From: Heptranchias perlo
Lineage: Eukaryota
Direction of reading: 5' to 3'
Assembly: GCF_035084215.1 (NCBI RefSeq)
Contig: NC_090367.1
Span: 3,038,001-3,102,000 of the forward strand
Length of the DNA stretch: 64,000 bases
Notes under the pieces: generated by a model
Seen by the model: only the letters and a program-made list of their open reading frames with translations
Database searches by the model: none
What the model was told of the DNA's origin: nothing
Position numbers and translations under genes: made by a program
In this document: positions 1 to 64,000 of the stretch, piece by piece
How positions within the stretch are numbered: the stretch's first letter is position 1
How the letters are laid out: each line of letters starts with the position of its first letter

Positions 1-1012
1 AAATATATCTTTAAGTCAAAATAAAGGAACATAATACATCGTGCTGTAAATCCTGGATCAAATAGCACAGCCGCCTGTAAACTGCTTTCTTATTTTTATG
101 ATTGGAAAAGACAATAAACTTAAAGTTACATCAATGAGCAAGTTGTTACTTTTATTTAGAGATAAAAATTAGCTATGTGGATAAGAAAATACGTACACTG
201 AGTTTAGAGTTTATATAATGATTTAAAAAAAACTATTTCGGGGGGGTGGGGGGGGGGAAAGAATATACTATTTACATTCACATAAGACAACCTCCCAAAA
301 ATCCACTGATAAAACCTATGACTCGTATAACATCAGGATCATTATACAACTTGAATCAGGTCTGAAAAACATCATCTAATTCCCTCGCTTTTTTAAAGCA
401 CCTGGTCTCTGCTTGACACCAAAATTCTCGCCTTCATGTTGAGGGGGCATTCAAATTCATTTTCTCTTTTCTTTCTCATTTCAGCCAGTGCAGTCCAACT
501 CACTGTTGCTGCACTGTTCTATCGCTGTGATATTTAGATGGCAACTCTCCCTCCCAACTTCAGTCTCGGTTCCCATTGTTGAACAGACTGTCCCTGTGCT
601 GTAAATTCTATATGCATTTAAAGGGAGGCTTGAGGCATACATGAGGTAGAAGGGAACAGAGTGATAATTATCTCTTCCTGCCTTGCTCCCTTAAGAGTGG
701 GAGGAGGCTCATGTGGAGTATAAACGTAGACCAGTTGGGCCAAATGGCCTGTTTCTGCGCTGTAGATCCTATGTAATTCTAAATCTGCTGTCCCTGCACC
801 AGCAACATTGCTGCTGTTAGTGTGGCAGGTCAGGACTTCTGCCTGCCCGACTGACCAGGAGCTGACCCTGGCGAATTTTCCAGGACACAGCTAATGATGC
901 ACATCAGCATCTTCTGGTGTTACCTTTGTGAGGACAGTTGTAAGTGATCATTACTTAGTCAGAAGTACTCTATTTGGTCCTTGTAAATTGCTGTGCTGAT
1001 TAGGAAAACACT

Positions 1013-1155
1013 GACCTAAATTTTTCGAGTAAGCGCCAGCGGCAAGGAACCTCATCTGCCAGATATCAGAAAATCACAGGCAATCTGCCCATGATTTTTC
1101 TGATAGGCGACAGGCGAGATTCCTTGCCTCTGGCGTGCATTTGGAAAATTTAGTC
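1013..1155. mobile_element. Palindromic (fold-back) MITE-like element
   Basis: The left half (gacctaaatttttcgagtaagcgccagcggcaaggaacctc...) is an imperfect reverse complement of the right half (...gagattccttgcctctggcgtgcatttggaaaatttagtc) over about 70 bp. Confidence 0.7.
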
Positions 1156-1867
1156 CATTTTGTATTATCTTTCATCCAAAAAAGCATCAATTTGATTGCT
1201 GCTGACTTTATACGATTGTTTTACCTGAACGGATTTGTGAAGGCTAAGTCATGTCTGACTAATCTAGTTGAAATTTTTGAGGAGGTCCCTAGCAGGGTGG
1301 ATAGGGAAGAAAGAACTTCCTGCTCTTCTTCAAATAGCATCAAAAGATCTTTAGCATCCACCTGAATAGGCAGACGAAACCTCTGTAAGTGCTTCATTGG
1401 AGTGTCAGCCTAGATTATAAGTCCAAATCAGGACGTGGGGCTTGGACTCTCAACCTCCCAGAGGCAAAATGCTACCAAATAAGGCACTGACACCGTTACT
1501 GGACTATTAATATTATTTTGAGGCAATGGGTAAGAAGCATCAGGAGAGACTGCAACATCAAAATTAAATCCAATGCAAGGAAAAGACTGACAAGTCTCCG
1601 GCACAAAATATAGATTTGTTGATCTTACTTGCAGGATGCCTTCATCTTTAACTATTATTTTCAAGAGACGAGCAAGCTGCCTTGTAAAATGAATTTGGAT
1701 ATTCGAAAGGGTCTCTCACGTTGACGCTCATTCATTCGTTCCTTCCTCTGAACATTCAGGTATTGATTCCACCCTCAAGAAATACATACTCACATTTGAC
1801 ACACTGTACCTGGAAGACTTAGTTAGCTGTGGTGAGAAATGGATTCCTTGGGTTTCAGCATTCTTAC

Positions 1868-1884
1868 CTTTCGAAAAAAGACGC
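1868..1884 (-). CDS. ACYP: Acylphosphatase exon 2, 17-nt microexon (G-V-F-F-R-K)
   Basis: Minus strand reads ttcccttccctttctag|GCGTCTTTTTTCGAAAG|gtaagaa. Joined in phase 1 to exon 1 it completes the acylphosphatase signature GxVQGVxFR. Downstream exons were not found in the window. Confidence 0.88.
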
Positions 1885-2393
1885 CTAGAAAGGGAAGGGA
1901 ATAAAAATAATCATTCATGATGTTCAACAGGGGCCACAGCTGTAATGCTTATACTGAGAATGTTTCCCAGGTTGAGCAGTCCCGTGCACTCAGAAGGTAA
2001 GGAGGTGGATTATAAATAAAGATTCTGCTCAGGCCCAGAGGTGAGCTGGCCTCTCTGGCGATAAGATCATTGCAGCATTTTGGATACCCAGAGTTTCTGG
2101 AACTTACTGCCTTTTCTGGATCAGCTGAGTGGAGAACCCTCCATGTGGAGTGATAAGTGACTCTCATCCCATTAAGTTTGACGAGTGCCCAGCATCACTA
2201 ATTGAAAATACACCATCCCAGAAGTATTTGCTTGGATTTTTTTTAAAAAACATGCTGCAGTGATTCTTGTTCTGTTTGTTGTATTGTTTTGTTACTTCCA
2301 ACATATCTGTAAAAACTTTCACAAGTTTTAAAAAAATTCTTGTCTTCATGACGCTTGCCTCAACACATACGCCAGACAGAAACTCAATGACCT

Positions 2394-2679
2394 TTGAAAT
2401 TACGCCTAGCACAGCATTTGGATCATAAATACGGCACCGAAGCCCGATTTAAATATTTTAATGAGGCTCCAGCCTGTTTCGAGCAGGAGCATTGGCTGCA
2501 TATTTTGAGGTCTGCTCAAAAATCGAGTCAGACAGGCTTCGGGCAGCAAGGCATGTGTTTTAAAAACAATTTTTTTTGTCTGCCTACTGCCCTGTTTGCG
2601 CTGAAAAACAGGGCAGCGGGCAGATGAAAATTGCATCCTGCGAATCTTCATGCATTACTATGACAGAGCGCAATTTCAA
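2394..2679. mobile_element. Non-autonomous DNA transposon (MITE) with 12-bp terminal inverted repeats
   Basis: ttgaaattacgc at 2394 and gcgcaatttcaa at 2668-2679 (1 mismatch); CpG-rich interior. Confidence 0.55.
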
Positions 2680-2958
2680 CATTTTTCTCACCGTATCCCC
2701 TTTGAAATTAATACAATTCTGAACCTGGAGAATTTATATTATCTTTATCACTTTTTGTAGTCTGACCTTTGCTCTCATCCCTTCTTTTTCTTATCTTTAG
2801 ATTATAATTTTTACCATTATTTCTAACCCCCCCACCCACTTTATTAGTTTCAAGTCCTTTCTACAGTCTGTTATCTATTTTAATGGACATGTTTATCCAC
2901 TTTTAAATGGGTTGACATCTATGCTAAAATGGTGAACAAAGAAATCTGAAGATGCCGA

Positions 2959-3000
2959 GCCTTTGTATATTAATACCGCGCCTTTGTATATTAATACCGC
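2959..3000 (+). repeat. Perfect 21-bp tandem duplication
   Basis: gcctttgtatattaataccgc occurs twice in tandem. Confidence 0.9.
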
Positions 3001-3057
3001 GCGGTCGAATTCCAAGGCCTTAGAGAATTAACCTATGAAATAAACTGCAACTGAAAT

Positions 3058-3503
3058 AGAGTCATACAGCACGGATAGAGGCCCTTCGGCCCATCGTGTC
3101 CGCGCCGGCCATCAGCCCTGTCTACTCTAATCCCATATTCCAGCATTTGGTCCGTAGCCTTGTATGCTATGGCATTTCAAGTGCTCATCCAAATGCTTCT
3201 TGAATGTTGTGAGGGTTCCTGCCTCCACAACCCTTTCAGGCAGTGAGTTCCAGACTCCAACCACCCTCTGGGTGAAAAAGTTCTTTCTCAAATCCCCTCT
3301 GAACCTCCCGCCTTTTACCTTGAATCTATGTCCCCTTGTTATAGAACCCTCAACGAAGGGAAAAAGCTCCTTAGTATCCATCCTATCTGTGCCCCTCATA
3401 ATTTTGTACACCTCAATCATGTCCCCCCTCAGCCTCCTCTGCTCCAAGGAAAACAAACCCAATCTTCCCAGTCTCTCTTCATAGCTGAAGCGCTCCAGCC
3501 CTG
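3058..3503 (-). mobile_element. CR1 LINE, 5'-truncated 3' end
   Basis: ORF 3127-3462(-) LFSLEQRRLRGDMIEVYKIM...FFTQRVVGVWNSLP is the typical CR1 ORF2 C-terminus, followed by a 3' UTR. Confidence 0.9.
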
Positions 3504-3644
3504 GTTAAAATGGGGACACAACCGGGATTTGAACCAGTGAAACTCCCTGACCGAAATCAGACCCAAAGACCAACTGGCAACAGAGCCGTACAGCCACTGT
3601 AAAATTGTGTTGCAACGCAACCGATGCGCCATCCTTTCAGGACA

Positions 3645-4285
3645 ATGCACTTGGAAAAGGTCCAGAAGAGAGCTACGAGAATGATTCCTAGTTTAAAGAA
3701 CCCTAGCTACTTAGATAGGGCTAAGGAGCTGGTTCTATTTACTTTAAAACAGCATGGACTTGGAGGCAACCTGATAGCGGTCTATAAAATAACGAAAGGG
3801 CTGGATAGAGTGCCTAGTGATAGATTAGTCTAGTTTTAACAGATTGGGGAGGACCAGGGGACAGGAGTTCAAACTACACGAGACTAGGAATAGACTGGAT
3901 GTTGGGCGGTTCTTCTTTCCCCAGAGAGTAGTGAGACTCTTGGCACGCCTTCAAGAGGGAGCTGGACCAGTGCTCGACTGGTGAAGAGATCGTAGCATAT
4001 AGAAAGTAAGTGGCTTCACAGATAACATATGGTCCATGTGATCTCCTGAATTGGTTTCGAGCACCTGAGGGAATTGGAGTAGAATTTTCCAGAGTATATT
4101 TTCCATTATTGGCCCTGGGTTTTTTCTCTTTTTTTTTGCATCTCACAGATGATTACATAGTTGTGGGGAGGGAGGGGGGCGGTTAGGAAGTGTCTAGTCA
4201 TGATGCTCCAGCCATCCCGAGTGTGGGGCAGGCTTGGTGGACCAGCTGGTCTTTTCCTGCCCTCAATTTCGTATGTGCGTATCGC
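3645..4285 (+). mobile_element. Older CR1 LINE 3' fragment
   Basis: LEKVQKRATRMIP...GNLIAVYKI, degenerate, with a stop. Confidence 0.7.
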
Positions 4286-4718
4286 AATCTAGTTGAAATG
4301 AAGGTCTTGGTCATCCAACAGAGGCTATTCTCCAAATCACCAGATAGAACAAATCAGATTAATTTTAGATGCTATGAATACAACTGCTCACTCTGACTAT
4401 AATGAGAAAGATCTGCTCGGATAATGGTGCTTGTTGACTGGAAGTAGAGTATGTGTTATCGGCTAGTGCTGGGGCATTTTGTGGGCTCTGCTTCATGGAG
4501 GAAGCTTTGATCTTGATTGGTCACGGTGATATAACTGTTTCTTACAGAAGACTTGCAGGCTCATTCTAAATCGGCACCATGGAACATGGCCTGCTCCCAA
4601 TTCACACAAACAACCCTGCAATCTGCCGTTATAAAGATTTACGTTCAGCAGCTATTATTAAGAGGCCTGTGTTAGGTGGGTGACAGTATAACCAGCCTGT
4701 GTTCCAGATATACAGCTT

Positions 4719-4738
4719 GCAGCACCACCTAGAGGATG
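4719..4738 (-). promoter_or_regulatory. Candidate CTCF site
   Basis: Minus strand CCTCTAGGTGGTGCTG resembles the CTCF core motif; motif match only. Confidence 0.35.
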
Positions 4739-5716
4739 AAATTGTACATCAATTAAAACATTTACTGGTACATTAAGATCATAGTTGCTGGGAGCAGACC
4801 TTCTCCCAAACATAAAAGCTTTTACAAGAAGGGGACAAAAAGATAAAAAGTGACAGCGAGACAGATTGCGGACTCAGTGACATGAATGTAGCTGTTAATT
4901 TTTTTGCTGAGACATATTGCAATCAATTGAAAAAAAATGTTTTTTTTCCTTCTAAAAAGTGAAGCATATTGTGACCCCCTGGAACAAAATGCATTTTTTT
5001 TTGATAATGAGACAGATTGCAACCTCTTGAATTGAATGAAGTTGTGGTTTCTTTTAAAAAGGCACATAGATCTGTAATATATAATAAACTACTATTGTTA
5101 AAATGATATCCATTGTTCAGTTTTGGAGCAGCATTGGTCTCTACCACAATGCAATCAACAATAATAAAGTCACCTGCAGCCAGAAACATCAACTAAAATT
5201 TGCTACCGTCAAATACGGAGCTGCAGTTCACAAGGCCATTCAACCCATCATAACTCATCTGCAAAACATCCCTACAGCTTCTCCATCACAACACCCAAAC
5301 TGTTTCTTAAACAGGTACGAGGCTTTTGCCTCCACCAATCTAACCGAAGACTGTTGCACCTCTCATTTATCGTGTGAAGAACTTTCCGGTATCAAAACAG
5401 GCTTTCCGGAATTGGTCATTTTAAAAAAACATTAAAAATATAATCAACCACATTTTCTTTGATCTCATTATTTAAGGGTGGCCCTTGTGCTGTTGTCCAT
5501 TTCTGCGTTGTGCCACAAACAAAGAAACTCAGGTACAAATTCCCATCCGAAGTGACGTTCCCATCTGGTCTACTCCCAAATGACAAGTTCCCAGTCTTGG
5601 CTGGATCATCTGGTTAAATACTAACCCTAGGCAAGGTGCTTTGCTATTGGGTAGAAGAGAAACACTCGGAGATGATCCTGTTAACAATTTTGTTTAAATG
5701 CTAATTTTTTTTAAAA

Positions 5717-6055
5717 ATTCATTCTCGGGATGTGGGTGTTGCTGGCAAGGCCAGCACGTATTGCCCATCCCTGATTCCCCCTCGAGAGGTGGTGGTGGGC
5801 CTTCTTCTTGAACCGCTGCAGTCTGTGTGGTGAAGGTTCTCCCACAGTGCTGTTAGGAAGGGAGTTCCAGGATTTTGACCCAGCAACAATGAAGGAACGG
5901 CGATATGTCCAAGTCGGGAGATGTGTGACTTGGAGGGGAACTTAGAGCTAATGTTGTTCCCATGCACCAGCTGCTCTTGTCCTTCTAGGTGGTGGAGGTT
6001 GTGGGTTTGGCAAGAGCTGCTGAAGAAGTCTCGGTGAGTTGCTGCAGTGCATTGT
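5717..6055 (-). mobile_element. LINE family B 3' end (same family as 52208-54035)
   Basis: Reverse complement of the ...gggatgggcaataaatgccggcc...cccacatccc tail seen at 53960-54030. Confidence 0.85.
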
Positions 6056-6529
6056 TAGAACAGCAGGCTCAGAGCTGCTCAGTGCAAGGGCGCTGAACTG
6101 GCATCAAATAAATCCAGTCATTAGTGAGAGTATGAAGAAGTTGAATGAATGTCAAATGGAGGCATTCATTAACCAAGTATGCTTCAGTGATTGCATCAAT
6201 TCAAACAATGTGCATTAATTCTGCTCCTTCACAATTACAAGAGTGATTACTTCTTCCAGGCCAGATCCCAGATTGCGCCATCAGCATTCACTATCTAAAT
6301 GAAATTAATCGATAGAAATGCACAAAAAGCACAACACAGGACCATTTATTTTTTCTCCCTTTCTGTCTCGAAAGCGCCAACTTTCGCTGGAGTGCGGTTT
6401 GACAGGTGACAGCAGCCCTTTGTTAACTCCCCCAAGTGATTAGCTTCACGGGAGCCGACAGTATCTGACCATAGGGAGGAGAGTGGCATCACAGCCGAGC
6501 CCGATCCTACACCCACCTAGGGGGCAGGG

Positions 6530-7700
6530 GTTAGGGAGGGAATTCCAGGGGCCCAGGAGGATAAACAGATAGTTGTCAATGGTGGGGCAACATGAGGAGG
6601 GGTGGGGGGGGTGGGGGAGATGTATAACTGGCCAGAGTCAGAGGAAAGAAAAGTTTGTGGTGGGGGTGTTCTGGGGCTGGAGGGTTACAGATGTATGGAG
6701 GGGGCGAGGCCACAAAGGGATTTCAAAACGAGGATGAGAATTTTAAATTTGAGGTGTTGGGGGACCAGGTGCTTATGTAGGTCAGCGATGACAGGGGTGA
6801 TGGTTAGTGGGACTTGGTGTTGAATAGAATACCGGCAGCAGAGTTTTGGATGAGTTGAAGTTTACGAAGGGTGGAGGATGGGAGGCTAGCCAAGAGAACA
6901 TTGAATTAGTCAACTCTGGAGGTGACAAAGGCACAAATGAGGATTTCAGCAGCAGACGGGTTGAGACAGGGGTGGAGGTGAACAGAAGTTTTTATGGAGA
7001 AAATGTGGCGTCAGTAGCTCAGTTTGGGATCAAATAGGATGCAATGGTTATGAACAGTGTGGTTTAGCCTGAGGCAATAGCCAGGAGGGGGATGGAGTCA
7101 TTACCAAGGGTACGGAATTAGTAACAAGTGCTAAAGACAATGGTTTCCTAATGTTTACCTGGAGAAAATTGCAATTCATTCAAGACCGGATGTTGGACGA
7201 GCAGTTTGACAGCACAGAGGTAGTGGAGGGGTCGAGACAGGTGGTGGAGAGGTAGAGCTGGGGGTCGACAATGTACATGTGAAAGCTGAACCAATGTCTA
7301 TTGATGATGTCATCAAGGGGCAGCGTGTAGGTGAGGAAGAGGAGGGGCTGAGGATGGATCCTTGGAGGACTGTGGAGGTAAACAGTGGAGTAGAAACCAG
7401 AGTAGAAGCCATTGCTGGAGATGCTCTGACTATGATTGGATTGGGAAGAGTGGAACCAAGCATGGACAATCCTACTGAGTTGGACAATGGAGGAGAGGTG
7501 TTGGAGTGGATGGTGTGGTCAACCTTATCAAAGGCCACAGAGATGTCGAGGAAGGTGAGGAGAGATAATGCACCACGGTCACAGTGACAGAATATCATTT
7601 GTAATTTAGGTTAGAACAATTTCACTGCTGTGGGAGGGGAGGAACCTCATTTGAGAGATTCAAACAGGGAGTTGCGGGAGAGATGTGAACAGATTTGCAG
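6530..7700 (-). mobile_element. Degenerate L2-type LINE fragment
   Basis: Minus-strand RT remnants such as LLTFLDISVAFDKVDHTI and VLQGSIL, with frameshifts. Confidence 0.8.
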
Positions 7701-8698
7701 AAGGGCCCAGAAATGGCATAAAAAAAAACACTTACCTGAACCAGCGTGGGCCTTTTAAAGTACTTCCAGCCTGAAATGTCTACCTTGAGGCCCCCTTCTG
7801 CAAGATATCCTGGGTGTGCTGGGAGCGAGGTATCCAGCGCACCTACCGACTACAAAATGAAATGGCCACCCTTCTCCATACCCTCTCGTATATCTGCATG
7901 CTTCGGGCAGGAGCTTCCAATGCCCACCCCTGGCCTGACCAGAAATTGGTGTGGAGCCAAAATTAGGCAGCAATGAAACGGAACTGTTAGTTGATGATTC
8001 CATACGACGCTAAAAACCAACCTCAATGTCACTACACATAGTAACCACATCAGTGTCCGTCCCCTCCACCAACCCAATATTTGCATGTGTCATTTACACC
8101 AAGGCCACTGGATAGCCATCAGGAGTGGCTGATTTTACCTTCCCCTAGTTCAGAGACATTATCATTAAACATCATCATCAAACTTGAGCTCGAATATGGG
8201 GCCTTCTTCTATGATTTAGTGCTATACAGGTGCATTTATCCACTAAACCATTGGGTTAGCTTAGGGATCAATCATAATCATTCACGTATTTCTAAAAAAA
8301 AAATAAACAGCGAAACACACTCTGTACAGTGAACGTTATCTCCGAAGCTGGGCATTTTAAACATATTGCAGCACAGCATAACTAAAGAATCTTTGAAATG
8401 ACTTGTTTATTTTCATACACAAATGACCAAATTTTAAATTATAGAAGTTAAAAGCTGTCAGTCACTCTCACTGAAAAATAAGAGCTTTATAAAGCAGTTT
8501 GATTTTCTAAATAACCAACATCTCCTCGGCATTTGCTGCTTTTGATGGCAGATGGCTTTTGCAGCTCGAGTCAGTTTCGCTGTGCTATTTTCAGCAGACA
8601 CACCCCCTAGTCTAGCCAGAGAAAGGAGATGAAATAAAATTGAAAAGAATTTGCAGGAAAGGAGTGTAATTTACAATCTTGTCCTGCATTATACCAAC

Positions 8699-8759
8699 CC
8701 TGCACGTCCCCGAAGATCTCGTAATCCACAGATTTCAATCCTGTGCTGGAGGAGCTCAT
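8699..8759 (-). CDS. ACYP: Acylphosphatase exon 1 (MSSSSTGLKSVDYEIFGDVQG)
   Basis: ATG at 8759. LKSVDYEIFGDVQG matches the ACYP1/ACYP2 N-terminus as I recall it (SVDYE[VI]FG[RK]VQG). Phase-1 donor G|gttggt at 8698. Confidence 0.9.
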
Positions 8760-11529
8760 CTCTGTGCCGGCACGTTCAAACTGGAGTGCGCTGCAATCTG
8801 ATAGCAGGGCCACTGCTTCTGGCTGTGGTCTCCACAGGATTCTAATGGGAACAAAATTCCTTCCGTCAGCAAGAGAGAGAGGGAGGGAGAGAATGAACAA
8901 GAGAACAACGAAGATAGACTGAGGAGTGAAGCATGCACTGAATTTCTGTATTACTGTAGCATCTTGTATGGGGGGTGGGGGGCCTGGAGATTGGTAATGC
9001 TTTACATTGTAGTGGACGTATTTCACTAGAGAATTTTGGATTGTTTAGGGGTTTAATTTGCTCTGGTTTATGAGTTTGTGTGAAATTCGATGCATTATTT
9101 TGTTCGCCCATTTAAATGATTTAACAATTGCAGTGAAATAACGCCCACAGGAATTTTACCCAAATACATCAATCCCCCTTAAAGTTCTTAATTTTCAGTT
9201 TTCGCTCATTTTTCTAGGTACTGAAATTTTGAAATTGTAGGTATTCCTGATCTTTTCACACTCAGATTTTCACCCAAAAACTGACAGCCTTGCCAACGTG
9301 CTGGGTTTTCTAAAATTTGCCATGGTGGCCAAGTTCGCTATTCCCTGTTGGAATTTCCAGGCTGTCCATGACCTCTTTTTCTCCTTGGTCATTTACCTCC
9401 TCCCTCTCTCAACCTCTTTACATCTCGTTTGGGAAGTAAGGGTATTGAGGCATTAAATTATTTCTGAATAGTTTTGAATAATTATTATTAATTGTCTTTT
9501 GTGAAGACCCCAAGATGCAGAACAAAAATACACAATAAAATTGAAACAGTATGCAAGTCAAAAAGTAACATTTCAGACAGCAACTTCAGGTTTGTATCCT
9601 AACCCTATGGTTCAGGTAATTATTGTAATTATATATGAACCATGACCATATGAACTTTTGATTAGAATACTGCCTTGTAACTGCTCTCAGACAAAGAGTC
9701 TTCTGCAGTAAATATTTAGCATAGAAAATGGTAAATTCATCAACAAGATTCATCCAGACACAAACACACCCGTTAAAAGTCTAATCACTTTTGCTTAGAA
9801 TATGCTATTGTCGTGCACTTTCAAATGCATTTGTTCAGATCAAATACTGTGCGTTACAAACAATTTCTAAACATTTTTACGTCTATTTACCACTCAATCG
9901 TTAAAAGGTTAACCAAGCAGTCTGCTTCTAGTCTTCCATCAAACTCTAAACCAGGCTACGATTGGGAGCTCAACATTTTAGCAATTGCTAGCACATGTCC
10001 TGCTGCTTCACAGCTACACTAAGGGCCACCCAAAACATACTTATCAAGTTCTTTTAGAGGTTTCAGACTGCAAAAGGGACATCAGCATTTATTCCGTTTC
10101 TATCCTTTCTACTTCACAAACATTACTTAGGATAAAATCCCAATTTATATTAGGGCGTGTTGCTATGAACAACGTTGTCATTTTGCCCAAGACCATGGAG
10201 AAAACATGCCGGGGCAATGAAAATCCTGAAGTATACATGTCAGTGGGCTTGATGAAGACTATCTGCTCTGTGCCAAAATTTACCCTTTATAATAGTGAAG
10301 AGAAAAGGCTGAGCTGCCAAGGCCGATTGCGGCACTACCATAAGAGTTCCCAGTGCTTAAACCAGATTTCCATGTTTATGCCGGGGGTGCAACAGTGCTG
10401 CAAGTGTACTCAACATTCTGCACCAATCCAAAAAGTCTGGAACTATTAGCAGGGGCAAAGCCCTCCCAGCCCATGGAAATCTTGTCCAAAAAGCGTTTGT
10501 CTTTTGCACGTTAGTTTAAACATTGAAATCGACAGCTAATGGACATACATAAGGCTATGAAGAATCCATGACTGCCTCATACTTTCAGCAGCTGCTAGAC
10601 TTAACTTTGTTATGCCACGAAATATTGTTTAAAAAAAACTTTGTCCTGTGAAGAGAAAGATCACAGAAAATAACAAAGAGATAAATTCTCAGAAAACATA
10701 TTCCCCCTACTCTACACTACACGTTATGACCCTAACCAATAGTTTGCAAAAAGTCAGCTCGTCAGTGAAGGGTTGCTGCCATGATTTATGGCATTATCAG
10801 TTTCCCAATATTTGCATAGCTGTCTTGAACACAGTTTCTTTTATTCTTTTTCCAATTTTCTCCCTCTTTTCTCTCCCCACTCCCTCTCTTGAGCATAAGA
10901 TCTTCGTTTTTGTCTGAGATTTCCAGCATTTGCAGGGTTTTCTTTTAAAATTGTAGTGCCGTCACTGTTCAGATTAACAAATTTGTTGAGGAAATGGCCG
11001 TTGAAAATCTATAAAACCACAGAACTAGCTTTGTCACTTGAAACTCAAGCTTGTTATTTGCCAAAACACATAGGGCTGGGGCAATACCCCTTCAGTTCCT
11101 CCCCTCAGTCACCCGTTGTAAAACATGGTGGTAAGAGCTTACAGCTACAATTCGCTCAGCACGTTTATCGTTTGAAACCTGTATCTTAAGGCCACGGTTA
11201 CTCTTTGGTTGATCGCAACCTTCTGGATAACAGTGTGACCATTCTATGATGAAGATTAGATGTACCAGTCTCAGAGACATATGTGCAGTCCCCAAAACAT
11301 GGTTGCTGTCAACAACATAGCACTTGCATATTGTTCCATGCCCGAAAATCACACTGAATGGTACTCGTGCAAGGGCCAGACACCAGAGTTCAAGTTTTAC
11401 GTACATTTGTAGATGCCTAGTATACACACACATATATGGTACTGTAAAGAGACCCTAGAACATTAATTAGCGAATAATTCTTGCAGTATCAAGAGGTTGG
11501 GTTAAAAATTAATTCTTTAAAAAAAGGGT

Positions 11530-11605
11530 CCCAAATGAAAACCACACATGCGTCTAATTGTCTTTATCCCAAATGAAAATTATACATGCGTCTAATTGTC
11601 TTTAT
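11530..11605 (+). repeat. 38-bp tandem duplication
   Basis: cccaaatgaaaa(cc/tt)a(c/t)acatgcgtctaattgtctttat occurs twice. Confidence 0.85.
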
Positions 11606-11721
11606 CAAGTAAGTAAACATCTGTCCATGGGCAGGTTTATCAATCTGGACTGACCCGTCCATAAAAACATCAGGGCGATGGCTTGGAAGCAAAACAGATT
11701 TCTAATTCGTACGTACTTGTA

Positions 11722-11735
11722 GTTTCCATGGAAAC
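11722..11735. promoter_or_regulatory. Perfect palindromic RFX X-box, probable promoter element of the GPR75-like gene
   Basis: GTTTCCATGGAAAC, about 350 bp upstream of a strong splice donor. Confidence 0.6.
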
Positions 11736-11749
11736 GCTCCTTAGAAACA

Positions 11750-12082
11750 GGAGATTGCTCCAGAGTGCTGCATCAGATGAAAAAAAGCTTGTTTAACAAT
11801 GAGACTGCAATGTATGTCAGTGTATTGAATGGATTAATTGAATTTTTTTTTCAGGTCCGTATTTGGCGTTGCATTTTTTTGGCCTGTGGATGGGTTTCTG
11901 GTCGCCGTTTGATGCAACTTGGTATGTTTTTGTCGAGCCTGAGAATTTCTGATTCCCTCAGTCATCAATGTCAAAAACCTGCAGTACCTAGTCTGAATGC
12001 CAAATTGCTTCTCTCGTCTCATGGAGATTTAACACACTATCCATCACAGCCAAGATGTGATCCTATAATCAAACACAAACTG
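11750..12082 (+). other. GPR75: Probable non-coding exon 1 of the GPR75-like gene (start approximate)
   Basis: Repeat-free sequence ending in consensus donor CTG|GTAAGT (12083). A matching acceptor ttttctgattccag| precedes 22935. Human GPR75 has a non-coding first exon. An in-frame TGA at 12058-12060 excludes a coding extension. Confidence 0.5.
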
Positions 12083-13524
12083 GTAAGTATTAAGCACTTA
12101 ATTCGTTTCAGAATAAATGACCGTGCTACTAAGAAGCTGTTGTTTTATTGCAAAATGCAGTTTTGCTTCAAAAATATAAAGATCTATTGCAATAGTATAT
12201 GTTCTTCTTAGATTTTGCGACACCCATACTAAAAATGTAGTACTTTGCGTTTTAAAAAAACCTTTGTTGCAAATGGCCCTACTGAATGTTTTTTCTTTGG
12301 TTCTATTGTAAAGAAATTGTTACATGCTTACAGTGCAACACAATGTTGAACTGATTATGGGTGCTATTATGCATAATTTCCTTGAAACTTAATACTTGTG
12401 ATGCTAAAGTATTTAGGTTCAGAGCATATAATTTTTTAATACTTTATGTGTAACTGCATATGTATATATCAACCTGCAGTGCATAACTGGAGCAGAGGGA
12501 GGGAAATGTACAGGGGGGGCATTTAAAAACCATGGGTGAGAATTGCTCTGGTTGCTATGTGTAGAGACAATGAAGCTTTCCTCTCCATTATTTCTAGCAA
12601 AATTACAAATATGTTCTTTTAGAGCAGACAGTATGTAAATATTTGCAGTGCTTTCCCAAGAAAGGGACTGAAGGGCTGGTCAGGTAGGATCTTGCTTTGT
12701 GCATGATATTTCCATTTGATGAACGAAGACTACCTTACAAGATCGGCCGTCTAACTTTCTTCTTTAAGTATTACCTCATGGTCAAGATGAAACAGCTAGT
12801 CAGGACAGACCTGTCAAATTATAGGTCACCCTTGTTTGATAGGTCAAAGCAATAATGTTTAGTATAGATATGGATGGAGGTTGTTTCTAGTAGCAGTCCT
12901 GTAGATGTCTAAAGTGATTTTTTAAAAAAAAGATTAGCCTACAAAGTGGATTCAGGTTTAAATGAATGATCCTTAATCATGCCTACAGATTACTTTTCCA
13001 TTTGGAGTATTTCCTGAGGGGTGCACCTCACATCACTTTTAGCTGAAGTGATAAGGATTTCATGATATGGTTGACTTGCAGTTAATGCAAGCTATAATAG
13101 GAGAAGGAAGAGAAGCAGAACATCTTCAGGAACCCACAGCTGCTACATGCCCTTCTATTTCCCCATCTAAGAGATCCTCCCTCTTCAGAATTTGGAGTGC
13201 TCCTTTTTCATAGGGAGTGAGAGGGTGGAAATTTGGGAGTTCACCACTCTCACCTGTAATGGACTTTCTTGTCCTGAAAAAAGGGCTTTTACCTTTTATT
13301 AGCAATGCAGTTATATCTAGTTCTCAATGTGCAGGTCATTATGGATGTGCTGACATGTGCAAGCAACTAAGTACCCTGCAATGCTTTTTAGGAATTGAGA
13401 ATGTGCAAGAATGTGAGTGAAGGTACATTTGCAGGTGAAGGCTGTGGATGTAGAGTGCGCCATGCTTCATCATGAGTAATGATGGGTAGTTTAATAGATT
13501 GCATTCTTGAAAGGTGCGGCTGAC

Positions 13525-15310
13525 TACGGGATGATAAGGGTAACTTGTGTATAGAAGCAGAAGATGTGGGTAGGGTTTTAAATGGATATTTTGTCTCCTT
13601 ATTCATAAAGGAAAGGGATGATCCGGACATAGTAGTTAAAGAGGAGAGGTATGAAATATTGGATAAGGTAAACGTAACGAGAGAGGAAGTACTAGAGGGA
13701 CTGGAATCCTTGAAAGTTGATAAGTCACCAGGGCCGGATGGATTGTTTCCTAGGCTATTGAAGGAAGCCAGAGAGGAAATAGCGGATGCTCTGAGGATCA
13801 TTTTCCAATCCTCACTAGATACAGGGGAGGTACCGGAGGACTAGAAAACTGCAAACATAGTACCATTGTTTAAAAAGGGTACGAGGGAAAAGCCAAACAA
13901 TTATAGGTCGGTCAGTCTTACCTCGGTGGTGGGCAAACTATTAGAATCAATACTGAGAGATAGGATAAACTGTCACTTGGAAAGGCATGGTTTAATCAGG
14001 GATAGTCAGAATGGATTTGTTCAGGGAAGGTCATGCCTTACAAATCTGATTAAATTCTTTGAGGAAGTGACAAGGAGGATTGATGAAGGAGGATGGTTGC
14101 ATGTCCACATGCGTCCCGTGGATGTTGTCTACATGGATTTTAGTAAGGCATTTGACAAGGTCCCACATGGCACTGGTCAGAGAGGTAAAAGCCCATGGGG
14201 TACAGGGAAATGGATCCAAAATTGGCTCAGTAACAGGAAACAAAGGGTAAAAGTCGATGGATGTCTTTGCGAATGGAAATCCGTTTCCAGTGGTGTGCCA
14301 AAGGACTCAGTGTTGGGTCCCTTGCTGTTTGTGATATATATTAATGATTTGGACTTGAATGTAAGGGGCATGATTGGCAAATTTGCAGATGACACAAAAA
14401 TTGGCCGTGTAGTTGATAGTGAAGAGAATAGCTGTAGATTCCATGAAGATATCAATGGATTGGTGGAGTGGGCGGAAAAGTGGCAAATGGAGTTCAACCC
14501 GGAGGAGTGTGAGGCAATGCACTTAGGGAGGGCAAACAGTAAAAGGGAATACACAGTAAACGGGAATATATTGAGAGGGGTAGAGGAGGTGAGAGACCTT
14601 GGAGAGCATGTGCACAGGTCCCTGAAGGTGGCAGAACAGGTAGATAAGGTTGTGAAGAAGGCGTACGGAAGGCTTTCCGCTATTAGCCAAGGTATAGAAT
14701 ACAAAAGCAGGGAGGTAATGATGGAACTGTATAAAACGCTGGTAAGGCCACAGCTGGAGTATTGTGCACAGTTCTGGTCACCACATTACAGGAAGGATGT
14801 AATTGCTCTGGAGAGAGTGCAGAGAAGATTTACAAGAATGTTGCCAGGGCTTAAAAATTGCAGATACGAGGAAAGATCGGATAGGCTGGGGTTGTTTTCC
14901 TTGGAACAGAGGAGGCTGAGGAGTGACTTGATTGAAGTGTACAAAATTATGAGGGGCCCAGATAGAGTAGACAGGAAGTACCTGTTTCCCCTAGTGGAGA
15001 GTTCAAGAACTAGAGGACATAGATTTAAGCTGATTGGCGGAAGGATTAGAGGGGACATAAGGTGAAACTTTTTTATCCAGAGGGTGGTGGGTGTATGGAA
15101 TTCACTGCCCGAATTGGTGGTAGAGGCAGGGACCCTCAACTCTTTTAAAAAGTACATGGACCTGCACCTAAAGTGCTGTAAGCTGCAGGGCTACGGACCA
15201 GGTGCTGGAAGGTGGGATTAGAATGGACACCTGGTTGTTCTTCGAGCCGGCGCGGACACGATGGGCCGAACGGCCCCCTTCTGTGCTGTATCTTTTCAAT
15301 GGTTCTATGG
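13525..15310 (+). mobile_element. CR1 LINE, 5'-truncated, RT region with a premature stop
   Basis: ORFs 13545-13844 and 13866-15065 contain KSPGPDG, YMDFSKAFDKVPH, KFADDTK and the CR1 C-terminus; 3' UTR runs to about 15310. Confidence 0.95.
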
Positions 15311-15317
15311 ACTCTCT

Positions 15318-15540
15318 TACCTTGACTGACCTGGAACGGTCATTAAGCTTTTTCCAGAACTGACAGTCGCTGCCTTGGCCATCCACTTCCAGTGCCCCTG
15401 AGCAGCTCTCCTTGGCACACCTGTGCACTCTATTCCAATCAAGGCCTCCCTCGTCTGCTTTACCTCCTGCAGCAGCACTTCCATGGATCCATCTGACATA
15501 CAGGGAATTCTCTGCCCTCCAGCTGACGTCATAGACATTT
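15318..15540 (-). pseudogene. PIF/Harbinger Myb/SANT-like DNA-binding ORF relic
   Basis: RIPCMSDGSMEVLLQEVKQTREAL...W..A, a frameshift, then WKKLNDRSRSVK|gtaag. This matches the Harbinger-associated Myb/SANT pattern. Confidence 0.6.
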
Positions 15541-17312
15541 TTTGTTTAAGAACTTGTTTTGGTACTTGAAAACTAATGATGATGATGCCTGGCCTTTTAA
15601 GATCTTTAAATCCTGCAGCAGCATGCTATTTCCCACCTCCTACAGGCAAGCACCCAATCAGTTGCATTCCTGAACTCATCCCAAATATTAAAATAAAGCT
15701 GACCTCAGAAATTACAGTAAGGTCAGCACTCATGACATCAAGTGGATGCGATCTGCATTCCATCTTATTTCCATTTGGGATTTTACCTGATCAGAAAATT
15801 AGGCCTGACAGGTTAGTACCAGGGCAACTGGCAAATTGGGGGAGACCATGTCTAAAATTTTAGGTTTTTTCCCTTGGATATGTATTAACACTCTGTTGCT
15901 AAATTTGATTGTTAAAATGAGTTAAAATTGTTTATTGAATGCTAAATGGTTATTAAATTGTTTGATAAGTTCCCATCCCTTCCCAATCCACAGACCCATA
16001 CTTGTTCCTTTTCCTGCCCTATTCACATTACCACTCTTTTCCCCCCCTTCCACAATTCACACTGGTACTTTTTGCCTCAACTCCCTTCTTTCACCCCTCT
16101 CCCTTCTCGGTTCATAGAGCCAGTGGTCAATGATTTGCTCCTTGGCACTGCTCCTGGCTTCCACCCAATGCTGCTGTTGTTCCCAGGGATTGAACTGCAC
16201 TCTCCCGATCTGGCATATCTATTGCAGTAGCTAAGAGCACCAGTGAGGTTGAATCAGGAAGCAGAGCAAGGTGATTTTTCTGAGGTGCGGGGGGTGGGAG
16301 GGGGGGGAAACATAATTTCATGAAGGTGGCATGATATTCATGGATAATGCAATAAATAGTCAGGAATTTTCTAGTGGCCCTGGTAAAAACCCGCGTAGGA
16401 TCCACATAATGGAATCCACAATCATATCTGATTTGTGTAGAGATTAACAAGATTTAACGATGATTTCCTGCTTCAAATGAAATTCCAAGATCACCTTATA
16501 TAAGGATTTGAGATGAAGTCTGAGAATAGCTCAGTCACCATACCACGATCGCGCACATCTGTCTGAATACTCACGCCTACGGCTTCTTGACTCCTCAGTT
16601 GAAAGAAGACATTTTAAACTCAGTTCGAGGTGGTGCATAAGTTTATGAAGCAGCAGATTTAAATCTCAAGGTGGATGGAAGTAACCTGAATTAGATTTCC
16701 AAAGTCTTTCATAAAACGGGATATAATGGGATGTTGCTGAAGAAAACCTTTGTAGACATAGACATGGAAAGCTGCACTTTGGATCTTGAAATTACTTAGT
16801 TTCAGATCCAAGCTCAGCAAATGTTGGGCATATTTCAGAATGCAAGGGATCTCAAAGGCTAGTGGATCTAGTTTTCTGGCTAAATACCAGACAATTTTTG
16901 CACCACACACTTAAGTGTTGGAAAGTTTTCTGGAACCCATTAATGTACCCAAAAAAAGAAAGCCCTTTTGCTCATTCCCTTTCAACATCCAGGGCTATCA
17001 AAGACATGCTGACTGGGTTCAGGTGATAACTTGGATAACAAATGCCCCCTGAGCACCTGCAAAATTAAAGATCCAGAATAGATGTTTGGTATATTCCCTC
17101 AAAATATTGTGCTGGAGTACAACTTGGGAGACCACGGGGTGAGGAGCTTTTTTCTCCCCAAACTTGTCCCCTCCTTCCACAGGCCATTACACTAAAAACT
17201 GTAATAGTACAGGTATTATTTGCTCAGCTACAAAACCTAATTTACATTAATAACTGTTCTAAAAGATGGTATGTCCAAGGGTCAAAGTATGGTAGAACCA
17301 TGGGAGATAGTC

Positions 17313-18245
17313 TTAAATGTAGGTGGCATGATTAAGAAGTTTGCTGATGATACGAAAGTTGGTCCTGTGGTTGATAGTGAGGAGGAAAGCTGTAGACTGC
17401 AGGAAGATATCAATGGATTGGTCAGGTGGGTAGAAAAGTGGCAAATGGAATTCAATCCAAAGAAGTGTGAGGTAGTGCGTTTGGGGAGGGCAAACAAGGC
17501 AAGGGAATGCACAATAAATGGGAGGATACTGAGAGGTGTAGAGGAACAGAGGGATCTTGGAGTGCATGTCCACAGATTCCTGAATGTAGCAGGACAAGCA
17601 GATAAGGTAGTTAAGAAGGCATACGGGATACTTTCCTTTATTAGCTGAAGCACAGAACATAAGAGCAGGGAGGTTATGCTAGAACTTTATAAAACACTAG
17701 TTAGGCCACAGCTAGAGTACTGCGTACAGTTCTGGTCACCACATTACAGGAAAGATGTGATTGCACTAGAGAGGTACAGAGGAGATTTACGAGGATGTTG
17801 CCAGGACTGGAGAATTTTAGTTATGAGGAAAGATTGGATAGGCTGGGTTGTTTTCTTTGGAACAGAGGAGGCTGAGGGGAGATTTAATTGAAGTGTATAA
17901 AATTATGAGGGGCCGAGATAGAGTGGATAGAAAGGACCTATTTCCCTCAGCAGGGAGGTCAATAACCAGGGGGCAGAGAATTAAAGTCATTGGTAAAAGG
18001 ATTAGAGGGGAGTTAAGGAGAAATTGTTTCACCCAGAGGGTGGTGGGGGTCTGGAACTCACTGCCTGAAAGGGTGGTAGAGGCAGAAATCCTCATCACAT
18101 TTAAAAAGTATTTGGATATGCACTTGAAGTGCCGCAACCTACAAGGCCCAAGAGCTGGAAAATGGGATTAGGCTGGATCGCTCTTTTTCAGCTGGCACAG
18201 ACACGATGGGCCAAATAGACTCCTTCTACCGTAAATTTCTATGAT
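17313..18245 (+). mobile_element. CR1 LINE 3' fragment
   Basis: KKFADDTK...LVRPQLEYCVQFWSPHY...RRLRGDLIEVYK, with a stop and a frameshift. Confidence 0.95.
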
Positions 18246-18321
18246 TCTTCTGTTCGTTTTTTTACCTCATTATGCGAATGAATATTGAAAGGGATGTTTA
18301 GCACCAAATTTTTTTTTTTTT

Positions 18322-18530
18322 TTTATTCGTTCACGGGATGTGGGCGTCGCTGGCAAGGCCGGCATTTATTGCCCATCCCTAATTGCCCTCGAGAAGGTGG
18401 TGGTGAGCCGCCTTCTTGAACCGCTGCAGTCCGTGTGGTGACGGTTCTCCCACAGTGCTGTTAGGAAGGGAGTTCCAGGATTTTGACCCAGCGACAATGA
18501 AGGAACGGCGATATATTTCCAAGTCGGGAT
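18322..18530 (-). mobile_element. LINE family B 3' end with poly-A tail
   Basis: Near-identical reverse complement of 53830-54030, preceded by a T-run. Confidence 0.9.
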
Positions 18531-20419
18531 AACATATGTTACCTTCCTGTACAAAGCATAATTTCTCAGTAAAACCCTCAGCCCTTGCCATCCGGTTAAC
18601 AAAATTCTGCACTTAGCATTTTTCTCATTATTCCCAAGTACAATGGTCTCAAAACATATTGCAGCTTATACTGTGAAAATGTACCTTTGGTCCATTCAAG
18701 AATAGAAGGGGCGTGACAAAATTGATCCAGGCAAATAATTCGCCATGGTGAAGGGCCCAAACACTAGGGGACACGAGTTAAAAATTCAGAAGTTAGAAGG
18801 GAAATGAGACTGGACTTTTTCACCCAAAGGGTAACACAGAGTTGCAGATCAGTCACCAAGGAAGGACACTGAAGTAAACAGTATAAATGGGTCCAATGGG
18901 CAACTAGAGAAGTTTCTGGATAGTGAAGAGATTCAGAAATATTGACTGTTCAGTAAAAGGAATTTCTTTACCTGTATACACAGGCCTTAAAACAGGCTGT
19001 GTGAATATTAGTAGACAAATGCTTAACATGCTTATAATTTTTTTTTTCTATTTTAATGAAGGCTTCATTTAAAATATAATATTTAGAGAGGTGTAGAAGT
19101 AAATTTGGTAACTGTCAGTAGGAACTGAGAATACATTTTGAATCCACAGTTCCTATTATCAGTTAACAGATTCATCTTTACATCTTTCCTAATAATATAT
19201 TTGACTAACGGACATCAATATAAGATCAAATGTAAGATTTAGAACAGAGCACAGGAGAAACTTTTTTTAAAAACAGACGATTGTGTAGCTGTGAAATGCA
19301 CTACCAGAGTTACTGATGAAGTAGAGTTCATGTCACTTTTAAGAATAGGTTAGATGGGTGGTTGAAGGAAAGGTGGTTAAAGGGATCTGGGAGGGCACAT
19401 GGGATTAGGACTACCGTTCGTGTGGAAAACAAACACCAATACGATGTTTCCCTGATGGGCTGTTCCCATGTTGCATTTTCTATGTAATAGAAAACCTAGG
19501 GTTTATACCAAGATTACAAAGAGAACTCACTTTTGATAAGATTTTTAAAATTTGAACGTGGGGGCAAGGGTTTTGCACCAAGTAGAAGAATGCAAATCTG
19601 CACTATCAATTTTTTTCATTCATTCACGGGACCTGGGCGTCGCTGGCAAGGCCAGCATTCATTGCCCATCCCTAATAATTCGTAACATGGTAAATCTTTG
19701 CTCTCACTTATGTCACTGTGGGAAGAGGCTCAGGGGAGCAGAGACAGAATATAACGAAGGGTCAATCATCCAAGGGTGCTTGTACACAACTGAATGTCGG
19801 GCTTTAGAGCAAAAATTAAAACAGAAAATTCTGGAAATACAAAGCAGGTCGGCCAGCACCTAAAAAGGAGGAAAAAAAAACTTAACATTTCGGATGTACA
19901 CCTTTTGTTAGAATTTTGTACATTCAAAACATTAATCTATCTTTCTTTTCTAAAGTGATGACAGCCCAGCAATTTCTGTTTTTATTTTACATTTGCAGCA
20001 TTATCAGTTTTTGAAAAACCTACGGCAGAGGCCTGTGAGCAGATTTCCACCCATTTCTTCAATGGCGAGGTTATGAAGTGCAGAGAGCTGTTGGATGGGA
20101 TAAAACAAAAAAAAATTAAATGATTTTTGTTAAAAAAATTTGTAAAACTGAATGCCGACTAACTACAGGTACAGGTGATGTGGTGTGCAGCAATATCAGG
20201 ACCCACCATTTTTATTTATAGATAGTTGTCATGGTTTTGACTGCAGGGACTGATTTTTATTGGTTAGCTAAGGTTTCCTGGCCTCAGCATGTTGCTTGGT
20301 GATAAATATTTCTTAGAAACTGCACTATCATTTATATTGCATAATTTTTAGTAGTGCGTAGATGAAAAACACAGCTGTTTTTAGTTTAAAGTTATGGCAT
20401 CTTCTGTTAGAACCAATAT

Positions 20420-20825
20420 CAACAGTTTGCATTTATATAGCACCTTTAACGTAGTAAAATGTCCCAGGGCGCTTCACAGGAGCGTTATCAGACAAAATTT
20501 GACACAGAGCCGCATAAGGAGATATTAGGACAAGTGATCAAAAGCTTGGTCAAAAAGGTAGGTTTTAAGGGGCATCTCAAAGGATGAGAGACAAGTAGAG
20601 AGGTGGAGAGGTTTAGAGAGGGAATTCCAGAGTTTAGGGCCTAAACAGCTGAAGACATGGCTGCCAATGGATGGTCGAAGGAAATTGGGGATCACAAGAG
20701 GCCAAACGGACTGCAGCGGTTCAAGAAGGCGGCTCACCACCACCTTCTCAAGGCCAATTAGGGATGGGCAATAAATGCCGGCCTCACCAGCGACACCCAC
20801 ATCCCCTGAACGAATAATAAAAAAA
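20420..20825. mobile_element. L2 3' end (minus) joined to a LINE family B tail (plus)
   Basis: tttgcatttatatagcacc...KLWNSL on the minus strand, then cggactgcagcggttcaagaagg...cccacatcccctgaacgaata on the plus strand. Confidence 0.75.
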
Positions 20826-21549
20826 CAAAAGCAATTCCATGAAAATTGCACATGATGAGCTTTACCTCATGTGAGTGAAGGGCAGAAAAGGCAGTTCATG
20901 GTACCATTCCTTTTTTCAAGAAATTAAATTAAACAGTGTATACTTTCTGACCTGTGCTAAATTCTTCTGTGTATTCCTTTAATGCAGACATGAATCCTTT
21001 TACTTTAAATTGACTTGAGCATGCATTTAAAAGACACTCAGAGGGGCTTAGTATAAATACATTATGCATTCATACAGGGACAACTCTGGTCAGAAAGTAT
21101 ACCAGAATGCTCATCAAGAAACAAGCTCCAATTAATTACTGGAAAATCCAATGCCTGGCATAAATGAAAATATAAATAATGAAACTACAAGATTACAATT
21201 CTTTACTTCATTTATATTGTGGATGAAAAATTTGATTTGTAGTCCTGAATATCATTCTAATTCTACTTTACATAGTTAGTATTGAATATATACATAAATT
21301 TGCTCTTTGTTTCCGATAAACAATTTGAAAACAACAAAGGTCATCTGTGCGTTGAAGTATTCAAAACACTAAAGCAATTCTTCAAAAAACAGAATTTCGA
21401 AGCTTCTATATAAAAAATGAGCAATTTCAATACGAAACTGACAAAATCTTCAAGCCTTACAATAATAATCTAGTGTGCCGGTATGTTAAATACTATGGGT
21501 CACTATGTAGCATCAGTAAGCTAATAAATATATTAAAAAAGGACGGCCT

Positions 21550-21725
21550 GCAGGGGAGGAATGCGTGGTGCAATGGGTTAAGACAACATTCTTTCATCTC
21601 CAGAATCTGGCTGAGAATGAAAGTCTCTCTCTGTCTACTGGCCGCATGTGTCCTATATGAAATGAGCGTTGGTAGTCTCAATGCAGTTCCCTGTACAACA
21701 CATAATTGTTTCCAATTTGGCAATA
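21550..21725 (+). mobile_element. LF-SINE-like ancient SINE fragment
   Basis: cctatatgaaatgagcgttggtagtctcaatgcagttccc resembles my recollection of the LF-SINE core; tRNA-like head. Confidence 0.45.
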
Positions 21726-22069
21726 TTTAGCACTCCCATTCAGACCTAATTTGGCACTCTGGATCTTAGAGTGGCCATGGGTTGGCTGTTGTGGGAAAAT
21801 GGAAAAAACTGACATAGTAGCAGTGTTTAATCTTGACTCCGGGGGGGGGGGGGGATCTTCTGAGTAAGCACTTCCAACAGGAATCATGCCCGCTGGGTGC
21901 ACTATCAGGGAGTAGTGGGCAGTGTGCAAACGATTTCCTGATATGTACAGCTGGCAGGCGAGGCTCCCCACTGACAGCACAGGAGGATTGGGTGGTGCAG
22001 TGGAGTAAAACACAAGCCTTTCACTTCAAGCACCTAACAGTGGAAAATCAGCCCTTAGGTGCCCAAGGA

Positions 22070-22345
22070 GGACAAGGGCAGCAGGCACACGGGAGCAACA
22101 CCACCTGCACGTTCCCCTCCAAGTCACACACCATCCCAACTTGGAAATATATCGGCCATTCCTTCATCGTCGCTGGGTCAAAATCCTGGAACTTCTGACC
22201 TAACAGCACTGTGGGAGAACCTTCACCACACGGACTGCAGCGGTTCAAGAAGGCGGCTCACCACCACCTTCTCAAGGGCAATTAGGGATGGGCAATAAAT
22301 GCCGGCCTCGCCAGCGACACCCACATCCCCTGAACGAATAAAAAA
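22070..22345 (+). mobile_element. LINE family B 3' end
   Basis: Highly similar to 53765-54035. Confidence 0.9.
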
Positions 22346-22984
22346 AGATGCAAAATGTTCCATTTCACCAACACTAAAGTCCCTCGCCTTAAAAAGCACT
22401 TTTATTTTTAAATGGAACAGAGCAGTAGAATACAAATCTGGGCTATTGCCACGATACACCACATGGTGAGCTCCTAACCCTTCAACTCCTGAGCTGCCAT
22501 AGATGTCAAGCAGAGCTAAGTTGCTTCTTTACAGAAAAGGAGATGAGAAAAAGGACACAGGCTGTGTCAACCGGCTCTGCCTTGATTTGGCTCCCAGTAA
22601 TTGTTCATAAAAACAGTAGGAGAGCTCTCAGACCATGTTGCACTGGCACTTCAGTATGAGAATAGCACGTAGATTTGGGAGGAAGGAGATTTATGCCATA
22701 AGATGCAAAAATGTATTTATACATAAAATCTATTTGAAGGAAAATTATTTGCTACAAAATTTGCAGTTTTACAGCTTTCAAGAAGTGAACAGTTTTTCAC
22801 TTCACTGGCATCAGATATTTATACATCATAACAGACCTATCTTATCTAGTGAATAAACTATATCCTTTTGTTCCACACAGTTTATCCTCTAACCACATAA
22901 TACAAGTAGTAATATACTTTTTTTCTGATTCCAGGTCTTGCAATAAACCCGTCAAAACACTTTCAGAAACTGCTAGCGTTAAAA

Positions 22985-24601
22985 GTGAACTCCACATCAA
23001 TGGATATCCAACCATCTTTTAGAAAAGAAAAACTCCTTTTCAATATGAACACAACACCAGAATGTATTTTCCCCGTGCTCACCAACTGCTCTCCAGGAAA
23101 GAATCAAACGGAAGTCCAAGCAGCAGTCCATAGAGCTACGCTGGCCACCTGCATCCTACTGCTCATGCTGGTGTTCTGTCTGGGGTCCTATGGGAATTTA
23201 ATTGTCTTCTCCTCCTTCTTCAATCCAGCTTTCAGGAAATTTAGGACACATTTTGACTTCATGATCCTGAATCTGTCTTTTTGTGACCTCTTCATCTGCC
23301 TCATCTCAACCCCTATGTTTGGCTTTGTGATGTTTTTTGACAATGGGAACAGCTTGTCAGACACTTTCTGTTTCGCATTCCACCTCACCAGCACAGGATT
23401 TGTCATAATGTCTTTGAAAACAGTGGCTGTGATTGCTGTCCATCGTCTACGGATGGTGCTGGGACAACAAACTAACCACTCCTCCTCGTTTGTCTGTACA
23501 TTCCTTCTTACTATCATCTTGTGGGTCATTAGTTTCACCCTGGCCACCTTGTCAGCCATGACTAAATACCACAGCTCCAAGAACTGTGTCCCGCTGCTAG
23601 GACTCATCAATGAAGATGGCAAAGCCATTTTATACACTTACGTAGTGGACTTTACCCTCTGTGTCGGTATTGTTGCAATTTCTTATGCTATGATTGCTCA
23701 GACTCTGCACAAGAATGCACAGGTACGGCGCTGCCCTGTGATTACAGTGATTGACCCCAAAAAGCCCAACTGTTTTGTCCCTCCCGAAGTATCAGGACCC
23801 TCTTTATACAGAAAGCAGAAATGCAACAAAACACCCCATGTGCAGACACACATGTACACACACAATCAAAGTAAAAGTGCTACTACCTCCAATAAGAAGC
23901 TAGAACAGACTGTGAACCTTTCAGCTGTTAAAGACTCCAAAGCAGTAGTGACCTGTATTATGATACTACTGTCAGTGGTCTGCTGTCTGCCATTGGGTAT
24001 AGCTCTAGTGCATGATGTCTTATCTGCTCAGAGCAGTTTTATCATCTATCAGTTTGAGCTCTGTGGATTCACCTTGGTATTTTTTAGGTCCGGCCTCAAC
24101 CCATTTATCTATTCCCGTAACAACTCTGGTCTCCGCAAGAAGGTGGCTTGGTGCACACAGCTCATGGCCCTGCTGCTGTGCTGCAAGCAAAAAACAAGGT
24201 TGAAAGCAGTGGGGGACGGTAGCCTGGTTGTGAACAGGAACAAGTCTTCTCATCATGATACCAATTCGGCCTACATCCTCTCTCCCAAATCACAGAAAAA
24301 GCTTGTAGACCAGGCCTGCGGGCCAAGCAATTCGAAGGATGTCTTCACTTCTGTTGAGTACCAGCAAAAAGCACAGGCTGCCTCCACACCTATCAATACT
24401 AGGATAGAGCCTTACTACAGTATCTACAACAGCAGCATCTCCCAGGAGGACAGCACTCCTACCAGTTTGGAGCCCAAAAGGTACACATTTGGCTCTGCTC
24501 AGTCCTACACTGGAATGTATTACCACATCTCTAAAACATCAGACTTCATGCAGGACTGTGACAGCACTTCTGCCAAACAAATCCCCATTCCATCTGTCTA
24601 G
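22985..24601 (+). CDS. GPR75: GPR75-family orphan class A GPCR, single coding exon (first ATG 23000; ORF-track start is GTG 22985)
   Basis: 538-aa ORF with seven hydrophobic segments and GPR75-specific motifs [62 protein letters not shown] and terminal [10 protein letters not shown]. Splice acceptor precedes 22935. Confidence 0.95.
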
Positions 24602-25818
24602 GCCAATCAGAGTTCCATATGAATACTAAATGGTACTAGACAAAACATAAAACATGTTCACTAAAGTCGGTGGTGTCAAGAATTTCTTGCTTGGAAGCAG
24701 GCATCTGTTGACAAATATCAGTCACGTAAGGACATTGCTAATTATAGGGCAATTTACTATATCTACTGCTAAAATATCAAATATAACAATGAACACTGGT
24801 TAATAGCTAACAATCTGTAAAAATCTGGTGCAGCATGGCTTATGTATGTCTCACTGCCAAATCATGTGGATGTATGCTGTAAATCGCATAACTGTACACC
24901 CAGAATGTCAAATAACTTGATATTTGAGAGCAGAACGAGCTGTGTTGGTGGCAGAGAGACTGGTATTCATTAAATTGGCTTATTGAACAGCTGGAAACCA
25001 TGTGCAACTACATATAAATGATACATCTCTCATATAATAGTTGTGCAATACTTGGATCAAAATCAACTTTGACATGTTGAGCACTGTAGTGTCAAGCGGT
25101 TCAGTTGTAATATTGGTACAGTTTTGGAACTTTTGGTAAGGACTCGTCAGTTCCAATCCCATTCTCAATTAATGCCTGCATGCAGGTTGTGCAAGGTGTG
25201 CGTTTTCCTGTCAGCCGGGTCACCATTGGGCAAACCAAAACTGGCAAAGGTGGGCTGTTTCTTACACTGCTCAAGAGTATCTTCCAACAGGTCAAGCAAG
25301 AAGCAATATTAAAAAAAAATCATCATTAGGGCCATTCCCTGCGTCCTAATAGAGTAGAACTGTGTGGACCCAGTGATATAATGAATAGCAATAATGTACT
25401 ATATGTAGTGCTCCCCATTTATGTCACAGAATAGGGAGTTCTCCACAAAATGACATCTTCCAGACTGAATCTGACCATAAAGTATAAAACAAGGCAACAG
25501 AAGTAATGTGGATACAAAAAATTATATGGTATCTTCCTTTATAACATTTAGGGAAAGGAACAATTTAGCAGACTATGGGCTGAGAGTGTAGCCCAACTAC
25601 TACAGTGCCAGAACCACTGCGTCTCGGGTGGTATAAGTGCATACAGGGCAAGATGCTGACCGCACACAAGCAATTTTTTTTTAGCACTCATCACTTAACA
25701 GATGACATACTGGGGGAACCTAGTGGTCGGGGGAGGGGAGGGGCAGGTTATCCATTGCAGCTGCTCTTAAAGCACTGCTGGTCACCCTTAAACCTGTCCT
25801 GCTGAAGATTTGTTAGAA

Positions 25819-26540
25819 ATGGACGAAGGCAGAATGGTCCCATTCAATGACAATGCCCTGAAGGACTGCTGTAGAAGGTCCTGCAGTGAAAGGTGGCTCT
25901 ATTCAAAAGGAAGAGGCCACCCTGCAATGAAGAGCAGTGCCAGAGCAGCATGAACAGAGGTGACAAGAGTAAGTAAATGCTGTTTCACCTGTGACCTGAA
26001 CTTAGAAGCAGATGAGGAAAAATTTGGCGATTTTCACAACTTTATGAAGGTGAGTGGTGCTGATGTGCACCTTAGTTTTACAATATTTTACAAACTTCAC
26101 TTCAAACTAAATTTGGTGTTCTATTAGAGAGGAAAGATGCAGTATATGTTATAGTACTATGCACTGTATAGTACTTACATATTCCCAGACCTGTTGGACC
26201 CGAACATTGTGAACTGAGATCATCTCAGATATGTTTACACTGGGCACTATTAATTGTGCAAAGCATCAAGCACCAAGGGCAGTGACACCATAAGGTCCCT
26301 CAATATTATGATGTTTACTTGGCCTGGGCACTTGAGTGGCACACATTATATTGTATATTCATCTTTCCAACATATGCCCCTTTCATACATGCTTGCAGGA
26401 GGAGACTGCAAATAACAGAAGGCTGCACCTGCAGATAGGAAGAGGGTCACCAAAGCTGCAACTGTGACTCCTTATGAGGAGAGAGCATTGAAGATTCTGG
26501 GCATGGAGGTAATAGAGGGAGTGGGAGAGCTGAAGGTCTC
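25819..26540 (+). pseudogene. PIF/Harbinger Myb/SANT-like ORF relic (two exons)
   Basis: Decayed RMVPFNDNAL...VNAVSPV...KQMRK...K|gtgagt (26050); acceptor ttgcag| at 26398, then EETANNRRLHLQIGRGSP...TPYEERALKILG. Several stops and frameshifts. Confidence 0.6.
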
Positions 26541-26779
26541 CCCCCTCCCTCCCAAAGTTCATGACTACCATCTTCTGGTTCTCATTCTTTTTGCCCTTAC
26601 TCATACACTCCCTCACACACAGGCATACAATAGCATTCCAGCATAACCCAATGGAATGTCTAGCCATGTGCAGCTGTTTCAAGAGAAGTCTTACTATTTA
26701 TATAATAAAAGATCTTCTGTTCTGCAGGTCCCTAAAAGGCAGTGTCATTGCCCATTAACAAGATAGAGAGAGAGAGAGA

Positions 26780-27310
26780 CAATGATTGAAGCAGAAACCA
26801 GTCAACATTTAAGAATAGGTTAGATAGATGGTTGAAGGAAGGGGCATAAAGGGATTTGGGAACAGGGCAGGTACATGGGGCCAGGGCTGCTACTCATGTG
26901 CAGGATAGACTGTTTCCCTGTTGTAATGTCAACATAATTTTAAAATTAGAGAAATTCATTGGAGAAACTGTTATCACTGGCAGGAGGGCCAGTAACCAGA
27001 GGACAGCCAGTAACCAGAGGACACTGATCTAAGGTAATTGACCAAAGAACCTGGGGGCAGATGAGAATTTTGTTTTTAAACGCAGTGAGTTGTTATGATC
27101 TGGAATGCGCTGCCTGAAAGGGCGGTGGAAGCAGATTCAATAGTAACTTTCAAAAGGGAATTGGATATATATACTTGAAAAGGAAAAAAATTGCAGAGCT
27201 ACGGGGAAAGAGCAGGGGAAGTGGAACTAATTGGAGAGCTCTTTCAAAAGAGCCAGCACAGGCACAATGGGCTGAATGGCCTCCTTATGTGCTGTATGAT
27301 TCTATAATTC
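26780..27310 (+). mobile_element. CR1 LINE 3' fragments
   Basis: tggaatgcgctgcctgaaagggcggtggaagcag...ggctgaatggcctcct tail; internal 18-bp duplication at about 26988-27023. Confidence 0.75.
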
Positions 27311-27468
27311 TACACAATCTACAGGATTCACTGCAGCAACTCACTAAGGTTACTTTAACAACACCTCCCCATGCTGACTTGGACATTTATCTACATTTCT
27401 TCATCATCACCTAACACCGTGGTTGGAACACCATCAACACCCAGGACTGCAGTGTTTCTACAAGGCTC

Positions 27469-27509
27469 ACACCACCACCACCACCACCACCACCACCACC
27501 ACCACCACC
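27469..27509 (+). repeat. (CAC)n microsatellite expanded inside a decayed LINE family B tail
   Basis: About 13 CAC units flanked by aaggctca...cttctcagggcaa, the caccaccacctt segment of the LINE tail. Confidence 0.9.
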
Positions 27510-27654
27510 TTCTCAGGGCAAGTAGGGCATTAAATATGGCCCACCCACATAACCGAGAATATAAATGTTACACGTAAATTCGTTGAATAAACAATTTCGC
27601 TCTATTTTACGAACCTGTTAAAACCCTCACAAACCTTCTATCTGGCTCTCATCC

Positions 27655-27890
27655 AGCGCTTGCGCACTACAGATATGGAGGGGGGGGGGAGGGAAAGGAG
27701 AGTTCGCGCATGCGCGGGAGGCAATCTTACGTCGCCGCGAGGCAGCTGCGCAGGCGCACTGACTATTTTTTTTTGGGCGGTAAACGGCCCAAGCGCATGA
27801 ATGTTCGTTTTTTTTTGAAAAATCCGTTGGCCGCGTGCGGGAATCTTTCCGAGAGAAGCGACTGAGGAGGAACGAGGCAAACAACGAACA
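27655..27890 (+). promoter_or_regulatory. CpG-rich TOP6BL promoter with NRF1, MYB and CHR-like motifs
   Basis: GCGCATGCGC at 27706-27715 plus two variants (27656, 27747), TTTGAA at 27814-27819 and CCGTTG at 27824-27829, immediately upstream of the ATG exon. Confidence 0.7.
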
Positions 27891-27915
27891 TCAAATATAA
27901 ACACATGTGGATATA

Positions 27916-27936
27916 ATGGAGTCAGCAGTACGTCAG
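27916..27936 (+). CDS. TOP6BL: TOP6BL exon 1 (MESAVRQ)
   Basis: Strong Kozak ataATGg; donor CAG|gtaaat; phase 0 matches exon 2. Confidence 0.8.
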
Positions 27937-28384
27937 GTAAATGGAATCAGAGTGCGTGCTGTCTCCCCCTTCAATGGGATGATAAAACCGAAAAGAAATG
28001 CACGTAGAGTGAGCCACCCAGTCATTCGGAGATTTCAAAACTGGATAGAAAAAGCCGTTTTTTTTTTCCAAAGCTGAATTGCATAAAATAAAGTGGTTCA
28101 GTCATTGCATAAGAAAATGAGCCCATTTTGCATATAGTGTTTCAAACCATTTTCAACATGTCCACAGCCTTTAAATCCCCTCGCTGCTTTTGGAGTGAGG
28201 AAAATGGTGGCCACCTTATTTGGTTGGGGGTTGGGTTGCTTTTTCCTATTTCCCATTATTGCCTTGCCTCAATGATGATGCACATGGCAAACTCATCAGG
28301 GTCTATTGGGTTTAATCCATTAATGGGTTAGTACTGTGCAACCAGCCCTTGCAGAGGTTCTGCAAGTTTATCCAATAACCAGCT

Positions 28385-28710
28385 GATCCACACATACAGG
28401 GAAGATCCCATGTTTGTATCCCCTTTGTGTTGAGTTAGCTGATCACAACCGAGAGGGCAGTAGGTGTGCTATAATTGGATTTTGTTTCCCCAAATGAGGG
28501 AGGGGAAAACTAGCAAGGTTTCCTGCTCATGATCACAACTGACTCCAATTCTGTAGAGGTTGTGTGAGGGCACAATTGGGCTTGCTTGTATGCCCATAGT
28601 GGTTGAATAGCCTGGCAATGCTCATTGTATAGGTTCACACATGAAAAACAGCCATTTAGAGGAAGTACCAGAGGGCAACCACTGTCTGTAGAGTTGTAAG
28701 GAGTCAACCT
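28385..28710 (+). mobile_element. Ancient SINE-like repeat family (other copies near 6380-6510, 35410-35740, 37470-37830, 38925-39260, 40380-40660, 57590-57870, 61330-61700)
   Basis: Recurrent tgagttagctgatc...gggttcctgctcctgatc...aatagcctg...gtaccagagg motif chain in both orientations. Confidence 0.7.
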
Positions 28711-29023
28711 ACTGACCCAGAGGCAAGAGTGCTACCAACTGAGCCAAGCTGACATCCTAAATTGATTTTGTTTCTCAATTGTTGGATGATGTATGATGCT
28801 ATCAGGGCCAGGCTAAAGAGAGGGGGAAATTCTGCTTATGATATTACATGGGCCGGGTTATCTTCCCCATTTAAAGTGGCGTTTTTTTTAAACAGCATTG
28901 CATGGCTAATTCTAGATATGAATCAACATACCTACATTGAACATAAAGTATTCAGCACAAGTCAGTCTTTAATGTTAGTCATGACCCATATCATCAGTTG
29001 GACACAGTATGTTTTGCTTCCAG

Positions 29024-29171
29024 ATTATAGAATACCTCATTGTTCATATTGAAAATGACAACAGGAGATTTAGAAGATCAGCTGAGCTGGAAGGAGATCT
29101 GCTTGTATTAGTTAATGCAGTAAACCCCACCGTGCGCTTCCACAAGGAATGTGTCTTCTGTATTGTAACAG
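29024..29171 (+). CDS. TOP6BL: TOP6BL exon 2
   Basis: ttccag|IIEYLIVHIENDNRRFRRSAELEGDLLVLV...CVFCIVT|gtaaat; aligns with recalled human ILRFLIIH...LEGQLVISI...HCVTT. Confidence 0.88.
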
Positions 29172-29311
29172 GTAAATGCACAATAACATACAAACCAGCA
29201 CTCAGATTTGATAGCAACCAAAGTGAAACGTAACATTTAATCCCATATGTGTCAAATATCAAATTGTTTTTATTCACTATGTTAATTTTCTAATGATTCC
29301 TATTTGACCAG

Positions 29312-29365
29312 TTGCAGCTGCTGGACAATGGATTTCCAACAATCAAACAGATCATTTTTACAAAG
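29312..29365 (+). CDS. TOP6BL: TOP6BL exon 3
   Basis: VAAAGQWISNNQTDHFYK; ag/gtaag boundaries; phases 1/1. Confidence 0.85.
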
Positions 29366-30101
29366 GTAAGAACTTTAAACAATAAATCTCAACGCTCCAA
29401 AATCTATTTAGTTCTAAACTGGTTCATATTCACTGCTGTCCACTTTCCTTTTAAAACATGTAAAAGCCCAGTGATTGGGAAGGCCCTGGGTTTCTGCCAG
29501 TGATGCTGCTGGTAGGGATGCAAAACTGGCCCAAGGTGGCTGGTCCTCCAATTTCACACCTCTTGGAGGAAGATTTCCTCTTTGCATCAGGTGTAGTGGA
29601 AATTGTAAATAAGGTATTTATACACAGGTTTGCAATTTTGCTACACCTTTTACACAGAGAAAAACTACCACTCCCACCCACCAAGTGGGAAAGCAGCTGG
29701 CCTCGTCTCATTATTTCTCAACAACAGTACAGAATAGATTAGTAATTCATCACTGTGTTAGTGAAGCAGAGTGGCAATATTTCCTCTTGTTACTATTTTT
29801 ACTGAAATCACAATTGCATGCGATTGGAACATTTTTACAATTTTGCTAGAAATAGCACATTATGTGGAAATACCAAAGGAAATCTGGGGTGCAAAGTAAC
29901 ATCCCACTGCTCTGTGTGCAACGCATTGGACGTCTGACAGACACCAATGTGTTTTATTTCTTGTGACATCACCCCTGTAAAGAGTACTTTATGCAAAGTG
30001 AAAACCCCTCCAGATCCTAAAACTGTTAGACTTTACAAAATAAAATGACTCTAATTGTATGTATTTGTGTTTGTTTTAGTAATTTTGATCTCTTTCTTCA
30101 G

Positions 30102-30211
30102 TAATAGAAAAGCTGTTACTCCAGCTATCCTTAAGTATGGTGCAACCAGATGCTGAAAGTGCAGATTTAAATCAAAAGTTCATCTCTTCAGAAGTCAGGC
30201 TGACATTTGAG
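30102..30211 (+). CDS. TOP6BL: TOP6BL exon 4
   Basis: tttcttcag|VIEKLLLQLSLSMVQPDAES...EVRLTFE|gtataa; phases 1/0. Confidence 0.8.
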
Positions 30212-30852
30212 GTATAAAAAGTACAGTAGATCCCCACTAGATGCCACCAACTGTTTGTTTATTACTTCTACTTGTGTTTTTAGGAGGAGGAAGAAGGACA
30301 AGCTACAAAGTAGCAAAATTCATTGCCATTTTTGTAATTATGTACGGGCTGAATATAAGTGGATATATATGTATAATAAGGGCTCCTGATGAATGGCTCA
30401 GCTGGTTATGGCAGTGAATAGTTGGGACCTTCCTGGTCTGTACGGCTGAGTACCTTGCTACTTGAACTAGCCAAGCCATTGGATAAGCTCATTTCTGTTA
30501 ATTTCTTGCAGGACCTGAAATAGCCACAGATTATATCTAACACTCCTTTATGTCATGGGCCAACTAAGTATTTTTGACAGGCTTTACATATTGTATTTGT
30601 TTATGACTTTGTAAAGTATCATAGTAATTTTTTTGTTCTGTTATTTTTCTTGGTGTATTTTCACTCAGGGCTCAAGAATAAACAGGAAAATATTGAGCAA
30701 TATGTAGGAAATGTCTAGATCATGATCATGGGGCCTCTGCTTAAAAACTTGCGGTTCCTTCTACCACGGAACTTGAATTATGAATTGTTGGTTAATCACT
30801 TTAACACAGTTTTCCTTCCCCCAAATCAATCTATTTTTTCTCTGTTAATTAG

Positions 30853-30936
30853 ACTTCTGAAAGGAGCTGCATTGTGATGACAGATTGCTTAACTATCAAG
30901 CATTTCTTACACAGAATCAGTATTGTCCATCCACAG
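30853..30936 (+). CDS. TOP6BL: TOP6BL exon 5
   Basis: TSERSCIVMTDCLTIKHFLHRISIVHPQ versus recalled human LMTDCLVIKHFLRKIIMVHPK. Confidence 0.92.
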
Positions 30937-31673
30937 GTATTGAATATGAAGGACATACCACAGCAGTTGGGTGACCTAGGAAAAATAAAACATGAAATCA
31001 TGTTAGAATATATAGCCTGTCAACTTGTTTCTTCACTTTGAGGCCAATACATTGAGCCTTCAAACATGGAATGTCAGCTGGCCAGCTGGGGATCATGAAT
31101 TACAGGGGTGGATCTGTCTGGAGTCCAGGAGGTTCAGAGGCTCAGTGGGGTGTGTCATAGTTTGTGGAAGGGTGGGGAGGAAATCGGTTGAAGCCAAGTT
31201 GAGGGTAAGTTTCTATTTTTTGTAAATTTATGTATTTGTGATAAATTTGTTTAGGTGTATATAGGGGATGGGTGAGGGCCATAGTTGCTATATCTCAAAG
31301 AATTTGTTTTTTGCTAGAATACAGTTGTTACAACATTTTCGGTTAGAAGGTGTTTGGGGACAAATTGAAAATGGAGGGAAAAGTTTTGCAAAAATGAATG
31401 GTAAATAAGAATTGTGGAAAATAACAATAACCAATTAGAAAGGTGAAAAGCACAAGAGACATAACCAATGAAGAAGAGAAGATTTTGAGCCAAATAGAAG
31501 ATAGAAAGTGACAGTCACAATGGACATAAAACAAATTTCTTACAAAAGATATACTTTCAAATATAAGTTAGATATAAGTGCAGTCCTGTTCTTTAAAATG
31601 TATTGGTTTTGAACTATATTCTTAAACAGAAATCTCTAAAAACTGTAAATAAGAAAAAAGCTTTCTCTTTTAG

Positions 31674-31729
31674 GTAAAAATCCAGTTTTATGTCAAAGTA
31701 AATGATGTTCTGTCGACTCAAATCTTTGG
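31674..31729 (+). CDS. TOP6BL: TOP6BL exon 6
   Basis: VKIQFYVKVNDVLSTQIFG versus recalled human VRFHFSVKVNGILSTEIFG; canonical splice sites. Confidence 0.92.
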
Positions 31730-32689
31730 GTAAGAATATTCACTTACTATCACATCACTAGAGCAGTGTTTGGAATATTATTTGATATTGTTTGTTATTA
31801 GTATGAAATAACTCTTTAGGATCTTGCAGTCTCACCCTTCATAAACCTTACTAATCCAGAACTCCATGATCCGTATCCTCTTCCGTACAAAAGCCTGCTC
31901 ACCATTACCCCCTGCTCTGTCAGCTCCACTGGTTCCCTATGTAAAGGCTGAAAAGTGAGCGTTACACAGTGGAGTGGATGGGGCAGAAGACGAGCAGTAA
32001 TCAAGAATTCTCCATTCTTCTAGACTAGAAGAGAACATTTCCCAAAACAGCGGGGGAGGCTATGGATGAGGATTTCGATATTGATTAGCTGGGGTATAGT
32101 GAGCTGAGAGAGCAGGGGGTGATGGTGTTCAGGCTTTTTTATGGAAGAGGACATGTATCGCAGAGTTCTGGATTAGCAAATGCTTGAGATTGTTGGAGAC
32201 TGGTGAGAAACCTATCCTCAATGCGATAAAGGTATGGATAAGTGCTTCAACAGTGACAGTGATTGGATGTGGAGTAGAGTTGTAAACGGACTATATTCTG
32301 GAGAAATAGGCCTAGAATCCCTTCCCCTCCCCCCCCCCCCCCCCCCGATTTTTCAGCAGATTTGAAGTGGACTGGGTCAGCAAATTCATGGACACAATCC
32401 ATTTTGTTGTGCAGCCCCCTTAGTTTCCCACTCCCAGGCACAGCAATGTACAGTACATTGTGGAACGTTAATACTATTGAGGGAAATACTGCTTGATTTT
32501 TCTTTTGCAGGGGAGTAAGGGAAGTAACTTGGTGTTACTTAAATTAAGGGATCATCCAGTAATTGCTGGTGGAGAGAAGTCGTCCATGGTAAATTAAGCA
32601 TACAGGACTGAATGAAGCGAGTTTGAATAACCAAATGTCCTTTTAGGAATGGAATGGGCTTAATGAGGCAAATGGCCAGACTTATGAAG

Positions 32690-32885
32690 GTAGAAAATCT
32701 GATTAATGAATTTCACATATGAATGCTTAACATGCATTTACCACATTGCTGTGTGCATTATTTGTACACAAGCATTAACCGGTTTATTTTAAATGGGTTA
32801 ATATTTGCATAAAAATAACACACACAGGAATGTGGTAAAATTACGTTAGACGTTTGTACATGAACTTTGCTGATCGAATTTCTAC
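32690..32885. mobile_element. Palindromic MITE-like element
   Basis: Ends gtagaaaatctgat...gatcgaattttctac; inner arms tttaccacattgctgtgtg / cacacaggaatgtggtaaa. Confidence 0.7.
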
Positions 32886-33144
32886 TCTATGTTCTTATAT
32901 ACAATGGTAGATACTTAGGTCTTAAACACAAAACATAATCAATGTATAGCCCAAACGGGCTGCATAAATTACAGATGAATGTGTATCTTGAGCAGCCTCT
33001 GCCTTCACAGCATTGGCATTATGTATGTACTAGATATCGCTACTTACAAAACTAAACTGGTATTTTCAGTAAAAAGCAGATGATGAATGAAACACAAATG
33101 CATAGCCTTAGTCCAAACAGTGACTAAAATGCTGTTTTTTTTAG

Positions 33145-33213
33145 GAGTGAGAAACAGGACAATTTTTGCATTAATGGACAAACTGTGCTTTCTGACAGCA
33201 CTCACTACATAAA
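33145..33213 (+). CDS. TOP6BL: TOP6BL exon 7
   Basis: SEKQDNFCINGQTVLSDSTHYI; ttag|...|gtaagt; phases 2/2. Confidence 0.85.
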
Positions 33214-33978
33214 GTAAGTGTGAAATAATTACTTATCTGGATTTTTTTTGTCCTTGGGATGTGCACAACTCTGGCAAGGCCTGTCTGTAGTTGCCCTGAG
33301 AAGCTGGTGGTGGGCCAAGTGATTGTTTTATAACTGAGTGGCTTGCTAGAGGCCTTAAGAGTCAACCACGTAGATCAGATCAGGTAGGGGTGACAGGTTC
33401 CCTTCCCTGAAGGACATCAGTGAACCAGTTGAGTTTTTATGACAATCTGTCAGCTTTCATAGTGATTTTCTTTCTGGTGCCAGCCCACAAATGCCCAGAT
33501 TTATTGAATTCATTTCACAATTTGCCACAGTGAGATGTGAACTCACGATCCCTGGGTTGCTAGTTTATTATGCATTGTGTGATGGGAGCATATGTCAGAA
33601 ATTCGAGCGGAGAAATCAGTGCACTCAATTTGGGGACCACACGATGTTACATCCATTAATTTTGATGGATCAAAAACAATGTGGGCAGCAGTCCAGCAAA
33701 TTACCTGAATTACCAAATTCCTGAAAGTCATTCCTGTCATGCAAAGTTCAGTGGCAAGAATGCTCAATCACAAAATTTACCCCCATTATCCCTCAAGCTC
33801 TTTGATGTCCAGATAGACATCTGTTTGCCTCTTGAATCTTGTATACCACCCACTGCAATGGCCTTCCCACAACTGCACCACCACCATTTTATTTTGATTA
33901 AAGAAAATTATCTTAGTAAACCCCATATATAATTCTTTTTGCAAATTATGCTATTACTTTATCTTTTTTTCTGAGCAG

Positions 33979-34171
33979 AGACTTTGGGTGTGCAGCTGAT
34001 TCACATTGCTGCAGGCTCCACCCCATTGCTGGGAAGTCTTTCCCTCTTTCCGTTCCTAACAAACTAGCAGAAGATGGAATGTGTGGAGTGCTTGAGATAT
34101 TACCAATAGCAGCTATCTGTCCTTGCCTTAAGAACTACCCCAACAAACCCACTAGAGTTTCCAGTGTATCT
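33979..34171 (+). CDS. TOP6BL: TOP6BL exon 8
   Basis: DFGCAADSHCCRLHPIAG...GVLEILPIAAICPCLKNYPNKPTRVSSVS; ends at a U12-type donor GTATCCTT. Confidence 0.88.
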
Positions 34172-34871
34172 GTATCCTTAACTGAAAGGGTATACAACAT
34201 GTGTGGGTATAAATGGGAGATGAGTTTCTCTGCTGAAGTACATACTTGTGACATGCTTCTATTAGTGTGCAATGTCCACTATATGTTATGATGGCAATGG
34301 GGGTAGATATGATCAAGCATGAGCTTTTGCACTAGCACTGGGGAAGGGTGAATCGATGTTCATTTCCTCATGAACACCAAGCAGAAGTTGGCTTTGCTTG
34401 AACAGTTTGGCATTCTGGCACTTGAACTGTGCCTTCCTTGTGAGTTTCCCTGAAATTACTATTTTCAGCAGCTCCCACTGAATTACAAAGGCATGTAAAT
34501 GAGTACCACATTAATATGAAAATTAGGATAGAATGCTGCAAATACCACTGAAACTATCATTTTGTGCTATCATAAAAGAGTTTGAACATTTTACACAACT
34601 ATGGATATTAACGGCAGTTATGGGTCAGGTGAACACCATGTTTGTGATTTAGCCATTGGATCATGGAGTAGCAGTGGTAAAGGACTATAACCTTAGTATA
34701 TAATTTTACATTTTGTGCTATTTACTATGAATGGTACGTAGTGTAGGGAAAATGATAGATAATGACATGCTGTGGATCTAGCAAATAGTTTCTACAGGTC
34801 TGTAAGAGAGGGAGGTGTATGTAGAGTTTTGATATTTGATAATAACTACAGCACTCCTTGACTTGACACAT
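34172..34871 (+). other. U12 (minor spliceosome) intron with GT-AT termini, TOP6BL intron 8
   Basis: 5' GTATCCTTA; branch site TCCTTGAC at 34855-34862; the frame-preserving, alignment-consistent acceptor 10 nt after the branch A is AT (34870-34871). Confidence 0.72.
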
Positions 34872-35019
34872 GTATTTATATATGGACCAGCTGACTTGCC
34901 TATATTGTTCAAGGATAGTAAAAATTCCTTGTCTTTCTTCATGGATCCGTCCCATCTAGCAGACTGGAAGCAATACGAACAATATCTGACTCAAAATACA
35001 GACCAAAAGACGGTAGAAG
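34872..35019 (+). CDS. TOP6BL: TOP6BL exon 9 (3' end at 35019 via a GA donor, or 35058 via a GT donor)
   Basis: VFIYGPADLPILFKDSKNSLSFFMDPSHLADWKQY versus recalled human IFLYGPLGLPLI...FFKDTSSLVDWKKY. Confidence 0.85.
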
Positions 35020-37876
35020 GAAAGTTTTTATATTGTTTACTTATTTGTTTAGTCAAAGGTGATACATTATGGTGGTTAAAGTATTGTTTATATGAGCTGC
35101 GTGGATTCTGTGAAATTTCCTTATTTGAGTTGAGGTGATTTTCTGTCACAAAACATGCAAAGTGGATAACATAGGTACAAAATCTTTCCCTTCCCACTGG
35201 GGCAGCCAAGGCACTGTGACATGGACACAAACACTAATATTACAGTAATAAAGATACTCAGAACCCTCATAATAAAAGAGACGGTAAGTCTACAGGGTTC
35301 ATACTTACCAACAGAGCAGCTGTCTAGTTATATTTTTCCAACTTTAATCATTTTCTTTGCTCTTTTCCACCAAGTTCTCCTCAACCCTCCTACTCTCCCG
35401 AAGGTGTTTTCCCCTTGCTGGGATATGGCTCCATCGGCACCCCCACCTTGCCCAAATGGCCATTCATCATCTATTACAGTGAATGTTGGACTGTTTGAGG
35501 GCTATCATGTCTAAGAATGATCCTATGCGGAACTAATCTACACATGTGCATTTCCAGCAGGGCGTCGTTAGGGAGTGATTAGGGGCAGAAATCTGGGTGA
35601 TCTTTCTCCTTCCCTCCCCCAGGAGCATTGAGGCTAATTGTAGCACCCCATTTGCTGCCAGGGCTGAAATCAGCTGACTGCACAGACCAGGGATCAAATT
35701 TGTGATGTTCCTGATCTGTATAGCTCAGTTACTCAAACAGCTAAGACAATGAGGGAGTTTTAAAAAAATCTTAAACATAAGGCACACCTCGTGTAACCTG
35801 CATTGCACTAAGAGAGTTTACAGTTTCTCTGAGGTCTAATTGTGAGTAAGCTGTCATTTTTCTCAGTCTCCACTGAATTTTTGTAAACATTTGGCAGAGA
35901 CAGAAGAAAAAAAACTAGAAGGTGCTGTGTGAGTATTTAACAGTAACAGTGGTCATTCATTGAGTTACCTTCTTTATTATCTGCACAGTAGGGAAACATT
36001 CCAGTCAATCTGTCTGTATGTTCATTTGTGACTATTTTTGCTTTATGTATAAAGTCCTTGAAATACCAACCTCATTTTTGTAGAGACTGGAGAAATAGCA
36101 GTGAAAAATACCCCAGGCTTAATTATAATTAGTGTAATTAGCATTAAAACCTCTGCCCTGCAGCTACATATCTGGCCACATAATAAGGATTCCAATTACT
36201 AGTTTGAAAAAAAATCCACACTGACAAAAATTCTTGAACTTTTTTAAATGAAATAAACAGAAGTAAAAGTACTGTCCACAGACTCAAAAGAAAGTAACCT
36301 TTTGAATATCTTATGCTCCTTTGAGAGATTTTCATCTTGAATGCTCAGTGGGTAGACTGCATGGGACTGACACACAACCTACACAATGAGCATTTATCCA
36401 ACAGACAAACAATTGAGGTGAATTATGCTGTGCAATATTAGTTTATAAGCATTTAATACCTTCATGTGAAACACCTTTGTCTGGAATTTCAATATTTGGA
36501 GGACATGGAACAGCCTGTCAGCCTATTAATCAGCCTGCAAATCCTTCCACAACTTCACACTGTTCTCCAAGGGAAGAGTGTGAAGGTATGAAAACAACAT
36601 TTGGGTTAATAACTCAGTTAAAATAATCGACAAAGGAATATCAGTATAATTTTCAACCCAAATGTCATGATTATTTTAACATTTTAGACAAAAACAGCCA
36701 CAAAGAATGTAACTCCATGTGAATTTAGACATTATCATTAATGCTAATTTTTGGTTCAACATTGAGAGCAGGAATTTTTAAACCCCTAAACAAAAATGGT
36801 TTTGCTAAAAATTGTAAAGCCCAAATTTGGCCACAATGAAAAGGAAAAAGTGTAACATGCTGGAGAGCTCAAGGCAGTATGAAGTTTAAACCACTGTATT
36901 TTATGTTTTGCTGCAATAGCTAGCCCATATTTTACATAAGGAATCTCTCGTATTGTTGCTCACGGTTAGTCAGGGTGAGAAGAGGCCAGGGAATGGATGA
37001 AGAGCAAAGTAGGGTTAAGCAATGGGGTGTAGGAGAGGTTCGCGAGTAGGTGAGTAGCGCAGTAGGTGGCAGGCAGGAGAGGCTAACAAAACAGCCTAAG
37101 AGTGGTTACAGCACTCTGGAGCAAGTAAGAGTAACAGGTGTAACTGTTACCATTGCAGTGTTGCCCACTGATTTCAAAAGTCTTACTGGGGCATTACAGA
37201 GTTACCAATTCAAAGATTTTAATTATATATAACATTATCTGGGTTTATTCAAATCTGGTTGCAATTCACGCTGTACTTACTTTCTTACAGATGCCAATCA
37301 TGTTGTATGAATTGTGTTGCAATGTTAAACTGAACCATCACATTATATGAATTTGTATAAGTTTAACCTGTCCATATGAACTGTATATATTTCTACACTG
37401 TTGCAGGTAAAGCTTGCCCTGAAAGAGTTTCCCTGATGACTCACTGAGTAAATTTGCCATATGTGTAGTGCTAAGCCACAGGATAGAAGGTCCTGGATTC
37501 ATTTCCAGACTGTGCTGAGTTAGCTGACCTCAACTTAGGAAGACGTTGGTGCACCACAATTGCTCTCAATGCCCCTGGTCAATGGAGGGGAACACTGAGC
37601 CAGGGTTCCCACTCCTAATCACTATCCAGTAACCTATGCTGGAGTGTGTGTGCGTTTGGTGAAGATAGGATCCAGCTCAAGTGTGATGTACTGTATGGTC
37701 AAAATCCTGCTAGATTCACACATGAAAAATGGCCAGTTCAGTGAAGTACCAGAGGACTGCTGGCACCACTGGAACTGTACCTCAGTAAAAGCCAACATCT
37801 GCAGGAGAGGGGGAAACAAATCAGAAAACAAATTTTAAAAGCCAATTACACTGTATACATTTGTGTTGTGTTACAG

Positions 37877-38026
37877 GATTAGCCTGTGCTGATATCAGTT
37901 ACACTGTTCAATCAATACTGGAAGATGACTGGTCTGAATGCGGCGAAGCCCAGGAGCAGATGGTGCTTCTCTTTCTTTTTATTAAATACTGGGATGAATT
38001 TCACTTGTCGCTGATGGATGTAATAG
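37877..38026 (+). CDS. TOP6BL: TOP6BL exon 10
   Basis: ttacag|GLACADISYTVQS...QEQMVLLFLFIKYWDEF...DVI|gtaatt; phases 1/1. Confidence 0.9.
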
Positions 38027-38460
38027 GTAATTTCACAAAGCCTAGTTTTTGAACTGCTTTTGGGTTTGGGTATAGGATATATTTATGTTATTGCCACATT
38101 TGTTTGTCAAGGTACACAAATGGATCCCTACTTATTTCCTATCTATTGTGCAATTGAGAGCTGACTATCCCATCGGTTCTATGGGTGCAAACTGACATTA
38201 CTGTGACTCAAACCTCTGGGTGTATGTGCAGGGTCCTATTTTGTGAGGTTTGGGGGTTTCATTTCTAAGTGAACTACTGTGAATGGGGCTCGATTATCCC
38301 TTTTTGATATTCCTTATGGCTTTATTGAGGTCATTAGTCAAGCTGGCCTTGTACTTTGCCTTTCCTTCTTGTGATTGCAGTTACGTTGATAATTGTTCTC
38401 TTTATATTTAAAAAAGCACCTTTTCTAAAAAAGAAGTGATACTGAAAGTGAAGCTCTGGG

Positions 38461-38541
38461 CTAGGTTTTACAATCGTAATGCCAATGGTATCCCATTTGT
38501 TTTAATGGATTGCCATTGGCACTACGATCGTGAAACCAAGG
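38461..38541. repeat. About 80-nt near-perfect inverted repeat (hairpin)
   Basis: 34-bp stem ggttttacaatcgtaatgccaatggtatcccatt / aatggattgccattggcactacgatcgtgaaacc. Confidence 0.85.
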
Positions 38542-38596
38542 TCTTTATAAATGAGGTGTTCATGGTAAGACTCTAATGTATTTCTCTTATTGATAG

Positions 38597-38718
38597 GAGG
38601 ACATCAAACTGTTGTTGAACATCTGGACCAGATTCTTCATTATAACAAAGATGTTGTGAGGGAATCAATTCAACCTGTGCTTCACAGAGTCCTGGATGAA
38701 TACTTCCAGTTCAAGAAG
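38597..38718 (+). CDS. TOP6BL: TOP6BL exon 11
   Basis: GGHQTVVEHLDQILHYNKDVVRESIQPVLHRVLDEYFQFKK; phases 1/0. Confidence 0.88.
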
Positions 38719-40016
38719 GTATCAGTGGCTAACTGTAAACTTATAATTGACATATAGTGCAAGTGATGAGGAGCTGTGGAATATGATTTATATCCCAATA
38801 GTGGGTTGACCTAATACTTTACAAGCAACATTGACAATGGGATATAGATCTCATCTTGCGGCTCCTGGTGATGCATTCTGTCAATATCACATTGCAATAG
38901 AAACAAAAATGATTGAATAGCCGAGCCACAAAGACCAGGAAGATCTGAGATTTAGTTCCCAGCCTATGCTGAGTTAATGATCTCGGATAAGTAAGCAATC
39001 TCTCTGGGTTAGGGAGGGGAAAGTCAGCCTGTGATTCCCTGCTTCTGATTGCTCTCCAGTGACCTCTGCTGTGAAGTGCATTTATGTAGCTATCCAGTAA
39101 GCACAGGATTAGGCTCAGTTGTGATGCCCCAATGGTTAAATAGCCTGTCAACACTCACTGATGCATGAATAATGGCAATCTCGGTAGGTACCAGAGGACC
39201 GCTGGTGGTCTTAGAACTATAACCCAGTAAGAATCAGCACGTTTAGGAGAAGAGGGAAGAAAATAGAATTTTTTTTTTAAAACACCTGATTTTCCTTTGG
39301 TTGACTTTTTATATGTACCTGTCCCTGCATACCTCCTGATGGGCATAAATTCAATAATCCTGGTAATTTGTGGGCTAGCATCTGGAAAATAACCACGAAA
39401 GCTGCTGGATCATTGTAAAAATCATTAATGTCCTTAAGGGAACCTATGACTCTCAATCTGATTTGGCCAACATGTGACTCCAGTCCCATGCTGTGTGGAT
39501 GACTCTTAATGCCATCAGGTAAACTAGGGATGGGCAATAAATACAGCCTTGCCGATGTCACCTCCTAGCCCAAAAAAATGTTTAAAAAACAATTATGGAA
39601 TACCTCCTAGCACGAAAAAAATATTTTTTTATTCGTTCATGGGATGTGGGCATCGCTGGCAAGGCCAGCATTTATTGCCCATCCCTAATTGCCCTTGAGA
39701 AGGTGGTGGTGACAACTGAGTGGCTTGTTAGGCCATTTCAGAGTTCGATTAAGAATCAACCACATTGCTGTGGAGTCACATATAGGCCAGACCGGGTAAG
39801 GACGGCAGGTTTCCTTCCCTAAAGGACATTAGTGAACCAGATGGGTTTTTACGACAATCCGGTAGTTTCATGGCCACCATTAATGATACTAGTTTTTTTA
39901 ATTCCGGATTTTATTTAATTAGTTTTATTTAATTGGATTTTACTGTCGTGATTGAGAACAGAAGGACGTTTTGTAGTTGCTGTGAACCAGCTGTTGTTTA
40001 GCTTTTTCCTCCGTAG

Positions 40017-40127
40017 AATCAGAGAAGAATGCAGTCTGCAATCCCTGTCATCTGTGATGCCATTCAGAGTATATTGTCGAGCAGTACAAATCGTGATTTT
40101 AGAACCAAGTCTCTACAACTCTTGAAG
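40017..40127 (+). CDS. TOP6BL: TOP6BL exon 12
   Basis: NQRRMQSAIPVICDAIQSILSSSTNRDFRTKSLQLLK versus recalled human AQQKLQASL...SILTGSTRSSFRKMCLQTLQ. Confidence 0.9.
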
Positions 40128-41986
40128 GTATGCACGGGAATCCGTGTTGGTGGGCAAACAACATACATAATTTAAGCAGACATGGACAGAAGGTGCTGCT
40201 GAGACAGACACCATCTGCAATGTACCAAATATGAGGGCATATCAATGTGTCATGCCATCTTCTACAAAACATAGTACCCCAATGGTTTGGTGGGGTAAGG
40301 CACTGCCACACAGACAGGTTCAATTCTTGGCACAGTCTTGATGGGCCACATGAGCTGTTTCTGTGCTGTAATATTCTATGGTCTGAGTTAGCTGATCTCA
40401 GTCATGGCATCAGTGGAGTGCTGCAACTAGCCCCAGCGACCCTAAGCTAGAGAAAAGTTGGCCAGGGTTCCCACTCCTGATCGCATTCTGTTGGAAAGTG
40501 TGGATGTGCAGAGATCAGGTGATGCCTTCTATGATCGATCAGCTCGTTGACAATCTCTTCGTAGGCTCACTAGTAAAGAATGGCTGAGGTACTGGAGTGC
40601 TGCAAACATGCATGGAACTGTACTCCAGCGTATGTCAGCACCTTCAAGAGAGATGGGGAAAGCTGATGTCACGTATTTGACTTTTCAGAGTGTGTCATGC
40701 TCACTTATTTTGTACTGTTTAAAACTCATTGTTGTCATTGCTGTCCACTTTCACCGTAAGCAGGAGAGGGGCACAGTCCAGGAACCAGACAACAGTACTG
40801 CTCCGTCAGTCAACAGAGATTTGTGCTTTTGTGGAGTGAGACTGGTCTATATCAAAATTTTACCTCCAATCCACTTTTCCTGCGGAATGCTCGATCTAGC
40901 AGCCCAAATAAGAACTAGGAATACTCAGTCTTTGGGGTCAAGTGAGATTGAATAATATTCAAGGTTGTACGATGGTTTAGAGTTGTACATTCTACTGCTA
41001 TAGGAGTCACGGCTGACTTTTTGGTGACATGTCTCCATGATGAAGATGGTTAATAAGGATATCCCAGTTAAGACTTTCTTCATCCCCATACACATAGGCT
41101 GTATATTAATGGTAATTTCACAAGTCCACATTGTCAGCAGGAGCTGAATCTACCAACAGCACATATCTGAAATTCAGGTATACATTGCCCACAATTTTCC
41201 AATCATTATGGTTAGAACATCATGGGCATTGTGCATCCAAATTTACAATATGTGCTGTCAGCAGGCAAGGCTCCCTGCTGCTAGCGTGAACTGATAAAAT
41301 TGCCCCTAATCTATTTAATGTCTCCAAGATTTTGTAAACTTTAATTTGAGGGGGTGAACTTTCCCTGTTTAGTCCCTGTTTTTCTTCCATTGGTCTTTCT
41401 GGGACACGATAGTGATCTACACAGGCCTTCACCAATGCTGCTCTGAGCCACTCGGCAGAATATGAACCAGAAAGACCCAGCACAATTCTCCTTTTGTTCT
41501 TCCTTCTCTCCCTCCCTATGGAGAAAACACCAAGCTCTGGAGATCAGGAACTGAATGCTGTGGAATATTGAACCCACACCCCATCACTACCTTGGCATTG
41601 CAAATTGATGCTTTCAATGTACTGTGGCACTCTGTTGCTTTGAAGGTATCTTTATTTTATATTTCTCCACTCCTCAATTATCTATCCTGCAGCTGGCACC
41701 ATCCTGACCACCAGGGCAGCAGATGACATTATTGTAGGCCTTTGCCAGTGCTTAATCAAACACGACAAAGCTGTGCAAGAATGGCTTGGAGTGATTCCCC
41801 TTCTGACTTACCAGTAGAACCTCTGCTAGCAGTTTTCCCACAATGGCATGGCTGACATTAGGAACTCGCTCTGTGAAGCAAAGCATTTGAGTTTCAACAT
41901 GCTACTCCACTAGCAAGTTTGCTTAGAAAATTGAAAGCCTAAATGATTACAGATGTAATTTCATTTATTTGCTATTGACTTTCTAG

Positions 41987-42085
41987 GTCTCAAACACGCA
42001 AGAGATGAAGACTTCACTTCAGAATTCTCTACAAAATGTGATCCAGAATAGATTTCTCCTGAGCAGAGGCTGTGACATGAAGCGA
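41987..42085 (+). CDS. TOP6BL: TOP6BL exon 13
   Basis: VSNTQEMKTSLQNSLQNVIQNRFLLSRGCDMKR; ttctag|...|gtatgt. Confidence 0.88.
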
Positions 42086-42500
42086 GTATGTTCTTAAATA
42101 ACTTGAGAGTTGATGATGACTGAATGATTTAGAATACTTGCTTTGCTGGATGCTTCCTGGATGTGATTGACTTTAATATAATGTGGTTCATTTTCTGTAT
42201 TTCACGATCCTTAATGAACTGGATAAACTACTCCAAAGTGATATTCTGTGACATTGTATGTATTATATGAATAAACGGAAGGGGTAATGCATGATCCTGA
42301 GAAAGCCAACAGTTTCTGTAACATTATATGTACATTTTATTCACTATTCATGCTTTATATCCTTCAGAAAAAAGTGGTTGGGGCACCCATTATTCCCCAC
42401 AAGGTAAATTCTCAATCTTACTTGGGCCATTAGGGTTGATGTTCTGATTGACGTCAAGTGATCTAGATGCACAGGATTAACATTGGTTGTCTTTTGACAG

Positions 42501-42633
42501 AAGATTCATTCAGGAGATGTTGGCCGTGTGCATTGTAACAGTGATTCAGCTAACCCAGAGACCAGCCAAGAGAATTTGCATGACATAGACTACTTCCAGA
42601 GGATCTATACAGAGCTTGCAGATCCCGAGTTAG
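42501..42633 (+). CDS. TOP6BL: TOP6BL exon 14
   Basis: cttttgacag|KIHSGDVGRVHCNSDSANPETSQE...ADPEL|gtacaa; phases 0/1 fit the neighbours; poorly conserved region. Confidence 0.7.
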
Positions 42634-43169
42634 GTACAAGGCAATCTAGCACAAACTGTCTGATCCACTCCATGCTCATCCCCATCCATGCACCATCTTT
42701 GTGTCTCCAAGATACTCCCAGTCTCTCTATTTTCGATCACCTATCTGCCTTATATTTCTCAGATCTCCCACCTCTATTTCTGAGTGAGCCCATATAACAC
42801 TGGGCTCAGTGTAGACTGTGAGCTTAAATATACAGCCTATCAATACATTATCCAGACATATAATATACCTTCAGGAAAGTTTACTGTTTTTCTTTGTTTC
42901 CCGTTCCACACCTAACAAATCTTTCTTTGCCAGCATCTTCCCCAGCCAAGAATACAGGCTGGAGACCTGCTGCAGGGTTTCTGTGAGTGTCCTTGTATAG
43001 ACAGGCATGAAGAAGTACTCAACAGTAGCCCAAAGGACAAGGGTGGGTGGGAGAAGAGATACTCCAGCTTGCTCTTCCTTTCCTGGGGGTGAGGAAGTAT
43101 TTGACATCTGTTCAGTGCTTCAGTGCTTCTATGTCTGTGTCAGATTGCTGTGATAGGAAAACTCACTAG

Positions 43170-43610
43170 GGGCAATTTTAACTTGAGGCAGAACACGCCT
43201 ACTGTCATGAGGCCTGAGCCATTGTGAGGCCTGGGTCTTATTTACATGCAGCCAGTGAGCAGGGAGCACCAAGAGGGCCACCTGCTGCAGCTCAATGATT
43301 GTAGGAGGGCTGAAGATCGGTTGGCTCTCATACTAACCGGCCGACATTTGGAGCCTGGGGTGGGAGGTCGGGGACATGGGCCTTGTGCGGATTGGAGTTT
43401 TTTCTGGGCCCAGAAAGAGCCTTACTGCTCTTCCTGGCCCCACCAAAAAAAATTTTTAAAATTCTGTGGGACATTTTCAGAGCGGCCTCCCTTGAACCTG
43501 GTTAAGCTGCTCAATGCCTAGTATAAATGGATGGAGAGTGCATGATGCATGTTCCATCCATTTGTACCTCAAAATTGCAGTTAGGATCCGATGTATGTCA
43601 TAGAACAAGT
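43170..43610. mobile_element. Non-autonomous DNA-transposon-like segment, interrupted by the following L2
   Basis: Begins ggggcaattttaac; a possible other end (cttaaaatcggcc) lies at about 45112-45123, beyond the L2. Confidence 0.4.
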
Positions 43611-45065
43611 GTGAGGAGCTCATAGACTTCATTGTCACCAAGATTGAGATCATCTGTCAGCTGCCTCTGCCACATCCCTCCTTTCTCCAAAGATTCCCCC
43701 CTGCCCTAGCCCTGAACCCGCATCTTTCTCTAGTTTCTCTCCTATCTACCCTCGTAGCCTCTCCGAACTCATCTTGTCTATGAGACCCTCATCAGTTGGC
43801 TGCCATACTAGACGGCCGACATTTGGAGCCTGGGGTGGGAGGAGGTCGGGGACATGGGCCTTGTGCAGGCCAGAGTTTTTACTGAGCCCAGAAAGACCAT
43901 TACTGCTCTTCCTGGCGCCACCAAAAAAAAATTAATAAATTCTGTGGGACATTTTGCTCTCTCGACCCCCATTCCCGCTAAACTGCAGACCACCTTGGCC
44001 CCCATGCAAGCTGATATTGTTAACAGTTCCCTCTCCTCGGGTACTGTTCCCCGTTCCTTTCAAAAGTGCTGTCATCACCCCCGCCTCAAAAAAACACACT
44101 TGACCCTTTTGTCCTTGCAAACTACCGCCCCATCTCTAACCTCCCTTTCCTCTTCAAAATCCTTGAACGTGTTCTCACCTCCTAACCCTGTGCCCATCTT
44201 TTCCGCAACTCCGTTTTGAACCTCTTCAATCAGGTTTCTACCCCTGCCACGGCACTGAAATGGCCCTAATCAACATCACAAATGATATCCTATGAATGTG
44301 GTGCACTATCCCTCCTCATCCGTCTTGACCTGTCTAGCTTTTGACATGATTGACCACACCATCCTCCTCCAATGGCTCCCCTCCGTCGTCCATCTGGGTG
44401 GGAGTGCCCTCACCTGGTTCCACTCTTACCTATCCAGTCATTGCCATGAATTCTGCAATGAATTCTCTTCCCGCCCTTGCACCATTACCTCTGGAGTCCC
44501 CCAAGGATCTATCCTCGGCCCCCTCCTATTTGCCTCTCGGCAAAATCAACCAAAAACACAATGTCAGGTTCCACATGTATACTGGCGACACCCAGCTCAC
44601 CACCACCTCTCTCGACCCCTCCACTGCCTTTGTGTTGTCAGACTGGTTGTCCGGCATCCAGTCCTGGACAAGCAGAAATTTCCTCCAATTAAACACTGAG
44701 ACGACCGAAGCCATTGTCCTTGGCCCCCACCACAAGCTCCGTTCTCCAGCCACCGATTCCATCCCCCTCCCTGGCCACTGTCTCAGGCTGCACTAGACTT
44801 TTCACAACCTCGGCATCCTATTTAACCTTGAGCTCAGCTTCCAATCCTACATCCTCTCCATCACCAAGACCGCCTTCTTCCACCTCCGTAATATCGCCTG
44901 TCTCCACCCCTGCATTAGCCCATCTGCTGCTGAAATCCTCATTCATATATTTGCTGCCTCCAGATCTGACTATTCCAGTGCTCTCTTGGCTGGCCTCCCA
45001 TCTTCCACCATCCATAAACCTAAGCTCATCTAAATCTCTGCTGCCTGGATCCTAATTTGCACCAG
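43610..45065 (+). mobile_element. L2-type LINE fragment
   Basis: AFDMIDHTILL, SGVPQGSILGPLLF, HMYTGDTQL, FLQLNTETTEAIV; frameshifted. Confidence 0.9.
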
Positions 45066-45385
45066 CATAAACAGGGTGGCAGTGTAAACAGGTTTACACT
45101 AGGCAGGGACCCTTAAAATCGGCCATACTTTGTGGAATGTCAGAGAGTCAAATCATTCCTACCAGCAGAAAAGCAGGGTTGAAAAGTGGAGATGTGGAAA
45201 TGGATTAATATTCTGAGATTTGCTTTATTACCTTTGAGGAACTTTGTCTCAGGAGATTAAATAGGTGGGATAGTTAAGTACAAAATGGGGACTGTATTTG
45301 ATGTGCTTTGTGATGTTTATGGGAGACTTGATCAGGCATTATTTGAATGCGAGTTATTTTTTATATCTAATATTGTGTTTTGCAG

Positions 45386-45762
45386 ACCCATCACTCAGAC
45401 CAGTGGATTCGGACATTCTATGTTGCAGTGATGGATCTCCACATATAACATCAGAAACTGCTTTCAGTTTTGGCAGCACTAAACAAAGAATGGACACTGG
45501 CAAAAGAAGGCTGGAAGCATGCAGAATGAAGCCCTGTGTGGATCAGTACAGTCAACCTTTCAAAAAAACAATGATTGGAGCATACAACCATCCAACTATG
45601 GAAAATATTAGCACCGACCATATCTCCTTGCTGAAAAATGATATACAGGTTTCAGCAACTGTCCCTGCAAGATCAGCATCTGAGACAACTGGCCATTTGG
45701 AGGTGCAGTGCAGTATAATGCACACTAAGCAAACGATCAATAGAAAACCAACAGAAGATCAG
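45386..45762 (+). CDS. TOP6BL: TOP6BL exon 15 (low-conservation linker)
   Basis: ttttgcag|DPSLRPVDSD...RKPTEDQ|gtttgt lies within ORF 45298-45843; phases 1/0 fit. Confidence 0.75.
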
Positions 45763-46632
45763 GTTTGTGACTATGTACAGAATTGGTATACTAGTTTATT
45801 TTTGTGGAAATTCTATATATTTTTTGCTGAACTAGGTGTCTGACAAACATGGAAATGCATCACTATATTTATGGTACTAGACTAGTAACCCAGAGGTTGA
45901 GTTCAAATCCCATCATGGCAAGTTCTGAAATTCAAATCAATAAATCTGGTAATTTGTGGGCTAGCACCAGAACAAAATGACCAGGAAAGCTGTCAGACTG
46001 TTATAGAAGTCCAACTGGTTCATTAATATTCTGCAGAGAAAGGAACCTGCCATCCCTACCTGGTATAGCCTGCACATGACTTGCCTATGGTTGACTTTTA
46101 ATGACCTCTAAAATGGCCTAGTTGTAAAAGCAGTTGCTACGAAGGCCCACTACCTTCTTGTGGCAACTAGGGAAGGACAATAAACATGGCTTCACCAGCG
46201 TCACCCACGTCTTGAAAACAAGCAACAAAGAAGTAACCACAGATTTTAGACACATGGCTGATAGGAGCCAAGATTTAGGCACTCCCATGTGTGTAGGGCT
46301 ACAGCTGGAATTTAATTGGCTAAAATCACATAGCTTACAAGCACAGAATAATTCCTGCTGATTGCCCAGCAAAGACCACCTACCCATTGGGGCACTACCT
46401 TATTGGAGCCAAATTCCCCACTGCCTCAGTGACACGTTTATGAAAATAATCTTACTTCTCTTTTATGAACTGGCGATATTAAGGCTTGAACAACTAATAG
46501 AATAAGCATGGCTTAACTTTATTCTATGGCAGGAAAGCAGAATATTAAACGTTTTTTATTAGTGATTTGGAGATTGTAGATTGGTCTTTTTGATTATGAT
46601 GACGACAATAATATTTTCATGTTCGTGTGCAG

Positions 46633-46686
46633 GAAGAATACTTGTGGCTTCAGGAAGTTTCCAACTTGTCTGATTGGACACATTGA
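46633..46686 (+). CDS. TOP6BL: TOP6BL exon 16 (C-terminal REC114-binding motif)
   Basis: EEYLWLQEVSNLSDWTH* versus recalled human EDVLWLQEVSNLSEWL. The spliced CDS totals 1929 nt = 642 aa plus stop. Confidence 0.93.
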   Translation, partial: EEYLWLQEVSNLSDWTH

Positions 46687-46828
46687 TTTTCACCTGATGG
46701 GGGTGGGCTGAACGCATCCTTAAGGCCATCAGCTCAATTATGATAGAAACAAGTATTAATAACAGCAGGATACGAGTCACATGCAATACAAAATAGCAAG
46801 CAACTCAAATGAATTTTACCAAATGTAT

Positions 46829-46859
46829 AATAAAGCAAAAGGGCAAATTATAAAATAAA
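46829..46859 (+). terminator. TOP6BL polyadenylation signals
   Basis: AATAAA at 46829 and 46854, followed by a GT-rich tract (gttgtttgtgt). Confidence 0.65.
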
Positions 46860-48979
46860 GTTGTTTGTGTAATTGGGAAATGTTTCACTTTTTATTTGTA
46901 GGAGATGGAGCCAGGGTACATGTCAAATGCCTGAGACTTCTTTTCCTATTTAATATGTGCACTCCCAGAGAGCTCAAGTGATGTAGCATATCATGCCTCA
47001 GAGCACACTATTTCTCTGTAACATACATTGAACTAATATCCAATCTGACTGCAAGTGCCATAGAGGCAGTTGAGTTCGGATCATACGGTACAGTAACCAG
47101 TACAGTTTAGATTGCATTATTTCGTTGCAGAGGCTGCTGTCCTTTGGCACTCCACACCATCACAAAAAAGGTTATCTGAATAGAGAACAAAACTGTCCCC
47201 ATGAAATCCACCTGCTGAAAAGAATAACATAGGATACAGCTTGTTTCAAAGATGTACCATATCTAAGGACGGAAACTGAACCCTTCTAGCTGTGTGGCCA
47301 TGTAGCACACTCCAGCCTATAGCTCTTGCACATTCATTGCTGTAGTTTTCACAATCCCTCTAATTGTTAATCACAATAGAATCACTGACATTAGATGGGA
47401 ATGTATCCCACAGTGTGATATCATTAGACGTTCCTTCTCAGTGAGGAGGTTCCTCAACCGTACACCACACCTAATCCAGGCACACCCATCAGAGACCTGA
47501 ACCCACCTTGTGGGGAAATTATGACTGTGAATCTGCCTCTTACCTTATCCTAGCACACTGTAGGTTGCGTTAAATGGAGTGAAATCATAAGCACAGTATT
47601 TATAAATGTGTTTGCATTTCCTACACCTCATTCAGAGAGGAAATTTTTCTCTCGTTACTAAACTGGCAGCTTGTTGACTCTGCACTATGGATTCCCGGGT
47701 AGAACAACTCCCCTTATTGTGCAATGCAAGCTCATTTCTCATGCGCTGCTTTCATCTCTCTTCAGAGGTGTTTTGGCTACCAACTTGGGAATTCCCACAG
47801 CTGGGATTTATTTATAAGCTATGCGGTGCTTGAATGTGGAAGCTTGTGTTTTGTTTGTCATTCATGTTTTCACTGATATTTGGGTTACACTAATGAAGAT
47901 GATTACAAACATATGAAAAGAAATGCAAGACCATTGGGCTATCAAGTGTTCCCCATCTGGTCAACAGTACAACCTTGTATACCATTCACTTAGCCTCAAG
48001 CATAGCTACCTCCCAGGAGAGGCAAAAAAAACCTGCTATTAATTTAGGGAAAATGCTAAGAAATTCCTTGCAGAATCCCTAAGGCAAACAAGCAAGCCCC
48101 AGGAGATCAGTTGCCCACCATTACTCACAATCACAGCTAACTAGCAACTCATCCCCTATAACTGGAACTTGTGAGGTTCTGTCTTAATGGAATGTAATGA
48201 CTCCATACCCATCACATATATTGCAAACATGGTATAGGTGAGCCTTGCATGTTTCGAAATATACGTTTGTGTCAGCTTTTTTTACGTACCTTTTTTTGAA
48301 AATTAGTCGGCAAATTGGGTGAAATTGCACTACAAGGAATGTACAGCACAGAAAAAGGCCATTCGGCCCAAAAGGGCTATGCAGGAGATTATGCTCTACA
48401 CGAACCTCCTCCCACCCCTCCGATGTCAGCTTACTTGCGCCACTGCTTTAATGAAGCCGTTGACTCGAAGCAGGTTAACACCTTTATTGAAATAAAATCC
48501 ATTAGCACGGTTTCACCCCATAGGTTTCATCAGGATTTGGTTTTCTTGAGCAATTTGTCTTTCTATTATTAATAATCTTGTCCAGCGCAAGCATTTCCTG
48601 GCCACAGACCTTGTTTCCTGCTGTCACAATTTTTAAGTCATGTTTTTCTGTCAACATTTACCATTGTCAATTGCTCTGTTAACACTTTCCATTCAGTGTT
48701 GTTATGCCAACTGTCACAGTGTGGTTGCAAGCTCTGGAGTGAGTCTCTGAAGTATCTTTCCCAACTCCATCCCTACCATGTCTAAATAAAAAAGTAACTT
48801 ATATTCATGAACTGACTGTATGCAACATCACAGGCAATTTGTTGGTAGGGATTAATTTCTTGAACTTGTTGACTTTGGATCAGTTTCTCTTCCTTTCCAC
48901 CCACATTACTGTAATTTCCTCATCCTGGAAAATGTGGTGGATTAGCAATTCATTCGCCATTGTGAAACAACCCTATCTG

Positions 48980-49750
48980 AGGTTATGCACTTTGGCAGGA
49001 AAAATCAGAGAGCAAGTTATTATCTTAATGGCGAGAAACTGGAAAGTACTGCAGTACAAAGGGATCTGGGGGTCCTAGTGCAAGAAAATCAAAAAGTTAG
49101 TATGCAGGTGCAGCAGGTGATCAAGAAGGGGGATAGAATATAAAAAACAGGGAGGTATTGCTGCAGTTATATAAAGGTATTGGTGAGACCGCACCTGGAA
49201 TACTGCAGAAAGTTTTGGTCTCCAAACTTAAGAAAAGATATACTTGCTCTCGAGGCAGTACAAAGAAGGTTCACTCGGTTAATCCTGGGGATGAGGGGGC
49301 GGACATATGAGGAGAGGTTGAGTAGATTGGGACTCTACTCATTGGAGTTCAGAAGAATGAGAGGCGATCTTATTGAAACATATAAGATTGTGAAGGGGCT
49401 TGATCGGGTGGATGCGGTAAGGATGTTCCCAAGGATGAGTGAAACTAGAACTAGGGGACATAATCTGCTCTTTCAAAACTGAGATGAGGAGAAACTTCTT
49501 CACTCAGATGGTGGTGGGTCTGTGGAATTTGCTGCCCCAGGAAGCTGTGGAAGCTACATCATTAAATAAATTTAAAACAAATAGACAGTTTCCTAGAAGT
49601 AAAGGGAATTAGGGGTTATGGGGAGCGGGCAGGAAATTGGACATGAATTTAGATTTGAGGTTAGGATCAGATCAGCCATGATCTTATTGAATGGCGGAGC
49701 AGGCTCGAGGGGCCGATTGGCCTACTCCTGCTCCTATTTCTTATGTTCTT
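48980..49750 (+). mobile_element. CR1 LINE 3' fragment
   Basis: VRPHLEYC..FWSP...RRMRGDLIETYKI and the tail ggcctactcctgctcctatttcttatgttctt. Confidence 0.92.
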
Positions 49751-50439
49751 CCATAGTGAGTCTTGGTTAAAAAAAATCTAAATGGTTTTCTAATCTGTGT
49801 CATTCTTTCCTACCATAAGTAACCTTGCCCCGCTCTATTTGTGCGATCTTTTCAAGTCATACAGCTCTACTCACACCCTCCACTCCTCTGCCTCCAAGCT
49901 ACTGCTTGGTCCTTATTCCCTCTGCTCTTCAATCAGAGACCAATCCTTCACTCACTGTGACCACCCTCTAAGGTTCCCTCTGAACCACGGTCTATTTTTT
50001 TTTCTTTAATGTGAAGTGTTTAGCCACATTACAAAATTTAAATAACTAATAGCATGCAAGCCAATCACTTGATTTCTGAATTACATAGTTCCAGTACAGC
50101 CAACCATGCCTGTAATTTCTACCTCCCTCCTTCCAGTAACCCTTCTCTTTGACTGTGTCTTTGATCTCTCCCTGCAGCCCCCCCCCCCCCCCCATACGAA
50201 AAAAAAATCCTTCTTTTCCTGTGTGGTGTTCACATCGTGCCCTCGAGACATAGAATTTTACAGCTCAGAAACGGGCCATTCGGCCCAACAGGTCTATGCC
50301 AGTGTTTATGCTTCACAGGAGCCCACTCTATTTACTTCATCTCACCCTGTCGACATAGAATCATACAGCACAGGAGGCCATTCAGCCCATCGTGCCTGTG
50401 CCGGCCCTTTGAAAGAGCTATCCATTATCCTTCTATTCC

Positions 50440-50705
50440 ATGTTCGGGTGAATGTTAAAGATGCCATTGCACCAAGTGAAGAAGAGCCAGGGAGTTTGCC
50501 AGGAGTCCTAGGCAACATTCCTCTCTCAGCCAACACCCCATCCCCCAAAACAGATTCATTGGTGGTTCATCCCATTGCAGTCTGTGGGACATTGGCTGGC
50601 GGGTTGCCTACATAAAAACAGTCCCTACGTTTCAAAGAGTAATTAACTGTGTGAAGCGTTTTGGGACATTCTGATGTAACGAAGCATTATAAATGCAAGG
50701 CTTTT
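50440..50705 (+). mobile_element. Deu-domain (AmnSINE/SacSINE-like) SINE; further copies near 1310-1500(-), 62296-62480(-), 63890-64000(+)
   Basis: gttaaagatgccattgcac...gaagagccagggag...aaaacagatt...tgtgggac...aagcgttttgggac...tataaatgcaag; family name from recollection. Confidence 0.7.
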
Positions 50706-50819
50706 CAGACATTAAAATAAGAAACATTTTTAAAACTTAAAAAGATGTGATCTTACTTCCAATTAGGACTAGCAAAGCGTCAGTCCTGTCAAAAGGCACC
50801 TCTGCAGCAGCCAGGGAGT

Positions 50820-63339: not shown

Positions 63340-63392
63340 TCCTCTCCTTCTGCTTCTTCGTCTTCTTCGTCTTCTTCTTCTTCTTCTACTAA
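63340..63392 (+). repeat. Imperfect (CTT)n microsatellite
   Basis: cttctgcttcttcgtcttcttcgtcttcttcttcttcttcta. Confidence 0.85.
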
Positions 63393-64000
63393 TGTTGTCC
63401 TGGACTGTAGGCCTCGACTCTTCAGGCTGCTTGTTCAATTTAAAAAATGAAAGTGTAGAATTAGCCTGGGTTGGCTGCCCCTTCTATCCCAGAGCGAGGA
63501 GTTGCCGTGGTTACGCTCATTCACTTGCGCAGGATCCCAGGTGAGGAAGACCATTTGGCCCAGCTTAGCTCATCCATCCAGAAAGTACCTGCAGCCGTTC
63601 CCTAAATGGTAACGGGTAGAGGAACGTGACAGTCCTCTTTCAGAGAGCCGGCACAGCCATGACGAGCCGAATGGCCTCCTTCTGTGCTGTTAAAATTCTG
63701 AGATTTCAGGGTTTTCCCTCCACTCCCCCAACAGGAGTCCATTCAACTTGTTAATCGTTCTGTGGGTAAAGAACTTCCTCAGTCCAAAATTTGCCTTTTG
63801 CTAGTGTCGCCCTGTCTCCGCTTCTCCTACTGTCACTCGAGGTACCATTCCAGATTTACCTTTTCTGCATCTTTAACAATCTTACACCTATCATCTAAAA
63901 CAGATGACCTGGTCATTATCACATTGCTGTTTGTGGGACCTTGCTGTGCGCAAATTGGGCTGCTGCATTTCCTACATTACAACAGTGGCTACACTTCAAA

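Follow-up and report, generated by a model that had tools for sequence, protein, structure and literature searches.

We regard it as very probable that the eighth intron of TOP6BL in Heptranchias perlo is a GT-AT intron, likely spliced by the U12-type (minor) spliceosome and orthologous to the AT-AC minor intron of the human gene, and that the intron directly after it likely has a GA donor used by the major spliceosome. An initial annotation of this DNA had proposed the U12-type GT-AT intron; this proposal is supported by the motifs, by a spliced joint in a relative and by the human orthologue, whereas the next intron, with its likely GA donor, had been missed. All positions are those of the window, the whole stretch of 64,000 nucleotides that was analysed. 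The gene and the exons that matter here are as follows.

27916 to 46686, plus strand: coding region of TOP6BL (C11orf80, DUF4554), 16 coding exons and 642 aa in an open frame, from a tblastn exon model
33979 to 34171, plus strand: coding exon 8, ending on a Ser codon in phase 0 (codon 245), covered by contig 1 of the relative X1
34872 to 35019, plus strand: coding exon 9 (148 nt), lying between the two non-canonical introns and covering PF15091 positions 132-176
37960 to 37962, plus strand: internal Met, residue 323, the start of three public isoforms matching this locus

In this model, 13 of the 15 introns have GT-AG ends, the exceptions being intron 8 (GT-AT) and intron 9 (GA-AG). The gene is identified as TOP6BL by its homology to DUF4554 (PF15091), which a profile search found in both exons flanking intron 8, by a genome search that returned one locus, and by an intron at the human position. 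Exon 9 also matches four elasmobranch proteins titled type 2 DNA topoisomerase 6 subunit B-like or DUF4554, and residues 323-642 of the model are identical to the public Heptranchias perlo protein P0010 (320/320). A PDB sequence search with the S. canicula TOP6BL protein P0003 gave 0 matches. According to abstracts of work in other organisms, TOP6BL is the partner of SPO11 in meiotic break formation, a role that would hold for sharks by analogy. Two of the public isoforms, P0019 and P0020, have 12 additional residues inserted between exons 13 and 14 (window 42086-42500), and exon 12 is skipped in P0019. Elsewhere in the window, a single long frame on the plus strand (22913-24598) with a rhodopsin-family 7tm_1 domain (E 5.7e-19) precedes the TOP6BL start by about 3.3 kb, and two regions of long plus-strand frames with RVT_1 domains (13845-15062 and 52186-53967) are likely LINE-type retrotransposons.

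The elements of intron 8 are the following.

34172 to 34871, plus strand: intron 8, 700 nt, GT-AT ends, likely U12-type, placed by the X1 joint, by register analysis and by the human orthologue at the same codon
34172 to 34179, plus strand: U12 donor RTATCCTT, 8/8 match, directly at the end of exon 8
34289 to 34291, plus strand: first in-frame stop if intron 8 is retained, after 39 codons of read-through
34855 to 34862, plus strand: U12 branch site TCCTTGAC, unchanged in X1, with A34861, 10 nt from the end of the intron, as the likely branch nucleotide
34870 to 34871, plus strand: non-canonical AT acceptor, from the sequence, the X1 match and register analysis

Donor, branch site and AT, all of which the initial annotation had reported at these positions, were confirmed in the sequence. 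The U12 donor score of intron 8 is 8/8, against 3-6 for the remaining introns among introns 2-15, and only 9 nt lie between the branch motif and the intron end. Frame analysis bears out the earlier claim that, with the phase-0 donor at 34172, the two AC dinucleotides are out of frame and the AT restores the frame: the ACs ending at 34867 and 34869 lie 6 and 8 nt past the branch A and both shift the frame, and the AT ending at 34871, 10 nt past the branch A, keeps it. Similarly, no AG was said to be near, and the first one past the branch A is indeed 29 nt away and frame-shifting. The claimed lack of a polypyrimidine tract is correct in that there is no long run; yet the pyrimidine share at -20..-4 is 0.65, inside the range of the gene's GT-AG introns among introns 2-15 (0.59-0.82), and so this property does not discriminate intron 8. 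In the whole window neither motif is enriched (donor, 5 found against 4.7 expected; branch site, 3 found against 5.0 expected), and the weight of the motifs therefore lies in their placement at both exon edges. By arithmetic from the window rates, a donor exactly at an exon end together with a branch site 10-20 nt from the next exon would occur by chance about 1.6e-8 times per intron. The donor region also holds a perfect branch-site motif, TCCTTAAC (window 34175-34182), overlapping +4..+11, likely a by-product of shared consensus. A search of intron 8 for AATAAA or ATTAAA found neither.

In a transcript of the relative X1, the intron is removed at these ends. X1 is one run of a related species, available as contigs rather than raw reads and with an RNA status that was guessed automatically; of the four runs compared, it alone covered exons, X2-X4 matching only repeats. 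X1 contig 1 follows the window from 33979 to 34170 and then from 34871 to 34900, with nothing between, so that 700 nt are skipped, and it shows 0 differences in the 30 letters past the joint and three differences near the ends of the pieces. Because its loose ends run on into exons 7 and 10, we take this contig as spliced RNA. The joint from 34170 to 34871 can slide, 5 letters fitting either side, which gives six registers, and a U12 donor is present in just one of them, the GT-AT register. A second, intron-side contig (34674-34900) has eight differences from the window, all before 34848 and none in 34848-34900, and the branch site and the AT end in X1 therefore match those of the window. The X1 contigs leave the first 26 nt of intron 8 and the donor of intron 9 uncovered, so the GT and GA starts are seen solely in the Heptranchias perlo assembly. 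Intron 8 contigs occur in X1 beside the spliced contig, and X1 has contigs in intron 9 as well; contig depth is 16.7 for the spliced and 10.6 and 5.63 for the intronic contigs, a depth that gives no retention level.

The human intron that occupies this position (chr11:66804191-66813864 in C11orf80) is given as AT_AC in the supplement of PMC8280824, between the S-V-S and I-F codons, and the human context given in the initial annotation is thus correct. Like the human and mouse TOP6BL minor intron, the shark intron lies in the same gene at the same codon position and phase, with a U12 donor and branch site; the mouse intron, in Gm960 (Top6bl), has an AT-type donor according to the supplement of PMC6717393. 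Unlike the human intron, the shark intron ends in GT-AT, differing at the first and last base, and it is 700 nt long as against 9674 nt.

The first base of the intron in other vertebrates can be deduced from the codons of predicted proteins that read into intron 8. Of 167 proteins, 85 aligned here: 34 read I-S-F/L/C (AT start), 8 read V-S-F/L (GT start) and 43 were spliced or other. An AT start is suggested for most of the bony-fish-like matches, with sturgeon and reedfish as named cases of such read-through. The GT-start group contains three elasmobranchs, the bamboo shark (P0012), a skate (P0015) and the catshark S. torazame (P0016), and five non-elasmobranch-like proteins (P0054, P0099, P0115, P0147 and P0153), the one named being from a seahorse. 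These five suggest that AT-to-GT changes may have occurred repeatedly at this intron in bony vertebrates, and since V-S-x is found outside elasmobranchs and A-to-G is recurrent, the direction of change is not fixed. In S. torazame, exon 8 ends N-V-S and reads into the intron, and we infer that the intron of that species starts with GT and ends in AT or AC; read-through models of the other species show one intron end only. Among the 10 named proteins of the 150 matches, no read-through model came from a holocephalan, a lamprey or an invertebrate. The peptide read through intron 8 is alike in Heptranchias perlo, bamboo shark and skate for ~20 codons (window 34172-34230), for which the candidate reasons are a slow rate of change, an element within the intron or use as an alternative last exon.

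The claim that TOP6BL depends on the minor spliceosome is borne out by published human and mouse work, but as a link it is not new, being present in the MIDB list, in the CENATAC and ZRSR2 data and in U11-null mouse testis. In the data of PMC8280824, 48 h of CENATAC depletion raises retention of the human C11orf80 intron from 0.26 to 0.66, and where ZRSR2 is mutated it goes from 0.08 to 0.31. In PMC12956336, Top6bl is one of the genes whose mis-splicing in U11-null mouse testis was validated, and Spo11 is counted as a minor-intron gene too. U12 dependence of the shark intron is likely by analogy with these cases. A preprint gives CENATAC sensitivity as 24% for G-type and 92% for A-type introns, and the shark intron, being G-type rather than A-type as in human, is predicted to be less CENATAC-dependent.

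The components of the minor spliceosome are encoded in this genome, with U12 at 145 bits, U11 at 116, U6atac at 135 and U4atac at 104, all above the Rfam cut-offs. U6atac has three full-length high-scoring copies among 11 matches, and U11, U12 and U4atac have one match each. Predicted pairing with these snRNAs amounts to 6 bp between donor and U11, 5 bp between donor and U6atac and 9 bp between branch site and U12. The lowest-energy U12 duplex bulges G34860 and not A34861; in this model, a register with the A bulged would need a G-U pair.

On the basis of established U12 biochemistry, we propose that U11 and then U6atac would pair with the donor and U12 with the branch site, and that the 3' end would be fixed by its distance from the branch A and not by scanning for AG. 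G-start introns splice to G or T (PMC4176328), and GT-AC is disfavoured and branch spacing matters (PMC3584512). Because an intron starting with G would join a 3' G or T and disfavour C, the AT at 10 nt would be chosen over the ACs at 6 and 8 nt. The spacing of 10 nt is just under the optimum of 11-13 nt quoted in PMC3584512, where the counting convention is not given, and 1 nt longer than in the human intron. Retention of intron 8 would add the 39 codons and a stop. As both terminal bases differ, the human AT-AC and the shark GT-AT intron would be at least two single-base steps apart, most simply through AT-AT, and AT-AT introns still splice (PMC1557818). At the next intron, the GA donor would likely be tolerated because its flanking positions match U1 well.

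This second odd intron is described in one line.

35020 to 37876, plus strand: intron 9, 2857 nt, likely U2-type GA-AG, donor AAG/GAAAGT matching 7/9 positions of the U1 donor consensus

Intron 9 is likely a GA-AG intron of the major spliceosome, as judged by its sequence: a GA donor with a strong U1 match and an AG acceptor, with no canonical alternative. X1 contig 4 matches exon 9 as far as 35021 and has a loose end that is found again in exon 10, from which the junction was deduced; the GA itself is read from the Heptranchias perlo assembly. An AG acceptor is present in just one of the five registers, that of 35020-37876. An in-frame, gap-free joint was not obtained with any GT or GC donor for intron 9, and a micro-exon that would rescue either odd intron with canonical ends was found in 0 of the 3 and 4 donor-acceptor combinations. 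A GT at 35013-35014, 7 nt upstream of the GA donor, would shift the frame if used; the helper GT of the FGFR GA donors lies 6 nt upstream (PMC4176328).

GA-AG introns are known (PMC4176328), among them the U2-type cases in FGFR1, FGFR2, ITPR1, MYO18B and CAGE1, and they abound in Eurytemora and Oikopleura. AG and A are the typical flanks of a GA donor (PMC7072748), and the donor of intron 9 is flanked in the same way and otherwise matches U1 strongly. GA-AG introns are also a known cause of misannotation, as at intron 9. What sets intron 9 apart from the known cases is that it appears constitutive and comes directly after a U12 intron that is itself non-canonical. C11orf80 was absent from the human non-canonical intron list that was searched.

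Several other readings of these introns were weighed. An ordinary GT-AG intron at 34164-34851, removed by the major spliceosome with three residues becoming seven, has canonical ends, stays in frame and contains no stop, but we hold it to be highly improbable. It needs a joint from 34163 to 34852, which is not among the X1 joints, and this canonical alternative had been named in advance as what would overturn the GT-AT proposal. It would also insert 4 residues where homologues, with one exception (P0075), have none, and place the branch site within an exon; moreover, other elasmobranch proteins have Asn or Lys at the codon concerned, where GT is likely absent. The initial annotation was right in the AT-ended joint and did not list an in-frame competitor, an AT-AC intron at 34168-34867, likewise 700 nt long. 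Canonical U12 dinucleotides and a preserved frame speak for it, and so do three public elasmobranch models with V-Y ahead of exon 9, the reading expected from a shifted joint. However, its donor lacks the U12 consensus, its AC is 6 nt from the branch A, and its joint, 34167 to 34868, is not seen in X1, where the joint of a 2-nt shift (34169 to 34870) is not found either. In S. torazame, P0016 reads N-V-S into the intron, which makes a mapping shift the likely source of the V-Y in P0002; a dolphin model has this Y as well, though in human the orthologous AT-AC intron lies at the unshifted place. The Tyr of the V-Y models likely comes from a shifted joint, which would imply an intron end of AT or AC and not AG. 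We give the AT-AC intron a close to negligible probability.

It could further be argued that assembly errors or private alleles account for the odd ends and that both introns of the real gene are GT-AG. For the GA at 35020 the assembly is the sole source, in keeping with this idea, but X1 carries the same AT end, and in three other species models read into intron 9 with separate models starting before exon 10, a split that would be unlikely to arise with a GT or GC donor. We therefore find it very unlikely that both introns are in truth canonical; an error in the AT at 34870-34871 is scarcely credible, and one in the GA at 35020 is improbable, if less remote. The GT-AT minor intron followed by a GA-AG intron remains our preferred reading. 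To this reading, and not in its place, could be added the idea that both odd introns form a selected brake, holding down full-length TOP6BL outside meiosis, as opposed to tolerated drift. Both states look shared across sharks and rays as far as can be deduced, X1 contains contigs from intron 8 in addition to the spliced one, and the read-through peptide is similar in the three elasmobranchs. On the other side, contig depth gives no levels and X1 has intron 9 contigs too, and retention of the human intron is already 0.26 with AT-AC ends. Shark genomes change slowly in sequence, and the similarity within the intron may reflect merely this. Drift is favoured over a regulatory role, and the brake appears doubtful to us.

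GT-AT introns of the U12 type are a known but rare class, with 4 in human and 3 in mouse (PMC1557818) and 6 U12-type among 20 GT-AT rows in PMC4176328; those of mammals, in ADAT2/DEADC1, SLC24A6, ALG6, OCRL, CACNA2D2 and AP1M1, have the same terminal pair and type as intron 8. Both GT-AT cases in Table 3 of PMC1557818 show human-mouse conservation, and the switched orthologues there differ at one position only; the shark and human TOP6BL introns differ at two, over a far longer evolutionary distance. Switches of U12 subtype are known (PMC2831892), with general frequencies in PMC7367187. The GT-AT and GA-AG ends of shark TOP6BL appear to be unreported: searches of the literature found neither the intron ends in sharks nor the GA donor described, while supplements and online intron databases may hold them. 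The names of this gene are absent from the supplement of PMC11347168, which includes Callorhinchus milii among 263 species and whose online database may hold the chimaera orthologue; no mention of fish, sharks, introns or annotation was found in PMC9665070; and intron-level Top6bl orthologue data might lie in the supplement of PMC12956336.

Public gene models agree with the earlier expectation that automated annotation would go wrong at intron 8. Of 18 models, drawn from 11 elasmobranch species, a single one (S. canicula P0003) spans both odd introns, leaving 10 of the 11 species with no such model; the searches were word-based and length-limited, and intact models may exist beyond the 18 found. 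In three species the gene is split into an N-terminal model ending within intron 9 and a separate one for the C-terminal part that starts before exon 10, and read-through into intron 8 occurs in three public elasmobranch models. The odd introns explain why 10 of the 11 species have no complete TOP6BL model among those found.

In a broader and rather unlikely reading, elasmobranchs would have shared, since their common ancestor, a TOP6BL exon held between a GT-AT minor and a GA-AG major intron that together act as a splicing brake on meiotic break formation, with the switch from AT-AC to GT-AG halted one step short. Working intermediates of subtype switches are called rare in a review (PMC3584512), and orthologous U12 introns that differ at both ends, AT-AC in human and GT-AT in sharks, offer a natural series for such intermediates. 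In addition, the TOP6BL protein would be missed or halved in comparative studies of the meiotic break machinery, where the corrected model has 642 aa.

Follow-up and report, generated by a model that had tools for sequence, protein, structure and literature searches.

The question raised by this locus is how the ninth intron of TOP6BL is removed when its 5' splice site reads GA in place of GT. The DNA analysed (the window) is a stretch of 64,000 nucleotides of Heptranchias perlo (contig NC_090367.1, positions 3,038,001 to 3,102,000 of the forward strand), and all the TOP6BL features described here lie on its + strand. An earlier note, made from the sequence alone, had left two readings side by side, a very rare GA-AG intron or a lost donor rescued by a cryptic one. 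The first is supported by RNA of a relative, by DNA contigs and by the split gene models of other species, while the second finds no counterpart in the relative's contig. TOP6BL intron 9 is a GA-AG intron, which is very probably removed exactly at the GA by the major spliceosome as the only route to the full-length protein, and which sharks and rays likely owe to their common ancestor. What is new is a GA-AG intron in TOP6BL, within the already known class of U2-type GA-AG introns. No report of a TOP6BL GA donor was found in the literature searched, which lay outside subscription papers and was mostly judged by title.

Sequence, frame and joint of intron 9

Intron 9 occupies positions 35020 to 37876 (2857 nt) and reads AAG/GAAAGT...TTACAG/ in the H. 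perlo sequence, the slashes marking the splice boundaries. It is preceded by exon 9 (34872 to 35019, 148 nt), which carries the W-K-x-Y motif, and followed by exon 10 (37877 to 38026, 150 nt), both exons being placed by homology and by the X5 contig described below. The 5' splice site, AAG/GAAAGTTT (35017 to 35027), has G at 35020 and A at 35021 and forms 8 of 11 Watson-Crick pairs with the 5' end of U1, with a mismatch at +2. The acceptor AG is at 37875 to 37876. The donor had been read in the earlier note as GAAG/GAAAGT at 35020 in phase 1, and exon 10 had been claimed to need a phase-1 donor; the former is confirmed by the sequence and the frame of exon 9, and the latter by the frame of exon 10.

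Outside position +2 the donor agrees with the U2 consensus, and the genomic ends of the intron are GA and AG. The acceptor is U2-type without a U12 branch motif; neither an RTATCCTT donor nor a TCCTTRAC branch site is present in the intron, which therefore is not of the U12 type. The frame joined at the GA stays open for 461 aa, from exon 8 (33979 to 34171; tblastn of P0006 at 82%, and X5 contig over 33979 to 34170) to the stop. Exon 9 is single-copy in the H. perlo genome (G000), and exons 10 to 16 are 100% identical, splice-edge residues aside, to the NCBI DUF4554/TOP6BL model P0002 of the same species.

The motif AAGGAAAGT is found three times in the window, both strands included, and is thus by itself not rare. 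The site is more than a chance match because of its position: the junction spacing matches that of homologues, and the relative's RNA ends exon 9 there. Of the 64 mammal proteins examined, 59 are scorable and 57 of these have the same spacing, which is also present in the model of the small-spotted catshark (S. canicula) and in 34 of the 47 scorable representatives (104 examined). Shifting the exon 9-10 junction anywhere from -2 to +2 leaves the mRNA unchanged, and, with 13 shifts scored, a G..AG intron results only at shift 0. A slide to canonical intron ends was rejected, since none of the 13 shifts gives a canonical pair, and so was a canonical micro-exon rescue of the intron (0 of 6 combinations found).

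The earlier note had also asked for a check of the genomic data at 35021. In the DNA-run contigs X1, X2 and X4, the base is A; the letters over 35020 to 35024 are the same throughout, with no alternative at 35021. These are Logan contigs of one sample, from which the assembly itself may have been made; X1 and X2 resemble one data set. They rule out an assembly error at 35021 for this single sample. RNA editing of the GA was rejected by reasoning, because A-to-I editing would yield GG, not GT. Directly downstream, the T run at 35025 to 35029 differs in length by 2 nt between runs of the sample, X1 and X2 being short by two T at 35025 and X4 having the assembled length. This difference appears to be a heterozygous indel, of which each contig keeps one allele. 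The GA donor is present on both forms.

The joint itself was found in X5, which is one contig from one run of a close relative, with exons about 95-98% identical to those of H. perlo and with a guessed 'RNA' label. It joins 35019 to 37877 exactly and runs to the last exon. The contig (1291 nt) covers 34871 to 35021, its loose end being exon 10 after the shared GA, ends at 46844, and carries differences in exons 10, 11, 13, 14 and 15. Its inner length of 607 equals that of plain splicing (with exon 14 entered at 42504), while a 39-nt extension of exon 9 predicts 646. Of the two junction ends between which the earlier note wished to decide, 35019 and 35058, the relative's contig therefore gives the first, without the extension. 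It should be noted that the GA is read in the DNA of H. perlo and the junction in the RNA of the X5 relative, so that two organisms are involved and no single one gives both. The H. perlo runs X6 to X8, possibly RNA, have no cover over 33902 to 35035 and say nothing on expression. X5 has no contig over 35022 to 35190, though it has unspliced contigs within intron 8, and contigs give no levels.

Other features of the gene and its surroundings were also observed. Exon 14 has a tandem acceptor (42499 to 42504), at which the H. perlo model uses 42501, and the length of X5 agrees with entry at 42504. An in-frame alternative donor of exon 15 is seen within 45702 to 45763, where X5 splices out at the GT at 45703, which lies 60 nt upstream of the donor that X6 uses. 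A 12-residue cassette is present at about 42367 to 42400 in isoforms P0076 and P0077, and where it begins it overlaps a U12-like donor motif (42357). Upstream of TOP6BL, positions 22913 to 24598 hold an intronless frame of 562 codons for a rhodopsin-family receptor (PF00001), which we take to be GPR75-like, and the long open frames at 13845 to 15062 and 52186 to 53967 presumably belong to LINE reverse transcriptases. The zebra-shark model P0078, which joins an exon matching 11975 to 12091 to TOP6BL exon 10, is either a chimeric model or a read-through transcript. Metagenome matches to exon 9 (two loci, 48% over 21 residues) were judged spurious, and no solved structure matched the TOP6BL model P0006.

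Age of the site among elasmobranchs

The earlier note had proposed a look at the same donor in other sharks and rays, and the models of three distant species are split exactly at intron 9, with the +2 letter itself unseen in protein. P0187 (Pristiophorus japonicus), P0188 (Scyliorhinus torazame) and P0189 (Narcine bancroftii) span intron 8 and contain exon 9, then run past its donor to a stop. Their partner models P0001, P0005 and P0009 start with exon 10, and two of the three read into it from the last part of intron 9 over an AG-compatible acceptor. In the split models the Pfam DUF4554 profile breaks at 178/181.

The residues read through, G-K-F or G-K-W, fix +1 as G, +3 and +4 as A, +5 as a purine and +6 as T (G-N-A-A-R-T). 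The +2 letter is hidden in these species because it is the wobble position of the Gly codon, and GG fits as well as GA. A T or C at +2 would give a near-consensus donor, which is unlikely to have been missed by three independent annotations that each recognized the exons on either side. From this we infer that the donor is neither GT nor GC, and most simply GA, in all three species, which represent squalomorphs, galeomorphs and batoids. It is probable, on the evidence of these protein models, that such a donor is elasmobranch-wide and predates the split between sharks and rays.

Of 64 mammal proteins, 57 have exon 9 joined to exon 10; among 12 elasmobranch species the join is present in one, S. 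canicula only (21 models, among the matches listed in word-based protein searches). Most of the other elasmobranch species carry less weight, since a break at intron 8 could also account for their models. In S. canicula the model P0006 joins the two exons correctly, and its residue at the intron-8 junction is Ser; X5 implies the same residue, and Tyr stands there in the three split models. There may be a GT donor in S. canicula, or the model may have been built on a full-length transcript.

The S. canicula model is one of the points in favour of a different reading, in which the GA is a recent damaging change in this individual or species, its relatives have GT, and little or no full-length mRNA is made. 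The DNA evidence, moreover, comes from one sample only, and the genomic donor of the X5 relative is unseen. This reading is nevertheless very unlikely, considering that the GA is on both indel forms with the TOP6BL frame intact, that three distant species are split at the same intron, and that TOP6BL is required in mammals for meiotic breaks and fertility. The GA donor looks not to be a private loss and appears old.

The GA donor would account for the splitting of TOP6BL, a fertility gene, into two public models. As the gene looks split or truncated in 11 of the 12 elasmobranch species (among the matches listed), it may be misread as gene decay in studies of meiosis. Outside the elasmobranchs, the paddlefish model likewise begins with a read-in at exon 10, a Chinese sturgeon model ends shortly past exon 9, and exon 9 is extended with G-K in models of anchovy and wall lizard (among P0115, P0144, P0098 and P0102). 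The intron-9 donor of TOP6BL may be atypical in some bony vertebrates too, to judge from such models.

Neighbouring GT sites, intron 8 and the splicing route

Several GT dinucleotides surround the GA donor. The nearest upstream (35013 to 35014) lies 7 nt from it in a Val codon, and the nearest downstream (35024 to 35025) is at +5/+6. Both had been called out of phase in the earlier note, and they are, the first being in phase 0 and the second in phase 2. Use of the 35013 GT would shift the frame, with a computed stop directly after the junction. Val at this position is found in 5 of 5 elasmobranch exon-9 sequences, which are not independent, versus 1 of 34 other homologues, and the GT may be a helper site for U1. 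The GT at +5 is a possible leak site.

The GT at 35059 to 35060 is in phase 1, pairs with U1 by 5 Watson-Crick pairs and 1 wobble, and adds 39 nt. The claim that it would add 13 residues in phase therefore stands. Two further phase-1 GTs, at 35035 and 35047, had been overlooked; they have poor U1 pairing and a stop at the junction. The two alleles at 35025 differ with respect to this site. With the shorter allele, the distance to the 35059 GT is 37 nt and the frame is lost, and the only in-frame GT there has 3 U1 pairs and 2 wobbles. The read-through tail of the sawshark matches the shorter allele in 9 of 13 residues and the assembled allele in 4 of 13; for the electric ray these matches are 7 and 1 of 13, and in both species the stop is at the position of the shorter allele's. 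The tail of the cloudy catshark differs in register and matches either allele in 3 of 15. Because the sawshark and electric-ray tails are in the register of the shorter allele, the ancestral allele is likely this one, and 35059 likely came into frame by a recent accident.

These tails may also be taken to mean that the GA site is minor, that most transcripts retain or end in intron 9 and encode a truncated N-terminal protein, and that the split models are real short transcripts. The three models stop 13-15 residues into intron 9, two of them at the shorter allele's stop position, and AATAAA is present in the intron at 35247 and 35271, the first inside a multi-copy stretch. Such an account has a very low probability. 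The X5 contig is fully spliced from exon 9 to exon 16, the cloudy catshark tail is in a register of its own, and a failure of annotation at a non-canonical intron accounts for the split without any short product.

It is highly improbable, too, that the donor was lost in the H. perlo lineage and that the 35059 GT rescues splicing with a 13-residue insertion. In favour of such a rescue, 35059 is a true GT with the above pairing to U1 and is in frame on the assembled allele, and 7-9 additional residues occur at the exon 9-10 join in a few other vertebrate models. The 39-nt extension, however, is absent from the X5 contig; the GT is out of frame on the allele of X1 and X2, whose register the sawshark and electric ray share; and the public models of H. 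perlo begin inside exon 10 despite an in-frame Met in exon 9. The rescue suggested in the earlier note is thus not upheld, and 35059 was rejected as the main route on the grounds of contigs, pairing and allele register. The GA is likely the sole productive donor: no in-frame canonical donor works on both alleles.

With regard to how this donor is recognized, the GA site pairs with U1 better than the 35059 GT does (8 of 11 versus 5 plus 1 wobble), and its pairing is equalled only by the exon-7 GT donor among the sites scored against the consensus as generally known. The other nine U2 donors among TOP6BL introns 5 to 15 are GT. Ordinary U1 would bind the GA site through the remaining positions. 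In general, AG at the exon end favours U5, and AGT at +4 to +6 favours U6. The exonic AG at -2/-1 and the AGT at +4 to +6 of this site should suit them, so that both of these mutually substituting helper contacts would be present. The GT 7 nt upstream, together with the conserved U-rich stretch downstream, may aid recruitment of U1, as reported for FGFR. This stretch (35026 to 35059, 56% T) is a candidate intronic enhancer; the U-rich start of intron 9 has the highest T share of 11 TOP6BL introns, and its register is kept in the sawshark and electric ray.

If the GT at -7 or +5 were used, the shift of frame would lead to nonsense-mediated decay of the mRNA. Both would give a frameshift and an early stop, and leak products are therefore expected to decay. 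According to the relevant passages of PMC6280755, GA sites in human fibroblasts are seen solely within clusters, as the site of lower use, and TIA1 sites placed downstream in reporters activate the +5 position as well as the GA. It follows that an obligatory GA site should leak, which counts against a clean picture.

A U1 snRNA variant whose position 7 carries a compensating base, as suggested for the copepod Eurytemora in a passage of PMC7072748, almost certainly does not read the GA site, since none of the 404 U1 5'-end matches in G000 (exact 18-letter context) differs at position 7 and no A7 variant is among them. The 404 matches genome-wide include a tandem array with a period of about 3.5 kb (G000:C12:67535637-67654793).

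On the other side of exon 9, intron 8 (34172 to 34871) is a U12-type GT..AT intron, assigned by its sequence and the X5 joint, with both a U12 donor, GTATCCTT, and a U12 branch-site motif at 34855. X5 joins 34170 to 34871 with an ambiguity of 5 letters, and the same acceptor letters stand in an X5 contig that is unspliced (34674 to 34900), with no difference at 34850 to 34871. Exon 9 is thus bounded by non-canonical sites on both sides, as the earlier note had it, with this intron, joined in X5, on one side and the GA donor on the other. The Tyr for Ser at the intron-8 junction of the three split models would result from a shift of 4 nt that forces AT-AC ends, and the odd GT..AT end of intron 8 may, as the sequences suggest, be shared among elasmobranchs. 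The first ~70 nt of the intron (34172 to 34240) translate in register with the read-through tails of skate and bamboo-shark models (P0089, P0092), by which measure the start of intron 8 is apparently conserved too.

These features, in which the earlier note saw a possible splicing-level brake on expression, might be combined into a conserved elasmobranch splicing switch on meiotic breaks, in which the U12 intron, the obligatory GA and the GT decoys at -7 and +5 would default the mRNA to decay or truncation, and full-length protein would arise only where germ-cell splicing factors on the U-rich element favour the GA. Such a role for exon 9 is doubtful.

Comparison with known GA-AG introns

A U2-type GA-AG intron is known in FGFR1-3 (Twigg 1998 and Brackenridge 2003, as cited in the relevant passages of PMC4176328, PMC6280755 and PMC2423196). 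Its GA site is reported as spliced in human (PMC4176328, in part), and use of the site is described in passages of PMC4176328, PMC2423196 and PMC6280755 as dependent on an upstream GT and two intronic elements. In the H. perlo genome, three FGFR genes (L032, L035 and L036) have the same GAAAGT core, six bases after a GT (GT-N4-GA). The fragments were identified by PDB matches, weakly for L032 (E 0.006), a Pfam search having given no recognition of the three. The FGFR pattern search of G000 gave 7 matches, of which 4 are not FGFR frames, and the control pattern gave 3.

TOP6BL and FGFR have in common the GA donor, the AG acceptor, GAAAGT at +1 to +6, a GT just upstream, and conserved downstream intronic sequence. 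They differ in that the FGFR GT is 6 nt upstream, with both sites in frame and the GA an alternative, whereas the TOP6BL GT is 7 nt upstream and leads to a stop, the GA being the only productive site. The exonic -2/-1 letters are AG in TOP6BL and CA in FGFR. The TOP6BL site does not belong to the FGFR tandem subtype, because its spacing and frame are different. It fits the broader U2-type GA-AG class by its sequence and, by analogy, would work like the FGFR GA site.

Further human GA-AG introns are those of ITPR1, MYO18B, CAGE1 and DPY19L1 (PMC4176328 supplement, among 30 of its 62 GAAG rows), and that of ITPR1 also appears in a passage of 10.64898/2026.06.30.735536. They share with the TOP6BL intron a U2-like consensus except at +2, and are a known cause of mis-annotation. 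C11orf80/TOP6BL has no match in the PMC4176328 supplement, so the human gene is not listed there as non-canonical, and the site appears specific to cartilaginous fishes. TOP6BL, C11orf80 and Gm960 have no match in the supplement of PMC11347168. Mouse Top6bl is described as a minor-intron gene that is mis-spliced on loss of U11 (PMC12956336, a passage silent on any GA donor); mouse and shark genes thus both carry a U12 intron, here intron 8.

In Eurytemora affinis, as in Oikopleura dioica, GA donors run to thousands genome-wide and lie in an AG/GAA context (PMC7072748, in part), which is also that of the TOP6BL donor. Unlike those copepod and tunicate genomes, H. perlo has an unchanged U1, and the nine other U2 donors of TOP6BL are GT (the donors examined being those of TOP6BL and FGFR).

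In vertebrates GA donors are rare, and most of them are secondary to an adjacent GT, whereas that of TOP6BL would be the sole productive site. The shark-ray span is about 250-300 million years. A sole GA donor, apparently kept across sharks and rays, provides a natural test of how the major spliceosome passes an A at +2, and its 7-nt spacing tests the generality of the 'helper GT' mechanism of FGFR.
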